Below the pieces are notes generated by a model, which did no database searches, was not told the DNA's origin, and saw only the letters and a program-made list of their open reading frames with translations. A DNA stretch of 64,000 bases. Source: Mobula hypostoma. Lineage: Eukaryota. Positions 1 through 64,000 of the stretch are shown here, piece after piece. The stretch is from NCBI RefSeq assembly GCF_963921235.1, contig NC_086097.1, forward strand, positions 157,482,001 through 157,546,000. The letters are read 5' to 3'. Within the stretch, counting starts at the first letter, position 1, and each line of letters begins with the position of its first letter. The translations under genes were made by a program, and so were the position numbers.

Positions 1-1971
1 GAAAGGCTGAAGACAGGCAGGGACCTTCCTGCACATTTCAGAGCAATGTCCTACTAACTCAGAAGCCCTAGGCCAAATATTGAAGGAGCAAGATTGTGGC
101 TACAGAACATCAATGAAAGAACTCTTATATTACTGTTATTATTTGCATTAAATTCTATCAGCTTGGGTGTGTCTCCATGACTGCAAACCTTTGACCTTAT
201 TCTCCCTGCTATTGTATTAATGCTCATATTGCAGCTTGGCTTACTCAGCTCTTAGCTGTCAGACTCAAAGCTATCTAGGGTGGTTAGACCACTTCAATCA
301 GGAGGGCAGGGGTAGGACAGGAGACTGGGAGAGATTGGGAGAAAAATGGAAATGGAGGTGCGAGGCAACAGACTAGAGATTAGGTGCAACTGGGAGCAGA
401 CTAGAGGTTGGGAGGACAATAGAAGTTAAGTAGTACAGTAGTACAGCAGGAAGACTGAGCGAGCGCAAAATGTAAAAAAGCCAAGAGAACACCAGAGGAC
501 TAGGGAGGGATAGGTGGAGAGAAGAGGTGGAAAGAAGAACCGTAGGGCTAGAAACTCCATGACTACATACATAGATGTCAACTGTCCACTGGCCTCCATG
601 AACAAGCGGTCCATCATGTTTGTGCAGCACTGACGAGTAAACAGGATAGAAGCAACAGTCCTTTATAAATTTGCCAGACACAGGTAAACACACTTGATTA
701 CTTTACTCACTTTGCAGATGCTGTCTGACCTGCTGGGTGTTTCCAGCGTTTTATGTTTTAATAAGTATATATGATTGACTTAGCCCATTTTGTAAACTCC
801 TTGTTACTGTCTGACTGCAGTCCAACTGTTTTCAAGGCTAAGTTGAGAAATTTAATATAATGGCCAGTAAATAAATATCAGACAGCTTGATGGAAAATGC
901 AGCTAAAACAGACTGCTACAGCAACAGTCTAGCACAGTACAAAAAAAACATGAATGTGGAAGCCAGAAAACAAGCCTCCATTACCAGGGGCACTTGTTAA
1001 TTTTAAACACCACAGTCAATTGTGATAAGAGGGAACCTGATATAATTTACCACCTCCAAGTGGTCTTAAAGAGCAGACAGCAGAAAGCTCATTAACTCTG
1101 CAAATCCTTTCTGCTCTATGAAGGCAGTTCTCGTCCAAAGTACTGATGGATCCAAAATGCCAGTGAGGTAATCCAAGCAGAACCTGAAGACATCTTAAAT
1201 CTTCATGGTCACAAGCGGATCTCCTTTCAATCGATAGATATTAAATTAGTGGCTAATTTAAAGACCATTACCGAAACAAGGACTCTCTGAGTGACACCAA
1301 TATTTTATCAGGATGCTTTAGAAGGTAGCCCAATCAACTCATTCCAAATTTGCAGTACTGTTTTTTTTAAGCTGCAGAACACTGAGATACCTTTCAAACT
1401 GCCTTTCTTCAGGCTGGCTACATTTCTCTGCCAAGAATAGAGTTCCTATTCCAAATAAAATAAACAAATCCGATTTCCCATTTTCACCAAAAAGGTATCT
1501 TTTGTTTTCCAGAAAGTAACAAAACAAATTCTGCAAATCTCACCGTGTGAACAAAGGCATCAATAGAACTTCATTAATATGAGTACATAACATCCCAACT
1601 CTACCTGACACTTAGGGTTAGCTTGTCTGCTTCTGATTGGTTCCTATATAAGCTTTAGCACCAAGGGCTTGGAACTTCATCTTCTCATCCTTAATTCTTA
1701 GCTTACAGGAGAAACTTGAGGGGTAAGTATACATTCATTTGAGGACATAAATAGTGATGGATAAAGTAATAAAACAAAATAGCCAAGAGCAATTTGTGGA
1801 GTCATGAACAAGTGCATAAAGCTGAAAGGTAAAATGTAATTAACTTATCAAACATTTACTAGGCAACTGTGAGCAGGTTTAGGTAATTTATTACAGAAGC
1901 ATTAAGAGTAAAGGACACAAGGAGTAACTATGTTGGCAGAAATTACACCTAGCACAACAGAAGATGACTGT

Positions 1972-2149
1972 AAACAACAGGAATTCTGCAGATGCTGGAA
2001 ATTCAAGCAACACACATAAAAGTTGCTGGTGAACGCAGCAGGCCAGGCAGCATCTCTAGGAAGAGGTGCAGTCGACGTTTTGGGCCGAGACCCTTCGTCA
2101 GGACTAACTGAACGAAGGTCTTGGCCCAAAACGTCGACTGCACCTCTTC
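1972..2149 (-). mobile_element. Short fold-back Penelope-like element terminus with TSD
   Basis: Matches the 3' end of the PLE at 49198-51869. Inverted arms at about 2059-2098 and 2111-2150. Direct repeat cagaagatgactgt at 1958-1971 and 2150-2163. Confidence 0.85.
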
Positions 2150-2239
2150 CAGAAGATGACTGTGTTTGCTGGAAGCCAAACAACTCAGATCCAGAACTAG
2201 GCAGTAGGAGATCCTCAGTTCCTCTGGAGTTGTTACATG

Positions 2240-2940
2240 AAGAACTGCATTGGTGCTGCTTCATACACCCATTCTGGACTCATCAATTTCAGAAACTATG
2301 TCTCGAACTTCCTTCCTGCCAACAAATTTACTTGGTCTATCTCCATTGTTTCGATCTCATCGGCTTCATCTCTGGAGACAGACTATCCATTGTCAACTTT
2401 TACAAACCTACTGACTCTCACAGTTATCTTGACTACATCTCCCCATCTTATCACTTGTAAAAATGCTATTCGTTTCTCACAGTTCCCCTCCACTGCATCT
2501 GTTCTCAGGATGAGGCTTTCCATTCTAGAACATTCTAGATACCCTCTTTTTTCAAAGAACAGTGTTTTCCTTCCACCACCATCAATGCTACTATCACCTG
2601 CATCTACTATATCTGCCCTAATCCCATCCTAGAGTCGCAGAATCATAGAGTACAGCACAGCAACAGGCCCCTAGTCTGTGCCAAACCATTTGAACTGCCT
2701 ACTCCCATCGATCTGTACCATCCTCCCACCATTATACCAGGGATAGAATCCTCATGGTCTTTACATACCATGATTCTCTGCGTTCAGCATATCATTCTCC
2801 ATAAATTCCACCATCTCCAACGGGGTCCTACCAGAAAGCACATCTTTCCCCTCTCCCCTGCCATTTCTTCACTTTCCTATTAGGATTGGTCCCTATCTGA
2901 CTTCCTTGTCCACTCAACCTTCCTCAATGACCATCTTCAA
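2240..2940 (+). mobile_element. Decayed Penelope-like RT fragment
   Basis: FYKPTDSHSYLDY and CKNAIRFSQF resemble the RT at 50115-51149; frameshifted. Confidence 0.8.
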
Positions 2941-3734
2941 AAAAAGTGTAACCAATTCCTCTTCACATTCAATGCTGCAAGCAAAAATCATTCAACATCA
3001 ATTAAACAAGCAGAATATCTCGCTTCTGCACTATTACCTTCCATCAATCTATAATGTTAATTATAAGATTCTCCTTTTATGGATCCCAAGTCATGTTGTT
3101 GTAAGATCCTGCAGACATTTCCAAACTAATTGATATGTACATATAAACAAGAGAAAATCTGCAGACACTGCAAATCCAGAGCAACACACACACAAAGCTG
3201 GAGGAACTCAGCAGGTCAGGCAGCATCCATGGAAATGAATAGACAGTTGATGTTTCGGGACATGTATTCATTCAAAATATTGAAGTCAATCAGAACTTCT
3301 TCCCTGCTAAAGAAGTTTCTTTATGGTCTGAAAAATATTATACTTTATTTAAGTCTTTCACATAAATACATAAATTATTATAAATGCATTTATAATAATG
3401 TGACATCTAACGATTGAGTCACTGGCCTTAATATACATATAATATTATGTTACAGATAATATGATTTGTTTGTGATTTGGTGGCTCCGGGTAAGTTTCAG
3501 CAAAACTGAAGTGTGGTTTCCACGCCAATATTATCCAAGAGAAAAGGCAGAAGTGCAGTATCCAGAGAACAACATACTGTGGACAACGGGGGGGTGGGGG
3601 TGGTGGTAAAGGAATAAAATGCAAAACTGCGTCCAAGTGTATCTCCTCGAATGGTTGGAAATAGACCATGAATGTGATGGGTGCTTATGAAGGCGTTGAA
3701 TATCTGTAGATCAGTGTAAATATTATACTGTACA

Positions 3735-5400
3735 TTAGACCAAACGATAAAGGAGCAGAGCTAGGCCATTTGGTCTGTAGAACTGTTCCACAATTTCATT
3801 ATGGTGGATCCATTTCACTCTAAGCCCCAAACTCCTGTTCGTCCCATAACCCTTCATGGCTTGACTAATCAAGAATCTATCAAACCTTGCCTTAAATATA
3901 CCCAAATATACTACAGCAGCTTTGGCAACAAATTCTACACATTCACCATTCTCTGGGTAAAAAAATTTCTCCTCATCTCCATTTTAAATGGGCGTGCCTC
4001 CATTCTCCAGCTGTGCCCTCTGGTCTTAGACTCTGCCATCACAGGAAACATCCTCTCTATTCAGGCCTTTCACGATTCAATACATTTCAATGAGGTCACC
4101 CCTCATTTTTGTGAATTCCAGTAAGTACAGGCACAGAGCTATCAATCGCTCCTCATATGATAAGCCTTTCAATTCCAGAATCATTTCCATGCACCACCTT
4201 TGAACCTTCTCCAAAGTCAGAACATCGTTTCTTAGAGAAGGGACCCAAAACTGCTCACAATACTCCAAGTGAGGACTCACCAGTGCCCTATAAAGCTTCA
4301 ATATTACATCCTTGTTTTTAATATTACACCATAAGATATAGGAGCAGAATTAAGCGATTTGGCCCATCCAATCTGCTCCACCATTCAATCATGGCTGATC
4401 CTTTTTTTCTCCTTCTCAACTCCATTTCCTGGCCCTCTCCCCATAACCTTTGATGCCATGTCCAATCAAGAACCTATCAATTTCTACCTTAAATACACCC
4501 AATGACCTGGCCTCCACAACTGCACGTAGCAACAAATTTCATAAATTCATCACCCTCTGGCTAAAGAAATTTCGTTACATTTCTGTTTTGAGAGGATACC
4601 CCTCTATCCTGAGGCTGTGCCCTCTTGTCTTAGATGCTCCCATCATGGGACCCTTTCCACATCTACTTTCAACATTTGAAAGGTTTCAATGAAATCCCCC
4701 CTCATCCTTCTAAATTCCAGCAAGGACAGACCCAGGGCCATCAAATATTCCTCGTATGATAACCCTTTCATTCCTGGAATCATCCTTGTGAACCTCCTCA
4801 GGACCCTCTCCAATGCCAGCACATCTCTTCTAAGATGAGGAGCCCAAAAACTGTATACAATATGAAAAGTGAGGCTTCACCAGTGCCTTACAAAGCCTCA
4901 GCATCACATCCCTGCTCTTGTACTCTAGTCCTCTCCAAATTAATGCAAGCATTGCATTTGCCCTTCTCACCACCGATTCAACTTGCAAAGTAACCTTTAG
5001 GGAATCCTGCACAAGGACTCCCGTTCCTTTGCAGCTCCGATTTTTGAATTTTTTCACTGTTTAAAAAATAATCCATGCTTTTTTCTCCTCTACCAAAGTG
5101 CCTGACCATACACTTCCCAACACCGTATTCCATCTGCCACTTATTTGCCCATTCTCCTAATTTGTCTAAATGCCTCAACAATCTCTCCATCCTCCTCTTT
5201 CAGAACCCTGGAGTGTGGACCACCTGGTCCAAGTGATTTATCTATCTTCAGACCTTTCAGTTTCTGAAGCACCTTCTCCCTAGTAATTGCAACTTCACTC
5301 ACTTCTTCCCTCTGACATGCCTGAATGTCCAGCATACTACTAGTTTCTCCCACAATGAAGACCTGATACAGAATACTCATTCAGTTAGTCGGTAATTTCC
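3735..5400 (-). mobile_element. Two adjacent CR1-clade LINE 3' fragments
   Basis: LYRALVSPHLEYCEQFW, RMRGDLIE and LGEWANKWQM motifs; two separate 3' tails near 3740 and 4330. Confidence 0.85.
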
Positions 5401-6075
5401 TTGTCCCCATTATACTATATACATATAGTTTTTTTTGTCCCCTCACTGTATATATATTTGAGCCTCGGTATGGAAAATTCAGAGCACTTAATGAAACACC
5501 TGTACCTGCTATTGAAATGTAACCAGTATTTATTTTCAAGAGACATAGAGCTTATGTATTTCCTCTACATCACTGGGGTTTCATCCTTCAGATGTGATCT
5601 CCATTCTAAGTTGAAGATGACAGCAAAAGAGAGGTGTGGACTGCAGCACTGAAGAAAATAAAATGGCCAGGAAATGTAGGGGTGTAGCTCCAACCCCAAA
5701 CAATGTTACAAGAATGTGATCAGACACCATGAACAATTGTTTCTTTTATATTATCATCAACTAAGCCCCTGTACCGTTCTCTGTAATCCCAGATATAAAT
5801 CATAACATCTGCAACCAAACTTTCTCCTAGATTTTGATCTTTTCCTGAAGTTCCACTGCCACCTCATACACCCACCATCCCATACAAACTATTCCCCCAA
5901 TATACCAACAACCTGTCTGTCAATTAAACAAACTTTCCAATCGAGAGGATAAAATAAAACTTTTCAAGCAATAAGCTCCATTTCCTCCTAGAAATGCCAC
6001 TTAAAGAAACATCCAGACCATTTTGGAATAGAAAGCAATTCCAGGAGTTCATCATTTACAGAAATGCCACCGGTC

Positions 6076-7400
6076 CGACTACAGACCGGTGACATTGACC
6101 TCCCACATCATGAAGACCCTGGAGAGACTTGTTCTGGAGCTGCTCCGGCCTACTGTCAAGCCATACTTAGATCCCCTCCAGTTCGCCCACCAACCCCGAC
6201 GAGGAGTTGAGGATGCCATTGTCTACCTGCTAAACCGTGTCTATGCCCACCTGGACAAGCCAGCGAGCACTGTGAGGGTCATGTTTTTTGTCTTCTCCAG
6301 TGCTTTCAACACCATCTGCCCTGCTCTGTTGGGAGAGAATCTGACAGCGATGTAGGTGGATGCTTTCCTGGTGTCATGGATTCTTGATTACCTGACCGGC
6401 AGACCACAGTGCGTGTGCTTGCAACACTGTGTCCAACAGAATGATCAGCAGCACTGGGGCTCCACAGGGGACTGTCTTGTCTCCCTTTCTCTTCACCATT
6501 TACACCTTGGACTTCAACTACTGCACTGAGTCTTGTCATCTTCAGAAGTTTTCTGAGGACTCTGCCATAGTTGGATGCATCAGCAAGGGAGATGAGGCTG
6601 AGTACAGGGCTACGGTAGGAAACTTTGTCACATGGTGTGAGCAGAATTATCTGCAGCTTAATGTGAAAAAGACTAAGGAGCTGGTGGTAGACCTGAGGAG
6701 AGCTAAGGTAACAGTGACCCCTGTTTCCATCCAGGGGGTCAGTGTGGACATGGTGGAGGATTTCAAATACCTGGGGATACAAATTGACAATAAACTGGAC
6801 TGGTCAAAGAACACTGAGGCTGTCTACAAGAAGGGTCAGAGCCGTCTCTATTTCCTGAGGAGACTGAGGTCCTTTAACATCTGCCGGACGATGCTGAGGA
6901 TGTTCTACGAGTCTGTGGTGGCCAGTGCTATCATGTTTGCTGTTGTGTGCTGGGGCAGCAGGCTGAGGGTGGCAGACACCAACAGAATCAACAACTCATT
7001 CGTAAGGCCGGTGATGTTGTGGGGATGGAACTGGACTCTCTCTTGGTGGTGTCTGAAAAGAGGATGCTGTCTAAGTTGCATGCCATCTTGGTCAATGTCT
7101 CCCATCCACTACATAATGTACTGGTTGGGCACAGGAGTACATTCAGCCAGAGATTCGTTCCACCGAGATGCAACACAGAGTGTTATAGGAAGTCATTCCT
7201 GCCTATGGCCATCAAACTTTGCAACTCCTCCCTTAGAGGGTCAGACATCCTGAGCCAATAGGCTGGTCCTGGACTTATTTCCTGGCATAATTTACATATT
7301 ACTATTTAACTATTTATGGTTTTATTACTATTTATTATTTATGGTGCAACTGTAATGAAAACCAATTTCCCCCGGGGTCAATAAAGTATGACTATAACTA
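6076..7400 (+). mobile_element. Rex1/Babar-clade LINE, 5'-truncated
   Basis: LTSHIMKTLERL, LDPLQFA, SSAFNTI, GAPQGTVLSPFLF, LQLNVKKTKEL; 3' tail aataaagtatgactat; stops and frameshifts. Confidence 0.85.
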
Positions 7401-8637
7401 AATAAGGAGAAGTTAGCATTTTAACTTTGACCCATGTGTTAAAAGTGTGCACTAAAATATAAATTTATTTATAGTAAATCTCTTTACTGCAGGTACATCC
7501 TCCATTCAGAACACATGCCAGATATCAGTAAGCTATTTTGAAATAAAAATGCTCTTTCTTAAATTATACAATATAATAAATAATAGGTAATAATCTTTAA
7601 AAAACACATTGACAAAATGTGGAAACTGATCAAATATCATTCTCATCATTTAAGTTATTAACAACACAATTATGTGAAAGCGTAGCGTATTTCCCCATCA
7701 GTCAACCAGCTCCTGTGAATAATGTCAGAGACCAGTAAAGTACTGTGCATGCTTTTTCCCCAAACAGTTAGTACCTTAAATACTCTGTTAATATTCAGAA
7801 TTATATTTGAATAAAGTATTTATAAAGGAAAGGCCACATGTAGAAACAACAAATTTAACACAGCATGAAAAGTCACTTTAAAAAGCTACAGAAAGTAAAT
7901 GAAATGCAGCCAGATAATTAGCTGATCACTCAGCGGCAATGGCTGACTAACTGCAAGATGTAGGAGGAGGCAGAATCAACTATTTACACAAGGTAAGACT
8001 TACAGAGAACTAGAATGACAACAACAAGTAACTATGTGGACACAGAATCATGGAAATATACAGAACGGAGAAACAGCCACCTGGCCTGACCATCAAGCAT
8101 CCTTTTACATTCATCTCACACTCATCCCGTTTTATTTTCCCTACATTCCCATCAACCCCTCCAAAGCCTACCACTCATCAGCACAGCAAGAACAATTAAC
8201 CAACCAACCCGCATCACAGATTGCCCACAACAAAATTAATCTCAGGTTTATATATGGTGGCATATATGTACTTTGATAATAAATTTACTTTAAACTTTGA
8301 ACATCTTTGCAATGCAGGAAGAAATCAGAGATATTTAAACAGGCATTTAAATACTGAAAGCATAAAAGGATACAGACCTAACACAAGCAAGCAGGATCAA
8401 TGTAGAAGGACAATAAGGTTGACATAGGCCTGTTTCTGTGCCATACAACTCTATGGCACCTGGAGGAAATCGGTATAGTCACAGGGAGAAATGCAAACTC
8501 CACACAGCATAGAACCTGCATGACTGGAGCTGTGAGGAAGTGACTTCTATTGTATGCCACTGTGTCCTTCTTAAACATTGCTGAAAGAAGTTCACGCACT
8601 TATTAATGAACTAGTAAGAGTCTCATGGTCTACTTAC

Positions 8638-8707
8638 TAATTTACTGTTCCATATCCCTTTGATTTGGTGAATCCAACAGATGTTGCCACAACAAGAGCT
8701 GGAAGTC
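8638..8707 (-). CDS. ADGRB1: ADGRB1 exon encoding TM4-ECL2
   Basis: (G)LPALVVATSVGFTKSKGYGTVN(Y). TTTTCTTCTAG acceptor, GTAAGT donor, 70 nt; phase 1 start matches the previous exon. Confidence 0.95.
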
Positions 8708-10708
8708 CTAGAAGAAAATCAAGGCAATTTAGAAACTGACAGCAGCATAAGGTGTTTTTCAAAAAATATGACTTGTGTGTCCAGAATAATTCAGCCTATT
8801 TCTTGTGATTTTACTCGGATATAGTGAAGAGTTTTGAAGTTGTATGTTTCACAACTAATTGAAAGAATGAAACTAAAACTGGAAGGAGGCTATTTGGTTC
8901 AATAACATAAATACTATTCACAGAAGAAAGCCATCCAGGCTTAAATGCTCTGTCACAATCTACTAAATTTCAGGAGTATTTCATCAAATGCATTAAGACT
9001 TCAAATTGAAGATCACAAAGAATATAAGTATGCTGGAAATCTGGAAAAAAAAAGAAAATACTGTAAAAACTCAGCAGCTCAGACAGCAAACTTGAATCAT
9101 CTTTCCATAAATGTTGCCTGACTTCAGAGTATTACCCACATTTTGTAACATGCCATTTCTGAGCATGACTGAATGAGCCTGATGACAATATTATACTGCT
9201 TGCTTCAGTGAACAAGATATTTCAGGCTTCCCACGACCACAGCATAAGTTACAACAAGCTCATGCACCTGCTTCATCAACTCATTCCATTTTGTTTGGTA
9301 TTAGAATCAACAGCAATGGTTTCAGATTGTTTGCTAAATCACCAGATCACCGACTACGGCTCAGTATCTCATCCATCAATCCATCTAATACACAACATCC
9401 TGGCTTTTATGCCCACTCTCAAACTATGACAAGAAGTTAATGTCTCTCTTAATCACTACCAGTTCATGCTGAAAGTCTGTCCCTGCTGCACTTTAAGAAG
9501 GATGCCAAAGCCAGGTAGAGAGGAGATTTAAAACAATTGATAGTGTTGAGGTAATGCAGTTATGGATAACAGGATAAAAGTGTTATTCATCTCCTTAGCT
9601 CACAAATTATATGGAAATACTTGGAAAATCATTTTGGGTTGAAACCGAACAAAGAAACATAAAACATGTTTTCCAATTTTTATTTCATTGTTCACAGGAT
9701 GTGGATGGTACTGGTGAAGCTGGCAGTTCCTTCACAGTTTCCACTGAATTGATGAGGCAATTAAGAGCAATCAAACACATGCATGGATCTGGGGTCATAT
9801 ATTAACCAGACGAGGTGGGAAAGAGAGGTTTCCTTCTGTGAAGGACATTAGTTGACTTTCACGAGTTTAGTAGTTTCCTACTTTCAATTACTGAGATTGG
9901 CTTTAAATTAAATCCGTAGCTATGACTTGAATTTGGTTCATACCTACCATGGTGGAATTTGATCTATCGTCCCTAAATGGTAATGGACTATTTGCCGAAC
10001 TAAACCATTAGTTTCAATCACTGCCCTGGATGAAATTATTCAATAGCTGCTGGGTTGAAAACCAGAGAATATAGATTTAAGTAAACTGGCAAAAGAAACA
10101 GAGAAAACTACAAAAAAATGTTTTAAGTGATCTAGATTTAGAGTGTATTAGCTAAAAACTGTGGATAATACAGATTCAGAAGTGAATATGGGAAGGGATT
10201 GGAATAAATACTGAGAGAAAATAATCACAAGGATATGGGGAAGCTGAATGAAAGACTGGGTAACTAAAAATGGCGACCAAAGGGAGGGGGGCACAGAGAC
10301 AATAAAAGTTGAATGGCTAATTGCTGCTATGGAATATTCTAAGCTTTCATTATTTTTAAGTCTTATGCAATTTTTAGTGTTTGGCTTTTTCTAAAACCAA
10401 GTACATTTCACTGTATCCATTGATCTCAAGGTTGTAATTTCCTTTATATAAATGTGGGGTATAAAGTGTTACTCTTGCCAGGCACTCCCAGTGAGAAATA
10501 AGCTTCGATTAAAAATGCTTAATTCTGAGATAATTTATGATGCAAATCAATTCAGTTCATAAGGAGGTTGGTTTGCAACAACATTTTTTCTTGATCTGTG
10601 AACATTATTGGAGGAAAGAGTGATACTAATATCATTGAGGTCCTTGTTTCCGGGAGGAGGTGGTGGGACATTGGTAAGGAAAAGTCAACAAAGAGAAAGG
10701 TAGAACAA

Positions 10709-11007
10709 CACTCACAACACGCTGGAGGAACTCAGCAGGTCGGGCAGCATCAGTGGAAAAGATCGGTCGACGTTTCGGGCCGGAACTCTTCGTCGGGACT
10801 GTAGGGGAAGGGGCAGAGGCCCTATAAAGAAGGTGGGGGGAGGCCCTTCTTTATAGGGCCTCTGCCCCTTCCCCTACAGTCCCGACGAAGGGTTCCAGCC
10901 CGAAACGTCGACCGATCTTTTCCACTGATGCTGTCCGACCTGCTGAGTTCCTCCAGCGTGTTGTGAGTGTTGCTTTGACCCCAGCATCTGCAGATTATTT
11001 TGTGTTT
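10709..11007 (+). mobile_element. Fold-back Penelope-like terminus with long inverted arms and TSD
   Basis: Arms at about 10706-10833 and 10845-10972 are near-perfect reverse complements. TSD aaggtagaacaa at 10697-10708 and 11008-11019. Confidence 0.9.
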
Positions 11008-11418
11008 AAGGTAGAACAATATTGTAAGAAAACATTTCTTGAGGAATTAATGGGTCAAAGAATGGATGCCGTGGACATCACAGGCACAACCCTCCCATCA
11101 TTGATGACACCTTCAAGAAGTAGTGACTCAAGAAGGTATCATTCATCATTAAGACCTCACCATCTTAATACTACCATTAGGGGGGAAATAGAGGTCCTTG
11201 AAGACCTACACTCAATGACTCAAAAATAGCTTATTGCCCTCCCTCATCAGATTTCTGAACAGTCCAACACTACCTCACCACTCCTTGTATTTTGCACTAT
11301 TTATTTTGTAACTTATGACTTTTTTTGTAATTTTGTCTTTGCACTGCATTGTTGCTGCAAAACAACAAATTTCACATGTAAGACAGTAATAATAAACATG
11401 ATTCTGATTCATCTAGAC

Positions 11419-11498
11419 CAGGGGTTCCCAAACTTTTTTATGCCAGGGACCAATACCATTAAACAAGAAGCCTGTGGATCCCTAGTTGGGAACCAATG
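11419..11498. mobile_element. Small hAT-like MITE
   Basis: Ends caggggttcccaa / ttgggaaccaatg; imperfect 8-bp flanks atctagac / aactagac. Confidence 0.6.
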
Positions 11499-11679
11499 AA
11501 CTAGACTAAAATTGGAACACACTCAATGAGATCAACAGTCTGTTACTGCACCATGTTTCCTATGCATGTGTCCTTTATCTTGAGGATAACATATAATAGT
11601 GATTTCTAATCCAATGCACAATCTTTTATTGCATTTCGAATTGTAAGTAGACAGCACGAATGCAGCAGGCCGTGTTGGT

Positions 11680-11900
11680 GTCTCTTGCAACCCAGGTTCA
11701 ATCCTGACCTCTAGCGCTGTCCGTGTGGAGTTTGAAAGTTCTCCCCGTGACTGCCAGCATTTCCTCCAAATGTTTCAGTTTCCTCCCGGTTGTGCCAGGT
11801 TAATTGGCCAATGTACACTATCCGAAGTGTGGCCAGAGGATCAGGAAGGATTTGATAGGTATGTGAGGGGGAGCAGGATTCATGGGAAAGCTTGGAGATG
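11680..11900 (+). mobile_element. tRNA-derived SINE remnant (V-SINE/HE1-like)
   Basis: B-box-like ggttcaatcc followed by gctgtccgtgtggagtttg...ttctccccgtgac, the typical V-SINE core. Confidence 0.55.
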
Positions 11901-14199
11901 TGGCAGAAACTTGATAAGCCAAATGGCAGACCACATACAAAAAAAATTAGGCAGATCGATTAATATGTCATACTTTCCAGATCTCTGTTGGGTTACAGTT
12001 TTATGGGTACAAAACATCTTTCTGGAGAGTTGAATAAGCACATAAAGTTAAAGGAGTGCAATTATGAGGCCATGAAAGCAGAGCTGTCTAAAGTAAAAAG
12101 GCATATTCATTTTAGGGGGCCAGTCAGGATGCAGAGGTAGATATTTAAGGGGATTATTAAGAATGCATGGAATCAGTACATCCAACAAGAAAGTAAAATT
12201 CAACGTTGAGGTGATCATCTGTTGTTATCTAAGAGTTAAAAATTGGCTCACACTTCAAGAAAACAGCATATAATTGTGCAAAGACAAGCAGATGGTCATA
12301 AGATTAGTTGGAATATACATAGCAGCAATGAATAACTAATAGTTTAATAAGGAAGGATAAATTAGAATTAGCTAGAAATATTTTAAAAAGTTTATAAGGG
12401 TTTATTTGCACATTTAAAAATGCAAATGGTCTTTCGTTGATTCTATTATGGTTAATATTTTGTTATGGATTTACTGTGTATGCCCCTAAGAAAATGAATC
12501 TCAGGGTTGAATATGGTGACATACATGTACTTTGATGATAAAGTTACTTTGAACATGTTGAGAAAATTGAAATGGGGGATATACAGCAGAAGTGAGTCGC
12601 AAACATCCAGCCTATGGAATACAATGAGAAACATGCATCTGCAATCTTTGTCAGGAAATAAATTAAATAGAAGCTCATTATCTAATAGGTGAGAGCCTGA
12701 AGAGCTATGATGCAGGGGAATCTGGATGGCTAATAGCATAATAATCAAATGGCTATTCTGAAGGTAAAGAAAACTAATGAGGGAAATTGAATTCAAAAGA
12801 GAGGTTATGCTTCAGCCTGAAAATATCTGATGCTGCCATGTTGTGAGTAATGTGTACGAAACTGGTCTCATTACTTAAGGCAAGAAGTTAATATGCAGTA
12901 AGCAATTAAGAAAAGGCTTTGAAAGGATGGATGTTAAAAGAAGGTTCCTTCATGGAAAAAAATATGCCAGCAAGCAAATAAACTTAGTTCATTTAAGAAA
13001 AGCATCTGGTGATTTTTTTCCTGAAAAACATGAGTCCTTGGAGTTCATTTCGACAAGAGGTCATGGGAAAAGTGTCTTTATAGATATGACAGAAGCAGAC
13101 CGTTTCCAGATGAACATGGGAGTGAAAGGGTAGCAATGTATCTTATTGAGTAGTGAAACAGGATCAAGGCACTGAGTAGCCACCCCCTCCAAACGCAGGT
13201 GTTCATATTTGCGAGATTTCCATAATTAAGGATCGCTAAACTTTAAACACTGAAACCAGGAACTCACATTTATGTAAGTTATTTAATAAAATGTGGGTGA
13301 AATTAGTAATATTTGTGCTGGTTGAAACAGTCCACACATTCAGTTATTCTTCAGCATAAAACTGGCAAAAACAATGCTTCTTAAGTACCTAAAATTTTTG
13401 ATTGCCAGTCATGAAACAAAGTTGCATCTATCAAATCTTATTACTCACTTTTAAATTGAAGCAAATCTGAACATTCTGAATAATAAGTTTAACACAATAC
13501 AACTCACTACTAAACTAAAACCATTTTATGTCCTCTCTTCTTCACTGCTTCAATGTTGCTGTGGCAGTTTACTACTGTTTTTTCTCAAGGGAAATACAGA
13601 CATTTATTACGTTCCATATTTAGAAAGCAGGTTACAATGCAAAAAACCCCAAGATCCCAAGAGAACCTGAAAGCTCAACTCAGCATGAAAGCAATTTGGA
13701 TTTCTAAATCTGTGCTATTACACTGGGGACAAAAGGCTGGATTACAGAGTTCAAAATTTCTTTGGACTTCAGGTACATTGTGGGAGCCAGATTTGAAAAG
13801 TGAGAGGGGCCAGTTGGGACATTCTTCATTCTTCAGATCATAAGAAGCCGTCAAATTGTGCATTATGGGAAACATGAACAGGGCCAGACGGGACATTCTG
13901 TGCACTAGAGGTCATGGGGTAATTAGACACTTGGCAAGGGCCAAAAGAATGAAGTTAGGTTTAAGTGTTGTGCCTATCATGGGAGTGTGTGCACCTGAAC
14001 TGAAAGAGCACCAATATCCTTGCTGGAAGGTTTGTTAGTGCTGCTCCAGGGCTTAAAATTAGAGTTGCAGAGGGATGGGAACCAGAGAGCCAGGATCGAC
14101 AGAGGAGTGATTTGGGAAAAGATGTTGTTAAGCCTACAAACAAAGATAGGAACTGAAAGACTGAGCATGTGGTAATAATGTTCTGAATTGTGCCTATTT

Positions 14200-14955
14200 C
14201 AATGCAAGGAGTATTGCAGGCAACGTAGATAAGCTTAGTGCATGGATTAGCATGTGGAATTATGAGACTGTAGCCATTAGTGAGACTTGATTGAGGAGGG
14301 ACAGGAATGGTAGCTCAGTGTCCTGAGGTTCCATTGTTTTAGACATTGTTTTAGAGCAAGAGGGATGGCATTACTTGTCACGGAAAATGTCACGGCAGTG
14401 CTCAGACAGGGCACACTGGAGAGCTCATTTAATAAGGCTATGCAGTATAGGAGGAACTAAGGAATTAGAAAGAGATGACTATATTAATGGAATTATATTA
14501 TGGGCGAACCCCACAGTCAGCAAGATTTAGAGAGACAGCAGATAGTTGCAAGGAACATAAAGTTCTCCCAGTCCTTACCTACCACCCCATCAGCCTCGGC
14601 ATCCAACACATCATTCTCTGCAACTTCCACCATCCTCAAAGGGATCCCACCACTAAACACCTTTACCTCCCCATCCTCCCTCCGCTGTCTGCAGAGATTG
14701 CTCCCTCCACGATTCTCTTGGCCGTCTGGCCCTCCCCATTAACCTCCCTCCTGGCACATATTGACTGGGATTCCCATACTGTAAAAGGGCTGGATGGAAT
14801 AAAATTTGTCAAATGTGTTCAGGAAAGCTTCCTTAATCTATATATAGAGGTCCCAACTAGAGAGACTGTGATACTGGATCTCCTATTAGGGAAAGAGATA
14901 GGGCAGGTGACAGAAGTTTATGTAGGGGAACACTTTGGATCTCGTGATCATCATG
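14200..14955 (+). mobile_element. Decayed CR1 endonuclease region interrupted by a PLE fragment (about 14560-14760)
   Basis: FVKCVQESFL...PTRETVILDLLLG...GEHFGSRDH is a CR1 endonuclease C-terminus. VLTYHPISLGIQHIILCNF matches the PLE ORF. Confidence 0.7.
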
Positions 14956-15770
14956 TGAAAGTATGGCTACTCTAACAAATGATTTTAGTTATTTTCTGAT
15001 TCACAAACAAAACTGACTTATGAAGCTCTACAAAAACAAACCTGTTCATTACCTAAGGATGACCCGTACTCACAACAGATGTTTTAAAAAAATACATGAA
15101 TCAAAAAATTGTTTTAAAGGCATGAAGTAACATTCCAACAAGATGCTCTACAATGTACAAAATCAGCATACAATGATATTTTCATTCTGACAATATAGCT
15201 TGTGAAATATATATTGAGGAAATGGGGGATGCTCTTGCAGCAGAAAAAGGTTCTTGAAAGTCAGTGGGATAAGAACTTCAGAAAAAAATATCAGAGCTAC
15301 GGAAGAAACGGAGAATTGGGCTTTCTGAAATGTCCTTATTAAAGCCAATAAAGAATTAATGAGTCAAATGACATTCTGAGGTGTAATTATTCCAGATTTA
15401 TCTCAAAATAATACTTGCAAATATAACTTGTCAACATCTGGGAGGTGCTCATAGCCAAAACTATACTGAACTTTCACGTACACACAAGCACGTTTCCATA
15501 ACTCAAATGACTCCAGAAGCCAAAGCTGTCTGAATTACTTCAACACTGCTCAGGAATATAGTTTCTTCTCAAAAGGTTAACTAAAATAAAACTGTAAAAG
15601 GCTCCTGAAACAGAATCAGTGCAGATGAGCACATTGACCTCACTGCCCTACAACAGCAAATCTTCTCTAGGCACCTCAGCCTCAAGGAGAATGAAAGAGG
15701 TAGGGCCACCATGTAAAATAGTAATGGAAGTGAAAAGTTGTAATATATAGTGTAAAGATATGCTACTGAC

Positions 15771-15921
15771 CCCATCCAAGACAAAGGAAACGCTTCCGAA
15801 TTATTCGGTTTCGTAACCTTCCTGTGACGGCCATGTATGACTGCCAGGCCTCAGTCAGAACCCAGCAGAATGATGACAGGAAGAAGAAATGCAGAAATGC
15901 TGCCACAAGGGTACAGATTAC
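15771..15921 (-). CDS. ADGRB1: ADGRB1 exon encoding TM3-ICL2-start of TM4
   Basis: [50 protein letters not shown](G). CAG acceptor, GTCAGT donor, 151 nt. Confidence 0.95.
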
Positions 15922-18902
15922 CTGTCAAGTAAAGCAAAGAAACAGCAACTAGTAAACCACTTAACTGAATCAGTAAAATTATTCTTCTAATCACTGCAAC
16001 TCCAGCTTTGTATTTTGGACGTCAATTAATTTACAGAGCATTCCTACTTTAATGGATATTTTATAAATTTAAGAGATGAGAACTAATCACCATGCTCTTT
16101 CGAAATATCAAAACAGAAAAATGCTGAAAATAGCCCTCAGTTCCAAAACCATCTGCGGAAAAATAAACAATTACATTTCATCTGTTCTGATAAATGGCCA
16201 TTGACCTGAAGTATTAACTCAGTTCACTTCCACATTTGCCGAACTACTGAATATTTCCAAGCATTCCTGTTCTTATGCAAAATCGTTGGCACATTACTCA
16301 GTCCTTAAGAGAAAGCACATATCCCAGTTTTAACCTCTAATGGAATCTATTGGGGGGGGGAGAATTAACAGCAGTTCAGACTCTCATTAAGCCCTCCATT
16401 TAGAGGCCTGCTGTCACTTTGCACTCTCCGTGGAAAATACCACAGAGAAAGTCTTCTCTAGGCCACATGAATACACATGACTCCTTGCAATGAGATTATC
16501 TGACTACTTCCCAACACAGGTATTTGTGCAGCCCCTGTTCTAGTCCTATAATAAGTAGGATTTAATCTTCCTTTGTTCCGACTAAAGTCTTCCAGGAAGA
16601 TGGATATCACATTGTGTAATTTCAACCAGAAACATTATTGAGGATCATTTTCAACCCACAGTTCATACTTAAGCCTAATTTTAAGTACCTGCTCTTTGGT
16701 GGGTTCTAATCCACTAGCTGCTCACTGCTTTATTGCCCATAAAAAAGTAAGGCACATGTCCAGCATTGCTAAATTGTCCTGAGTTCTCCCAAGCCACAGC
16801 AATCCCAATTCCCAGCAAGGGTATTAAGGTCAATTTTCATTTTGGCATACATCAATAATATGCCAAGACAGAGCATTAAATCACCTGTACAGGTATTCTG
16901 AAACCTCATTATTTTCACACCTCTGAGAACCAAACCATAAGAATTTTGAGAGAAATATTATTTTGCTTGCAATCTCATATGAACACTTTATTTTAAATTG
17001 ATATTAGCTTTCAACACTTCACAAGAATTGATCAGCTGACATGAGAGACTGATATAGCATTGCACAGCTCTGCAGACTCTGGGGTCCTGACAAGAATTGT
17101 CACATTGTTTGTTAGCACATCAACTAACGCAGTGAAATAGTGGTTTAAATGAAAGTGAACGAGCCAATGCATAAGGACTACATGCATTCAGATCAAAGTC
17201 ATTGTGCAGCTGTGTGATGATAAGAATTTTCTTCAATTAAGCACTGTCTACAGAAATCTCTGTTGTTAGCAGGTGCTGAGTCCAAGGGCACTCAAAATGG
17301 AAGCATCTATCAAAGTCCAGAAACAGTTAGAAATTGTTTATCTGAAGAGTTAGAGTGCTAAAGTGTAAATTAGTTCACTGGAGTTTTAATGGAGTAGTTT
17401 TATGTGTGCTATTGAAAAGGTCTTTGATTATAAACGACTAATGCGAATAAGGAAAATTAAAATGCTACCAGTTCTTATTTTTCCTTAAAATAATTAAATT
17501 TAGTTCAGCAAAACATAATCTATTTTAAATAATGCAGCTTGTAAATCACTTTGAAAACGCGACCACAAGAATCAGCCTATCATCACAGGGAACTGATGGA
17601 GCAGTGCAAGACTCCTGTGGAGAACAGGGAATTTTCACACCTTGTCAGTTTCCATTATCCATTAAGTTACTGGGTGGGAAGGGATGTCCTGATCCACACA
17701 AGTTGCAACCAAGCGCTACCCACCACTCAATACCCTGCAGGCCTCTGAATGCATGTCATTTTGACTAGAGTGTGGTTAAGCTCTATTTCAGATATTTTTT
17801 CACATGTAAGGAATATCCTCAAAGTGACTTGTATACATTACATTTGGGATTACCTTGATAAAACGCCAATATCTAATGAGCTATTAGAATAATCTTAACA
17901 TTTAAAGACAATATTTCTTTGTGATTTCATTGAATCTCTTCTAAATATTTTTTTCTCTGGTCTTTATAAAGGCAAGCTAAAAACTGGAACAAAAAATATT
18001 GTCCATTTGACAAACTACATGTACTCTGATTCTAAGCCTTGACTATGTTTTTTTGTTTAAAGTCTGATGAATATCCTGACCTTTGCTATCCATTTCTTAA
18101 TGTTGATAATCAAAGAGGAGACACTGTTTCAGCAAAATCTCGCCATCTCCCAAGACAAGAAGCAATTGAACGCAGTAGGAGTGAGATGGTCATTGGATAC
18201 TAAAGCAGACTAACAAATTGCCTACTATTTACTGTCTTTGGGGCGGGGGGGGTGGGAATCAGCATGTGCATCATCTTTCATTCAGATTTGTTTTTTTTAA
18301 ACTCAATCATTTTGTTTAAAATGCCAAGGTTCAAAAGAAGTCCTTTCTCTAGAAAACAGTACAAATATCAGGAAAAGTTTTTTTTTAATGATATAAAACA
18401 TAGAAATCAAGCTATTTAAATCTGAAATCTGTCTGATAGCGCAGGAGGAAGGAGGTAATTGGAGGAAGTGAAATACAAAATGACTTGCAGAATTGCTACT
18501 GTACATATTTCTACTTTAAACCAGAGGGTCATTTGTCAGCAGGAATGTTACCAGCATCAAGTTAGAAATAAATATTAGAACGTACTAAAATGTTTACTGC
18601 TTAATCCTGGCAAATACCTTAATAAATTGGCAATATAATGCTTGAATGAGGCCTTCTGAATGAGACAAAATCGCCCAGTTGGCTTTGAAGCACAGCCAAA
18701 TTAGATTATCATCACAAAATATAGCCACCTCAAGTGGATTTAGCTATTCATATCATGAATCATTGGATACTGGCATAATTGGAGTGAAATGGAGAGAAGA
18801 TTCAGAAATTATAAGATTATATGGTATACTATGAATAAGTTAATTATTCCGTGCACAAGCTGATTATACATTGAGATCCCCCTCCCTCACTCACCTTAAA
18901 AC

Positions 18903-21900
18903 TGCTTGTTACTTGTTACATACACCTGTCAGGGTGCATTCTGCAGATACCTTATAAGGTAACCGTAGCCTTCAGCCAGGAGCAGATGTCATCAGGTGGT
19001 TCCCAAACTTCACAGAGAGTTTCGACCATTAACCATGACACTCTCCAGTTGGTGGGCCAGCAGTGGTGGCCAAATTACTGCCCATCTGCTCCTGGCTTCC
19101 AGCTTCCCTCCTCTCGCCTACTCCAAATCCAACAAGAGGCTCGTTCTGCCTTTTCCCCCATCCTACGAGCTGCTTGTTTTTTCCTTTCATCCAGGCCCAG
19201 AGCTGACAACAATGCTGATTTGGGTGGGAAACCTCTGCAGCCGATCTCCACAGGGAACAACCATGCCTGCAATCACTTGTCTTTGCACTCCTGCACTAAA
19301 GGCTGGTACTTCAAGGCCTTTCTCTCGTGGGCCTCTTCCCATTCCTTCTCCCACACAGTACAATGTCCGGGTGTAGGATTGTGTGCACCACATCCAGGAA
19401 CTGCAGCCTCCTTTCCCACATTGACCTTCATCTCCCAGGACCTGGCCGTTCGCAGCAGATTGGGCTTCGATTGTTTGGTTACGAAAGGCCTGGCTCCCTC
19501 TTTGATGAAGGTGATGGCCTTCCTCAAATCTGTGCCAGCCATCCTCTTCTTGTATCTCTCGAGTGTCAGCAAGAGCCAGAAGCACTTTATCATGGCGCCA
19601 CCTATACCGTCCTTGAGTTAGAGCTGTTCTACACCCGGACAGTATATGAGCCAGTGTCCCCTTTTGACCACAGAGCTTACAGTTCGGGTCCTCTCTCATC
19701 CCCTATGTGTACAGATGTAATGGGGAAGGAAAGGTGTCATACATGGATTGCAAGAGGAAGGAAATACAAAGGGCTCCAGTCTCCATAACTGCCCATGAGA
19801 TCTTGCGCTTGGGCAGATCCCATTTTGTCCAGGCACCCTGGGACCCTTGTTCCACTGCCTTTGACATCCGCTTCTCTTCCTCATGGATCCGTACTTCTGC
19901 CTGTACCATGTCTTGCCTGTTCCTTATGCTTGCGTTTCCCCATTGCTGGAAGTAAACTGAGCCGAGGCCTTGTCGCCCGACGCAGGGGTTGCCAATGATA
20001 TCTCGCAGCTTCAGAGAACACACTGCCTCCTCCACAGCTGCGTTGGCTGCCCACTTGCGCCCAGATCTGGTTGTAACGCCTGCTTGCTTTACCAAGACGT
20101 CATTGAAATCTCTCAAGCTTAATAAGGCTCTGCATTTTGCAACCTTGAATTCCTCCACAACAGATGACAGGGGTAGCTGCAGTTGCTCAGAACGAATGTA
20201 GAGGCCCACTGAAGAGAAGCTCGGGGGAACTCCCAACCATCTTCGCGGGTGCTTGTTGGTTTTTCTCTCGATGCCCTCTACGGCAGTCATGGGGAACTCA
20301 TAAAGTGTGAAGAGCCAGAGAAGCCTGGGCAGAAGGCCGTATTGGTACAACCAGGTCTTGAATTTACCAGGAAGTCCGGGTTTGTCGATCTTCTTCAACC
20401 ATTCGTCTGTCTGCTTCATAGCATTAGCCCCATCTGTCAGTGACACACTAAACCACTTCCCCAAGCATTTTATCGGGTTATCTTCGATGGAAGGGATGAC
20501 CTCACCCTGAACTTGGAGGCTAAACTTGCTAATAACTTTGCCCTTTCTGATCACCATACACCTGGACTTCTTGGCTTTGAAGGACATCCTCACCCAAGTG
20601 GCTTCATTGTCCAGGGTTTCCAATACCCATCTTGCTTGGACATGTGATACAGTTGTTACAGTGATATCATCCATGAACCCTCGTAGAGACGACTGTACAA
20701 AGCCCGACTCCAGCGTCAGGCCGTGGGTTACATTTTCTGCTGCTGATATTAGGAGGTTCATTCCCATAGTAAATAGGGTGGGAGAGATGGTGCACCCTGT
20801 TGGAATCCCCTTCTGGAGGTCCTGCCAACTAGTTGCGAAATAGGCTGATGTAAATCTGAGTTTGAATCCTCCCAAGTAGCTAGTGATCATGTCTCGAATA
20901 GCCACTGGGATGTAGTACTGGTCAAGTCCTTCTAGGATGAGGTCATGTGGAATAGACCCGTAGGCATTCGCGAGGTCTAACGAGACAACTGTTAGGTTGC
21001 CTTTTTTCTGCTTGACCTCACGGATCAAATGGCTAATCATTGAGGTGTGTTCCAGACACCCCGAAAAGCCTGGAATACTGCCTTTCTGGATGGATGTGTT
21101 GATATAGTAGTTCTGCATCATGTAAGAACTCAGCCTTCTTGCAAGCGAGCACAGAAAAGAAAATCTTACATTCCACATCCAGGAGAGAAATTGTCCTAAA
21201 CTGGGCAATTGTGGAAGAATCCTCTTCCTTTGGAATAAAGCATCCCTCTGCCAATTTCCAACTTGACGGAATAGTACCTTTGGCCCAGATCCTTCTCATG
21301 ACCTTCCACAGCCTCTGAAGAAGTTTTGGGCATTTCTTTCCACCTTACCAGGTATGCCGCTTGGGCCTGGGGCAGCTGATGCTTTAGCTTTCCGGATGAT
21401 GTCCTGGATTTCCTATCATGTAGGCTCCTTCACATTCTGCTCAATTGATGGTTTCTCCAGTCTCCGCACAGCCCGATTGGTCCCTAGTCCCTGACCCCTC
21501 CGTGGGTCACTGTGCGCCTCCCGCAGGAGCTCCTCTACCTCTGGCTTCGAGCTGGATAGTATACCAGATTTTTGTTGGCCGAGGAGAGTCCTGGTGAAGC
21601 TGAATGGATCTCTCACAAACTGCGCTCGCCTCTTCTCTTTCTTCCTTCTTTGCCGTTGTAGATGTTCCGCCCTCCGGAGTTTGCACAGCTTTTCCCGCAG
21701 CATACTGGTTAAGTCCTTGATACCTTCTTTTTCAGCCGGTGAGCTGGTTTTAAACCTTTTGTTGAGCGTCTTTAATTCACCTCTCAAGCGACGAACCTCT
21801 TAGTTTCCCTCCTACTTAGTTGCTGCGGTAACTCGGGTTGGTTCTCCGCTCCATTGGGCAAAATTGTTCCTTGGCTAGATTGTACGCTATGACTGTCAGT

Positions 21901-22655
21901 GAGTCGATCTTTCTGTGCACTGGACCTGCTAAGGCAACTTCCAGGATGCCATCTAGATCATCATCCAACTGCATCCAGGTGATGTTGTCTGATGATCTAG
22001 GCCATTTGATCCTGTCTTTCCTTGACGAATGGATTGGGGTAGCAGAAGAGGAACTCACTTGATCTGTTGTTTGGTGCTGAGGTGACAAGTGCGGAGAGAT
22101 CTTCAGCTCTGTGGGGTGCTTCCCGGCTCGAATTCTCCTTCGTCTCACCGGACGCCAAGTCCGTGCACTGCACTTGGGTCACCATTGATCCACATCTAGA
22201 CCAGCTCTGATGTATCTTGAGCCCTCTGTTTTTGCAGACTTTCCCGCAATGACACCTTACCGTGAATTCCTCTCCGGTCAGTGTTGTTTGCTTTAGCTTC
22301 CTCGTAGTTGTGTTTCCTGTCCTGGCCGTTGCCGGCATGACCGTCCTGTTGAGTCTCTCATCCTCCCCCCGTCTCGGGAGACTCTGGGGGTATTGCTCTT
22401 CATGTTCAATCATAGCTTGAGTGGGGCCCTCTTGCGAGTGCTGCCCACAAGGTTGCTAGCCTTGTGAGCCTGTGCCAGTCTTTCCTGGAGGTCAGCTGTC
22501 TCTCCAGCGTCACCAACTTCCTCGGTTGTCATCCAGTCTTTTCTGGAAGCCACTGGTACAAACCAGAGATTACTTGTTATATACACCTGTTAGGGTGCAT
22601 TCTCCAGATACCATATAAGGTAACCGTAGCCTTCAGCCAGGAGCAGACGTCATCA
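18903..22655 (-). mobile_element. HERO-like non-LTR retrotransposon (RT + restriction-like endonuclease), near full length and frameshifted
   Basis: N-terminal zinc finger CHCGKVCKNRGLKIHQ. RT motifs LDLANAYGSIPH, GIPTGCTISP, FMDD. C-terminal CKLC...HILSGC knuckle, RWRHDKVL, and AHERKALKY (endonuclease partly deleted). 85-bp direct repeats at 18910-18994 and 22571-22655. Confidence 0.85.
18983..19044 (-). ncRNA. Putative hammerhead ribozyme with non-canonical strand order in the HERO 3' UTR
   Basis: Minus strand reads AGAGUGU-C-AUGGUU-AAUGGUC-GAAACUCUCU-12 nt-AACCAC-CUGAUGA. Stem III pairs 6/7, stem I pairs 5/6, GUC triplet present, stem II weak. Confidence 0.5.
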
Positions 22656-22722
22656 ATCTCAAAAGTCTCAAAAAAATTGCAACACTGACCAATTTGAATA
22701 ACCTCTTTTGAGAAACACTATA

Positions 22723-24284
22723 CAGTGCCTTGAAAAAGTATTCAGCCCCCAACCCTTTGAGTATTACAACCAGGGATTTGAATCAATTGAACTGAGCATT
22801 TGTATTTGTGAATCACATGCTCCTCTTTTTCACAGTAGTGTCCAAAAGCAGGGAAAACTGTAAAGCACAAAAACTTAAAAATTCAAAAACTGAAATGTCA
22901 GCAGTTCAAAGTATTCATGCTCAGCAGTTGGTTGAACAACCTCTCACAGCTATTACTGTTAGCAGTCTTTTTGGATAAGTCTCTATTAGCTTTGCACAAT
23001 ATGATGGAGCAAGATTTGCCCAATCCTTCCTGCAAAATTGCTCAAGCTGTGTCAGGTCAGTTGAGGAGTGGCGGTGGACAGAAATCTTGAGGTCTTGCCA
23101 GATATGTTCGATTAGGCTAAGTTCTGGACTCTGACTGGGCCACTCAAGGACATCAATTTTCTTCATATGAAGCCACTCCATGCTTGCTCCGACAGTGTGC
23201 TTTGAGTGCGTCCTGCAGAAGATGAACTTCCTCCCCAGTTTAAATTTTCTGGCAGAGCTAGCAGATTTTTATCCAGAATCTTTCTGTATTCAACAGGACT
23301 CATCTTCCTATCAATCCCAACCAAATTTCCAGTTACTGCTGCAGAAAATCATCCCCAGAGTATGATGCTACCTTCACCATACTTTACAGTAGGGATGGTG
23401 TTACCTGGCTGATGCGCAGTATTAGATTTACGTCACACAGACCACTCAGTGTTGAGGCCAAGAAGTCCCGCTTTAGCTCATCTGGCCACAAGACCTTCTT
23501 CCACATCTTACAGTATCTTAAGTGATATTTTGCAAAGTCCTTATGAGAAAGGATATGATTTTTTTTTAAAAAAGACAGAGCTTCTTCCTTGCCACTCTTC
23601 CTTTTTATGCGTGGTCTTGGAGCTTGAGGAGCTATGAACTTCATTTCCAGTTGCAGCCACTGATTTCTGCAGCTCACTGAGAGTGACTGTTGGTGTCACA
23701 GTAGCTTCTCTTACAAGTGCCATTCTCTTCCAGCTACCAAGTTTAAAGGAGTGGCCTGACCGAGGCAGAGTGGCTATGGTTTCAAGATGGGCTGCACCAA
23801 GCTCTGAGGTATGTTCAATGTCTTTGTAATGGTCTTGTACCCTTCCCCAGATTTGTCCTTCTCTATTATCATTTCCCTAACCTGTCTTGAATGCTCTTCT
23901 GTCTTCACCTTGATTTGATCTGTTGAAAATCTGTTATACTGTCGGACCTTACAAAGAGAGTAAGTACTTAACAGTATTCTTATGAATTCATTGAAAATAG
24001 ATGATCCTCCAATGTTCTACATCAATAAATTGAGTGAGTTGGTAAGGCAGTATACAGTTCTGCACCTGACGAAAATTAGCATCTTAATTCCACCTCACAA
24101 TTTTGGTTCTTAATTTTTAGTAAATTGTTGACATTTTTTGGAATCTTTCTTTTGATTTGAAATGATGCACAATGTTTTGCAGATGAGCTAAAAAAAACCT
24201 ACTTCAATATATTTTAAATTTAGAAAATATACCAAGTAAAATGTGAAAATAGTTGTGTGGGCTGAATACTTTTTCAAGGCACTG
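22723..24284 (-). mobile_element. Tc1/mariner DNA transposon, full length with decayed transposase
   Basis: Perfect 26-bp TIRs cagtgccttgaaaaagtattcagccc, TA on both sides. Fragments WPSQSPELSLIEHIW, WKKVLWPDE and ALVREATVTPTVTLSELQ. Confidence 0.95.
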
Positions 24285-27203
24285 TATTGTCCCCTACCTG
24301 ACTGATGTCTCAATTACTGTGACTGACTTAGCAGAAATATTCATACAATTGATTTTATCTTCCAAAACTTTGGAAATTGGTGGTCATATGTAATCACTAA
24401 CACCAACTCTACAAGGTTGCAGCAGTTCTGTATTATTTTCCCATACAGTTGCTGGATTTTTAGATTTTAAAAATTCTCCACAATAGCACAGCAGATAAAC
24501 ATGCTGTTTTAAGTAATTCCCAGTCATGTAGACCAGTGGATAGGTTGCAATTGACATTCTTATCTTGTGTTAGTTGGTTATATTTGTAGGTATCATCCTT
24601 GGTTCAATAAAACTCTTTGAATCAAATTATGTGTTCAAACACAGAACATAGAAACATAGAAGGCCTACAGCACAATACAGGCCCTTTGGTCACAATGCTG
24701 TGTCAAACATGTACTTACTTTAGAAATTACCTTGGGTTACCCATAGCTCTCTGCTTTTCTAAGCTCCATGTACCTATCCAGGGGTCTCTTAAAAGACCCT
24801 ATCGTATCCGCCTCCACCACCATCACCAGCAGCCCATTCCACACACTCACCACTCTCTGTGTAAAAAACTTACCCCTGACATCTCCTCTGTACTTCCAAG
24901 CACCTTAAAACTGTGCCTGCTGGAAATGCTACACACTGGAAATGCAGCACGGCTGGACACGCTGCCTTTCAGATGAAATTGAAACGAACAACTGCCTACC
25001 CTCTCACTGAGAATATGCATGTTCAAAGAGAAACTGGGATGTTCTCCTGGTGTTCTAGGCAACAGCAATCATTCAAACAACTGAACAATTTAGTTGGTCT
25101 GGTTGAGAGTCGGGGGAGTTGTTATGCTCTGTATTTGCAGTTTACCTAAGAGGTAACAGTGACAAAATGTATTTCAAAGTGGCCTTAAAGCAGTTTGAAC
25201 ATCAGAATATGAAAGATGCCTTCATCGGAAATTCATTCTCCCTTTCAATTAAAAGGCCTCTGCAGAAAAGCACAATTTCAAAAATAATGGTTACAAAATG
25301 GATTGCAAGTTTTCTGGTGATTTTAATAGCCAACCAAAGTGCCAACATTCATCATCTTTGCTTATATCTGTGGAATGACAAATTGGATGGAAAATGGATG
25401 ACCATCAGCATCGTCAGCAGCTTTGCGAGTGAAGAAAATTTGAAATGTGGCACACGAGATTGCAATCCTCAAGGACAAATGGAGCTACAAGCTTGGAGGC
25501 CACTTTGCTGAGAAATCAGTTAAAATTTTGAACAATAAACAAGTTAATGTTGTAGAGTTGATGGGTGGAAATAAAAGTTCAAGCCTGACATTGAGAGTAA
25601 GGAATCACTTTACTTACAGACATGTTTGACCTGCAGGGTCACAAGTGTATAATAACTTGTATTGTGCTGCAGATGGAATAGTATGAGTATGCTGTAAGTG
25701 TTGCAGACAACTTTAATTTCAAAACACTTCTCTGGACACGAAGTACACCATAACAGGATTGGATTATGCTTCCAAAATTCATAATGTCACAGGCAGAGTA
25801 TAATGTTCTGGTTCAGTGACTGCCATATTTAATACTATTGGTCTGGGTTAGATATCTAGGCAAATCAGATAACAAAGTGAGCTCCAGTGATGATAGTTTG
25901 AACAATCAAAGCCCATCATCCTTAATTTTAATTACCTCTCACGGCCCTGGAAATTCATTTACACACTGAAAGTGTTTTGAGGGGTCATTAACTTAATCTG
26001 ATAATTTTATTTTTTTCCATATATGTTCTAGACCAGCTGAATATTCTCAGAATTTTCTGCTTTTTGTTCTAACTTTGAATAACATCAGGATTTTATTTTT
26101 TACAATGTTGAATTCAATTTGCATTGATCCAGTATTTGCAATCAGCAGTTCACTACCTAAACCTACTATTCATCTCATTAACTTGCTCAGATATACCTTC
26201 GTGGTGGTAATCAGCAGTAAGATAATGTCTTGGATACTTTTGGGAAGATGTGGGGGTGTGGAGCGGTGGAGGAGGGCGAGGGATGAGAACAAGACTTTTC
26301 CAAAAACACCTGAAATAAACCTTTGATTGGTGCTTGGTCAGCTGCCAAAATTCTGAATATTTCTGGCATTCAGAAACACTCAAGTACTATTAAAATAATT
26401 AGTAATGTTTTTACAGTTTGCACTATTAAAATTTAAAAAAAATTAATTCAGAAACAACTCTATACTTTTCCCCAATGAAATGATCAGAGTATCTGTCCCT
26501 GCCCAATCGGGTGGTTTGCTCCATTGAATTCCATCCGTGAAAAGTGGCAAAGTTCTGCACTACAAATCTACCTCAATGCTGGACTATGCTGGGCGAAGAT
26601 GAACTGTCACAACCATGGGATTTCTATAAAAATGCATACGTTTTCAAATTGTGAACAATCAGCAAACAATTCCAGTACATAAAACTTTTAAAAATAATTC
26701 TCTCTTTATATAAAAGTATGCAGAAATAAATGTAGCAACTGTTGACAATTTGAAATAAAAATAGAAAACTTTCTTTAACCTTGAGTTTAACTTGTTTGAT
26801 TTTTTGATCTTCATTTTTTTTGGGGGCGGGGGCAGAATAGTCATCTGCTCTCAATTCTAAACTTCTCTCTCCAAATTTATAAATGCACCTTCTCAGAATC
26901 TGGCTGATGGTGAATCTTCACACTGAGAGAGTGATATACTTTTTATAGATCAGGTTTAATTTAAATATGAAAGGAAGTTAAGGATGCCCAGATTAGCTCC
27001 TTACGAGCAAGAGGGGTGGGGACTAGAAATGGAGCACACAAACAAAGCCATTGCTCCAGAGCTAGTCCGGAGGTCTGCCATTATTATCAAATGCACTGTC
27101 CTCCAAAAATGAATTTATGAAGCTAGATTATACTGGATAAGACAAAGGTTAAGGACTAAATACACTGAAAATAGAAAATACTATTCAGAAATCAGGCAAC
27201 ATA

Positions 27204-28401
27204 CACTGTGGCCACTTTATTAGGTACACCTACACATCTGCTCATTGATGCAAGGGATCACTCAACAACAATCGCTGCAAACAATAGCTTATAACTTCCC
27301 TTTCAAGCTGTGTTTCTAAACTGCCTGTACTACCTGGCATTTTTATTCTCTGGGGGATTCAGTGAACTGGAGCCTCGAAGGTACAGTGCCATTGCAGTGG
27401 CACTGAGGGGCCTAGGCCTGAGAGCGAGGAACAAGCCAATGTTTGGCCAATTTAAGCACTGGGCCAGATTGAACAGGTCAGCTACAGGCCAAATTGAGAC
27501 TGCAAGGCCTGGACTCAAGAGTGAGGAACAAGCCGATGTCTGACTGATTTTAGTTCAGGGGAAAATTGAAAAGGTCGGGGCCAAAGGCAAGTGTCAGGCT
27601 GCTGTTCAGCTCTCTGCTCCATGAGGTTTACTCATCTCTGCGCTGAAATTAGACCGTGGCCTGCAACTAAAGGGCTCTTGGAACGGCTTCAGTGATGAAC
27701 TGGCTTCAAGGTTATGGACTCACTTTTGTGAACTTTAGTTCTGAGTATTACTTACTTAATTCTAACTGTTTACAAAATTTGTTCTTTTTTTTTGCACAAT
27801 GAGTGTTTGACAGTCTTTTTATGTTCATGGGTCCTATTGGGTTTCTTTGTTTTTCTGACTGCCTGTATGACGATGAATTTCAAGGTTATATAGTATACAC
27901 AGATGATAAATATACTTTGAACTTTGAAATATCTAATCAGCCAATCATGTGGCAGCAACTCAATGTAGAAAAGCATGCAGACATGGTCAAGAGATGTTTG
28001 TTGTTCAGATTAGACATCAGAATGGGGAAGAAATGTGACCTGAGTGACTTTGACCATGGAATAATTTTGAGTATCGCAGAAACTGCTGATCTCTTGGGGT
28101 TTTCACGTACAACAATCTCTACAGTTTCCAAAAATGGTGCAAAAACCAGAAAAAAAAATCCAGTGAGCAACCGTTATGTACGCAAAAATGCCTTGTTAAT
28201 GACAGAGGTCAGAGGAGAATGGCTAGACTGGTTCAAGCTGACAGGAAGGTGATAGTAATGCAACTGACCACGCATTACAACAGCGGTGTGCCATACAGCA
28301 TCTCTGAATGCACAACACATCAATTCTTGAAGTGAATGCACTACAGCAGCAGAAGACCACATGGGTTCCACTCCTGTACCTAACAAAGTGGCCACTGAGT
28401 G
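27204..28401 (+). mobile_element. Internally deleted Tc1-like element interrupted by a retroelement fragment (about 27254-27927)
   Basis: TIRs cactgtggccactttattaggtaca / tgtacctaacaaagtggccactgagtg with TA flanks. HTH fragment MGKKCDLSDFDHG...SIAETADLLGFSRTTIS. The insert ends in a tttgaactttgaa tail. Confidence 0.8.
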
Positions 28402-28972
28402 TATGCAGCGAGCAACCAAGTTACTCCCCATTTCAGATTGATGATCTTTTCACGAAAAATGAGAAGACGGTGTCATATTTTAAGTTGCATAGAATAGGTG
28501 GTCATGGAGACAACAGAGCAAATGTCTGTGACAGTGGAAACCAACATTGTTTTTGAGAGGTCCCATGAAATTGGGCGATGTGCAGATTTTTTTGTTGCTG
28601 ACTGAGCAATATTTGTTGGGCAGCACAGGGAAATTTTTCTGCTTTTCTTCACTGGTTCTCTTACATTCATCCAAGAAGCAGGCTCTCAGTTTAACGTCTC
28701 AACGGAAAAGCAAACCTTCCCAGAGTATAGCCTTCCCACAGGATTGCATTCTCCATAAATTTCTGAAAGGGAGTTGAAGTCATAATCTCCCAGGCTAAGG
28801 CTAACACTTCCATGTATTAATAAATCACAACTATTTATCCACATTCCTGTAATTGAACATTTTTATTTTTCTTTGAATATCTGAAAATAACAGGATGAGA
28901 GTAATTTGGTTAAATGTCTAAAATCATCACATTAACATACATATGTGGTTTTCTGTTAAAAAATACACTTAC

Positions 28973-29075
28973 TTTATTTCTTGTCTGAGTTTGTCCTATC
29001 AGGATGAGAGCATTTGACGAAACGATTGACAGGCAGAAGTTTATTAAAATTACTGATCGCTCTGATCGAATATAC
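28973..29075 (-). CDS. ADGRB1: ADGRB1 exon encoding ICL1-TM2
   Basis: (R)[39 protein letters not shown] acceptor, GTAAGT donor, 103 nt; phase 2 start matches the previous exon. Confidence 0.95.
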
Positions 29076-30379
29076 CTGCAATGTACATTAAAAACATAAG
29101 TTACAATCTAAGGCATTACAAATGAAAGGTAACTGGACATGCAACCAACAGTTAGTCATATGTCTGAATAAGTTTTGCCAACAGACATCCTCGTCAGAAT
29201 AAAGTCCAATAAAAAATGGTTGGGGAAAACTGAAAGAACTTCTGACACCTTAGCTAAAATTGCAGACCCCAAAGCACGAGGAACATGTTAACTTAAGATT
29301 TTACTGAGAAGGTCATATTTGACAATCAAAGTTAATGGCTTTTATACAAATGTGGACAAATTGCCCTCTATCTCAACCCTATGGGATATTGGGTAGAAAG
29401 TCTGTCAAGTTCAACTGCTTGGCTACAAGTCCCTCAAGACTCAGACAAATATAGAATGAAGATCCCAAGTATAATTCTGAGTTTATGCTCAGCTTTCCAA
29501 TCTGAGCTAGTGATGACAGGATTTATTAATTGACCTCAGTATCTTAGAGAGATAAACAGCTGGCCAAATTACCCAGTACTATATGCATGTGTGAATGAGT
29601 GGTATCAATGGAAGCAAGTTAGTTGTAAAGCTAGCGGCATTCAAACACCTTGTTAACAATCAGCATTCTTATTTGTGAAAACTGTCCTTTTCAACCACCT
29701 TTGGTGTCCATGAAATAATTTTCACATAAGTTGCCTGAGCTTTCAGGAAGAACAGAGAACAAATTAGAAGGTAACAGGGAAAATGTTAATACAAAGTTTT
29801 TAAATAGAGTAGATTAAGACATGTTCACATGTCCTAGAAAATTTTCTGTCAGCGCAATTTTCTTTCTTCCTCTTGGGCCCATGAACATCATCACCAACAC
29901 AAACTCTGTTACCACAACTATCACCTGTATAGTTGGTTGAGGATTCCAAGACATAAAAAGTTTCCAAAATCAAGCTAAAACCTTCTCATTTTAATTCAAC
30001 TCTAGTGAACAAGAAAGAGATTTGTCAACCTCAAGCTAATCTCACCACTTAATGGTTTCATTGGTGATCGATTTGACTATCAATTATATGATAGACTGGT
30101 GATTACACAGAACACCAAAACTGATCTTGAAATCAAAATACTCAAGAATCATATAATTTTAATCCAGGAGTAGATGACACGTTATCGTCCATAAATAGTC
30201 AGAAATCATCAAAACAAGCCCTTCAGCACTCTGTCCACTCTGATGTTCAAGCACTTAAAAATACTAATACCATTTTATCCTTCCCAGATTTCTATCAATA
30301 TCCTGACTGTCACCACTAACCCACTCCAAACCCAATTTCACTACATACATAGACACTGGGAACAATTTACAACTACCAA

Positions 30380-31230
30380 TCCTCCACATCCAACACATCA
30401 TTCTCCACAGCTTCTGCCGCCTTCAATGATATTGTACCATCAAGCAGACCTTTACCTCTCCCCCACTCTCTGGTTTGCACAGGGATCGCTTGCTCCATGA
30501 TTCCCTTGTCCATTCTCCCTCCAGGCACGTATCCCTGAAAGTGACAGAAATGCTACACCTATCCATTTGCCTCCTCCATCACCTCCGTTCATGATCTCAA
30601 ACAGTCTTTCCAGGTGTGACAGCACCACTTTCAAGTCTGTTGGGGTCATCTACTGTATCCAGTGCTCTCGACACGGCCTACTCTATGACACATGAGACCC
30701 AACGTAAATTGGGGTCTGCTTTGTCAAACATCTTGACTCCATCCCCAAAAAGTCAAATTTCCCAGTGGCCATATATTTTAATTCCTATCCCCTTTCTTAT
30801 TCCAGCATGTCAATCCATGGCCTTCTCTTCTGTCATGATGAGGCCACTCCCAGTGTGGAGAAGTAACACCAACATATTTCATCTAGGTAGCTTTCACCCT
30901 AATGGCATGAACATCAGTCTCTCCTTCTAGTAATTTTTTTCTCTCTTCTTTTATTCTCTACTCTGGCCACCTACCCCATCTTCTCACCTGCCTAGCACTT
31001 CCCCTGGTGCCTTTTCCTTTGCAGTTTACCTTTTCCACCTATTACCTCCCAGCTTATCACTTTACCCCTTCCTCCACTCACCTGGCTTCACCTATCACTT
31101 TCTAGCATGTTCTCCCTCCCTCAGCACCACCTACATTTTTATTCTGACATCTCTCCCTTCCTTTTCAGTCCTGATAAGCGGTCTCGGCCTGAATCATTGA
31201 CCATTTACTCCTCTCCATAGATGCTGTCTA
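30380..31230 (+). mobile_element. Old Penelope-like 3' fragment (GIY-YIG region, 3' UTR, decayed hammerhead)
   Basis: Colinear with 50880-51830; agtcctgataagcggtctcggcctgaatc near 31167. Confidence 0.75.
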
Positions 31231-31584
31231 AACTGTTAATTTAATAATAGTCACAAGACTCACAAATGCACAATAATTTACCTACTCAGTGGATGATTGT
31301 ATAGGTGCAAGTCAGTTTTTAATGCCTAACCTGACTTGAATTGAACTGATCTTCAAAAAATAGCTTCTACCCCTCTGCCATCAGATTTATGAACAGTTGA
31401 TAAATCCTTTATTAATCCTATTATTCCTCTATTTATTTATTTTTGTAAGTTATAGTCATTTTCTGTCTCTGGACTGTACTGCTGTTGCCAAAGCAGAAAC
31501 TTCTTGCAATTTAGAGACAGTAAATCTGATCCTGAATCTGATTTCTGATTCTTTAGTGTCAGTAAAGAACAAAACAAATTCCCT

Positions 31585-33360
31585 CAACCATTAGGCTCTT
31601 GAACCGGAAGGGATAATTTCACCTAACCTCACTCGCCCCATCACTAAGTTGTTCCCACAACCTACGGACTCACTTTCAAGGGCTTTTCATCTCATGTTCT
31701 TGATACTTACTGTTTATTTATTATTATTATTATTTTATTTTTCTTCTGTATTTGCACCATTTGTTGTCCTTTGCATATTGTTTGTTCCTGTTGGGTGCGG
31801 TCATTTATTGATTCCATTGTGTTTCATGGATTTACTGTGTATGCCCACAAGAAAACTAATCTCAGAGTTATATATCGTGACATATATGTACTTTGATAAT
31901 AAATTTACTTCAAACTTTTGAACTTTGAACATTGAGCTGATTATGGAATTTGACAGTAGGTGGACACAACAAATTTCCTTCCTCAAGAGTGTTATTAAAC
32001 TAGTTTTTATGACAATCCAGCAGTTTATGGTCAATACTAAATAAGTGAATATTTATTCCAGATTTGATTTTGAATTCATATTTCTTCTATAATCAGTTTA
32101 AATTCATGATTTCTGGTACAAAGAGTTAACACTGTGCAGTAGGATTTTCTATATTGCAAAATGTCCTTTCTACAGAATTCATGTTACTCATCATCAGAAC
32201 TGTTTTCTAGTTTGCAGCACTTCCTGGAATTTAACTTATCATATTATCTCTGCCTTATCTTCTTTACTGAAAATACATAACTGAAACCAGTGGTCCAATT
32301 TTGAAACTCAAGGATATACCTCTGTTGTCCACTTTTTCTAATTCCAAATAAATTTTCTTCATTTCTGGTTTAATCCTAGATTCTCATGATCTCATTCCTA
32401 TATGACTGCCAGGATCGATTCAAGCTGTGCAAATATTATAACCAATACGAATTGGTCCTGGAGCCTCCCTAAGCTACCCTTACTGATCAAACATCTTCTC
32501 ACCTGCTGGGCTATCTGTGAATCATCTAGAATAAAAAGTCGTTATCTATCAAAACATGTGACTGCTGTGCCAGGGCTAAATTTGAAACTTGAAATATAAC
32601 TATCTTGTGATTTGTGATAAGATGAGATGTTCCTTCTACCTCTTTATCCCTCCAACGAAGTCTACACTAGAGCATAATCTCTTTTCCTCAGCTAGTTGCT
32701 CGCACTTCAAGTTAAATGCATGTACCAAAGGCTGTGTGCATTTGTCATTTGAAATAGAAGCAGTTGTGTGCATTCAAAATTAGGCAGACTAGTTGAGTGA
32801 TTTTATGAAACATTCCACAATGTGTTATAAAGAATTACAGAATCCAATATCTTAATTCATTATCTGCATGAAACGCTGTCACAGGAAAGCAGCATTCATC
32901 ATCAAGGGCTAACACCACCCAGGACGTGCTCTCTTCTCACTACTGCCATCAGGAAGAAGGTGCCGGAGCCTCAGGAGCCACACTACCAGGTTCAGGAACA
33001 GTTATTACCCATCAACAATCAGGCTGTTGGACCAAAGGGGGATAACTTTACTCAACATCACTTGTCCCATCACTGAAATGTTCCCACAACCAATGGACTC
33101 ACTTTCAAAAACTCTTCATCTCATCTCATGTTCTCAAAATGTATTGCTTATTTATTTACTAAATGATTATTATTTATTTTTGTACTTGCACAGTTTGTGA
33201 CTTCTGAACTCTGGTTGAATGCCCAAGTTGGGTGGTCTTTTATCGATTCTGTTACTGTTATTAGTCTATAGATTTATAGAGTATGCCCACAAGAAAATGA
33301 ATCTCAGTGTTGTATATGGTGACATTCATGTACTTTGATAATAGATTTACTTTGAACTTA
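31585..33360 (+). repeat. Two LINE 3'-tail copies ending in ...ataaatttactttgaactttg (31585-31930 and 32880-33360)
   Basis: The same tail also occurs near 8220-8302, 12435-12555 and 27860-27927. Confidence 0.7.
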
Positions 33361-33375
33361 ATCCAATGCTTAATT

Positions 33376-34556
33376 TTTAGAAGGCCTTTGACAAGGTGCC
33401 ACACATGAGGCTGCTAAACAAGATAAGAGCCCATGGAATTACAGGAAAGTTACATACGTGGATAGAGCATTGGCTGATTGGCAGGAAACAGAGAGTGGGA
33501 ATAAAGGGATCCTATTCTGGTTGGCTGCCGGTTACCAGTGGTGTTCCACAGGGGTCCGTGTTGGGGCCGCTTCTTTTTACGTTGTACATCAATGATTTGG
33601 ATTATGGAATAGATGACTTTGTGGCTAAGTTTGCTGATGATACAAAGATAGGTGGAGGGGCCAGTAGTGCTGAGGAAACAGAGAGTCTGCAGAGAGACTT
33701 GGATAGATTGGGAGAATGGGCAAAGAAGTGGCAAATGAAATACAATGTTGGAAAGTGTACGGTTAAGCACTTTGGTAGAAGAAATAAACGGCAGACTATT
33801 ATTTAAATGGGGAAAGAATTCAAAGTTCTGAGATGCAATGGGACTTGGGAGTCCTCATGCAGAATACCCTTAAGGTTAACCTCCAGGTTGAGTCGGTGGT
33901 GAAGAAGGCTAATGCAATGTTGGCATTCATTTCTAGAGGAATAGAGTATAGGAGCAGGGATGTGATGTTGAGGCTCTATAAGGTGCTGGTGAGACCTCAC
34001 TTGGAGTACTGTGTGCAGTTTTGGTCTCCTTATTTAAGAAAGGATGTGCTGATGTTGGAGAGGGTACAGAGAAGATTCACTAGAATGATTCCGGGAATGA
34101 CAGGGTTAACATATGAGGACCGTTTGATCGCTCTTGGACTGTACTCCTTGGAGTTTAGAAGAATGAGGGGGGACCTCATAGAAACATTTCGAATGTTGAA
34201 AGGCATGGACCAAGTGGATGTGGCAAAGTTGTTCCCCATGGTGGAGGAGTCTAGTACGAGAGGGCATGACTTAAGGATTGAAGGGCACCCATTCAGAATG
34301 GAGATGCAAATAAATTTTTTTAGCCAGAGGGTGGTGAATCTGTGGAATTTGTTGTCACGGGCGGCAGTGGAGGTGAAGTCATTGGGTGTATTTAAGGCAG
34401 AAATTGATAGGTATCTGAGTAGCCAGGGCATCAAAGGTTATGGTGAGAAGGTGGGAGAGTGGGACTAAATGGGAGAATGGATCAGCTTATGATAAAATGG
34501 CGGAGCAGACTCAATGGGCCGAATGGCCAATTTCTGCTCCTTTGTCTTATGGTCTT
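33376..34556 (+). mobile_element. CR1-clade LINE 3' part (RT), relatively young
   Basis: SGVPQGSVLGPLLF, KFADDTK, LVRPHLEYCVQFW; one frameshift; 3' tail ...ttatggtctta. Confidence 0.92.
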
Positions 34557-35851
34557 ACCTAACAGCTTTTTTATACGTGGTATGAACTCTGTTTACTAAA
34601 ATTCTGCTCTTGAAACCCTTTCCCTTACTATTGTTCTGGCTATTTCAAGAATTAGTAATTCGATACCACCTACCCCTACTCCACCAAAGAGGCACAGTTA
34701 ATTTGCCCCCTCCATTATTTTGTCCATTTTTATATCCTGCCTCCTCCCTTGTTATCTCTGATCCCTTAATACATGTGCCTCTCCCATCCTTCCCTGATAT
34801 CAACTGTCTAGTCAGCAGCCTAGGTATCAAATTCCATACAGTTCTGCCATTCTTTATTTAAGCTTTACCTATTGGTCTGTATCTGTAATTAACAAAGCCC
34901 TGAAAATCACTAAGACTTCCTAATATAATTTGCTGCAAAAGTCAAATTAATGTCAAGTACATTTTTTTCAGTGGCCCAATCCTGTCCACCAAAAGAATAC
35001 TATTAACATTTTACACTTCAGGGTTGTATTTCATATTAGTTCAGTCCTAAGAAGCCAGTAAAAAAATTTTTAAAAAGCTGATTTTTCCTAATTCGGAGTT
35101 TTAGGTGAGAACAATCAGAAAATGCATTAAGGAGAATTAAAGCTAAATTTGAATTTCTATTAAACCACTTGTCACTGTGACACAGATATGCAGCCAAATG
35201 AAACACTATTTTACCACAAGGCACAATTCGAAATTGCTCAATTTTTCTTCTGCATGTCCAATAGCGCACACTTAGAACACGTTATAGATTAAAACAATGA
35301 AAAAAACTGGACCAAGTAGAAAAACTACATCTGAACTACAAGCAGACTAACAAACCCTAACAATACAAGAGAGGAGAGCCTTCTTCATTTAATACAATCA
35401 CGGCAAATCTATCTTAACAGCTTTCCATCCCAAAATCAACAACTTCCCTGGATTCCAAAAATTTTCCTTTGAAAATGAAAATTCCGCTGATTCACAAACT
35501 GAATCCACCAAATCTCCATCGCAAATGTCCAAATCATCCCGAGATTAATATTTCCTAGTTATACATTTCCAGTCAAACAAAACAATTTTCATCATACAGT
35601 ACACAATTCCTTCAGAAATGTTCAAAGCAATTCAAAAATTTAATAAAGTGACTTAGAAAAACTCTCAAAAAGCTTAATTAATTTCTTTTTAGTAACATAT
35701 TCCATCAAAATCTATGCTGCATCAACAGAACACTTAAGGACTGAATCAAAAACTGGAAATTATTACAGGATCTGTGACTGCACATCACCCCATATCGTAG
35801 TTTACAAGCTGCAATCCAGATAATTAAAATAGCAAAGTTGTTTATTATTAC

Positions 35852-35955
35852 CTCCAGACAGATACATAAATTATTATTAACAACAGGAGAGTCAATGAGG
35901 AAACTCCACAACCAACGATCAGAGTGACTGAAGGTAGAATCACTTTGTCCATGTT
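35852..35955 (-). CDS. ADGRB1: ADGRB1 exon encoding TM1
   Basis: [34 protein letters not shown](R). TTTCTTCTAG acceptor, GTAAT donor, 104 nt; phase 0 start matches the GPS exon. Confidence 0.95.
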
Positions 35956-38939
35956 CTAGAAGAAAGTCAGAGAAAGCAAACAGTGAGATATTATGGTTAT
36001 CAGTGAAACAGTTCAGGCAAGGATTTGGCAGTAATATATTTTAAATTAAGGCAGACTTGTTTTTTCCAAACTAATTTTCATGACTTATTTGAAACAATAC
36101 TTTGTCTTTAATATTTTAATGTCACAGCTTGTCCATCCAGGAAAGACAAGCCCAGCCTATTCAATCCCTCCCTGGAACTGAAGTCCTTGAATCCAGGCAT
36201 GATCTTGATTCGCCTCCTCTGCCGTCTCTCCAATACAATCACATTCTTAAAGGTTCCCTTAAAGATAAGATGTTGGACTATGTAGTCTTTAGATATGTTT
36301 GGTTCCTAAAATACAAAGAAAGCACCGATATTTGCTGATGATTGATGCTCTTGATAGAAGTAACAACAAACCAAATTCTGTCCTATGGTACAGTTTAACG
36401 GTTTTGCCCTAAGGCAGTGACTCATGCCTGTCAACTCACAATGACATTGCCTTTTAGTTTAGCTTATGTCTCCAGGGTATTCAACTGTCAAATGTGTCAC
36501 TACAAGGTCTGATGTTCTTGCTTCCAATACTTCATGTAAGTGCATTTTCCATCATCAGCTGAATTAGATACATGGACCTCAGCTGACTTTTAGATAAGGT
36601 GCTGTCAAACACTTCTGCAACTGAGGTCGAACTTACTCAACACCAAACCAGGAATCAAACCAAACTCTTTGTTTCCCCTCAATTCAGCTTGAAGCCTAAT
36701 CAGCTACATGCCGTGTCTTTTAAATTTAAAACAAAGACTACTCAGAGTAGAGGCATTTAACCCTCTACTTACAAGTCCCTGACATGCCTAAATTCCCAAT
36801 CATACACTGTGATCAGTTGGAAATACTAACCCTAAATTAATTCTATATCAGAAGAAAGGGAAAATCCCACAAGAAATTGCATATTCTTGTTGGCCTATTC
36901 TGAATATCATTGGACAAGTCTGAAGTTGGGCTAGATGATGTTTTATCAAAAATGGAGCTGATAATCTGATAGCAGCTGAAAATACTATATAACTGCCTGA
37001 TCAATGTGCTATAAATCTACATCCATTAGCAACATAATAAGAAACTTGCATCTCTAGACTCTTCCAGTCAGTTTTAAATTATAAGTTCTTAAATACACAT
37101 TCACTTAACACACTGAACTGCAGTTGTGTCTTCATCCCATCTGCACCCCCGCCTTTAGTGTGGGTGCTCCAGTGCCAACATTATAAGGGTGGTATAATTA
37201 TAGTGTGACAATGATGAATTTGGCAGAGAAAACTATAACTAAGATATAAAAATAAGTGCATAATACTGATTGCTTTGTCTGTGCACCCCAATGCAACTGT
37301 TTCCCAACATGCTTCAGCTAGAGGCTGTTCTGGGTCTAATTTCCGTCTATTTTGTTAAGTAACATAAAAATAAACTCATCACAATTTTGATATTTCACAC
37401 ACTGTTACAATGAAAATTATGTTAACAGAAGAGGGCAAGCTAGTTATAACCTAAACCCTAAGAATTAAAGGCAGCTGAGCGACATAAGCAGCATTCTATG
37501 AACTTGCAATTTCCTGGAATTTTAAAGGTGCAGGCAAATTGATAGCTAAACCTCACACCACACTTCAGACTGTACATTGCCCATAGGAAATTTTTGGCTA
37601 CATGACATTCATCAAAAACCATTCTATCTTTTTAAGACTGAATTTTAAACAATAAGATAACAGAAGGAAGACATAGGTTAACTAATAATTAATGGACTGA
37701 TGATTGGAATGCCATTCCTGGTCAACAAGTCACATTCTGCATTGGAAACGAATACTTGAGGAGGATTACAGTGTACCACTACTACTATATAGCATCTTTA
37801 GTGCTACCAACGGAGAATGACTCGTCTGTATTTTTCTTTATATTTATAATTTGGATAAACTTCTTTCAACCTTTGCTTCTGTCTAAGATCAGTCACCATA
37901 TTGAAAATGGAGACTATGGCCCCTGTGTGTATGTTGAAAGATGGTTTGTAATCTCATTGCTCATTTCTCCTAAATTCCTTGCTTTGATTAGGTTGATAAA
38001 CGTGCCTGTCAGTCCCCAATATGCACTTTTACAGTCTAATAAAAGAAGTAGCTAGATAAATGGCATGTTTTCAACCAATTTTCTGAAGATAATTTCTGCT
38101 TCACATTTTCCATTCACTATATCTTGAGAGCGAAAGCCCACTTAATGATTAACATCACAATTGCAACAGAAGTAATCTATGTCATAAACTCTGTGATTAT
38201 CATTCTACATTGTACAGTAATGCACAAATATAATTCTATATCAATTCAAAAGGGAAGATATACAGTAATAGTTTCAAAGCTAATATTTGCCAAATTGCAT
38301 CTAGTTATTCTAAAAGCAAATAAAGCTGATCCCTCTAGTGAAGATTAAATGCATTGGATTCTTATTTGCATAAATAATGAGTAAAATGAACACAATTCCA
38401 TCTGATAAATAATGCAAGCTGCTCCTAGGTAAGCATTTTATTGATGCCCTGGTTTTGATTATACTACACGTGAAAATCACCTTACAATGTAGGATGCATA
38501 ATAAAACTGAGAGCCATGACTAACATAAAGATTAAAGAGAAGATCCAAAAAAGGCAACCAAGTGCTGGAGTTGTACAGCACAGAAATGAGGCTCACAGTC
38601 CAACACGTTCATGCTGACCATTTTCCCCATCTGCACAATTTACATTTACCTATATTATATTAGGTCTGTATGGTTTTGCCTATTTAGGTGTAGCAACAAA
38701 GAAAATGGGTATCATATTAGTTTGAAAGCTAACACAAAAGGAAGCCCAAACATTGTAAAAATATGAAAAGGGTCAAAAGAACGATGGGGGCAACCAGGGA
38801 TCAATAATATCTAACATAGAACAGGACAGCACAGCATGGGCCCTTTGGCCTACAATACCGTGCTAACCAATGTAAACCTACTCCACGATCATTCCCTTCT
38901 ACACAGCCTATTATTCTCCATTTTTCTAATATAAATAAG

Positions 38940-39280
38940 ATCATAAGATATAGGAGCCAAATTAGGCCATTTGCCATCGAGTCTGCTCCGTCATTTCATC
39001 ATCACATTCCCTCCAAACCCCAATCTCCTGCCTTCTCCTGGTATACCTTCATGCCCTGACTAATCAAGAATCTATCAACCTCTGTATTAAGTATACCTAA
39101 TGATTTGGCCTACACAGCTGCCTGTGTCAACAAATTCCACAGATTTGCCACTCTGTGGCTAAAGAAATTCCTCCTCATCTCTGTTCTAAAAGGATGTCCC
39201 TCTATTCTGAGGCTGTGTCCTCTGGTCTTACCTCACCCACCACAAGAAACATCCTCTCCACATCTACTCTGTTGAGGCCA
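38940..39280 (-). mobile_element. CR1 3'-end fragment
   Basis: Colinear with 3735-4070 and 4330-4670. Confidence 0.75.
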
Positions 39281-40290
39281 TCAACTTCAGAGCAGATCCA
39301 GGTTGCTTGTAACATCAAGCTGGTGCCGCCATTCACTCATAAAATAGGCAATCTAAGTTTAAACTCAACTCAGCATTCATGTTGACCTACAGTGATATTT
39401 CATTCCCTTGCTTATTAAGAATCTATGCACCTGTCTTAAAAATAATCAAGCGCTGTTTTCACTATCTTTTGAGGAAGAGAATTCAAAATACTCATGATCA
39501 TCAGAGAGAAAAATGGTCCCCTCATCGCTCTTAAATGGGTAGCCCCTTTATTTTTAAGCAGTGACTTAGTTCAAGACGCTCCCACAAGAAGAAACATCCT
39601 TTCAATATCAACCTTCAGAATACTATATTTTTGATTCAATGTGAATTCTCTGACTTTGGCCTTTAACTCCCAGCAAAATAAGGAGAAAAACTTTGTAAGA
39701 GAAATTAATTCAAAGGCCTACACTGTTAGATGATATACCTTTCTCTAGTTTAATGACCTAATTTAACAAACATCAGTATTGGATCTCAGAGTACTCATTG
39801 CAACTACACAGAGCAGAAAGATAGCTACATCTCTGCAGTGCTAAAAACAGTCACTATATGTGTTCTATTGAGCTTAAATGGTTGAGTGGTAGATCCACTC
39901 AGTATCTCAACTAAAGCAATTTGATACGGCAATTCTAGAAACAAGAAGTAATTCTTATGAAGACATATAAAGCAAGAGTAAACAACCGCACAATGATATA
40001 TTGGTAAATTGGTTTATTAACTCAGGAAATGGATATAGTCTATAGAGGTGAGGGAAACAACAGTGAGGTCATGGACTACATATAGACTACAGAGGAGGAG
40101 GCCTTTGCTGCTTTAAGGCAAATTAGGGTAGATAAATCCCCAGGACCTGACCAGGTGTTCCATCGGACCTTGTGCAGGCTAGTGCAGAAAATGCAGGGAA
40201 CCTAGGTGAGATACTTAAGATGCCCTTAACAGCAGGTAAAGTGCCAAAAGAATGGAGAAGAGCAAATATTGTTCGTTGTTTAAGAAAGGA

Positions 40291-43200
40291 AAGACAGCTA
40301 GCACTAACTACATGTACAGAGCTTACATTTGCATCTATGAAATTGGCACTGACAGGATTTTTGGAGAAAAGGCTTGACAAGACAACAGTCGGAATTAGTT
40401 TGAGCCCAGAAATGTATACTTCACTGAACAGAAATGAGAGTACAGCAAGCATAGGTCCCAGATTGACCAGATAAGGGTACCATTACCTGGCACAAATCCA
40501 TTAAACAAGTATGGCAGAGATCGAAATGTGCAATTTGTCAAAATACTTACCACTGGGCAAGAAAGTGTCCACTCAAAAATTGACATGTTAGGCTAACTGA
40601 AGAAAATAACAAATCTGAAGGTGAAGAAGAGTGCCATATCACATTGATTGCAAAGGAATCATTTACTAATGCAGAGATTTTGATGACAGAATCTCTAGGA
40701 TCTGCTGTTATTGATACAGCATACACGTGCATAGTGTGTGGAGAAAAATGTCTTGGAAGCTACGTTAGTGAACTAAACCAGAATGAAGTGCATAACCTGG
40801 TGAACACGGACACACCCAGTTACAAAGCATTCAAATTTGAAGATAGGAAGATTGTAAATTCAATGAAAAGAATGAAAATTCCCGCAAAAATAGGGCAGAC
40901 AAAATGTTACACTGAAACGGATGTGGAACCAGTGAACATTCTATTACTCTTGAATAAAACCTTCCTAAGGAAAGCAGAGGCAGTATTGGATATGGAGAAT
41001 GACCAAGTAATGATATTTCAACAGCCAGTGTCTCTTGAGATCACCAACTCTAGACATTACTGTGTGAACATTCTAGATAAAGACTTACAGAGAATCGATA
41101 TGAGAATGAAGTACCAACCGTCATGACCACAAATGAGAAAGGCAAAAACATTGCTCAAGCTTCACAAGCAGTTCTTCATGCTTCGATTGATAGACTTCAG
41201 AAACTGCTCAGGAGTTCAGGAAACAAAGATGCAGATTATTTTTCCATTCTAAAGCAGATAGTTGATAGCTGTAAGACACACCAAAAGTTTGGTAAGCTCA
41301 AACCCAAGCCTGTGGTTGATCTGCCATTAGCAGCTGAGTACAATGAAACAGTAGCAGTAGACCTACATGAACTGGAGCAAGGAGCATGGTATCTCCACAT
41401 CATTGAAGAGTTCACACGTTTCAGTGCTGGTAACACAGTTGGAACAAACAGACCCTCAGAGACTGTAAAAAAAAACACTTCATCCATTCCCGGATAAGTG
41501 CGCATAGCCCACCTCAGAAAGTATTTAGTGCTAACGTGGTGAATTTATTAATGATTAATTCAGAGATATGGTGGAGAAATTTAACATGGAAACAAAGACG
41601 ATGGTGGCATACGGTACTTGGAGTAATGGACTTCTGGAGCGATGCAATCAAATGCTTACGGAAATAGTGTGGCTAAAGATAAGCAATAACTGTGATTGGA
41701 ACACAGTACTGGACTAGGCCCTTATGGCAAAGAGTACCATGCACAATGTACACGGCTATAGCCCATATCAAATGGCGCTTTGCCAGAATGCAAACCTTCA
41801 CTCTGTGCTGGCTGACAAGCCACCTGATCTCGAGGGCACTACTAGGAGTGAGTGGGTTGGGAAACATATTTCAGCACTGCATGCATCAAGGAAGGCTTTC
41901 TGTGAAGCAGAGTGTTCAGAGAGAATTCGATGAGGGCTCAGGTCCGTCTTACAGATGAGAAATATGAGACGGGGGACAAAGTGTATTACAAAAGAGTAAA
42001 CATTACAGAACGGAAAGGTCCTGGAGCTGTGACTAGTCAGGATGGAGTTGTGCCAGACATGAATGTGGCATTGTGAACATGTGAGAGTGCAACATTCCAG
42101 ACTACGTAAAACACAACCTGAAGATGATCAGAATTCCAAGAAGAGTGGCACAAGAAACAAAAAGTACTTACCAGTTACAGAGTCACATTGCACAGACAGT
42201 GCTGAATAGAGTGTAGCTGAGGATCCAACAGATTTGCTCAATAGTAGCACAGACAGTGCTGAAGAGAATGCAGTTGAGGTCTCAACAGACTTACTTCAAC
42301 AGAAATCATCACAAGTGCAAGAACAACATGGATGTTTCAGTCTTAAAACGGGACAAACTGTGAAATTTGTAGACCGAGATACTGATATCTCATACAAGCT
42401 GAAGTCTTGGGCGAGCAGGCAAAGCCACTGGAAGAAACAAAAGTCGGTGCAACTTGAATTACCTAGAACCAGCCACAGTCACTGGCACTGCAGAGTCAGA
42501 CAACCTGTCACGTGTAGACAGACTTCATATTGAACCAAGTAAAGATCAGGCTGGACCACTGAGAAATGTCAAGTGGAAGATGTCCTTGTAACTAAGGAGG
42601 TGTCATTTGAATCTGAAGAACAGGATAAAATCAATAGTTGGAGAAGTAATGGAGTGTTTGAGGAAGTCAGACACTGGCCAAAAGACAGTGTCTACAAAAT
42701 GGGTGTGCATCCTAAAAGAAACCCCCAACAGGGATCACGCTAAAAGCATGCCTGGTAGCTGGAGGATTCGAGGAACTGAAGTTAAAAGAACTTCAAAAAG
42801 ACTCACCAACATGTGCATCAGACTCTCTCCGGCTACTTCTTTCAGTGATATGTCAAAAGCATTAGCAACCCCATTCCACAGACATAAAATCCATATTCTT
42901 ACAGGGAATGGAGCTGTCATGTGACATTTACATTGAACCCCTGCTGAAGCCAGAAATGAAGGAACACAGTGGAATTTCAAAACGTCTGTGTATGGTCCAG
43001 CAGATGCATCATTCTACTGGTAGAAAATAATGCATTTTATACCAGTAGAATGATATAAAATTCAAGAAATAATGTTGAAAACATGTGGAAAGATGTCACG
43101 TTTTTTTTAAACTGGCAAGGTCGAGACTGTTATGTGATTGGAATACTTGCCTGTTATGTAGATGTCTTCACATGGGGAGGTTCACAAATCTTTGCTACAA

Positions 43201-45373
43201 CAGTTATCCCTCAGCTAAAGTCAGACTTTTAGGTTGGACGTAAGGAATATGACAGATTCTACTATGTAGGGATAGACATCCTTGCTGTTGATGGAACTGC
43301 ACAATTGCACCAAGAAAGCTACATAAGGAATCTTCAGACAATCCACATGGAATCCCCATGTGCCACACAGTGAGATTCACCCTTATTGAAGCTGAAGCTA
43401 AGCAAATTAGGTCAAAGATATGCCAGATTCTGTGGGTGGCAAGGCACAGCAGACCTCACATCACAACTTGGCATCCAGCAAAAAGATGCCACAGTACAAA
43501 CTTTACATGAGGCAAACAAGACAGTGCAATACTCAATCTGAAAAGGTATTCACTACAGCTCATTGCCTTCAGTAATGCCTCACTTGGAAACCTTACTGAG
43601 GCAGGTACGCAAGGGGACATTTTATTGTACCGACTGGAGAAGAGGTAAGATTTTCACCTTTCTGTTGGCAATCAAAAAGGATCCCAAGAATTGTATGCAG
43701 TATGCTGGCAAGAAAAACCCTTGCAATCTCTGATGGCATTGACAACGCTGCTTATCTGGCTACACTCTATTCTAAGATTGTCCATGCAGACCCAAAGAAG
43801 AACACTCTACAAATAACTTCTGTTACAGACAACTTCTCTCTGGTTGGTGCCCTCAAATCAGTTACAGAAAAGAGGCTTTGCCTAGAGATAAGCAGCACCA
43901 AGGAAATTGCCCAAGCACAGAAAGTTCATCATGTGCTATGGTCAACAACAAAGAAATGACTCAATGACTCTCTCAAAGGAGGGAGCACCAGTTCTTGTGC
44001 TGCAGAAGGCACTTAGAGAAGGCATTTGGTACTTTAAGAACAGTATCTTAAGGTAGGGATTAATGGGTCCTTTTCAGAATAGCAGGCAGTGACTACTGGG
44101 GTACCCTAGGGTTCAGTGCTGGGACCACAGCTGTTTACAATATATATTAATGATTTAGATGAGGGAATTAAAAGTAACATTAGCAAATTTGCCGATGACA
44201 CAAAGCTGGGTGGCAGTGTGAAATGTGAGGAGGATGTTATGAGAATGCAGGGTGAATTGGACAGGCTGGGTGAGTGGGCAGATGCATGGCAGATGCAGTT
44301 TAATGTGAGGTTATCCACTCTGATGGTAAGAACGGAAAGGCAGATTATTATCTAAATGGAGTCAAGTTAGGAAAAGGGGAAGTACAACGAGATCTAGGTG
44401 TTCTTGTACATCAGTCACTGAAAGCAAGTATGCAAGTACAGCAGGCAGTGAAGAAAGCTAATGGCATGCTGGCCTTCATAACAAGGGGAATTGAGTATTA
44501 TAGCAAAGAGGTCCTTCTGCAGCTGTACAGGGCCCTGGTGAGACCACACCTGGAGTACTGTGTGCAGTTTTGGTCTCCAAATTTGAGGAAGGACATTCTT
44601 GCTATTGAGGGAGTGCAGCGTAGGTTCACAAGGTTAATTCCCGGGATGGCGGGACTGTCATATGTCGAAAGATTGGAGCAACTGGGCTTGTATACTCTGG
44701 AATTTAGAAGGCTGAGGGGGGATCTTATTGAAACATATAAGATTATTAAGGGACTGGACATGTTCCTGCTGATGGGTGAGTCCAGAACCAGAGGCCACAG
44801 TTTAAGAATAAGAGGTAGACCATTTAGAACATAGTTAAGGAAAAACTTTCTCACACAGAGGGTTCTGGTTCTGTGGAATGCTCTGCCACAGAAGGCAGTG
44901 GAGGCCAATTCTCTGGATTTTTTCCGGAAAGAGTTAGATAGCGCTCTTAAAGATAGCGGAGTCAAGGGTTATGGGGAGAAGGCAGGAAAAGGGTATGCTT
45001 GTAGATGATCAGCCATGATCACAGTGAATGGCGGTGCTGGCTCCAAGGGCTGAATGGCCTACTCCTGCACCTATTGTCTATTGTCTCTCTATATCAAGGG
45101 TTAGAACCAATTCCTATATCCTAATGGACATTTGAATTGATTTTTTTTTAAACTTTTGATTTTTTTAAATATACATAAAAAGGATAGAAGATTGCTGAGT
45201 TCTGTAAGCATTCAGTTGGGATGCATGCTTTCCCTGTTATGGACATGTGTGCGGGGGGGGGCAGTTGAGAGGAGTATTGTGGGTAAGAAGATGGCTGCCC
45301 TCATGTACTGAAAAAGTAAAGTTGTTTAAATGAAAGAAAATATTGTCTTTGTTGTTTGAGCATTACCATTACA
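40291..45373 (+). mobile_element. Decayed Ty1/copia LTR retrotransposon (GalEa-like), 5' part missing, interrupted by CR1 at about 44050-45087
   Basis: Domain order is protease (AVIDTA...VCG), integrase (LHAS...CKT; ETVAVDL...LHIIEEFTRFS), RT (VSTKWV), RNase H (LARKTLAISDGIDNA; VTDNFSL). Purine tract then a TG...CA candidate LTR at about 45193-45373. Confidence 0.75.
44050..45087 (+). mobile_element. CR1-clade LINE 3' part
   Basis: KFADDTKLGG, LYRALVRPHLEYCVQFW; (ctattgt)n tail. Confidence 0.9.
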
Positions 45374-45421
45374 CAGTGAGCAGTACACCACTGATGACTG
45401 CAAAAGAACAGAAGAATCTGT

Positions 45422-46118
45422 GAATACAGATCCATAATTCCTTGAAATTGGCATCTCAGATAGAAAGGGTTGTAAAGAGAGCTTTTAGCACATTGACGCT
45501 GTGCTAAATGTTACGCTGAATGTTACGCTGAAGTTGTATAAGACATTGGTGAGGTCTAATTTGGAGTATTGTGTGCTGTTCTGGTCACCTACCTACAGGA
45601 AAGGTATCAAAAAGACTGAAAGAGTACAGAGAAAATTTACAAGGATCTTGCCAGGATTTGAGGACCTGAGTTATCAGGAAAAGTTGAACAGGTTAGTAGT
45701 TTGTAATTTACTCCCTGAGCGTAAGAAAATGAGGAGAGATTTGATACAGGTATACAAAATTATGAGGGGTATAGATAGGTTAAATGCAAGCAGGTTTTTT
45801 TCCACTGAGGTTGCATGACACTAGAACTAGAGGTCATGGGTTAAGAGTGAAAGGTGAAATATTTAAGGGTAACATGAAAGGTAACTTCTTCACTCAAAGG
45901 GTGGTGAGAGTGTTGAATAAACTGGCAGCGGATATGGTGGATAAGGGGTCAATTTCAACATTTAGGAGAAATTTAGATAGGTACATGGATGGAAGGATAT
46001 GAAGGGCTATGGTCCATGTGCAGGCCCATGAGACCAGACAGATTAATAGTTTGGTATGGACCTGATAGGCCAAAGGGCCTGTTTCTGTACTGTGGTGTTC
46101 TATGATTCTATGACTCTA
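45422..46118 (+). mobile_element. CR1-clade LINE 3' part (probable continuation of the fragment at about 40040-40290)
   Basis: LYKTLVRSNLEYCVLFW, RTRGHGLRV; (ttctatga)n tail. Confidence 0.85.
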
Positions 46119-49100
46119 ACAGTGCATTGTGGTAGCATGTAAAACTATAACAGAGTGCAGAATAAAGTGTTACATTATACAGAAAGGGTAGTGCAGGTAA
46201 ACAGTAAGATTCAATGTCACAAAAAAGTAGATTGCGATGTCAAGATTCCATGTTATTGTGCTAAGGAAACATTTAAGTCTTCAACAGCAGGATTGAAGCT
46301 GTCCTTGAGGAATCTTAACATCAGGACATTTTAGTAAGCGAATCAGCCTTCTCATGATCATGTAATGGCTAAAACATGGACGTCAAGGTTTTCATGATTT
46401 GTAATGTCTTATTTACATGGCCACGGAGACAGGTAAACAGAGGTGCTACCAGTTGGGTATAAACTAGTTCAATGACAAAGAATGCTCAAAATTCTGCACT
46501 GCGTACATTTGACTCAATGGTCCTCTGCAGTTTAGGGACCTAATCTGTTGACAGGATCTGAAAGGAAGAAACATTGACAACTACTCTATCAGGTACATGG
46601 ATAGGAAAGGTTTCGAGGGTTATGGCCCAAATACCACAAATAGGATTAATTCAGGTGGGCAAATTGGTGAGCATGGACAAGTTCAGTCAAAGGATATGTT
46701 TTAATGCAGTATGACTGTAACTTTCTCCATGACTCTAAATGACAAAAACTTTTCATATTGGAGTTCTTAACAATTCTTGGTCAGATTCGTATTTAGTAAG
46801 TGATGGTGTTGAGTACATGTTTACTGCACTTACAACAAGTGAAAGAGAATCTACTTCTAATTAAACTATATGAGCAAGAGAACATGGTATTAAACATTTA
46901 CAGTATACCTCTGGCAGATATATGTATGTACTGCTCAGTATGGAACAACTACATACTGTAAAGCCCAAAGCACACCAACATGTCATTTTAACGCTAATGC
47001 TTTCGGGATAGAATTGAGTGTTTTGAAATGATCCTCTTTTCACTGACCTTGATTTAGGCTGATTATCTGCAGAAAAACAATGAACACTTTACATCAATTC
47101 TACCTAATATAGGGCAATTCTACCCAATTACCAAAATAAATCATCTATCATCAAAGGTCTCCATAATCTGGGCCATGCCATCTCTGCAGATACCATCAGG
47201 CAGTAAGAACAGAAGCCTGAAGTCCCACGTTATCAGGTTAAAGATCAGCCACTTTCTTCCAAGTATTTCTTTCTTGAATCAACCAGTTAAAGCATAATCA
47301 TTACAATTTAGCAACATTATAAGCATTTTGATCAGTTCACACTAAAATGGACATTTGTGTGTTCTAATTGTATTCCTTCTTGTAAGAATTGTGTACAAGT
47401 TATTTTAATTCATGTTTTTCTTGTGAATGTTGCTTCTATGAAGCTATGTGCCTGTGATTTGCTGCAACAATGTTTTTCATTGCATCTGTGTATATTCGTG
47501 CTCGTGAATATGATAATCAACTTTAAATTTAATTATTTTAATATTGCTCTCCATGCTCACCCATTGACATGTTCAGGGGTTTGGCTGATGGGGGAAGGTG
47601 GGAAAGTGGAACCATTTATTCTCATGCTCTGTTTTAACAATCTCTGTTTGCCACTACATTTTTCTACCTTATTATCATCACTTCTTTTCTACCTCCCTCG
47701 ATCACATGCTCCTCAGTCTCACATCTAGATGTCATAGGTCTTCCTTTGGTGCTGAATCTTGCAAATGTAATTAAATAATAGTTCAGTTCACAAAAACAAA
47801 TTCCCCTTGTCTCCACAATATTTAATTGGAATCACCACATTACAGGTGCATATTTTATTATTTTATGCATGTTCATTACACCATTACTGATGCACCAATT
47901 CTGACAGACTCAAATTACATTCTAATTCAAAGGAAATTTAAATGGGTAGTCAACTCTTGTTTATCAACAATAATTATCTTCAAAAACAGAATCTGTCTCA
48001 AAAAAATGGACAGAAGCTTAATTACTTAGATTACATATTTTGAGCAGATAGGTCAGGTTTTAATGTAATTAAACAAATGATCAAATTGCAAGATGCTAAA
48101 AATCAATGTTTGTGCTATTGGTAACATAGACACACTATGTTTGCCTATTATTTTACGTGTCTGCAATGCTGAAAGAGCAATGACCCACTTAAATTAAATC
48201 ACTTAACACAAATATTAAAATAATTGTCAATAGAATATCATGCTAAGTGTTCTATTAACTACAGGCATTTCAAATGTAAGATATCTCAGGCTATCTGAGA
48301 ATACAGGTTGTCTTACTGGACATTTTAAAAAGGTAGATCTCATTTTTATGAATTTTCAGACCTGTACAGTATTGAATAGTCAACGAAAATGCTACAAAAA
48401 ATTCTTGTTCATGTTTGCTGCTGGGCATGTTTATGCCACAGCAAATGCCTGATGTGCCACAGTATGAATTACTGTGACATAAAGATGAGGACAACCTTAG
48501 AGGCAACCTAATGCTCTATGAAGTCAGTGGTGTCACTTCAATATCATCACTGTACAAATCCTTTTTACAAAGGTAACTAAAATCTCTCTTTTTGTACTCT
48601 TCAGGGTGAGATTTTAACACACAAAAATGGAACACCAATTGCAGCACGTCAGCATAAAGCATTGTCCGAATGACTATGGCGAAATGCAAAGTGAAGCTGC
48701 TCCTACGCTGCCTTAACAATTAGCTTTCCTCCATCACAGGGAAAATAGCCCTAATCGAGGATTATTTTTCCCATTTCCTACAGCTGCCATTTTATGGTCT
48801 CACTGTTTGTATTTGCTAATCTAATACCAGTTATTCTGAAAGCCCGATCATGTTTCTGCAATACCAGTAGGCAGAAGCCTTCACATCAGTGTAGGCTTTC
48901 TTTGATACCAGGCCAAGTCAGTTGACAAAAATGACTTGATTAGCAGCCCCAGCTGGTATTGTACAAATACAGAATGGTACATGACAGAATGATACATTTA
49001 GCCCTTCATCCTTGTGCCAAATCTTTGAAACAGCGATTAAATTAGTCCCAATCTCCTGCACATTCCCAAATGTCCAGAAATTGTCCCCACTTTAAGAAAT

Positions 49101-49197
49101 TACACAATTGGCATATGAAAGTTATTATTAAATTGTCTTTTAGGCAGAGCATTCTATATTATATAACATGTTCTGGAAAAATAAAACTAAATCTCTT

Positions 49198-51869
49198 CAT
49201 TTTCCTCTCACCCCAAACCTCCCCTCTCCATTGACACCCCCAGCCTCCCCCCTCCCCCCTCTGATCCCAGCTCTCATCCATGCCGGGTCTTTACCATCCC
49301 CTCCGACCTTCAACTGACGGAGGCAGAACGCTCGGTCCTCAGTAAGGGCCTCATCTTTGTCCCCCTTCGCCCACACTTCAGCGAGTTCCGCATTCGCCAT
49401 GATGCGGAACTCTTCTTCCGCCGTCTCCGTCTCCGAGCCTACTTCTTCGGCAAGGACTCTTCCACCCCCACCGATGACCCCTTCTCCCGTCTTCAACACT
49501 CCTCTTCTTCATGGACATCCCGCTCTGGTCTTCTGCCTGCTCTGGATCTCTTTATCGCTAACTGCCGACGGGACATCAACCGTCTCGACTTCACCACACC
49601 TTGTCCCCATTCCAACCTCACTCTTTCGGAACGCTCGGCTCTCCACTCCCTCCGCACTAATCCTAACCTTACTATTAAACCTGCCGATAAGAGGGGTGCT
49701 GTTGTAGTCTGGCGTACTGACCTCTACCTTGCCGAGGCACAGCGACAACTCGCGGATACCTCCTCTTATTTATCCCTTGATCGTGACCCCACTAAGGAGC
49801 ACCAGGCCATTGTCTCCCACACCATCACCGACTTTATCCGCTCAGGGGATCTCCCATCCACTGCTACCAACCTTATAGTTCCCACACCTCGCACTTCCCA
49901 TTTCTACCTCCTACCCAAGATCCACAAACCTGCCTGTCCTGGCCGACCTATTGTCTCAGCTTGCACCTGCCCCACTGAACTCGTTTCTGCATACCTTGAC
50001 ACGGTTTTATCCCCCCTTGTTCAATCCCTTCCTACCTACGTTTGTGACACTTCTCACACTCTTAAACTTTTCGATAATTTTAAGTTCCCTGGCCCCCACC
50101 ACTTTATTTTCACCATGGATGTCCAGTCCCTATATACTTCCATCCCCCATCAGGAAGGTCTCAAAGCTCTACGCTTCTTTTTGGATTCCAGACCTAATCA
50201 GTTCCCCGCTACCACCACTCTGCTCCGTCTAGCGGAATTAGTCCTTACTCTTAATAATTTCTCCTTTGGCTCCTCCCACTTCCTCCAAACTAAAGGTGTA
50301 GCTATGGGCACCCGTATGGGTCCTAGCTATGCCTGCCTTTTTGTTGGCTTTGTGGAACAATCTATGTTCTGTGCCTATTCTGGTATCTGTCCCCCACTTT
50401 TCCTTCGCTACATCAACGACTGCATTGGCACTGCTTCCTGCGCGCATGCAGAGCTCGTTGACTTTATTAATTTTGCCTCCAACTTTCACCCTGCCCTTAA
50501 GTTTACCTGGTCCATTTCCGACACCTCTCTCCCCTTTCTAGATCTTTCTGTCTCTGTCTCTGGAGACAGCTTATCCACTGATGTCTACTATAAGCCGACT
50601 GACTCTCACAGCTATCTGGACTATTCCTCTTCTCACCCTGCCTCTTGCAAAAACGCCATCCCCTTCTCGCAATTCCTCCGTCTCTGCCGCATCTGCTCTC
50701 AGGATGAGGCTTTTCATTCTAGGACGAGGGAGATGTCCTCCTCTTTTAAAGAAAGGGGCTTCCCTTCCTCCACTATCAACTCTGCTCTTAAGTGCATCTC
50801 CCCCATTTCACGTACATCTGCTTTCACTCCATCCTCCCGCCACCCCACTAGGAATAGGGTTCCCCTGGTCCTCACCTACCACACCACCAGCCTCCAGGTC
50901 CAACATATTATTCTCTGTAACTTCCGCCACCTCCAACGGGACCACACCACTAAGCACATCTTTCACTCCCCCCCCCCGCTTTCCGTAGGGATCGCTCCAT
51001 ACGCGACTCCCTTGTCCATTCGTGTCCCCCATCCCTCCCCACTGATCTCCCTCCTGGCACTTATCCGTATAAGCGGAACAAGTGCTACACATGCCCTTAC
51101 ACTTCCTCCCTTACCACCACTCAGGGCCCCAAACAGTCCATCCAGGTGAGGCGACACTTCACCTGTGAGTCAGCTGGGGTGGTATACTGCGTCTGGTGCT
51201 CCCGATTAGGCCTTTTATATATTGGCGAGACCCGAGGCAGACTGGGAGACCGCTTTGTTGAACACCTACGCTCTGTCCGCCAGAGAAAGCAGAATCTCCC
51301 AGTGCCCACACATTTTAATTCCACATCTCATTCCCATTCTGACATGTCTATCCATGGCCTCCTCTACTGTAAAGATGAAGCCACACTCAGGTTGGAGGAA
51401 CAACACCTTATATTCCGTCTGGGTAGCCTCCAACCTGATGGCATGAACATCGACTTTTCTAACTTCCGCTAATGCCCCACCTCCCCCTCGTACCCCATCT
51501 GTTACTTATTTTTATACACACATTCTTTCTCTCACTCTCCTTTTTCTCCCTCTGTCCCTCTGAATATACCCCTTGCCCATCCTCTGGGTCCCCCCCACCC
51601 GTCTTTCTTCCCGGACCTCCTGTCCCATTATCCTCTCATATCCCTTTTGCCAATCACCTCTCCAGCTCTTGGCTCCATCCCTCCCCCTCCTGTCTTCTCC
51701 TATCATTTTGGATCTCCCCCTCCCCCTCCCCCTCCAACTTTCAAATTTCTTACTCACTCTTCCTTCAGTTAGTCCTGACGAAGGGTCTCAGCCTGAAACG
51801 TCGACTGCACCTCTTCCTAGAGATGCTGTCTGGCCTGCTGCGTTCACCAGTAACCTTGATGTGTGTTGC
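49198..51869 (+). mobile_element. Penelope-like element (RT + GIY-YIG endonuclease), 5'-truncated, with 11-bp TSD
   Basis: MDVQSLYTSIPH, GVAMGTRMGPSYA, LRYIND (YIDD mutated), YYKPTDSHSYL; GIY-YIG VVYCVWC...LYIGETRGRLGDRFVEH. TSD ctaaatctctt at 49187-49197 and 51870-51880. Confidence 0.93.
51771..51806 (+). ncRNA. Minimal type I hammerhead ribozyme motif of the PLE
   Basis: AGUC-CUGACGA-A-GGGUCUCAGCCU-GAAAC-GUC-GACU; stem I AGUC/GACU, palindromic loopless stem III. Confidence 0.75.
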
Positions 51870-52557
51870 CTAAATCTCTTTATCTTGTCTCTGGTTCCTT
51901 TACCAGCTACTTTAAAATTGTTTCATCTGCTTCTCAACCCTTCTGAAATAAAAACCCTTCATGATTCTGAATATTATTAATTCCACCTTTAACATTTTTT
52001 CTGCTACAACCAAGGTTTCCCAGTCTCTATAAGTAAATGAAGTTCCACATCTCAACTACCATTCCAGTAAACTTCTCAGCATACACCCTTAAGATTGGGG
52101 CCAGCTCATCATTGATCAAACTTTATTTGATCATTGTTTTTTTAGCTTAAGATGTCACAAATCTTGTGCAATTTAATAGCAACCTTCTTGATTTGCCGCC
52201 ATTTTCATTCAAGTATTACATGGATCACTCTGTTCCACTAATATTGTGCCATTTAGATTCTACAATATGCTGAAAATTCTTTCAACCAAAAGACATCACT
52301 TCACACCCTCCACATTCAATTCCATCTGTCATCAATCTGAACGCCTCACGACTCCTGACAAAGAAATGTAGGGAAGTGTAGCTAAGAGCTAATTCCTTAA
52401 AATATAAATAATGAGTGGGTCTTATTTTAAATTTTAACTCAGTGGCACTGACTGAAAAATAGAAGAGGCATTAAACACATACAGTCAAAGCACTAAGCAG
52501 GTTTCTATGAGGAGCACAATGGCTATGACTTTGTGTGTGATCGCTACTAGAAAAATA

Positions 52558-53313
52558 GTCATAGTCATACTTTATTAATTCCGGGGGAAATTGGTTTTCG
52601 TTACAGTTGCTCCATAAATAATAAATAGTAATAGAAGCATAAATAGTTAAATAGTAATATGTAAATTATGCCAGTAAATTATGAAATAAGTCCAGGACCA
52701 GCCTATTGGCTCAGGATGTCTGACCCTCCAAGGGAGGAGTTGTAAAGTTTGATGGCCACAGGCAGGAATGACTTCCTATGACGCTCAGTGCTGCATCTCG
52801 GTGGAATGAGTCTCTGGCTGAATGTACTCCTGTGCCCACCCAGTACATTATGTAGTGGATGGGAGACATTGACCAAGATGGCATGCAACTTCGACAGCAT
52901 CCTCTTTTCAGACACCACCGTGAGAGAGTCCAGTTCCATCCCCACAATATCACTGGCCTTACGAATGGGTTTGTTGATTCTGTTGGTCTCTGCCCCCCTC
53001 AGCCTGCTGCCCCAGCACACAACAGCAAACATGATAGCACTGGCCACCACAGACTCGTAGAACACCCTCAGCATCGTCCAGCAGATGTTAAAGGACCTCA
53101 GTCTCCTCAGGGAATAGAATTGGCTCTGACCCTTCTTGTAGACAGCCTCAGTGCTCTTTGACCAGTCCAGTTTATTGTCAATTCGTATCCCCAGGTATTT
53201 GTAATCCTCCACCATGTCCACATTGACCCCCTGGATGGAAACAGGGTTCACTGGTACCTTAGCTCTCCTCAGGTCTACCACCAGCTCCTTAGTCTTTTTC
53301 ACATGAAGCTGCA
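52558..53313 (-). mobile_element. Rex1/Babar-clade LINE 3' fragment
   Basis: Highly similar to 6650-7400 in reverse orientation; (gactat)n tail. Confidence 0.88.
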
Positions 53314-56300
53314 GAGGGCCACATGGAAACAGCCCCCCCTCCACCACCCACAGAACCATCAAACAGCCCTCACATTAAACTTCTCTCAGACTCTATCACC
53401 CCACACACACTAAGGCCAATGTATAGCAGCCTATTAACCTACCAATCTGAATGTCTTTGGAATGTGAGAGGAAATCTATGCCCCTGTTGGAATATGGTCA
53501 CTGGAAGAACTTGCTGACTCCATAAAGACAGCATCGAAAATCGGAATCGAGCCCAGGTGTTTGGTGAGGTACCAACTCTACAAGCTGAATTCCTGTGCCA
53601 CCCAAAGCAAAGGGTGTGTTTTAATTTTCGACTTCCTCTCTTTGAAAAGGCTGCTGTCCTTAAACCATGAAAATGTTGGATTTTGACCTCAGCCAACCGA
53701 CTTCTCAAGAGTAACTAATGTTACCAGTAATAATTCCTTGAACAAAAATATTTATCAATTTGACTACTTAGTAGGATAATCTGAGAGGAGTGAACAAAAT
53801 CCAGCTGAAGACAGCAAGGAACCTGCCTGCTACGAAGAGCCAGCACTCATTCCAAATTGTTTCACCAATTAGCACCTCTGGGCCTGTTTTCCTACCTCAG
53901 AATGTTGTCAAGAAACATGAATATTTTCAACATGTCTTCACAACTGACCTATTGACTTTCTACAAAGTAATTTTGTGCAGAAGCAAATGTTGGAATGAGT
54001 TAACACACAAGTGGCTCAAAAGTACTCCTCTCAATTTCTCATCGGGGTAGGTTTTGAGTACAGAACTTTGAAAACAATTCAACAGGGTACCAAGGAAGTG
54101 CAGGATGGTCTGAAGGGATGACTTTTGCATGAAACACAAGTAGTCTTTCCATTGTCAGGTGTGCATTAGGGATTCCAAGGTACTGAAGTACTCCTGGTGT
54201 CCAGCACAGAACTTATTGTTCAGTGAAAAGCACTTTAACATAATGAATTGATCATTTATCTTCCCTGATGTTTTTCAGACTTTCTTCAGCAGCTTGGCTA
54301 TTGTGAAGAATGGAAACATAGCAATGCTTGGAAAAGGAATATTTTGCAATGTATAAAACAGAAATCATGATTAGAAAATCCTGCAAATGCAGAGGTTGGA
54401 AAGCATCAGTTCCCAGAAAAACAGAATTAGTGTTTCAGGTCGTTAACCTTGATCCACCTAAACTTTAAATCCAGTCTCTGCATTTGCAACATCACACACT
54501 ATTTCTCTCTCCAATTATGCTGAAAGTTCTTCTGACCAATTCCAGCATTTTCTGTTTTCAGTGAAGAATAATTACTTGGCTTTGAATCAGTTCTGGATAT
54601 GCTGGAACCATAAACAGTACAAAACTCTCGGCAGTTGGGAAACAGCGACCTGCAGACGAAAATGATGAAAAAATGTAGAATTTCACCTTACTTCCAAGCT
54701 GTCCGACGAAGGACTTACAGTAAACAAAAAATAAACCATCATTTTTTTAAGATCATGACATCATGAATGTTTCTTAAATGGAATGGCTATTATCATAGAA
54801 AGAAAACCCTTGCAAGACATCGGCCCCAATGATACTCATCTTATGTTGGTTTTTCTGTTCGTATCTGCTTCTGATATCCTCTTTGAGGATCATCTCATCA
54901 GAAAGCCGCGCACACACACATTCCAATGAGATGATACCCTGTCATCTTTCCTTAGTATACAACCCAGAAAACAAAATAAAGTGTTTGTCTCATGGAGCAA
55001 CTACAAAGTGTCAGGGGAGGAAAATATAATTTGCGGATTTTGTAGTAATAAATTATTCTGGGAAATGAAGGGTATGAAGTTTGATGTAGCATCCAAAAAA
55101 AAAAGTTCTTCCTACAACTAGCAGGAGGAATACAACACACAGATGTAGTTTAGTGTCGTGACTGAAATTCTTACAAGACTCCAGTGCACCTACAAGGAAA
55201 TTATCCTCTGTGAAGTCCGGGTCTAGAAATCATGATCTCAAAATAAGTAGTAGACGATTTAGGAATAAGATGACAATATTTTTCTATTCACTCACAGAAT
55301 TGAATTAAGTCTTATCCTGAAGGCCAGTGAGGCTTAGTCACTGACTGCATTACAAAGAGCATTTAATGGATTTCTGAATATTACAGGAATCAAGACATAT
55401 GGAGGTAGGCAGGAACATGTTGTTTTGGAAAATCAGCCCTGATATTGTTGATCTATATTAAAGATTATTACTGTAATGTCACTAAGCAGGCAACATAATC
55501 AGAGGTCCCACCCACCCTGGACATGGTCTCTTCTCCCACCTCCAATTGGGCAAAAACCTGAAAGTGTGTACCACCAGGTTGAAGGACAGCTCCCATCCCA
55601 CTGTTACAAGACTATTCAATGGTTCCCAAGGACAATAAGATGGACTCTTGTCCTCACAATCTGCCTTATTATAGCCCTGCATCTTACTGTCTGCCTACAC
55701 TGCACTTCCTCTGTAACTGCAACACTTTATCTGCACTCTATTATTGTTTGCCCTTGTAACTCCTCAATCCACTGAAAGTAAAAACTGATCTGCAGAACAG
55801 CTTGAAAAGCTTTTTCATTGTACCTCGGTACACGTGACAAAAATGAACCAAATGCACCCTCTTGGCTCAACTCCATACCACCAGAAATCTTTACAAATTA
55901 TAATAACATGGTGTTACTCTGTCTACTATGGCCACCTTGATCATTAATTCTATATCAACAATATTGATTTGTTCACTTACAGAATTGAATTAAGTCTTAT
56001 CCTGGAGGATGAAAATCCAAAATAATTAACTTTGTTCCTCTCTCCACGGATACCTGCTGCCCAGCTGAGTATTTTCAGCATTTTCTGTCTCAGAATGGCC
56101 ATGAGCAGCTTTGTGCAACTTCATGCCCTTTGATAACTGGAGGTGTTTTTAACCCAGATTCACATGGCTGCAATATTGTTAATGCACAAACATTAATTGA
56201 AAGCTTTCCTTTCACAATCAATAACTGCCAAAAGCCAAGTTCTTTGAAATCAAAATCTGTCCATAGTTATGGCCCACTTGGGAAAGAAATAATTATTTGA

Positions 56301-57729
56301 TTCAAACACACTATAAAAATGAACACCCACTACTGCCTATTACACTGCCACATGTAAAAAGGAACACTTCAGAGGCTCAAAGTCTGGAAATACTCAGCAC
56401 ATTGGTTCACAGCAGAAATTTAGCCATTCATCTGAGCAAAATGACCTGTAAATAGAATTTAAAGTCATTCCCAAAATGATCATTAGCCTTTTTTCTCTGA
56501 CTTAAGCTACAATTCCCGTATTTATCTGCACTGTTCCACATATTTCATACATCAATATGGTTAAATTTACATGTTGCCTTTAAAAGCAGAATCACAAAAT
56601 TCTGTATTCAAAATCACAGGTATTAGAGCATCCATATTAGAAAATCTTTATAGCAGATTCAACACACTTCCTTATCTAGTGAATAACAAAGTTGAAATGC
56701 TTTTTTCTATTTAAAATTAAATTTATAAAATCCTTATTAACTACCTGTATAAGCAACCTATAACTCTCTACATAGTAACTATTTAAAGAACTAATAGAAA
56801 TTAAACAAACTATATGAAAGCACCAATAAAATTGTGGATTAATTACACAAGAATGTATAAAAATATACTAAATAGTTAGCTGATAACCTAAATACCAACA
56901 TTACATAGAGTGTGAAATTTGCTTGCTTACAAAACCAATTTAATGATATTTTGCTCATGAGTTATCACTAATAAATATTCATCTATCTTTAACCTGTATT
57001 TTGATTACTGTAAAAAAAAAGACTTAATAGTATGATCACCATGCATTCTTGTTCTGGGTAAACATCACATCCATTGACACAGAAGGTTAAATGCACTAGC
57101 AGTAAGCACCAAAGAAAAATGCAATTGTTTTATAACATATGCTTATATTTACACTCATTTAATTTAGAATCAGCCCATGCTTTTAACATACACAGCTGAC
57201 CTCAAAAGTTTAACTTCCCAGCTAATTTGATGTATTGAAAAATGAATTATCACATGGTGCCAAACTCTCTTTCTTCAATTAAACTCAGTACAGAAGAGAA
57301 AAGAATGCATATGGTTCAACATTGATGAATGTTTATAACTATACACTTAGTTATTGTGCTGGTATAATATGATATATTTTTACATCAGGAAGACAAATTG
57401 CATTATGGTCAATTGAGACCGACTATAAGGAAGCATTTAACGTTGATTTGAAACAGACCAAATCACATAGAATATTAATAGTCATTATAACATTAAAGAA
57501 CATTCAGCTGAGAATATAGTGCAGTAAAATAAGAAGTTTATTTTGACATGTTTCTATCCAGCACAGAATTGTACTGGTGTCTTGTGTATAATTTACGTGT
57601 GCTGACACAAAAACTGTAAAATTCTGAAAGGCTGGGATCACAAAATGTTCCTACATTTTTACAGCATGTAGAATATATATATATATTTAACAAAAATTGA
57701 GCTTGCCCATTTCATTTGTATCAACTAAT

Positions 57730-58700
57730 CACGTAGAATATTAATACAGCCTAGACATCAATTCATGGGGCAACATCCGGACAGAATATTTTAATGAATT
57801 CCGATTGCAATTTATTCCAATGCTAGGGACCGAGGTAAATTCTGGCTTCCAAATAAATGCGTCAATAAAATGTACATGTAATTTAAAAAAAATGAAACGT
57901 CAGCCTCCAGTCGCAGCTGGAATGTTCCTCTTTTGTTGCATCCAGTTACAAGGAAGGTTCATGGATATTTTAAATTGTTTTCACGGAGGCTAAGGGAAAA
58001 TTGTTTCTTTAAAAAAATAGAAAGGACTTACCGAATCTGGAGAGAGCTGAGCCAAAATGGCGAACCTGGAGAGTCGGTCACACTTGCATTTTGTACGTGA
58101 CGAGTCGATAGGGAACGTCTTGCAGCCCCGGCTCGACCAGACCCCATGTACACCAAGACTAGAGATTCCCAAAAGAGAGAAAAGCAAAACACACACACAT
58201 CGCTCTAAGTACGAGGCAAATAATAAAATAAGCAACAAATCCGATCCACGCACGATGATAAAATGCACGCACGTCAATACATCGCAAAGATTTAACCACT
58301 ATTATTTTTCACGACGTATTGAATTATTGCAACTACTTAGATGACATTTCAACCCCCCGCCATAGCGACATCACAGACCAAATTAAAAGTCAATATAAAA
58401 TTCCCACATTTCACACACAATAAGAGGAAAGTACCGCTATATGCCAAAATATTGACGGCACTGTAAATCTCTTAGAACCGGCTATTTACGGAAATAAATT
58501 GCGCTGATGTAACACTACGAGCAACACCAGAATTATTACTCCCTCCATAGCACGACACACACACAAAAAAAAACAGATTATCCAAAGAGTGCATGATCCA
58601 TCCTCAACGAACGGAAAAGAGCCCGGGATAAAATAAAACGCAGCAGCAGTAGCAGCAGCTTGGTACCTGAGAGACGAGCTTTCAGTTTACTTTGCCCCTC
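57730..58700. promoter_or_regulatory. CpG-retaining non-repeat region around the GPS exon (possible internal promoter or enhancer)
   Basis: Roughly 40 CpGs in about 1 kb by eye, versus only a handful in the adjacent 56000-57600. Confidence 0.45.
58032..58158 (-). CDS. ADGRB1: Adhesion GPCR B1 (BAI1) exon encoding the GPS motif and the tethered-agonist (Stachel) segment
   Basis: Translates [42 protein letters not shown] (GPS W-x-x-x-GC...C-x-C-D-R-L-S-x-FAIL). Pyrimidine tract and TAG acceptor at 58159-58161, GTAAGT donor at 58031, 127 nt. AQLS resembles BAI1 more than BAI3 (AQQP). Confidence 0.92.
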
Positions 58701-59591
58701 ACAGGTTGTCTAGGCAATACTAAGATATTTGTCCTTTGGGAGATTATTAAACATCTCTTCGCATCTTCGCAATAACAATTTACAATTTCTTTTCAAAAAC
58801 GCTCTCCTGAAAGCATGCCAAACAATTTAAGTCATCGGTGCAACAAACAAATAATTAACAAAAATAAGTCTGCACCAAACCTTTTTCCAAAACAAGAGAA
58901 CTACAGGTCCATTCCAAGTAGCACAGACTTAAAGCAGAAACGCACTCACACACTGAAACAAGTGTTGAAATGATTTAGAAGTAAATCAGATGCAATGAAA
59001 GGAGGGGGACAGAAAATACACTGGGAAAAAAAGCAAGTCTCCCACCATTAAATTGATGAGTCAAAGAGCTGGTGGTAGATTTGGCAACAACCCATGGCAA
59101 AGGAGCTTCTGAGCATAACTTTATCCAGTAACCGTGGTTTCGTTCTATGAGGGATCAACTTAAGGGACAGCTTTTAAGTATCAAACCACAGTAACAGTGC
59201 AAAACTAAATATTTTTCAAACGTCACATTACACTTGAGGGAAGATCATTGATAAATTAATACTGCCACAGTTTCTCAGATCCAAATTGTTCCTGCTAGGA
59301 CAACTTTTATGCTTAATGGCACCTGTCTCTCCTGAAATAGATGTGCGAATATTCCTTGAGACACATTGTTCCTCTGTGCCAGATGCAATTATCATATTGA
59401 ATGAGCCTGAGCCCATACCTACAAATATAGCTCTTTAAAAAAGTTGTATTTTAACAAATTCTTGCTTTCAAAATTTAAGTAGTTGGGAAATTTTAATCTG
59501 AATAATTGTGCACATGCACATCTGATCATTCAAGTACATGTATGACTTTTGTAAGTAACATAGAAGGATTGAAAAGCCACCTTACTAGATT

Positions 59592-59803
59592 TTATAGGAA
59601 GAAGTACAGTCGACGTTTCGGGCCGAGACCCTTCGTCAGGACTAACTGAAAGAAGAATCTCTTCTTTCAGTTAGTCCTGACGAAGGGTCTTGGCCCGAAA
59701 CGTCGGCTGTACTTCTTCCTATAGATGCTGCCTGGCCTGCTGCGTTCCACCAGCATTTTGTGTGTGTTGCTTGAATTTCCAGCATCTGCAGATTTCCTCG
59801 TGT
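59592..59803 (+). mobile_element. Fold-back Penelope-like terminus with TSD and two opposed hammerhead motifs
   Basis: Arms at 59593-59656 and 59660-59723 with a 3-nt spacer. TSD ttactagatt at 59582-59591 and 59804-59813. Confidence 0.9.
59608..59643 (-). ncRNA. Intact minimal hammerhead motif, same sense as ADGRB1
   Basis: AGUC-CUGACGA-A-GGGUCUCGGCCC-GAAAC-GUC-GACU. Confidence 0.75.
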
Positions 59804-60089
59804 TTACTAGATTCTACATGTGTCTCCTGCATATTATTCAAAAGATTTATTTACAATGTCAACCTTCAATAATATCTATACAGAGAGAGACATAGAGTTG
59901 TGCATAACACAAGTGGGCTGCCTTCAGATCATCATGTCCATACTAACCATTTTGTCCATCTACACTAATTTTATTTGCCTTCATTTCACCTGTATCCTTT
60001 TATACTGTTTCTACTTAAATTGCAATTTCTCTGGCTCTGCCACCTCTTATGGCATTGAGTTCCAGATAGTAATGATTTTCTCTGTAAAC

Positions 60090-61840
60090 TAAGCTCCAAA
60101 ACCTGGGCCTCTGTACCTCCCTCCGTAACCGAATCCTTGATTTCCTCACTAAGAAACTACTGCAGATGAGAAATAACATCTCTTCTTCGTTGACAATCAA
60201 CAATGGCGCACCTCAAGGATGTATGCTTAGCCCACTGCTCTACACTCCTACACCTACAATTGTGTGAGAGGCACAGCTCAAACACCATCTATAACTTTGC
60301 CAATAACGCAACTATTGTTGGCAGAATTTTAGATGGTGACGAGGACGCGTACAGGAGCAAGATAGACCAGCTGGTTGACTGGTGCTGAAACAACACCTTG
60401 CACTCAACATCAGTGAGATCAAGGAATTCATTGTGGTCTTCAGGAAGGGGAAGTTGCGGGAACACACACCAATCCTCATCAAGGGATCAGCTGTGGGAAG
60501 GGTGAGCAGCTTCAGGTTCCTGGGTGTCAACGTGCCTGAAGATCTATCCTGGGCCCAACATGCTGTTGCATGGCAGTGGCTATGTTTCTTTAGGGGCTTG
60601 AGGAGACTTGGTATATCACAAAAGACATTTGCAATTTTCTACAGATGAACTGCGAAGAGCATTCTAGCTGGTTGCATCACTGTCTAGAATGGAGAGGCTA
60701 CTATACAGGATCAGAAAAAGCTGCAGAAAATTGTGAACTCAGTCAGCTCCATCATGCGTACTAGCCTCCCTGGCATCAAGGACACCTTCAAAAGGTGATG
60801 ACTCAAAAAGATAGCATCCATCGTTAAGTACGTACCCCCATCACCCGACATGCCTTCTTCTCATTGCTACCATCGCAGAGGAGATACAGGAACCTGAAGA
60901 CACACATTCAAAGTTTCAGGAACAGCTTTGTCTCCTCCACCATCAGATTTCTGAATGGACAAAGAATCCATAAACACTACCTCTCTTTTAGCACTACTTA
61001 TTATATATATGGGGTGTCAGGGAGGGGTAGCACCTCTGGTGGGGAAACATGTCACGTCCTTTTCAAGGCAGTTAATCCACCTTTGGTCCCCACCTGGCAC
61101 TCAGCTCTCAACTGTGGCTCCCCGTAGCTGTTTGCATGCGACAGCGGCCACACGTCAGGCGACAGCTTTGACAAGCCGGCTAAACCAGGTAAGGGTAGCT
61201 GATGGGACTCAAACCCCTGGTGAGGTAGGGAGTTGTCTATCCCAGCATGTGAAGACAGACTCCGGCGAATTGAGCGAACGAGACCAATGGAAGGTCCAAC
61301 GGTCAAGAAGGCAGTCTCTGCAACGTCATGGAGCGTGTAGAGCATGACAAGACACAGAAGACGTCCTGGTCATCCACTGCGCCTAGTCCCATCTCCAGCC
61401 GTCTCGACTATTGTCTTGCCACTGGATCCAGATGGGAATTGGGAAGAGAGAGTGAGGCTGACACTGTGCAACTCTCCCTCATTTAAATTCAAATCAAGCG
61501 CTAGTCTCGACACCATCATAATAAGCCAGCTGGTGACGTAGCGGCATCAGCGCTGGACTTCGGGGTGAAATCCGGCCGGCTCCCGTGCACGCTCTCCATC
61601 CGTGCTGTGTTGAGCGTCGAGCTAGCAACTCGACCTCGTAAAAAGTACTAATGGCATCAAGGTATTCTTCGATGATGATGGACAAACCTTACTTATATTA
61701 TATAGATAAAATATATATACATATGCACACTCCTTATTGTAATTTATAGTTTTATTTATTATTGTGTGTTGCAGTGTACTACTGCTGCAAAACGGCAAAT
61801 TTTATTACATATGCCAACAATATTAAACATGATTCTGATT
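60090..61840 (+). mobile_element. Older Rex1-like LINE 3' part interrupted by an insertion at about 61010-61690
   Basis: GAPQG-like segment, FANNATIVG, LALNISEIKEFIVVFRK, FRFLGV; (gattct)n tail near 61835. Confidence 0.7.
61010..61690 (+). mobile_element. GC/CpG-rich non-coding insertion, probably a non-autonomous RTE-related retroposon
   Basis: Sharp compositional boundaries; gttgagcgtcgagctagcaactcgacctcgtaaaaa motif; (gat)n near the 3' end; no credible ORF. Confidence 0.45.
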
Positions 61841-62407
61841 CCTTCCTCCCACCTCCAACCTATGTCTTCTTGTTTTTGATGTCCCTACCACTAGAAAAAA
61901 GAGTATCTGCCTTATTTAAACTGCTCATAATTTGACATACATTTATAATCTCATATCAATCCTCAGCTTCCATTAGTAAGGGAAAACAAACCAGCCTATC
62001 CAATATCGCCCTATACCCAATCCAAGTAACATATTAGTGAATCTCCTCTACAATTCTTCCATCACAATCACATCCTTCCTCTAGTGCCATCCAAAACTGG
62101 GTGCATTGAGCAACTTGCATCATTCCAAAATATTCTATTTTTTACCAGCATAGAAAAGTAGGGCTGAATCGCCTCTTCCTGTGATGTGAATTTCTAACAT
62201 CCTAAGATAATTGCATGATAGAAAGAGAACCAAAGGGAACTTAGTTCTGTTGTTTGTTTTGTGAAGAATACATATTCATTGAAACATTGTTTGTCTTAAT
62301 GTATGGTTGCCCCCATGCCATAAGACAACAATCTAGACTTTTCTCCAGCCCTGCTTGTTATTCGCCAATCTATGGCACAAGACCCAGCTCCAGAACCATC
62401 CAGCAAG

Positions 62408-62509
62408 ACAGTGAGTGGCAAACAGGCCTCAGGAGGTGGAAACATTGAGTGGCAACCAGGCCTCAGGAGGTGGAAACAGTGAGTGGCAACCAGGCCTCAG
62501 GAGGTGAAA
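62408..62509. repeat. 34-bp tandem repeat, 3 copies
   Basis: Unit acagtgagtggcaaccaggcctcaggaggtggaa with one mismatch per copy and no spacers. Confidence 0.9.
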
Positions 62510-63239
62510 GCCGGTAGGTCACCATGAATTTTCCAGTGGGCTTTCAGACAGCTCAGAGCTGTCAAAAACCTTAATAACTGGTTTTAAATATCTCTGAAAA
62601 TTAGAGATGTTTAAGAACAGATCAAATAGATCAAAAACAGACAAGTAAATAGATATTTAATAAAGCATAAATAAGCAAACAATTATTATTTATTAAGATT
62701 TATTAAATACAATTGAAAAGGTAGAAATTAATTATAAATAACAACTGATGGGAAAACAAGTTTCTAGTCGCAGGAATGAATGTTTCAGCCAATGCCTAGT
62801 TTATGCTATTACGATTTATGGATTGATTACAAACATAGCAGTTTCCAAATGAAAAACTGACAACCACAGAGCAAAAGCTATAAAACAAAATCCCAAAGAT
62901 TTATCTCTGTGCATTAATACTACAAAGGTTAGGATAAAAATAGATCTTTGATTGCTTGGTGCTTACCAGTAGCTATAGGTTATACTGATGGAATATCTTT
63001 AAGAGAATACAATGGATAGGCAACACTAATGCACATTTGGGTGTCAATCAAAAACAAATTTTCATCCAGTTATGTTTTATGGACAGCATTAGTGATCTAA
63101 GGACAGACTGGCATACTTGAATAATAAGCAGAAAAGAAAACTTGTCTTCTTATGATGATGTATGCTAGTTGACAAACTAGTCTCTTGTGGAAGCTTTACC
63201 TCAAAAATGGCATACAATGGATGAGAATATAGAAGCTAG

Positions 63240-63850
63240 CATGTAATGCTGAGGCTTTATAAGACACTGGTGAGGCCTTAATTGGAGTATTGTGGGCAGC
63301 TTTAGGCTTCTTATCTAAGAAAAGATGTGTTGACATTGGAGGGGGTTGAATGGAGGCTCACAGAAATTATTCCAGGATTGAAAGGTTTATCATTTGAGGA
63401 GTGTTTGATGGCTCTTGGCCTGTTCTCACTGGAAGTCAGAAGAATGAGTGGTGGCGGTGGGGGGGGGGATCTCATTGAAACCTATCAAAAGTTGAAAAGC
63501 TTTGATAGAGTGCATGTGGAGAGAATGTTTCCTGTGGTGGGGGAGTCAAAGACCAGAGGACGCAGCTTCAGAATAGAGGGACATCCATTTATAATGTGAT
63601 AAGAAGAAATTTCTTTAGCCAGAGAGTGGTAGATCTGTGGAGTTCATTGCCACAGGCAGCTGTGGAGGCCAAGTAATCAGGTATATTTATGGCAGAGGTT
63701 GATAGATTCTTGATTAGTCAGGGCATAAAGAGATATGGGCAGAAGGTAAAAGATTGGGGCTGAGAGGGAAATAGATCAGGTATGGTGAAATGGTGGAGCA
63801 GACTCAAAGGGCCAAGTAGCCTAATTCTGCTCCTGTATCTTATGGTCTTA
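63240..63850 (+). mobile_element. CR1-clade LINE 3' fragment
   Basis: Colinear with 33960-34556; GDLIETY. Confidence 0.85.
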
Positions 63851-64000
63851 TTGTCTAGGTGTTCGACTGGCAATAATTATCACCCAACTTTTGCTCAGTG
63901 CTATCTAGAACAAGCAGTTTATAACATTAAAATATATTCTGTAGCTGACACAATAAATAGTATGACAACATTGCTGTATTATTAAATGAGTCACTGCTTG

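Follow-up and report, generated by a model that had tools for sequence, protein, structure and literature searches.

The window analysed here is a stretch of 64,000 nt from Mobula hypostoma (NC_086097.1, positions 157,482,001 to 157,546,000), and all coordinates below are positions within it. It carries the following retrotransposon copy and its parts.

18905..22655, minus strand: RLE-type non-LTR retrotransposon, one decayed copy of slightly more than one unit (sequence comparison within the genome)
22570..22655, minus strand: 5' terminal repeat, a second copy of the final 86 nt of the 3' UTR (94% identity with 18909-18994)
22414..22569, minus strand: 5' UTR, directly abutting the 3'-end sequence, with repeated short hairpins kept in relatives
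19075..22413, minus strand: broken ORF with an N-terminal zinc-finger-like motif, reverse transcriptase (RVT_1, E=9e-20), zinc knuckle and restriction-like endonuclease
18905..18919, minus strand: 3' terminus of the inserted copy, including a short repeat tail; the fixed start of reverse transcription about 125 nt past the predicted cut (3' ends of copies)

The order of domains, a reverse transcriptase followed by a zinc knuckle and a restriction-like endonuclease, is that of RLE non-LTR elements, and the C-terminal profile of the ORF matches R2 structures (E=3e-14). We take the endonuclease motif to be of the PD-D/E-x-K kind, and the assumed label HERO-like follows the original prediction. 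A first look for the 3' end of the element gave 1,356-1,496 candidates in the 3.48-Gb genome. The copies have diverse flanks and no fixed target site, as expected of the HERO clade. About 45 nt of the endonuclease region that other copies have are absent from the window copy near 19355. Immediately upstream of the LINE copy lies a DNA transposon-like element with 35-nt terminal inverted repeats (22717-24290), presumably of the Tc1/mariner type. In the 5' UTR (22414-22569, minus strand), a short hairpin with a GAAA or GAGA loop is repeated three or four times. These units are conserved to about 70% across distant relatives and may serve in cap-independent translation or in the binding of a protein. 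Matching hairpin units also occur downstream of the motif described below in eight related loci (L082, L083, L084, L086, L090, L100, L104 and L130).

Just past the ORF stop, which reads at 19077-19075, the original prediction had placed a hammerhead-like motif at 18983..19044 of the minus strand. Re-reading of the window recovered all of its letters: the 5' strand of stem III at 19044-19038 followed by C17 at 19037, with the predicted cut between 19037 and 19036; stem I formed by 19036-19031 with 19001-18996; GAAA at 19023-19020; a 12-nt linker; and CUGAUGA at 18995-18989. The functional unit is larger than the segment originally flagged and extends over 18974-19097, as follows.

19083..19097, minus strand: closing helix P0, 5' strand, in the last ORF codons (15-nt perfect inverted repeat)
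19059..19082, minus strand: hairpin Pb, adjoining P0 and stem II without a linker (86% paired)
19054..19058, minus strand: stem II, 5' strand, first letter G10.1, supplied from upstream rather than following A9 (90% paired)
19047..19052, minus strand: interaction helix I, 5' strand (NC helix of the kink-turn)
19044..19046, minus strand: kink-turn, non-bulged strand (3n, G2n, A1n)
19037..19043, minus strand: stem III, 5' strand, with U16.1 at 19038 and C17 at 19037 (98% paired in the four core-side pairs)
19031..19036, minus strand: stem I, 5' strand (96% paired; double changes in 5/5 pairs)
19024..19028, minus strand: stem II, 3' strand, last letter C11.1
19015..19023, minus strand: G12-A13-A14 and stem III, 3' strand (C helix of the kink-turn)
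19009..19014, minus strand: kink-turn, bulged strand (3-nt bulge, G1b, A2b, 3b)
19003..19008, minus strand: interaction helix I, 3' strand
18989..19001, minus strand: stem I, 3' strand, and the C3-A9 core (CUGAnGA)
18974..18988, minus strand: closing helix P0, 3' strand, directly after A9

The ORF stop (19077-19075) falls within hairpin Pb. P0 and half of Pb are coding sequence including the stop codon (19075-19097), so that a translating ribosome would open the junction that these helices form. In four related loci (L107, L128, L136 and L141), the motif lies instead 300-700 nt past the ORF. Past P0, the 3' UTR of the window copy contains a near-palindromic hairpin (18946-18963, minus strand), which is perfect in one subfamily allele.

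The secondary structure and its pattern of conservation are shown by comparison of an alignment, built from sequence only, of 43 relatives (43 of 54 loci after 11 near-duplicates had been dropped), the rows of which are related, so that all counts overstate independence. A model of seven helices was 86.4% paired in these rows versus 60.1 +/- 0.8 in shuffles, and double changes numbered 424 versus 136 in shuffles, while slid controls were 34-45% paired. P0 was 74% paired with double changes in 11/11 pairs. A four-way junction is formed by P0, Pb, stem II and the core, and it has zero linker nucleotides in at least 31 of 52 loci, as scored by a greedy script. The 5' strand of stem II lies about 20 nt upstream of the cut and pairs with the strand before GAAA; it is 90% paired and covaries in the 43 rows. 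Its pair next to G12, 10.1-11.1, is G-C in 36 rows and G-U in 3, and a G occupies position 10.1 in 72 of 76 hits of the covariance model described below.

The strand that follows the 5' strand of stem II pairs with the strand that precedes the 3' strand of stem I and forms interaction helix I (91% paired, double changes in 5/5 pairs in the 43 rows, and at least 5 bp in 48/52 loci). Between helix I and stem III, all four core letters of the kink-turn consensus are present in 33 of 43 rows, as compared with at most 6 in 500 shuffles. A kink-turn is defined by a C helix, a 3-nt bulge, tandem G.A and A.G pairs and an NC helix (PMC5061560), and the sequence found here has each of these. When folded by free energy, three loci (L055, L082 and L106) had a nested frame of P0, Pb, helix I and stem III; the frame of the window copy was shifted, and that of L097 lacked helix I. 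Given this nested frame, stems I and II are pseudoknots.

The conservation of the motif was followed in relatives collected with a profile of 26 C-terminal domains, which yielded 79 metagenome loci at 35-78% identity. The same search gave three stray pieces in GTDB contigs and no relatives in viral contigs. The stray pieces (L158, L159 and L160) are animal-type LINE fragments in short contigs of three bacterial assemblies and are probably contamination. A descriptor found the core in 52 of the 80 loci examined, and a covariance model recognised the motif in most of the loci from related RLE LINEs (71/82), in line with the expectation that the CUGAUGA/GAAA core would be conserved beyond the window. 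Among the 11 loci missed by the model, seven stop short or do not include the end of the ORF, and four have no motif despite at least 350 nt after the ORF (L139, L144, L156 and L157). Model R1 had not been given stems I and II, and these were 92.4% paired in its 76 distinct hits. In the 13 hits outside the training set, 58/65 cells of stem II and 61/62 cells of stem I were paired.

The core letters were tallied over 77 hits, one of which (L114:3270) is probably spurious. U4, G5 and A6 were each found in 72/72 hits, G8 and A9 in 71/71, A13 in 73/73, G12 in 71/74 and U16.1 in 72/74, while each of the four letters occurs at position 7, and position 17 has C in 30 hits, U in 24, A in 20 and G in none of 74. 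The training set had been picked on core letters, so that these tallies are partly circular; those of N17, N7, 10.1 and the held-out hits are not. With the same caution for the letters used in picking, the core agrees with the hammerhead consensus C3 U4 G5 A6 N7 G8 A9, G12 A13 A14, A15.1-U16.1 and H17. Deviants comprise C3U in one lineage (L101, L102 and L107, with G8 kept) and G12A in three copies. Hammerheads do not admit G at position 17, and G10.1-C11.1 is their most conserved pair after A15.1-U16.1 (PMC3088659). That G is excluded at 17 while position 7 is free corresponds to the catalytic pattern of hammerheads.

Stems I and III, the core letters and the block order bear out a hammerhead-type core in S-G-C order at the 3' end of an RLE LINE. 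The order itself, which had been thought undescribed, has already been published as type SGC (Eckert, Friedrich, Weinberg and Weinberg 2023, PMC10085705). In that paper, cleavage of type SGC (HRIMA-1 and variants) was validated in vitro, a helix linking stems I and II is required, CUGAnGA and the two neighbouring stem strands were assumed to be one unbreakable block, and no SGC RNA was found in genomes of known organisms (PMC10085705). Our motif resembles type SGC in the S, G, C order of blocks, all core letters, the double pseudoknot, the short linker from stem I to stem II and the helix joining the other strands of both stems. In contrast, stem II follows A9 in type SGC, whereas here the C block is split and the motif has a four-way junction and a kink-turn consensus; the supplement of Eckert et al. 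gave 0 hits for 'k-turn' or 'kink'. Moreover, the present motif sits in animal LINEs, unlike the SGC RNAs reported there.

Since block C (stem I strand, CUGAnGA, stem II strand) is not intact, we do not file the motif as type SGC proper. It is predicted to work like a type-SGC hammerhead but lacks one defining feature, and it is therefore a variant rather than a member. The strand after A9 continues into P0, and N10.1 is not contiguous with A9, at which a hammerhead would have at most one or two inserted letters. An extra base between A9 and G10.1 was reportedly described by De la Pena and Flores in 2001. An unpaired letter at the start of the 5' side of stem II is tolerated in natural hammerheads (PMC4209133). 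We found no hammerhead in print with a backbone branching at A9/G10.1, and activity of the present motif is for this reason extrapolated. As anticipated by the original prediction, standard models miss the motif: Rfam models gave no hit in the window at the gathering score, nor in four loci with the threshold relaxed to E=5. In open-access papers and the main text of preprints, we found no description of a hammerhead in 3' UTRs of HERO or other RLE elements, nor of a split-core or kink-turn hammerhead. Within that literature, the split-core wiring in the 3' UTR of an RLE LINE is new, and the S-G-C order is known.

Several retroelements share parts of this arrangement. Penelope-like elements (PLEs) and retrozymes likewise carry a hammerhead in terminal direct repeats (PMC4209133, PMC7229834, bioRxiv 10.64898/2026.07.22.740005). 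Their hammerheads are of type I or minimal and belong to GIY-YIG elements or non-coding repeats, whereas the present LINE is an autonomous element of the RLE type, and its motif has a large fold of the monomer type. A circle followed by more-than-unit reverse transcription has been proposed for PLEs (PMC4209133), and circles have been demonstrated for retrozymes, mainly ligated in vitro by RtcB (PMC7229834). With R2, the element shares an RLE-type protein, a structured UTR and a self-cleaving RNA tied to the element, which here is a candidate (PMC12222951, PMC13725137 and PMC6155905). The R2 ribozyme is HDV-like and 5' in a site-specific element; the present motif is of another ribozyme class at the other end, and its element, unlike R2, has diverse flanks and terminally redundant copies. 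The HERO clade, in the passages that treat it, has an RLE endonuclease, mostly lacks site specificity and occurs in fish, lancelet and sea urchin; the same passages mention no ribozyme or terminal repeat (PMC4640811, PMC9004415). The named relatives of our element come from fish, lancelets and bivalves, and the HERO label fits the published description of the clade.

The window copy is itself decayed, with one mismatch each in stem I and stem III. Compared with 30 family copies, it departs from the family majority at 19036, 19028, 19018 and 19007, all four of which are paired positions, and its putative ribozyme is probably weak or dead. As predicted, the family majority restores the stems and pairs fully, and the stem I mismatch can be attributed to CpG-type decay, since position 19036 is G in 19/30 family copies and A in 10/30.

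Genomic copies of the element are terminally redundant. Among 40 copies picked on the 5' UTR alone, 36 carry the 3'-end sequence again upstream with the same 3'-5' junction, 22 extend past the predicted cut and 17 are long enough for a whole upstream motif. The junction is identical in all spanning copies, with no tail and no added letters, and the 3' ends of copies lie at one site about 125 nt past the cut. In some genomic copies two putative ribozymes flank one unit, and L081 has two motifs. The 5' terminal repeat of the window copy begins 42 nt after the predicted cut, so that this copy has one whole motif only. The same 3'-to-5' continuity was seen in seven relative loci (E<1e-9) and a second motif copy at the 5' side in five relative contigs; assembly collapse may contribute to both counts. 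At subfamily sites, the two repeats of one copy were concordant in 20/24 cases (13 expected) and were discordant in 3 of 9 copies. This terminal redundancy fits a circular or multimeric RNA template. No nested pattern was present in the 5' flanks read, and self-targeted insertion was rejected as the usual source of the repeats.

The tally of 5' ends leaves aside fortuitous matches to the pattern at +116 to +119, as well as three misaligned copies (L029, L069 and L073) and a duplicate (L022). Of 21 ends within 60 nt of the cut, three fall at 0, +1 and +2, where 0.5 would be expected (p ~0.015), which is a weak sign of cleavage; a relative contig, L096, also starts at +1. None of 14 short first-lap copies ends at the cut. 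Upstream of the motif, 5' ends are 3.4x denser on the second lap (2.4 per kb) than on the first (0.70), a difference confounded by truncation that is already raised in the 5' UTR and by loss of long repeats through recombination. Within the 3' UTR, truncation rates are similar on both laps (4/14 on the first and 11/28 on the second). A sharp rise of truncation exactly at one lap was not supported, as 12/27 copies end in the last 200 nt of the 5' UTR.

We propose that the motif is probably a self-cleaving hammerhead of non-circular, SGC-class topology with a new wiring. The CUGAnGA block is split at A9/G10.1, with A9 leading into P0 and G10.1 provided by the upstream strand that follows Pb, and P0, Pb, stem II and the core converge in the four-way junction. 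Helix I ties together the far ends of stems I and II, and the kink-turn would fold helix I back along stem III. The geometry of the active site could survive if P0 is stacked on Pb, and stem II on the core by way of the strand that runs on into G12; we infer this stacking of stem II, the kink and cleavage after N17. The retention of G10.1-C11.1, although its strands come from a different place, supports the hammerhead reading. A transcript with two motifs would be cut twice and release one unit RNA, whose ends could rebuild a nicked ribozyme clamped by P0, stem II, helix I and stem III. The clamped ends might then be ligated into a circle, or the nick might be crossed by the reverse transcriptase, and reverse transcription from the fixed site about 125 nt past the cut for more than one lap would give rise to the terminal repeats. 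Either ligation or passage across the nick would allow most copies to cross the cut and the repeats to be renewed in many lineages.

For this reading as a whole, an animal clade of autonomous, protein-coding RLE LINEs with an active rewired hammerhead, a circle of clamped ends, cap-free translation and target-primed reverse transcription of more than one lap, we estimate a probability of roughly 0.4. The covalent circular intermediate, taken alone, falls just short of even odds. Several observations weigh against this reading. The 22 copies that pass the cut call for re-ligation, jumping of the reverse transcriptase or weak cleavage. The three discordant copies are not predicted by a pure monomer circle. 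The pile-up of 5' ends at the cut comprises three copies only.

A rival reading is a linear template of more than one unit, in which the ribozyme would cut only to trim read-through 5' ends or to aid translation. The repeats would then be renewed when the reverse transcriptase jumps between templates or when copies insert in tandem, and no covalent circle would form. We consider this unlikely but a serious contender. HDV-like ribozymes serve R2 in 5' trimming or translation (PMC13725137, PMC6155905), hammerhead cleavage can promote translation (PMC13725137) and the R2 reverse transcriptase jumps between templates. The three 5' ends at the cut, the start of L096 at +1 and the discordant repeats would likewise suit a linear template. 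Evidence against it is that all spanning copies have the same 3'-5' junction without tail or extra letters, and that 22/40 copies pass the cut. The higher density of 5' ends on the second lap also speaks against it, a pattern that loss of long repeats by recombination could produce as well.

Alternatively, the motif could be a recognition fold that does not cut, a hammerhead-derived or look-alike double pseudoknot bound by the element protein to start reverse transcription, perhaps together with a host L7Ae-type protein at the kink-turn. R2 proteins, among them R2Tg, bind a pseudoknotted 3' UTR (PMC12222951), which offers another ground for conservation, and kink-turns are protein-binding sites (PMC5061560). 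The location of the motif in the 3' UTR, the strand after A9 held in P0 and the passage of most copies across the cut site would all agree with such a fold. Its main argument, a missing stem II, fails, since the stem II formed with the upstream strand keeps G10.1-C11.1, and the exclusion of G at 17, position 7 being free, matches the catalytic pattern. Cutting and binding are not mutually exclusive, and we judge a fold that only binds to be rather improbable.

An ordinary type-SGC ribozyme as first drawn, perhaps as an alternative fold, is very improbable even though the block order agrees. Stems I and III covary in the 43 relatives, as the original prediction implied, but its stem II, formed by the strand after CUGAUGA with the strand before GAAA, does not: it is 49.5% paired versus 47.4% when shuffled, its core-proximal pair forms in 4/43 rows, and in held-out hits 27/62 cells were paired as compared with 58/65 for the stem II from the upstream strand, so that it was rejected. 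Chance resemblance has a negligible probability. The loose core pattern alone does occur by chance in at least 117 viral stretches, but a stem score of at least 10/12 was reached by 0 of the 80 examined versus 48 of 52 LINE loci, and stems I and III covary in the relatives. Among these 80 viral loci, none had the same wiring and one gave a weak model hit (E=0.0015).

If the motif cuts, the range of non-circular hammerheads, so far RNA-only environmental sequences, would come to include thousands of genomic copies in animals. A branch would then be possible within the catalytic core at a link regarded as fixed, in which case current descriptors miss a class. Retrotransposition through a circle and over more than one unit, so far only a proposal for Penelope elements, could also be tested in this element, a LINE related to R2, whose proteins are used to insert genes. 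Moreover, a self-clamping fold with a kink-turn might be useful as a protein-switchable ribozyme or as an RNA-circularising part.

Two further observations concern the copies and their relatives. On contig C18, two pairs of copies in opposite orientation (L024 with L025, and L018 with L022) have private variants in common, and L018 and L022 also have a flank in common, which suggests duplication or conversion. Furthermore, distant relatives such as P0092, P0093, P0097 and similar ones carry Pfam PF02902 beside the reverse transcriptase, which we take to be the Ulp1 protease domain as in NeSL-type elements.

Follow-up and report, generated by a model that had tools for sequence, protein, structure and literature searches.

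The insertion and its coding content

The window analyzed here, a stretch of 64,000 nucleotides from the genome of Mobula hypostoma, contains an insertion (18905..22655) consisting of a single unit of a HERO-like, RLE-bearing non-LTR retrotransposon, preceded by a copy of the last 85 nt of that element. The insertion and all its parts lie on the minus strand, and no target-site duplication (TSD) was seen flanking it. In the direction of the element, it opens with the 5′ copy, or overlap, of the last 85 nt (22571..22655), followed by a fixed head-to-tail junction (22563..22579) at which the 3′ terminus is joined to the 5′ UTR between 22571 and 22570, a 5′ UTR of about 150 nt (22423..22570), and a single ORF (19075..22422) interrupted by frameshifts and stops. 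The 3′ copy of the repeat (18910..18994) comprises the 3′ strand of a helix termed here helix X (18988-18974) and the element terminus, where a 7-nt unit in two copies (18905..18918) probably marks the start of reverse transcription.

The ORF encodes, in this order, an N-terminal zinc-finger-like motif, a reverse transcriptase (RT), a CCHC knuckle and an RLE region that is partly deleted in the window copy, and it is colinear with an intact relative of 1155 aa. Its longest open piece (19703..21295, 530 aa) contains the RT domain (PF00078, E 9.4e-20) and shares, among the matches listed, 44-76% identity with relatives in fish, lancelets and bivalves. The translation of 19631..19681 shows a CCHC zinc knuckle, after which comes the RHD motif. 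A PD...ELT motif, of the PD-(D/E)xK endonuclease type, is found in another copy (L167) and in P0002, in a stretch deleted from the window copy. The RT is closest to R2-group proteins, the top PDB matches being R2 (E 9e-45) and then L1. A single ORF with an R2-group RT, a CCHC motif and a C-terminal endonuclease, together with a fixed 3′ end and variable 5′ truncation, identifies the element as an RLE non-LTR retrotransposon. HERO elements are not known to have target specificity, and our element probably belongs near them by its resemblance in RLE, unrelated flanks and hosts of relatives, which include fish and lancelet; no named HERO protein occurred among the 240 matches listed. As described in the part of PMC9004415 drawn on here, the HERO clade likewise comprises RLE-bearing LINEs of fish and lancelets with a single ORF and unrelated insertion flanks. 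No relatives were found among viral contigs.

Membership in two other groups was considered and rejected. The partial tandem and the hammerhead in the repeat are those of Penelope-like elements, but neither a GIY-YIG endonuclease nor a telomerase-like RT is present, so that the element works like a Penelope-like element without being a member of that group. Retrozymes are non-autonomous, whereas this element encodes an RT-RLE protein.

A repeat search returned the terminal repeat as 86 nt (18909-18994 and 22570-22655) with 94% identity and 5 mismatches, the 85-nt version omitting one shared A, and no other direct repeat between 17 and 25 kb comes close to it in length, the next being 35 nt at 71%. 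The initial annotation had reported an 85-bp direct repeat with 5 mismatches and had regarded it as the element's own 3′ end and not as a host TSD, and both statements were borne out. A 17-mer of the repeat has 601 exact matches in the genome against none for the control, which indicates that the repeat is element-derived, and the sequence and the ORF end adjoin without a break in 30 of 30 aligned loci. Since it ends hundreds of dispersed copies and its length varies between them, both a lengthy target-site duplication and a repeat arisen by chance are refuted.

A hammerhead-like fold across the stop codon and 3′ UTR

All the letters of a hammerhead core are present in the 3′ UTR. The fold begins within the last ORF codons with the 5′ strand of helix X (19083..19097), which codes for the terminal residues ahead of the stop codon (19077-19075) and is a perfect 15-nt complement of 18974-18988. 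A hairpin over the stop codon, hairpin H (19059..19082), lies directly between this strand and G10.1. It is followed by a segment (19048..19058) holding a detached 5′ strand of stem II (from G10.1 at 19058 to 19054) and the 5′ strand of helix P (19052-19048). Block S (19032..19043) then provides a strand of stem III, the GUC, the predicted cleavage site between 19037 and 19036, and a strand of stem I, and block G (19015..19028) the 3′ strand of stem II, C11.1-GAAA and the 3′ strand of stem III. The last segment (18989..19007) contains the 3′ strand of helix P (19007-19003), the other stem I strand (19000-18996) and CUGAUGA (18995-18989). Helix X takes the place of a contiguous stem II, CUGAUGA leading back to the ORF end. 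The earlier observation that the repeat contains most of the CUGAUGA motif and a 15-nt complement of the ORF end thus stood, the repeat beginning at U4 of the motif, and has to be extended, as the complement is also a covarying helix of the ribozyme. Given that the 5′ copy of the repeat lacks C3 (at 18995, next to the 3′ copy) and everything upstream, the ribozyme cannot form there. The window copy, with one mutated ribozyme and a broken ORF, is dead.

The alignment of 25 sequences from diverged families supports six covarying helices, in which 92.5% of the cells are paired against 65.5% after shuffling, with two-sided changes in 30 of the 37 pairs of the fold. Stems I, II and III show pairing in 95%, 94% and 98% of the cells, helix X in 88.9% and helix P in 89.7%. 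The core elements CUGAnGA, GAAA and NUH are invariant or at least 90% conserved, position H17 being C in 10, U in 11, A in 4 and G in none of the sequences; the 10.1-11.1 pair is G-C in 22 of 25, and the 16.1-15.1 pair U-A in all 25. By contrast, a canonical SGC stem II, with CUGAnGA running straight into its strand, reached 48.8% against 46.7% after shuffling and its first pair formed in 0 of 25, so that this arrangement was discarded; an apparent C-C mismatch at 10.1/11.1 disappeared once the detached G10.1 strand had been found. No Rfam match was obtained over 18000-23500 at E≤1, and the single-sequence fold of the 3′ end, by a method that cannot represent pseudoknots, was unremarkable (z -1.1).

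The blocks are ordered S-G-C, with a short linker between stems I and II and with these two stems joined by helix P. The order, the core letters, a helix tying stems I and II and the short linker, of 3 nt here, are common to this family and to the type-SGC hammerheads such as HRIMA-1 (Eckert et al. 2023, PMC10085705, in the part drawn on here). Unlike in type-SGC, the stem II strand lies about 60 nt upstream of CUGAnGA, and helix X and hairpin H bridge A9 and G10.1. As judged from the alignment, the hammerhead core is therefore split between A9 and G10.1 and, its block C being interrupted, is SGC-like and by definition falls outside type-SGC. In the cited part of that paper, SGC ribozymes are described as not found in the genomes of known organisms, whereas the SGC-like motif described here sits in an animal retrotransposon. 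This conserved RNA would likely cut the transcript of the element. The split core may nevertheless be incapable of cleavage, a doubt that arises because it breaks a contiguity reported, in the same part of Eckert et al. (PMC10085705), for all known hammerheads.

An invariant junction with overlaps of varied length

Of 51 copies that were chosen by the 5′ body, 44 have the 3′ end placed upstream, joined through the same invariant junction and in the same register, in agreement with the initial annotation, which had expected the redundancy in other copies and a head-to-tail template. The junction sequence (22563..22579) has 58 exact matches in the genome against 3 for the control, and in distant families the junction is present in 11 of 37 motif hits, the 5′-UTR motif recurring downstream of the ribozyme. 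The 3′ end is fixed and 5′ truncation variable, as seen in 59 of 60 position-ordered 3′ ends mapped by BLAST, with lengths from 33 to 3,227 nt. Insertion flanks are unrelated between copies, and short TSDs are lacking as well, with 2 of 52 insertions against 4.4% in the control.

Overlap length ranges from 0 to 2,239 nt across 69 copies, the 85 nt of the window copy being a single sample from 5′ truncations whose lengths vary continuously. The predicted cut lies 127 nt from the junction, and it had been proposed that cleavage there, by the upstream ribozyme, would cap the redundancy at about that length. This part of the initial annotation fell: overlaps exceed 129 nt in 37 of 69 copies (27 of 51 when selected by the body), so that, where a plot of redundancy length had been expected to place the longest at the cleavage site, they routinely extend past the GUC, an outcome set beforehand as decisive against the cap. 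Cutting by the upstream ribozyme alone, with overlaps of at most 127 nt, is accordingly refuted as a general rule and very improbably accounts for more than a minor class of templates; two of the 69 overlaps (chance approximately 0.11) and one of 60 first-round ends do stop at 126-127 nt, a count at the site that is within chance.

Free 3′ ends show tail expansion in 15 of 60 cases and junctions in 0 of 44, which implies that the junction pre-exists in the template. The same comparison bears on the possibility that the overlap is a second insertion, made through a preference for the 5′ end of existing copies or through an RT jump at the junction. Target specificity is common among RLE elements (PMC4640811, in the part drawn on here), in seven of the 69 copies the end lies no more than 4 nt from the junction, and one contig (L061), which may be a misassembly, joins two 68%-identical families head to tail. 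However, expansions would then be expected in about a quarter of the junctions, and no common sequence was found upstream of the overlaps, so that this explanation is essentially refuted.

Across the predicted cut, the span has a single length in 105 of 106 cases and, taken with the overlaps that pass the site, this requires a cut template to be rejoined cleanly. An overlap of at least 196 nt, with room for two whole ribozymes, is present in 29 of the 69 copies. The 5′ ends cluster around one unit length: among the 30 copies containing unit positions 900-1080, 3 end at 450-900, 14 at 450-89, 9 no more than 85 nt beyond the junction and 4 beyond that, in a hand count with short overlaps taken from a separate mapping. 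No two of the 58 exact junction matches lie within 10 kb of each other (list read by eye) and L213 is the only fetched insertion with two junctions, which makes assembled multi-unit arrays rare; tandem arrays could have been collapsed in the assembly. No insertion with two complete units was found among 91 mapped ten-kb loci.

Possible templates: cut, closed or read-through

The reading that we put forward, and to which we give even chances, is that two cuts free a 3.7-kb unit RNA, which is then closed and, starting internally, copied for more than one round, the terminal repeat being the leftover of reverse transcription across the fixed tail-to-head junction. A genomic copy with an overlap of at least about 196 nt would supply two whole ribozymes; a host read-through transcript cut at both GUC sites would yield an RNA of about 3.72 kb with its ORF intact, whose ends would be joined without scar into a ring. 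The RT-RLE protein would then nick DNA and begin copying at an internal site, the 7-nt repeat that lies 127 nt beyond the cut. Most events would truncate early; those approaching one full round would mostly stop within about 300 nt of the junction and some 1-2 kb further, and copies with long overlaps would reseed the cycle. The window copy would be one that halted 85 nt into the second round.

This proposal is supported by the junction, the overlaps past the cut, the room for two ribozymes, the crowding of 5′ ends and the covarying fold, and is weakened by the lack of a significant accumulation of 5′ ends where the cut is predicted. Hammerhead-made circles have a precedent in retrozymes, as described in the cited part of 10.64898/2026.07.22.740005. 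On the other hand, according to the part of PMC11167929 drawn on here, the hammerhead of a Penelope element was dispensable for insertion in vitro and RNA ends at its site were not found, a result that counts against the proposal. A ring made from a single molecule also predicts identical 5′ and 3′ repeats; the observed agreement at only 126 of 161 diagnostic sites (0.59 at random) falls short of this, but exchange between nearby copies after insertion can produce both sharing and disagreement. The same holds for the rare variants shared by both repeats (20 of 210 against 3.6 expected, in 43 copies). Ectopic exchange between copies is frequent, and mosaic haplotypes were not retained as signs of RT template switching, since all the strongly related pairs are chromosomal neighbours.

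The main alternative, though in our view an unlikely one, is a Penelope-like route in which linear read-through RNA from partial or full tandems stays uncut, and reverse transcription starts internally downstream and crosses the upstream junction; the ribozyme would cut only sometimes, or serve another role such as protein-assisted processing or translation control. Such a route accounts for the invariant junction, for the clean cut site and for the overlaps past it without ligation, is in keeping with what the anole Penelope element does in vitro in the part of its description drawn on here, and could draw on the two junctions of L213 and on frequent ectopic exchange to rebuild tandems. Its overlaps, however, could only shrink from source to daughter and yet reach 2.2 kb; neither two-unit insertions nor adjacent junction pairs turned up in the searches above; inspection by eye showed no transduction-type 5′ flanks in common, one segmental duplicate apart; and the strict conservation of the catalytic letters is less well explained.

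An improbable variant of the cut template dispenses with ligation: the RT would pass over the nick, going from the 5′ end of a unit RNA to the 3′ end of that RNA or of another, while ribozyme stems I and III keep the two ends in register, or would transfer strands via the terminal repeat. Template jumps usually add or lose bases, and the single span length across the cut stands against the indels expected of them. A jump would moreover be needed for every event longer than 127 nt, yet first-round ends do not pile up there. Template jumping has been reported for non-LTR RTs, in the sources drawn on here, and the variant fits the partial disagreement of the repeats and the two-family contig, with the reservation already made on its assembly.

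Returning to the closed template, we would advance a wider proposal that we hold to be somewhat less likely than not: a widespread autonomous clade of R2-like LINEs would transpose via a self-cut and re-closed circular mRNA of 3.7 kb, with a split hammerhead carrying a two-helix insert between A9 and G10.1, and via rolling-circle reverse transcription, primed internally, by which the two-ribozyme source is restored in each generation. If the fold cleaves, animal genomes hold a type of hammerhead that lies beyond the six block permutations considered possible and that escapes Rfam. If the ring is real, a LINE that codes for protein would rely on a circular template like that of retrozymes, primed internally, in contrast to the 3′-end-primed linear RNA of R2 and L1; the tandem structure of these elements would then be explained, and an RT-RLE enzyme able to copy circular RNA into DNA would be at hand. 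The terminal repeat alone, a by-product of the route, is less new. The tandem element of the fish Tetraodon, reportedly named Zebulon and of RLE/HERO affinity, is not known to carry a ribozyme. This tandem non-LTR element is already in print (Bouneau et al. 2003, in the part drawn on here). Neither the present ribozyme form nor any hammerhead tied to HERO or RLE LINEs was found in the literature covered, in which subscription journals are thinly represented and Repbase notes not included.

The parallel drawn by the initial annotation with the pseudo-LTR and hammerhead of Penelope-like elements holds. As described in the parts of PMC11167929 and PMC4209133 drawn on here, these elements share the single ORF, the partial tandem giving terminal repeats and the hammerhead in the repeat, and their internal initiation, shown in PMC11167929, would be common to both. 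They differ in having a telomerase-like RT and GIY-YIG instead of an R2-group RT, CCHC and RLE, and a ribozyme at the ORF start instead of a pseudoknotted split core over the stop codon and 3′ UTR. Retrozymes likewise have two hammerheads one unit apart, giving unit-length RNA able to circularise, but they are non-coding and carry type I/III hammerheads, while the present element is protein-coding, 3.7 kb long and its circle a prediction (10.64898/2026.07.22.740005, same part). With R2 and its 5′ HDV-like ribozyme (PMC3774820 and PMC3414825, in the parts drawn on here) it would share ribozyme processing of a read-through transcript; the R2 ribozyme sets the 5′ end of the insertion, whereas here the 5′ ends do not halt at the predicted cut and the element lacks a fixed target.

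A terminal repeat copied with the element

The minus-strand insertion at 18905..22655 carries an 86-nt direct repeat with 5 mismatches (18909-18994 / 22570-22655; 85 nt in the initial annotation), which flanks both ends of an element with a broken ORF. This ORF contains an RT domain (PF00078, E 9.4e-20) and, in translation, a CCHC knuckle, and is colinear with an intact relative of 1,155 aa. R2 proteins are the closest solved structures to its product, and the named relatives among the matches listed come from fish, lancelets and bivalves. By its sequence, the element is an RLE non-LTR retrotransposon, and resemblance to published members (cf. the available text of PMC9004415) makes HERO its likely clade. 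Three longer relatives (P0051, P0081 and P0082; 1,311-1,422 aa) have an extra domain, PF08719. The stretch 22717-24290, 61 nt from the retrotransposon 5' end, is occupied by an element whose inverted ends are 35 nt long (94%) and whose transposase-like frames are broken; from its motif we take it to be Tc1-like.

A target-site duplication is ruled out as the origin of the repeat, as the initial annotation had argued, since a 17-mer from inside it has 601 exact genome matches (0 for the control) and all 30 aligned 3' loci terminate with repeat sequence, beyond which they diverge, except for three in which the element's own 5' body follows. A first look at the 3.48-Gb genome gave 1,481 candidate 3' ends. 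Short duplications were not found either, a word of at least 7 letters being shared by the two flanks in 2 of 52 simple insertions versus 4.4% in the mismatched-pair control.

The redundancy is a family trait. The 3' terminus is joined in register to the 5' UTR (22571/22570 in the window) in 44 of 51 body-selected loci, the 3' end lies directly upstream in 26 of 30 loci chosen by 5' body, and a junction 17-mer has 58 exact genome matches against 3 for its control. An extra tail unit accompanies 15 of 60 free 3' ends but none of the 44 in-register junctions; the junction therefore derives from the template and is not created de novo. Distant families have it too, in 11 of 37 motif matches, on short-read contigs that are uninformative for overlap length; one contig, L067, overlaps its own ends. 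By its title, a published paper (Bouneau 2003) already describes a fish non-LTR element of tandem structure.

A split-core hammerhead-like fold

Sequence comparison provides good support for regarding the fold near the 3' end as a new variant of the hammerhead. The predicted RNA order begins with a helix X strand (the last codons), hairpin H, a stem II strand with G10.1 and a helix P strand, continues with block S (stem III, GUH, stem I), a linker and block G (stem II, GAAA, stem III), and closes with the P strand, a stem I strand, CUGAnGA and the X strand. The 15-nt complement to the ORF end, recognized earlier, corresponds to helix X.

A metagenome scan yielded 78 loci, from which 47 ORF ends were extracted, 31 with the strict core pattern; by eye, the other 16 comprised 5 cut-off contigs, 7 degenerate sequences, 1 deleted copy and 3 without evident motif. 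For the alignment, 23 of the 31 were combined with the window copy and a single further copy of the family, with 6 near-duplicates omitted along with 2 others that served only in working out the RNA order. Across the six helices 92.5% of cells are paired; the figure is 65.5% after shuffling and 36-43% after sliding. Two-sided changes occur in 30 of 37 pairs. The fold was read from the same sequences, and kinship inflates counts of this kind. H17 is non-G in all 25.

The block order equals that of type-SGC hammerheads (available text of PMC10085705), but their canonical stem II is rejected here, its first pair forming in 0 of 25 sequences. Helix X instead adjoins CUGAnGA, and G10.1 directly follows hairpin H; in our model the two helices would stack and bring A9 next to G10.1. 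According to Eckert et al. (PMC10085705, in the same portion), insertions at this step do not exceed 1-2 nt in known hammerheads. An Rfam search gave no match to the fold, and the accessible parts of the literature searched contained neither a split-core form nor a hammerhead in HERO or RLE LINEs; the available text of a 2026 ribozyme survey makes no mention of HERO. The loop of hairpin H (19066-19075 and relatives) holds in most families a near-palindromic conserved hexamer, through which two RNAs could form kissing or dimer contacts.

Overlap lengths and the RNA route

Overlap, the element's own 3'-end sequence preceding the 5' UTR, was measured in 69 insertions (50 body-selected, 19 by junction pattern), leaving out L164 (segmental duplicate), L227 (inverted), L240 (no element), L241 (no body), L217 (interrupted, though past the predicted cut) and 18 copies whose truncation lies within the body. 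Seven overlaps are of 4 nt or less, 23 of 5-124, 2 of 126-127, 8 of 130-195 and 29 of 196-2,239 nt. By analogy with hammerheads the cut is predicted at 19037|19036, 127 nt from the junction, and the initial annotation proposed that cleavage there limits the overlap, a proposal to be abandoned if redundancy routinely ran further. The redundancy is real, but 37 of 69 overlaps pass the site, so this ceiling falls; the longest do not stop there, and the two ends at 126-127 are within chance (about 0.11). In a chromosome-order sample of 60 3' ends, drawn from 74 matches of which 14 were passed over as already included, one stops at 126.

In 30 copies holding unit 900-1080 (counted from the junction into the 5' body), 5' ends fall at 450-900 in 3, at 450-89 in 14, up to 85 nt past the junction in 9 and further in 4; by this manual count they crowd near one unit length. 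Of the 18 copies truncated within the body, nine have their 5' end at unit 148-179, near the start of ORF homology; this cluster (window 22391-22423) may reflect a 5' UTR that is structured or bound by protein.

A conserved fold that is predicted to self-cleave 127 nt from the 3' end is difficult to reconcile with the insertions, which end downstream and cross it scarlessly, the span across the predicted cut having one length in 105 of 106 cases. We give an even chance to a route in which we infer every step from cleavage on. A source copy with at least 196 nt of overlap (29 of 69) would carry two ribozymes; both would cut its read-through RNA and free a 3.72-kb unit that keeps the whole ORF; the ends of this unit would be joined, and reverse transcription would start internally and cross the junction after one round. 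Internal initiation has been shown for a Penelope element (PMC11167929) and hammerhead-made circles reported for retrozymes (10.64898/2026.07.22.740005), in the parts of both available. An uncut tandem RNA as template, as in that Penelope study, whose available text describes the hammerhead as dispensable in vitro, is the main rival; it would require multi-unit sources for long overlaps, yet L213 alone has two junctions, and we consider it rather unlikely. A scarless jump of the reverse transcriptase across the nick seems more doubtful still. With the two-cut route preferred, the element RNA would probably be circular. The terminal repeat, known together with a hammerhead from Penelope elements, is here attached to a new variant of that fold.

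Some copies have unusual structures. The two-junction insertion (L213:343-5670, element orientation) has a 1,679-nt overlap followed by one unit with an internal deletion common to L219, and then 99 nt of 5' body that run into a normal terminus. On metagenome contig L061:88-7300, two families with 68% nucleotide identity are arranged head to tail, and the junction between them looks normal; the contig is either misassembled or a genuine chimeric tandem. L227 is an 891-nt overlap copy caught in an inversion, and L294, L307 and L308 (G000:C45:97.78 Mb) are three neighbouring copies of unit 1836-2822, an internal segment that was apparently duplicated locally in tandem.

Probable sequence exchange between copies

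A ring template would predict identical 5' and 3' repeats at insertion. Rare variants are common to a copy's two repeats in 20 of 210 cases versus 3.6 expected, and in a single overlap of 1.9 kb 22 of 23 diagnostic sites agree; overall, only 126 of 161 do (0.59 at random). Gene conversion after insertion probably blurs these comparisons in both directions. The family is a patchwork, the four-gamete test being violated in 589 of 703 site pairs. At least 10 rare variants, in blocks, are common to 10 of 19 copy pairs within 7 Mb and to 0 of 3,281 others, a pattern indicative of either local hopping or ectopic gene conversion with a strong dependence on distance; post-insertion conversion is the likely cause. 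Same-contig neighbours about 0.3-6 Mb apart with 13-34 common rare variants are L146/L158/L246, L152/L153/L230, L159/L172, L161/L222, L166/L250, L167/L228, L210/L211 and L213/L219. The flanks differ in both neighbour pairs compared directly.
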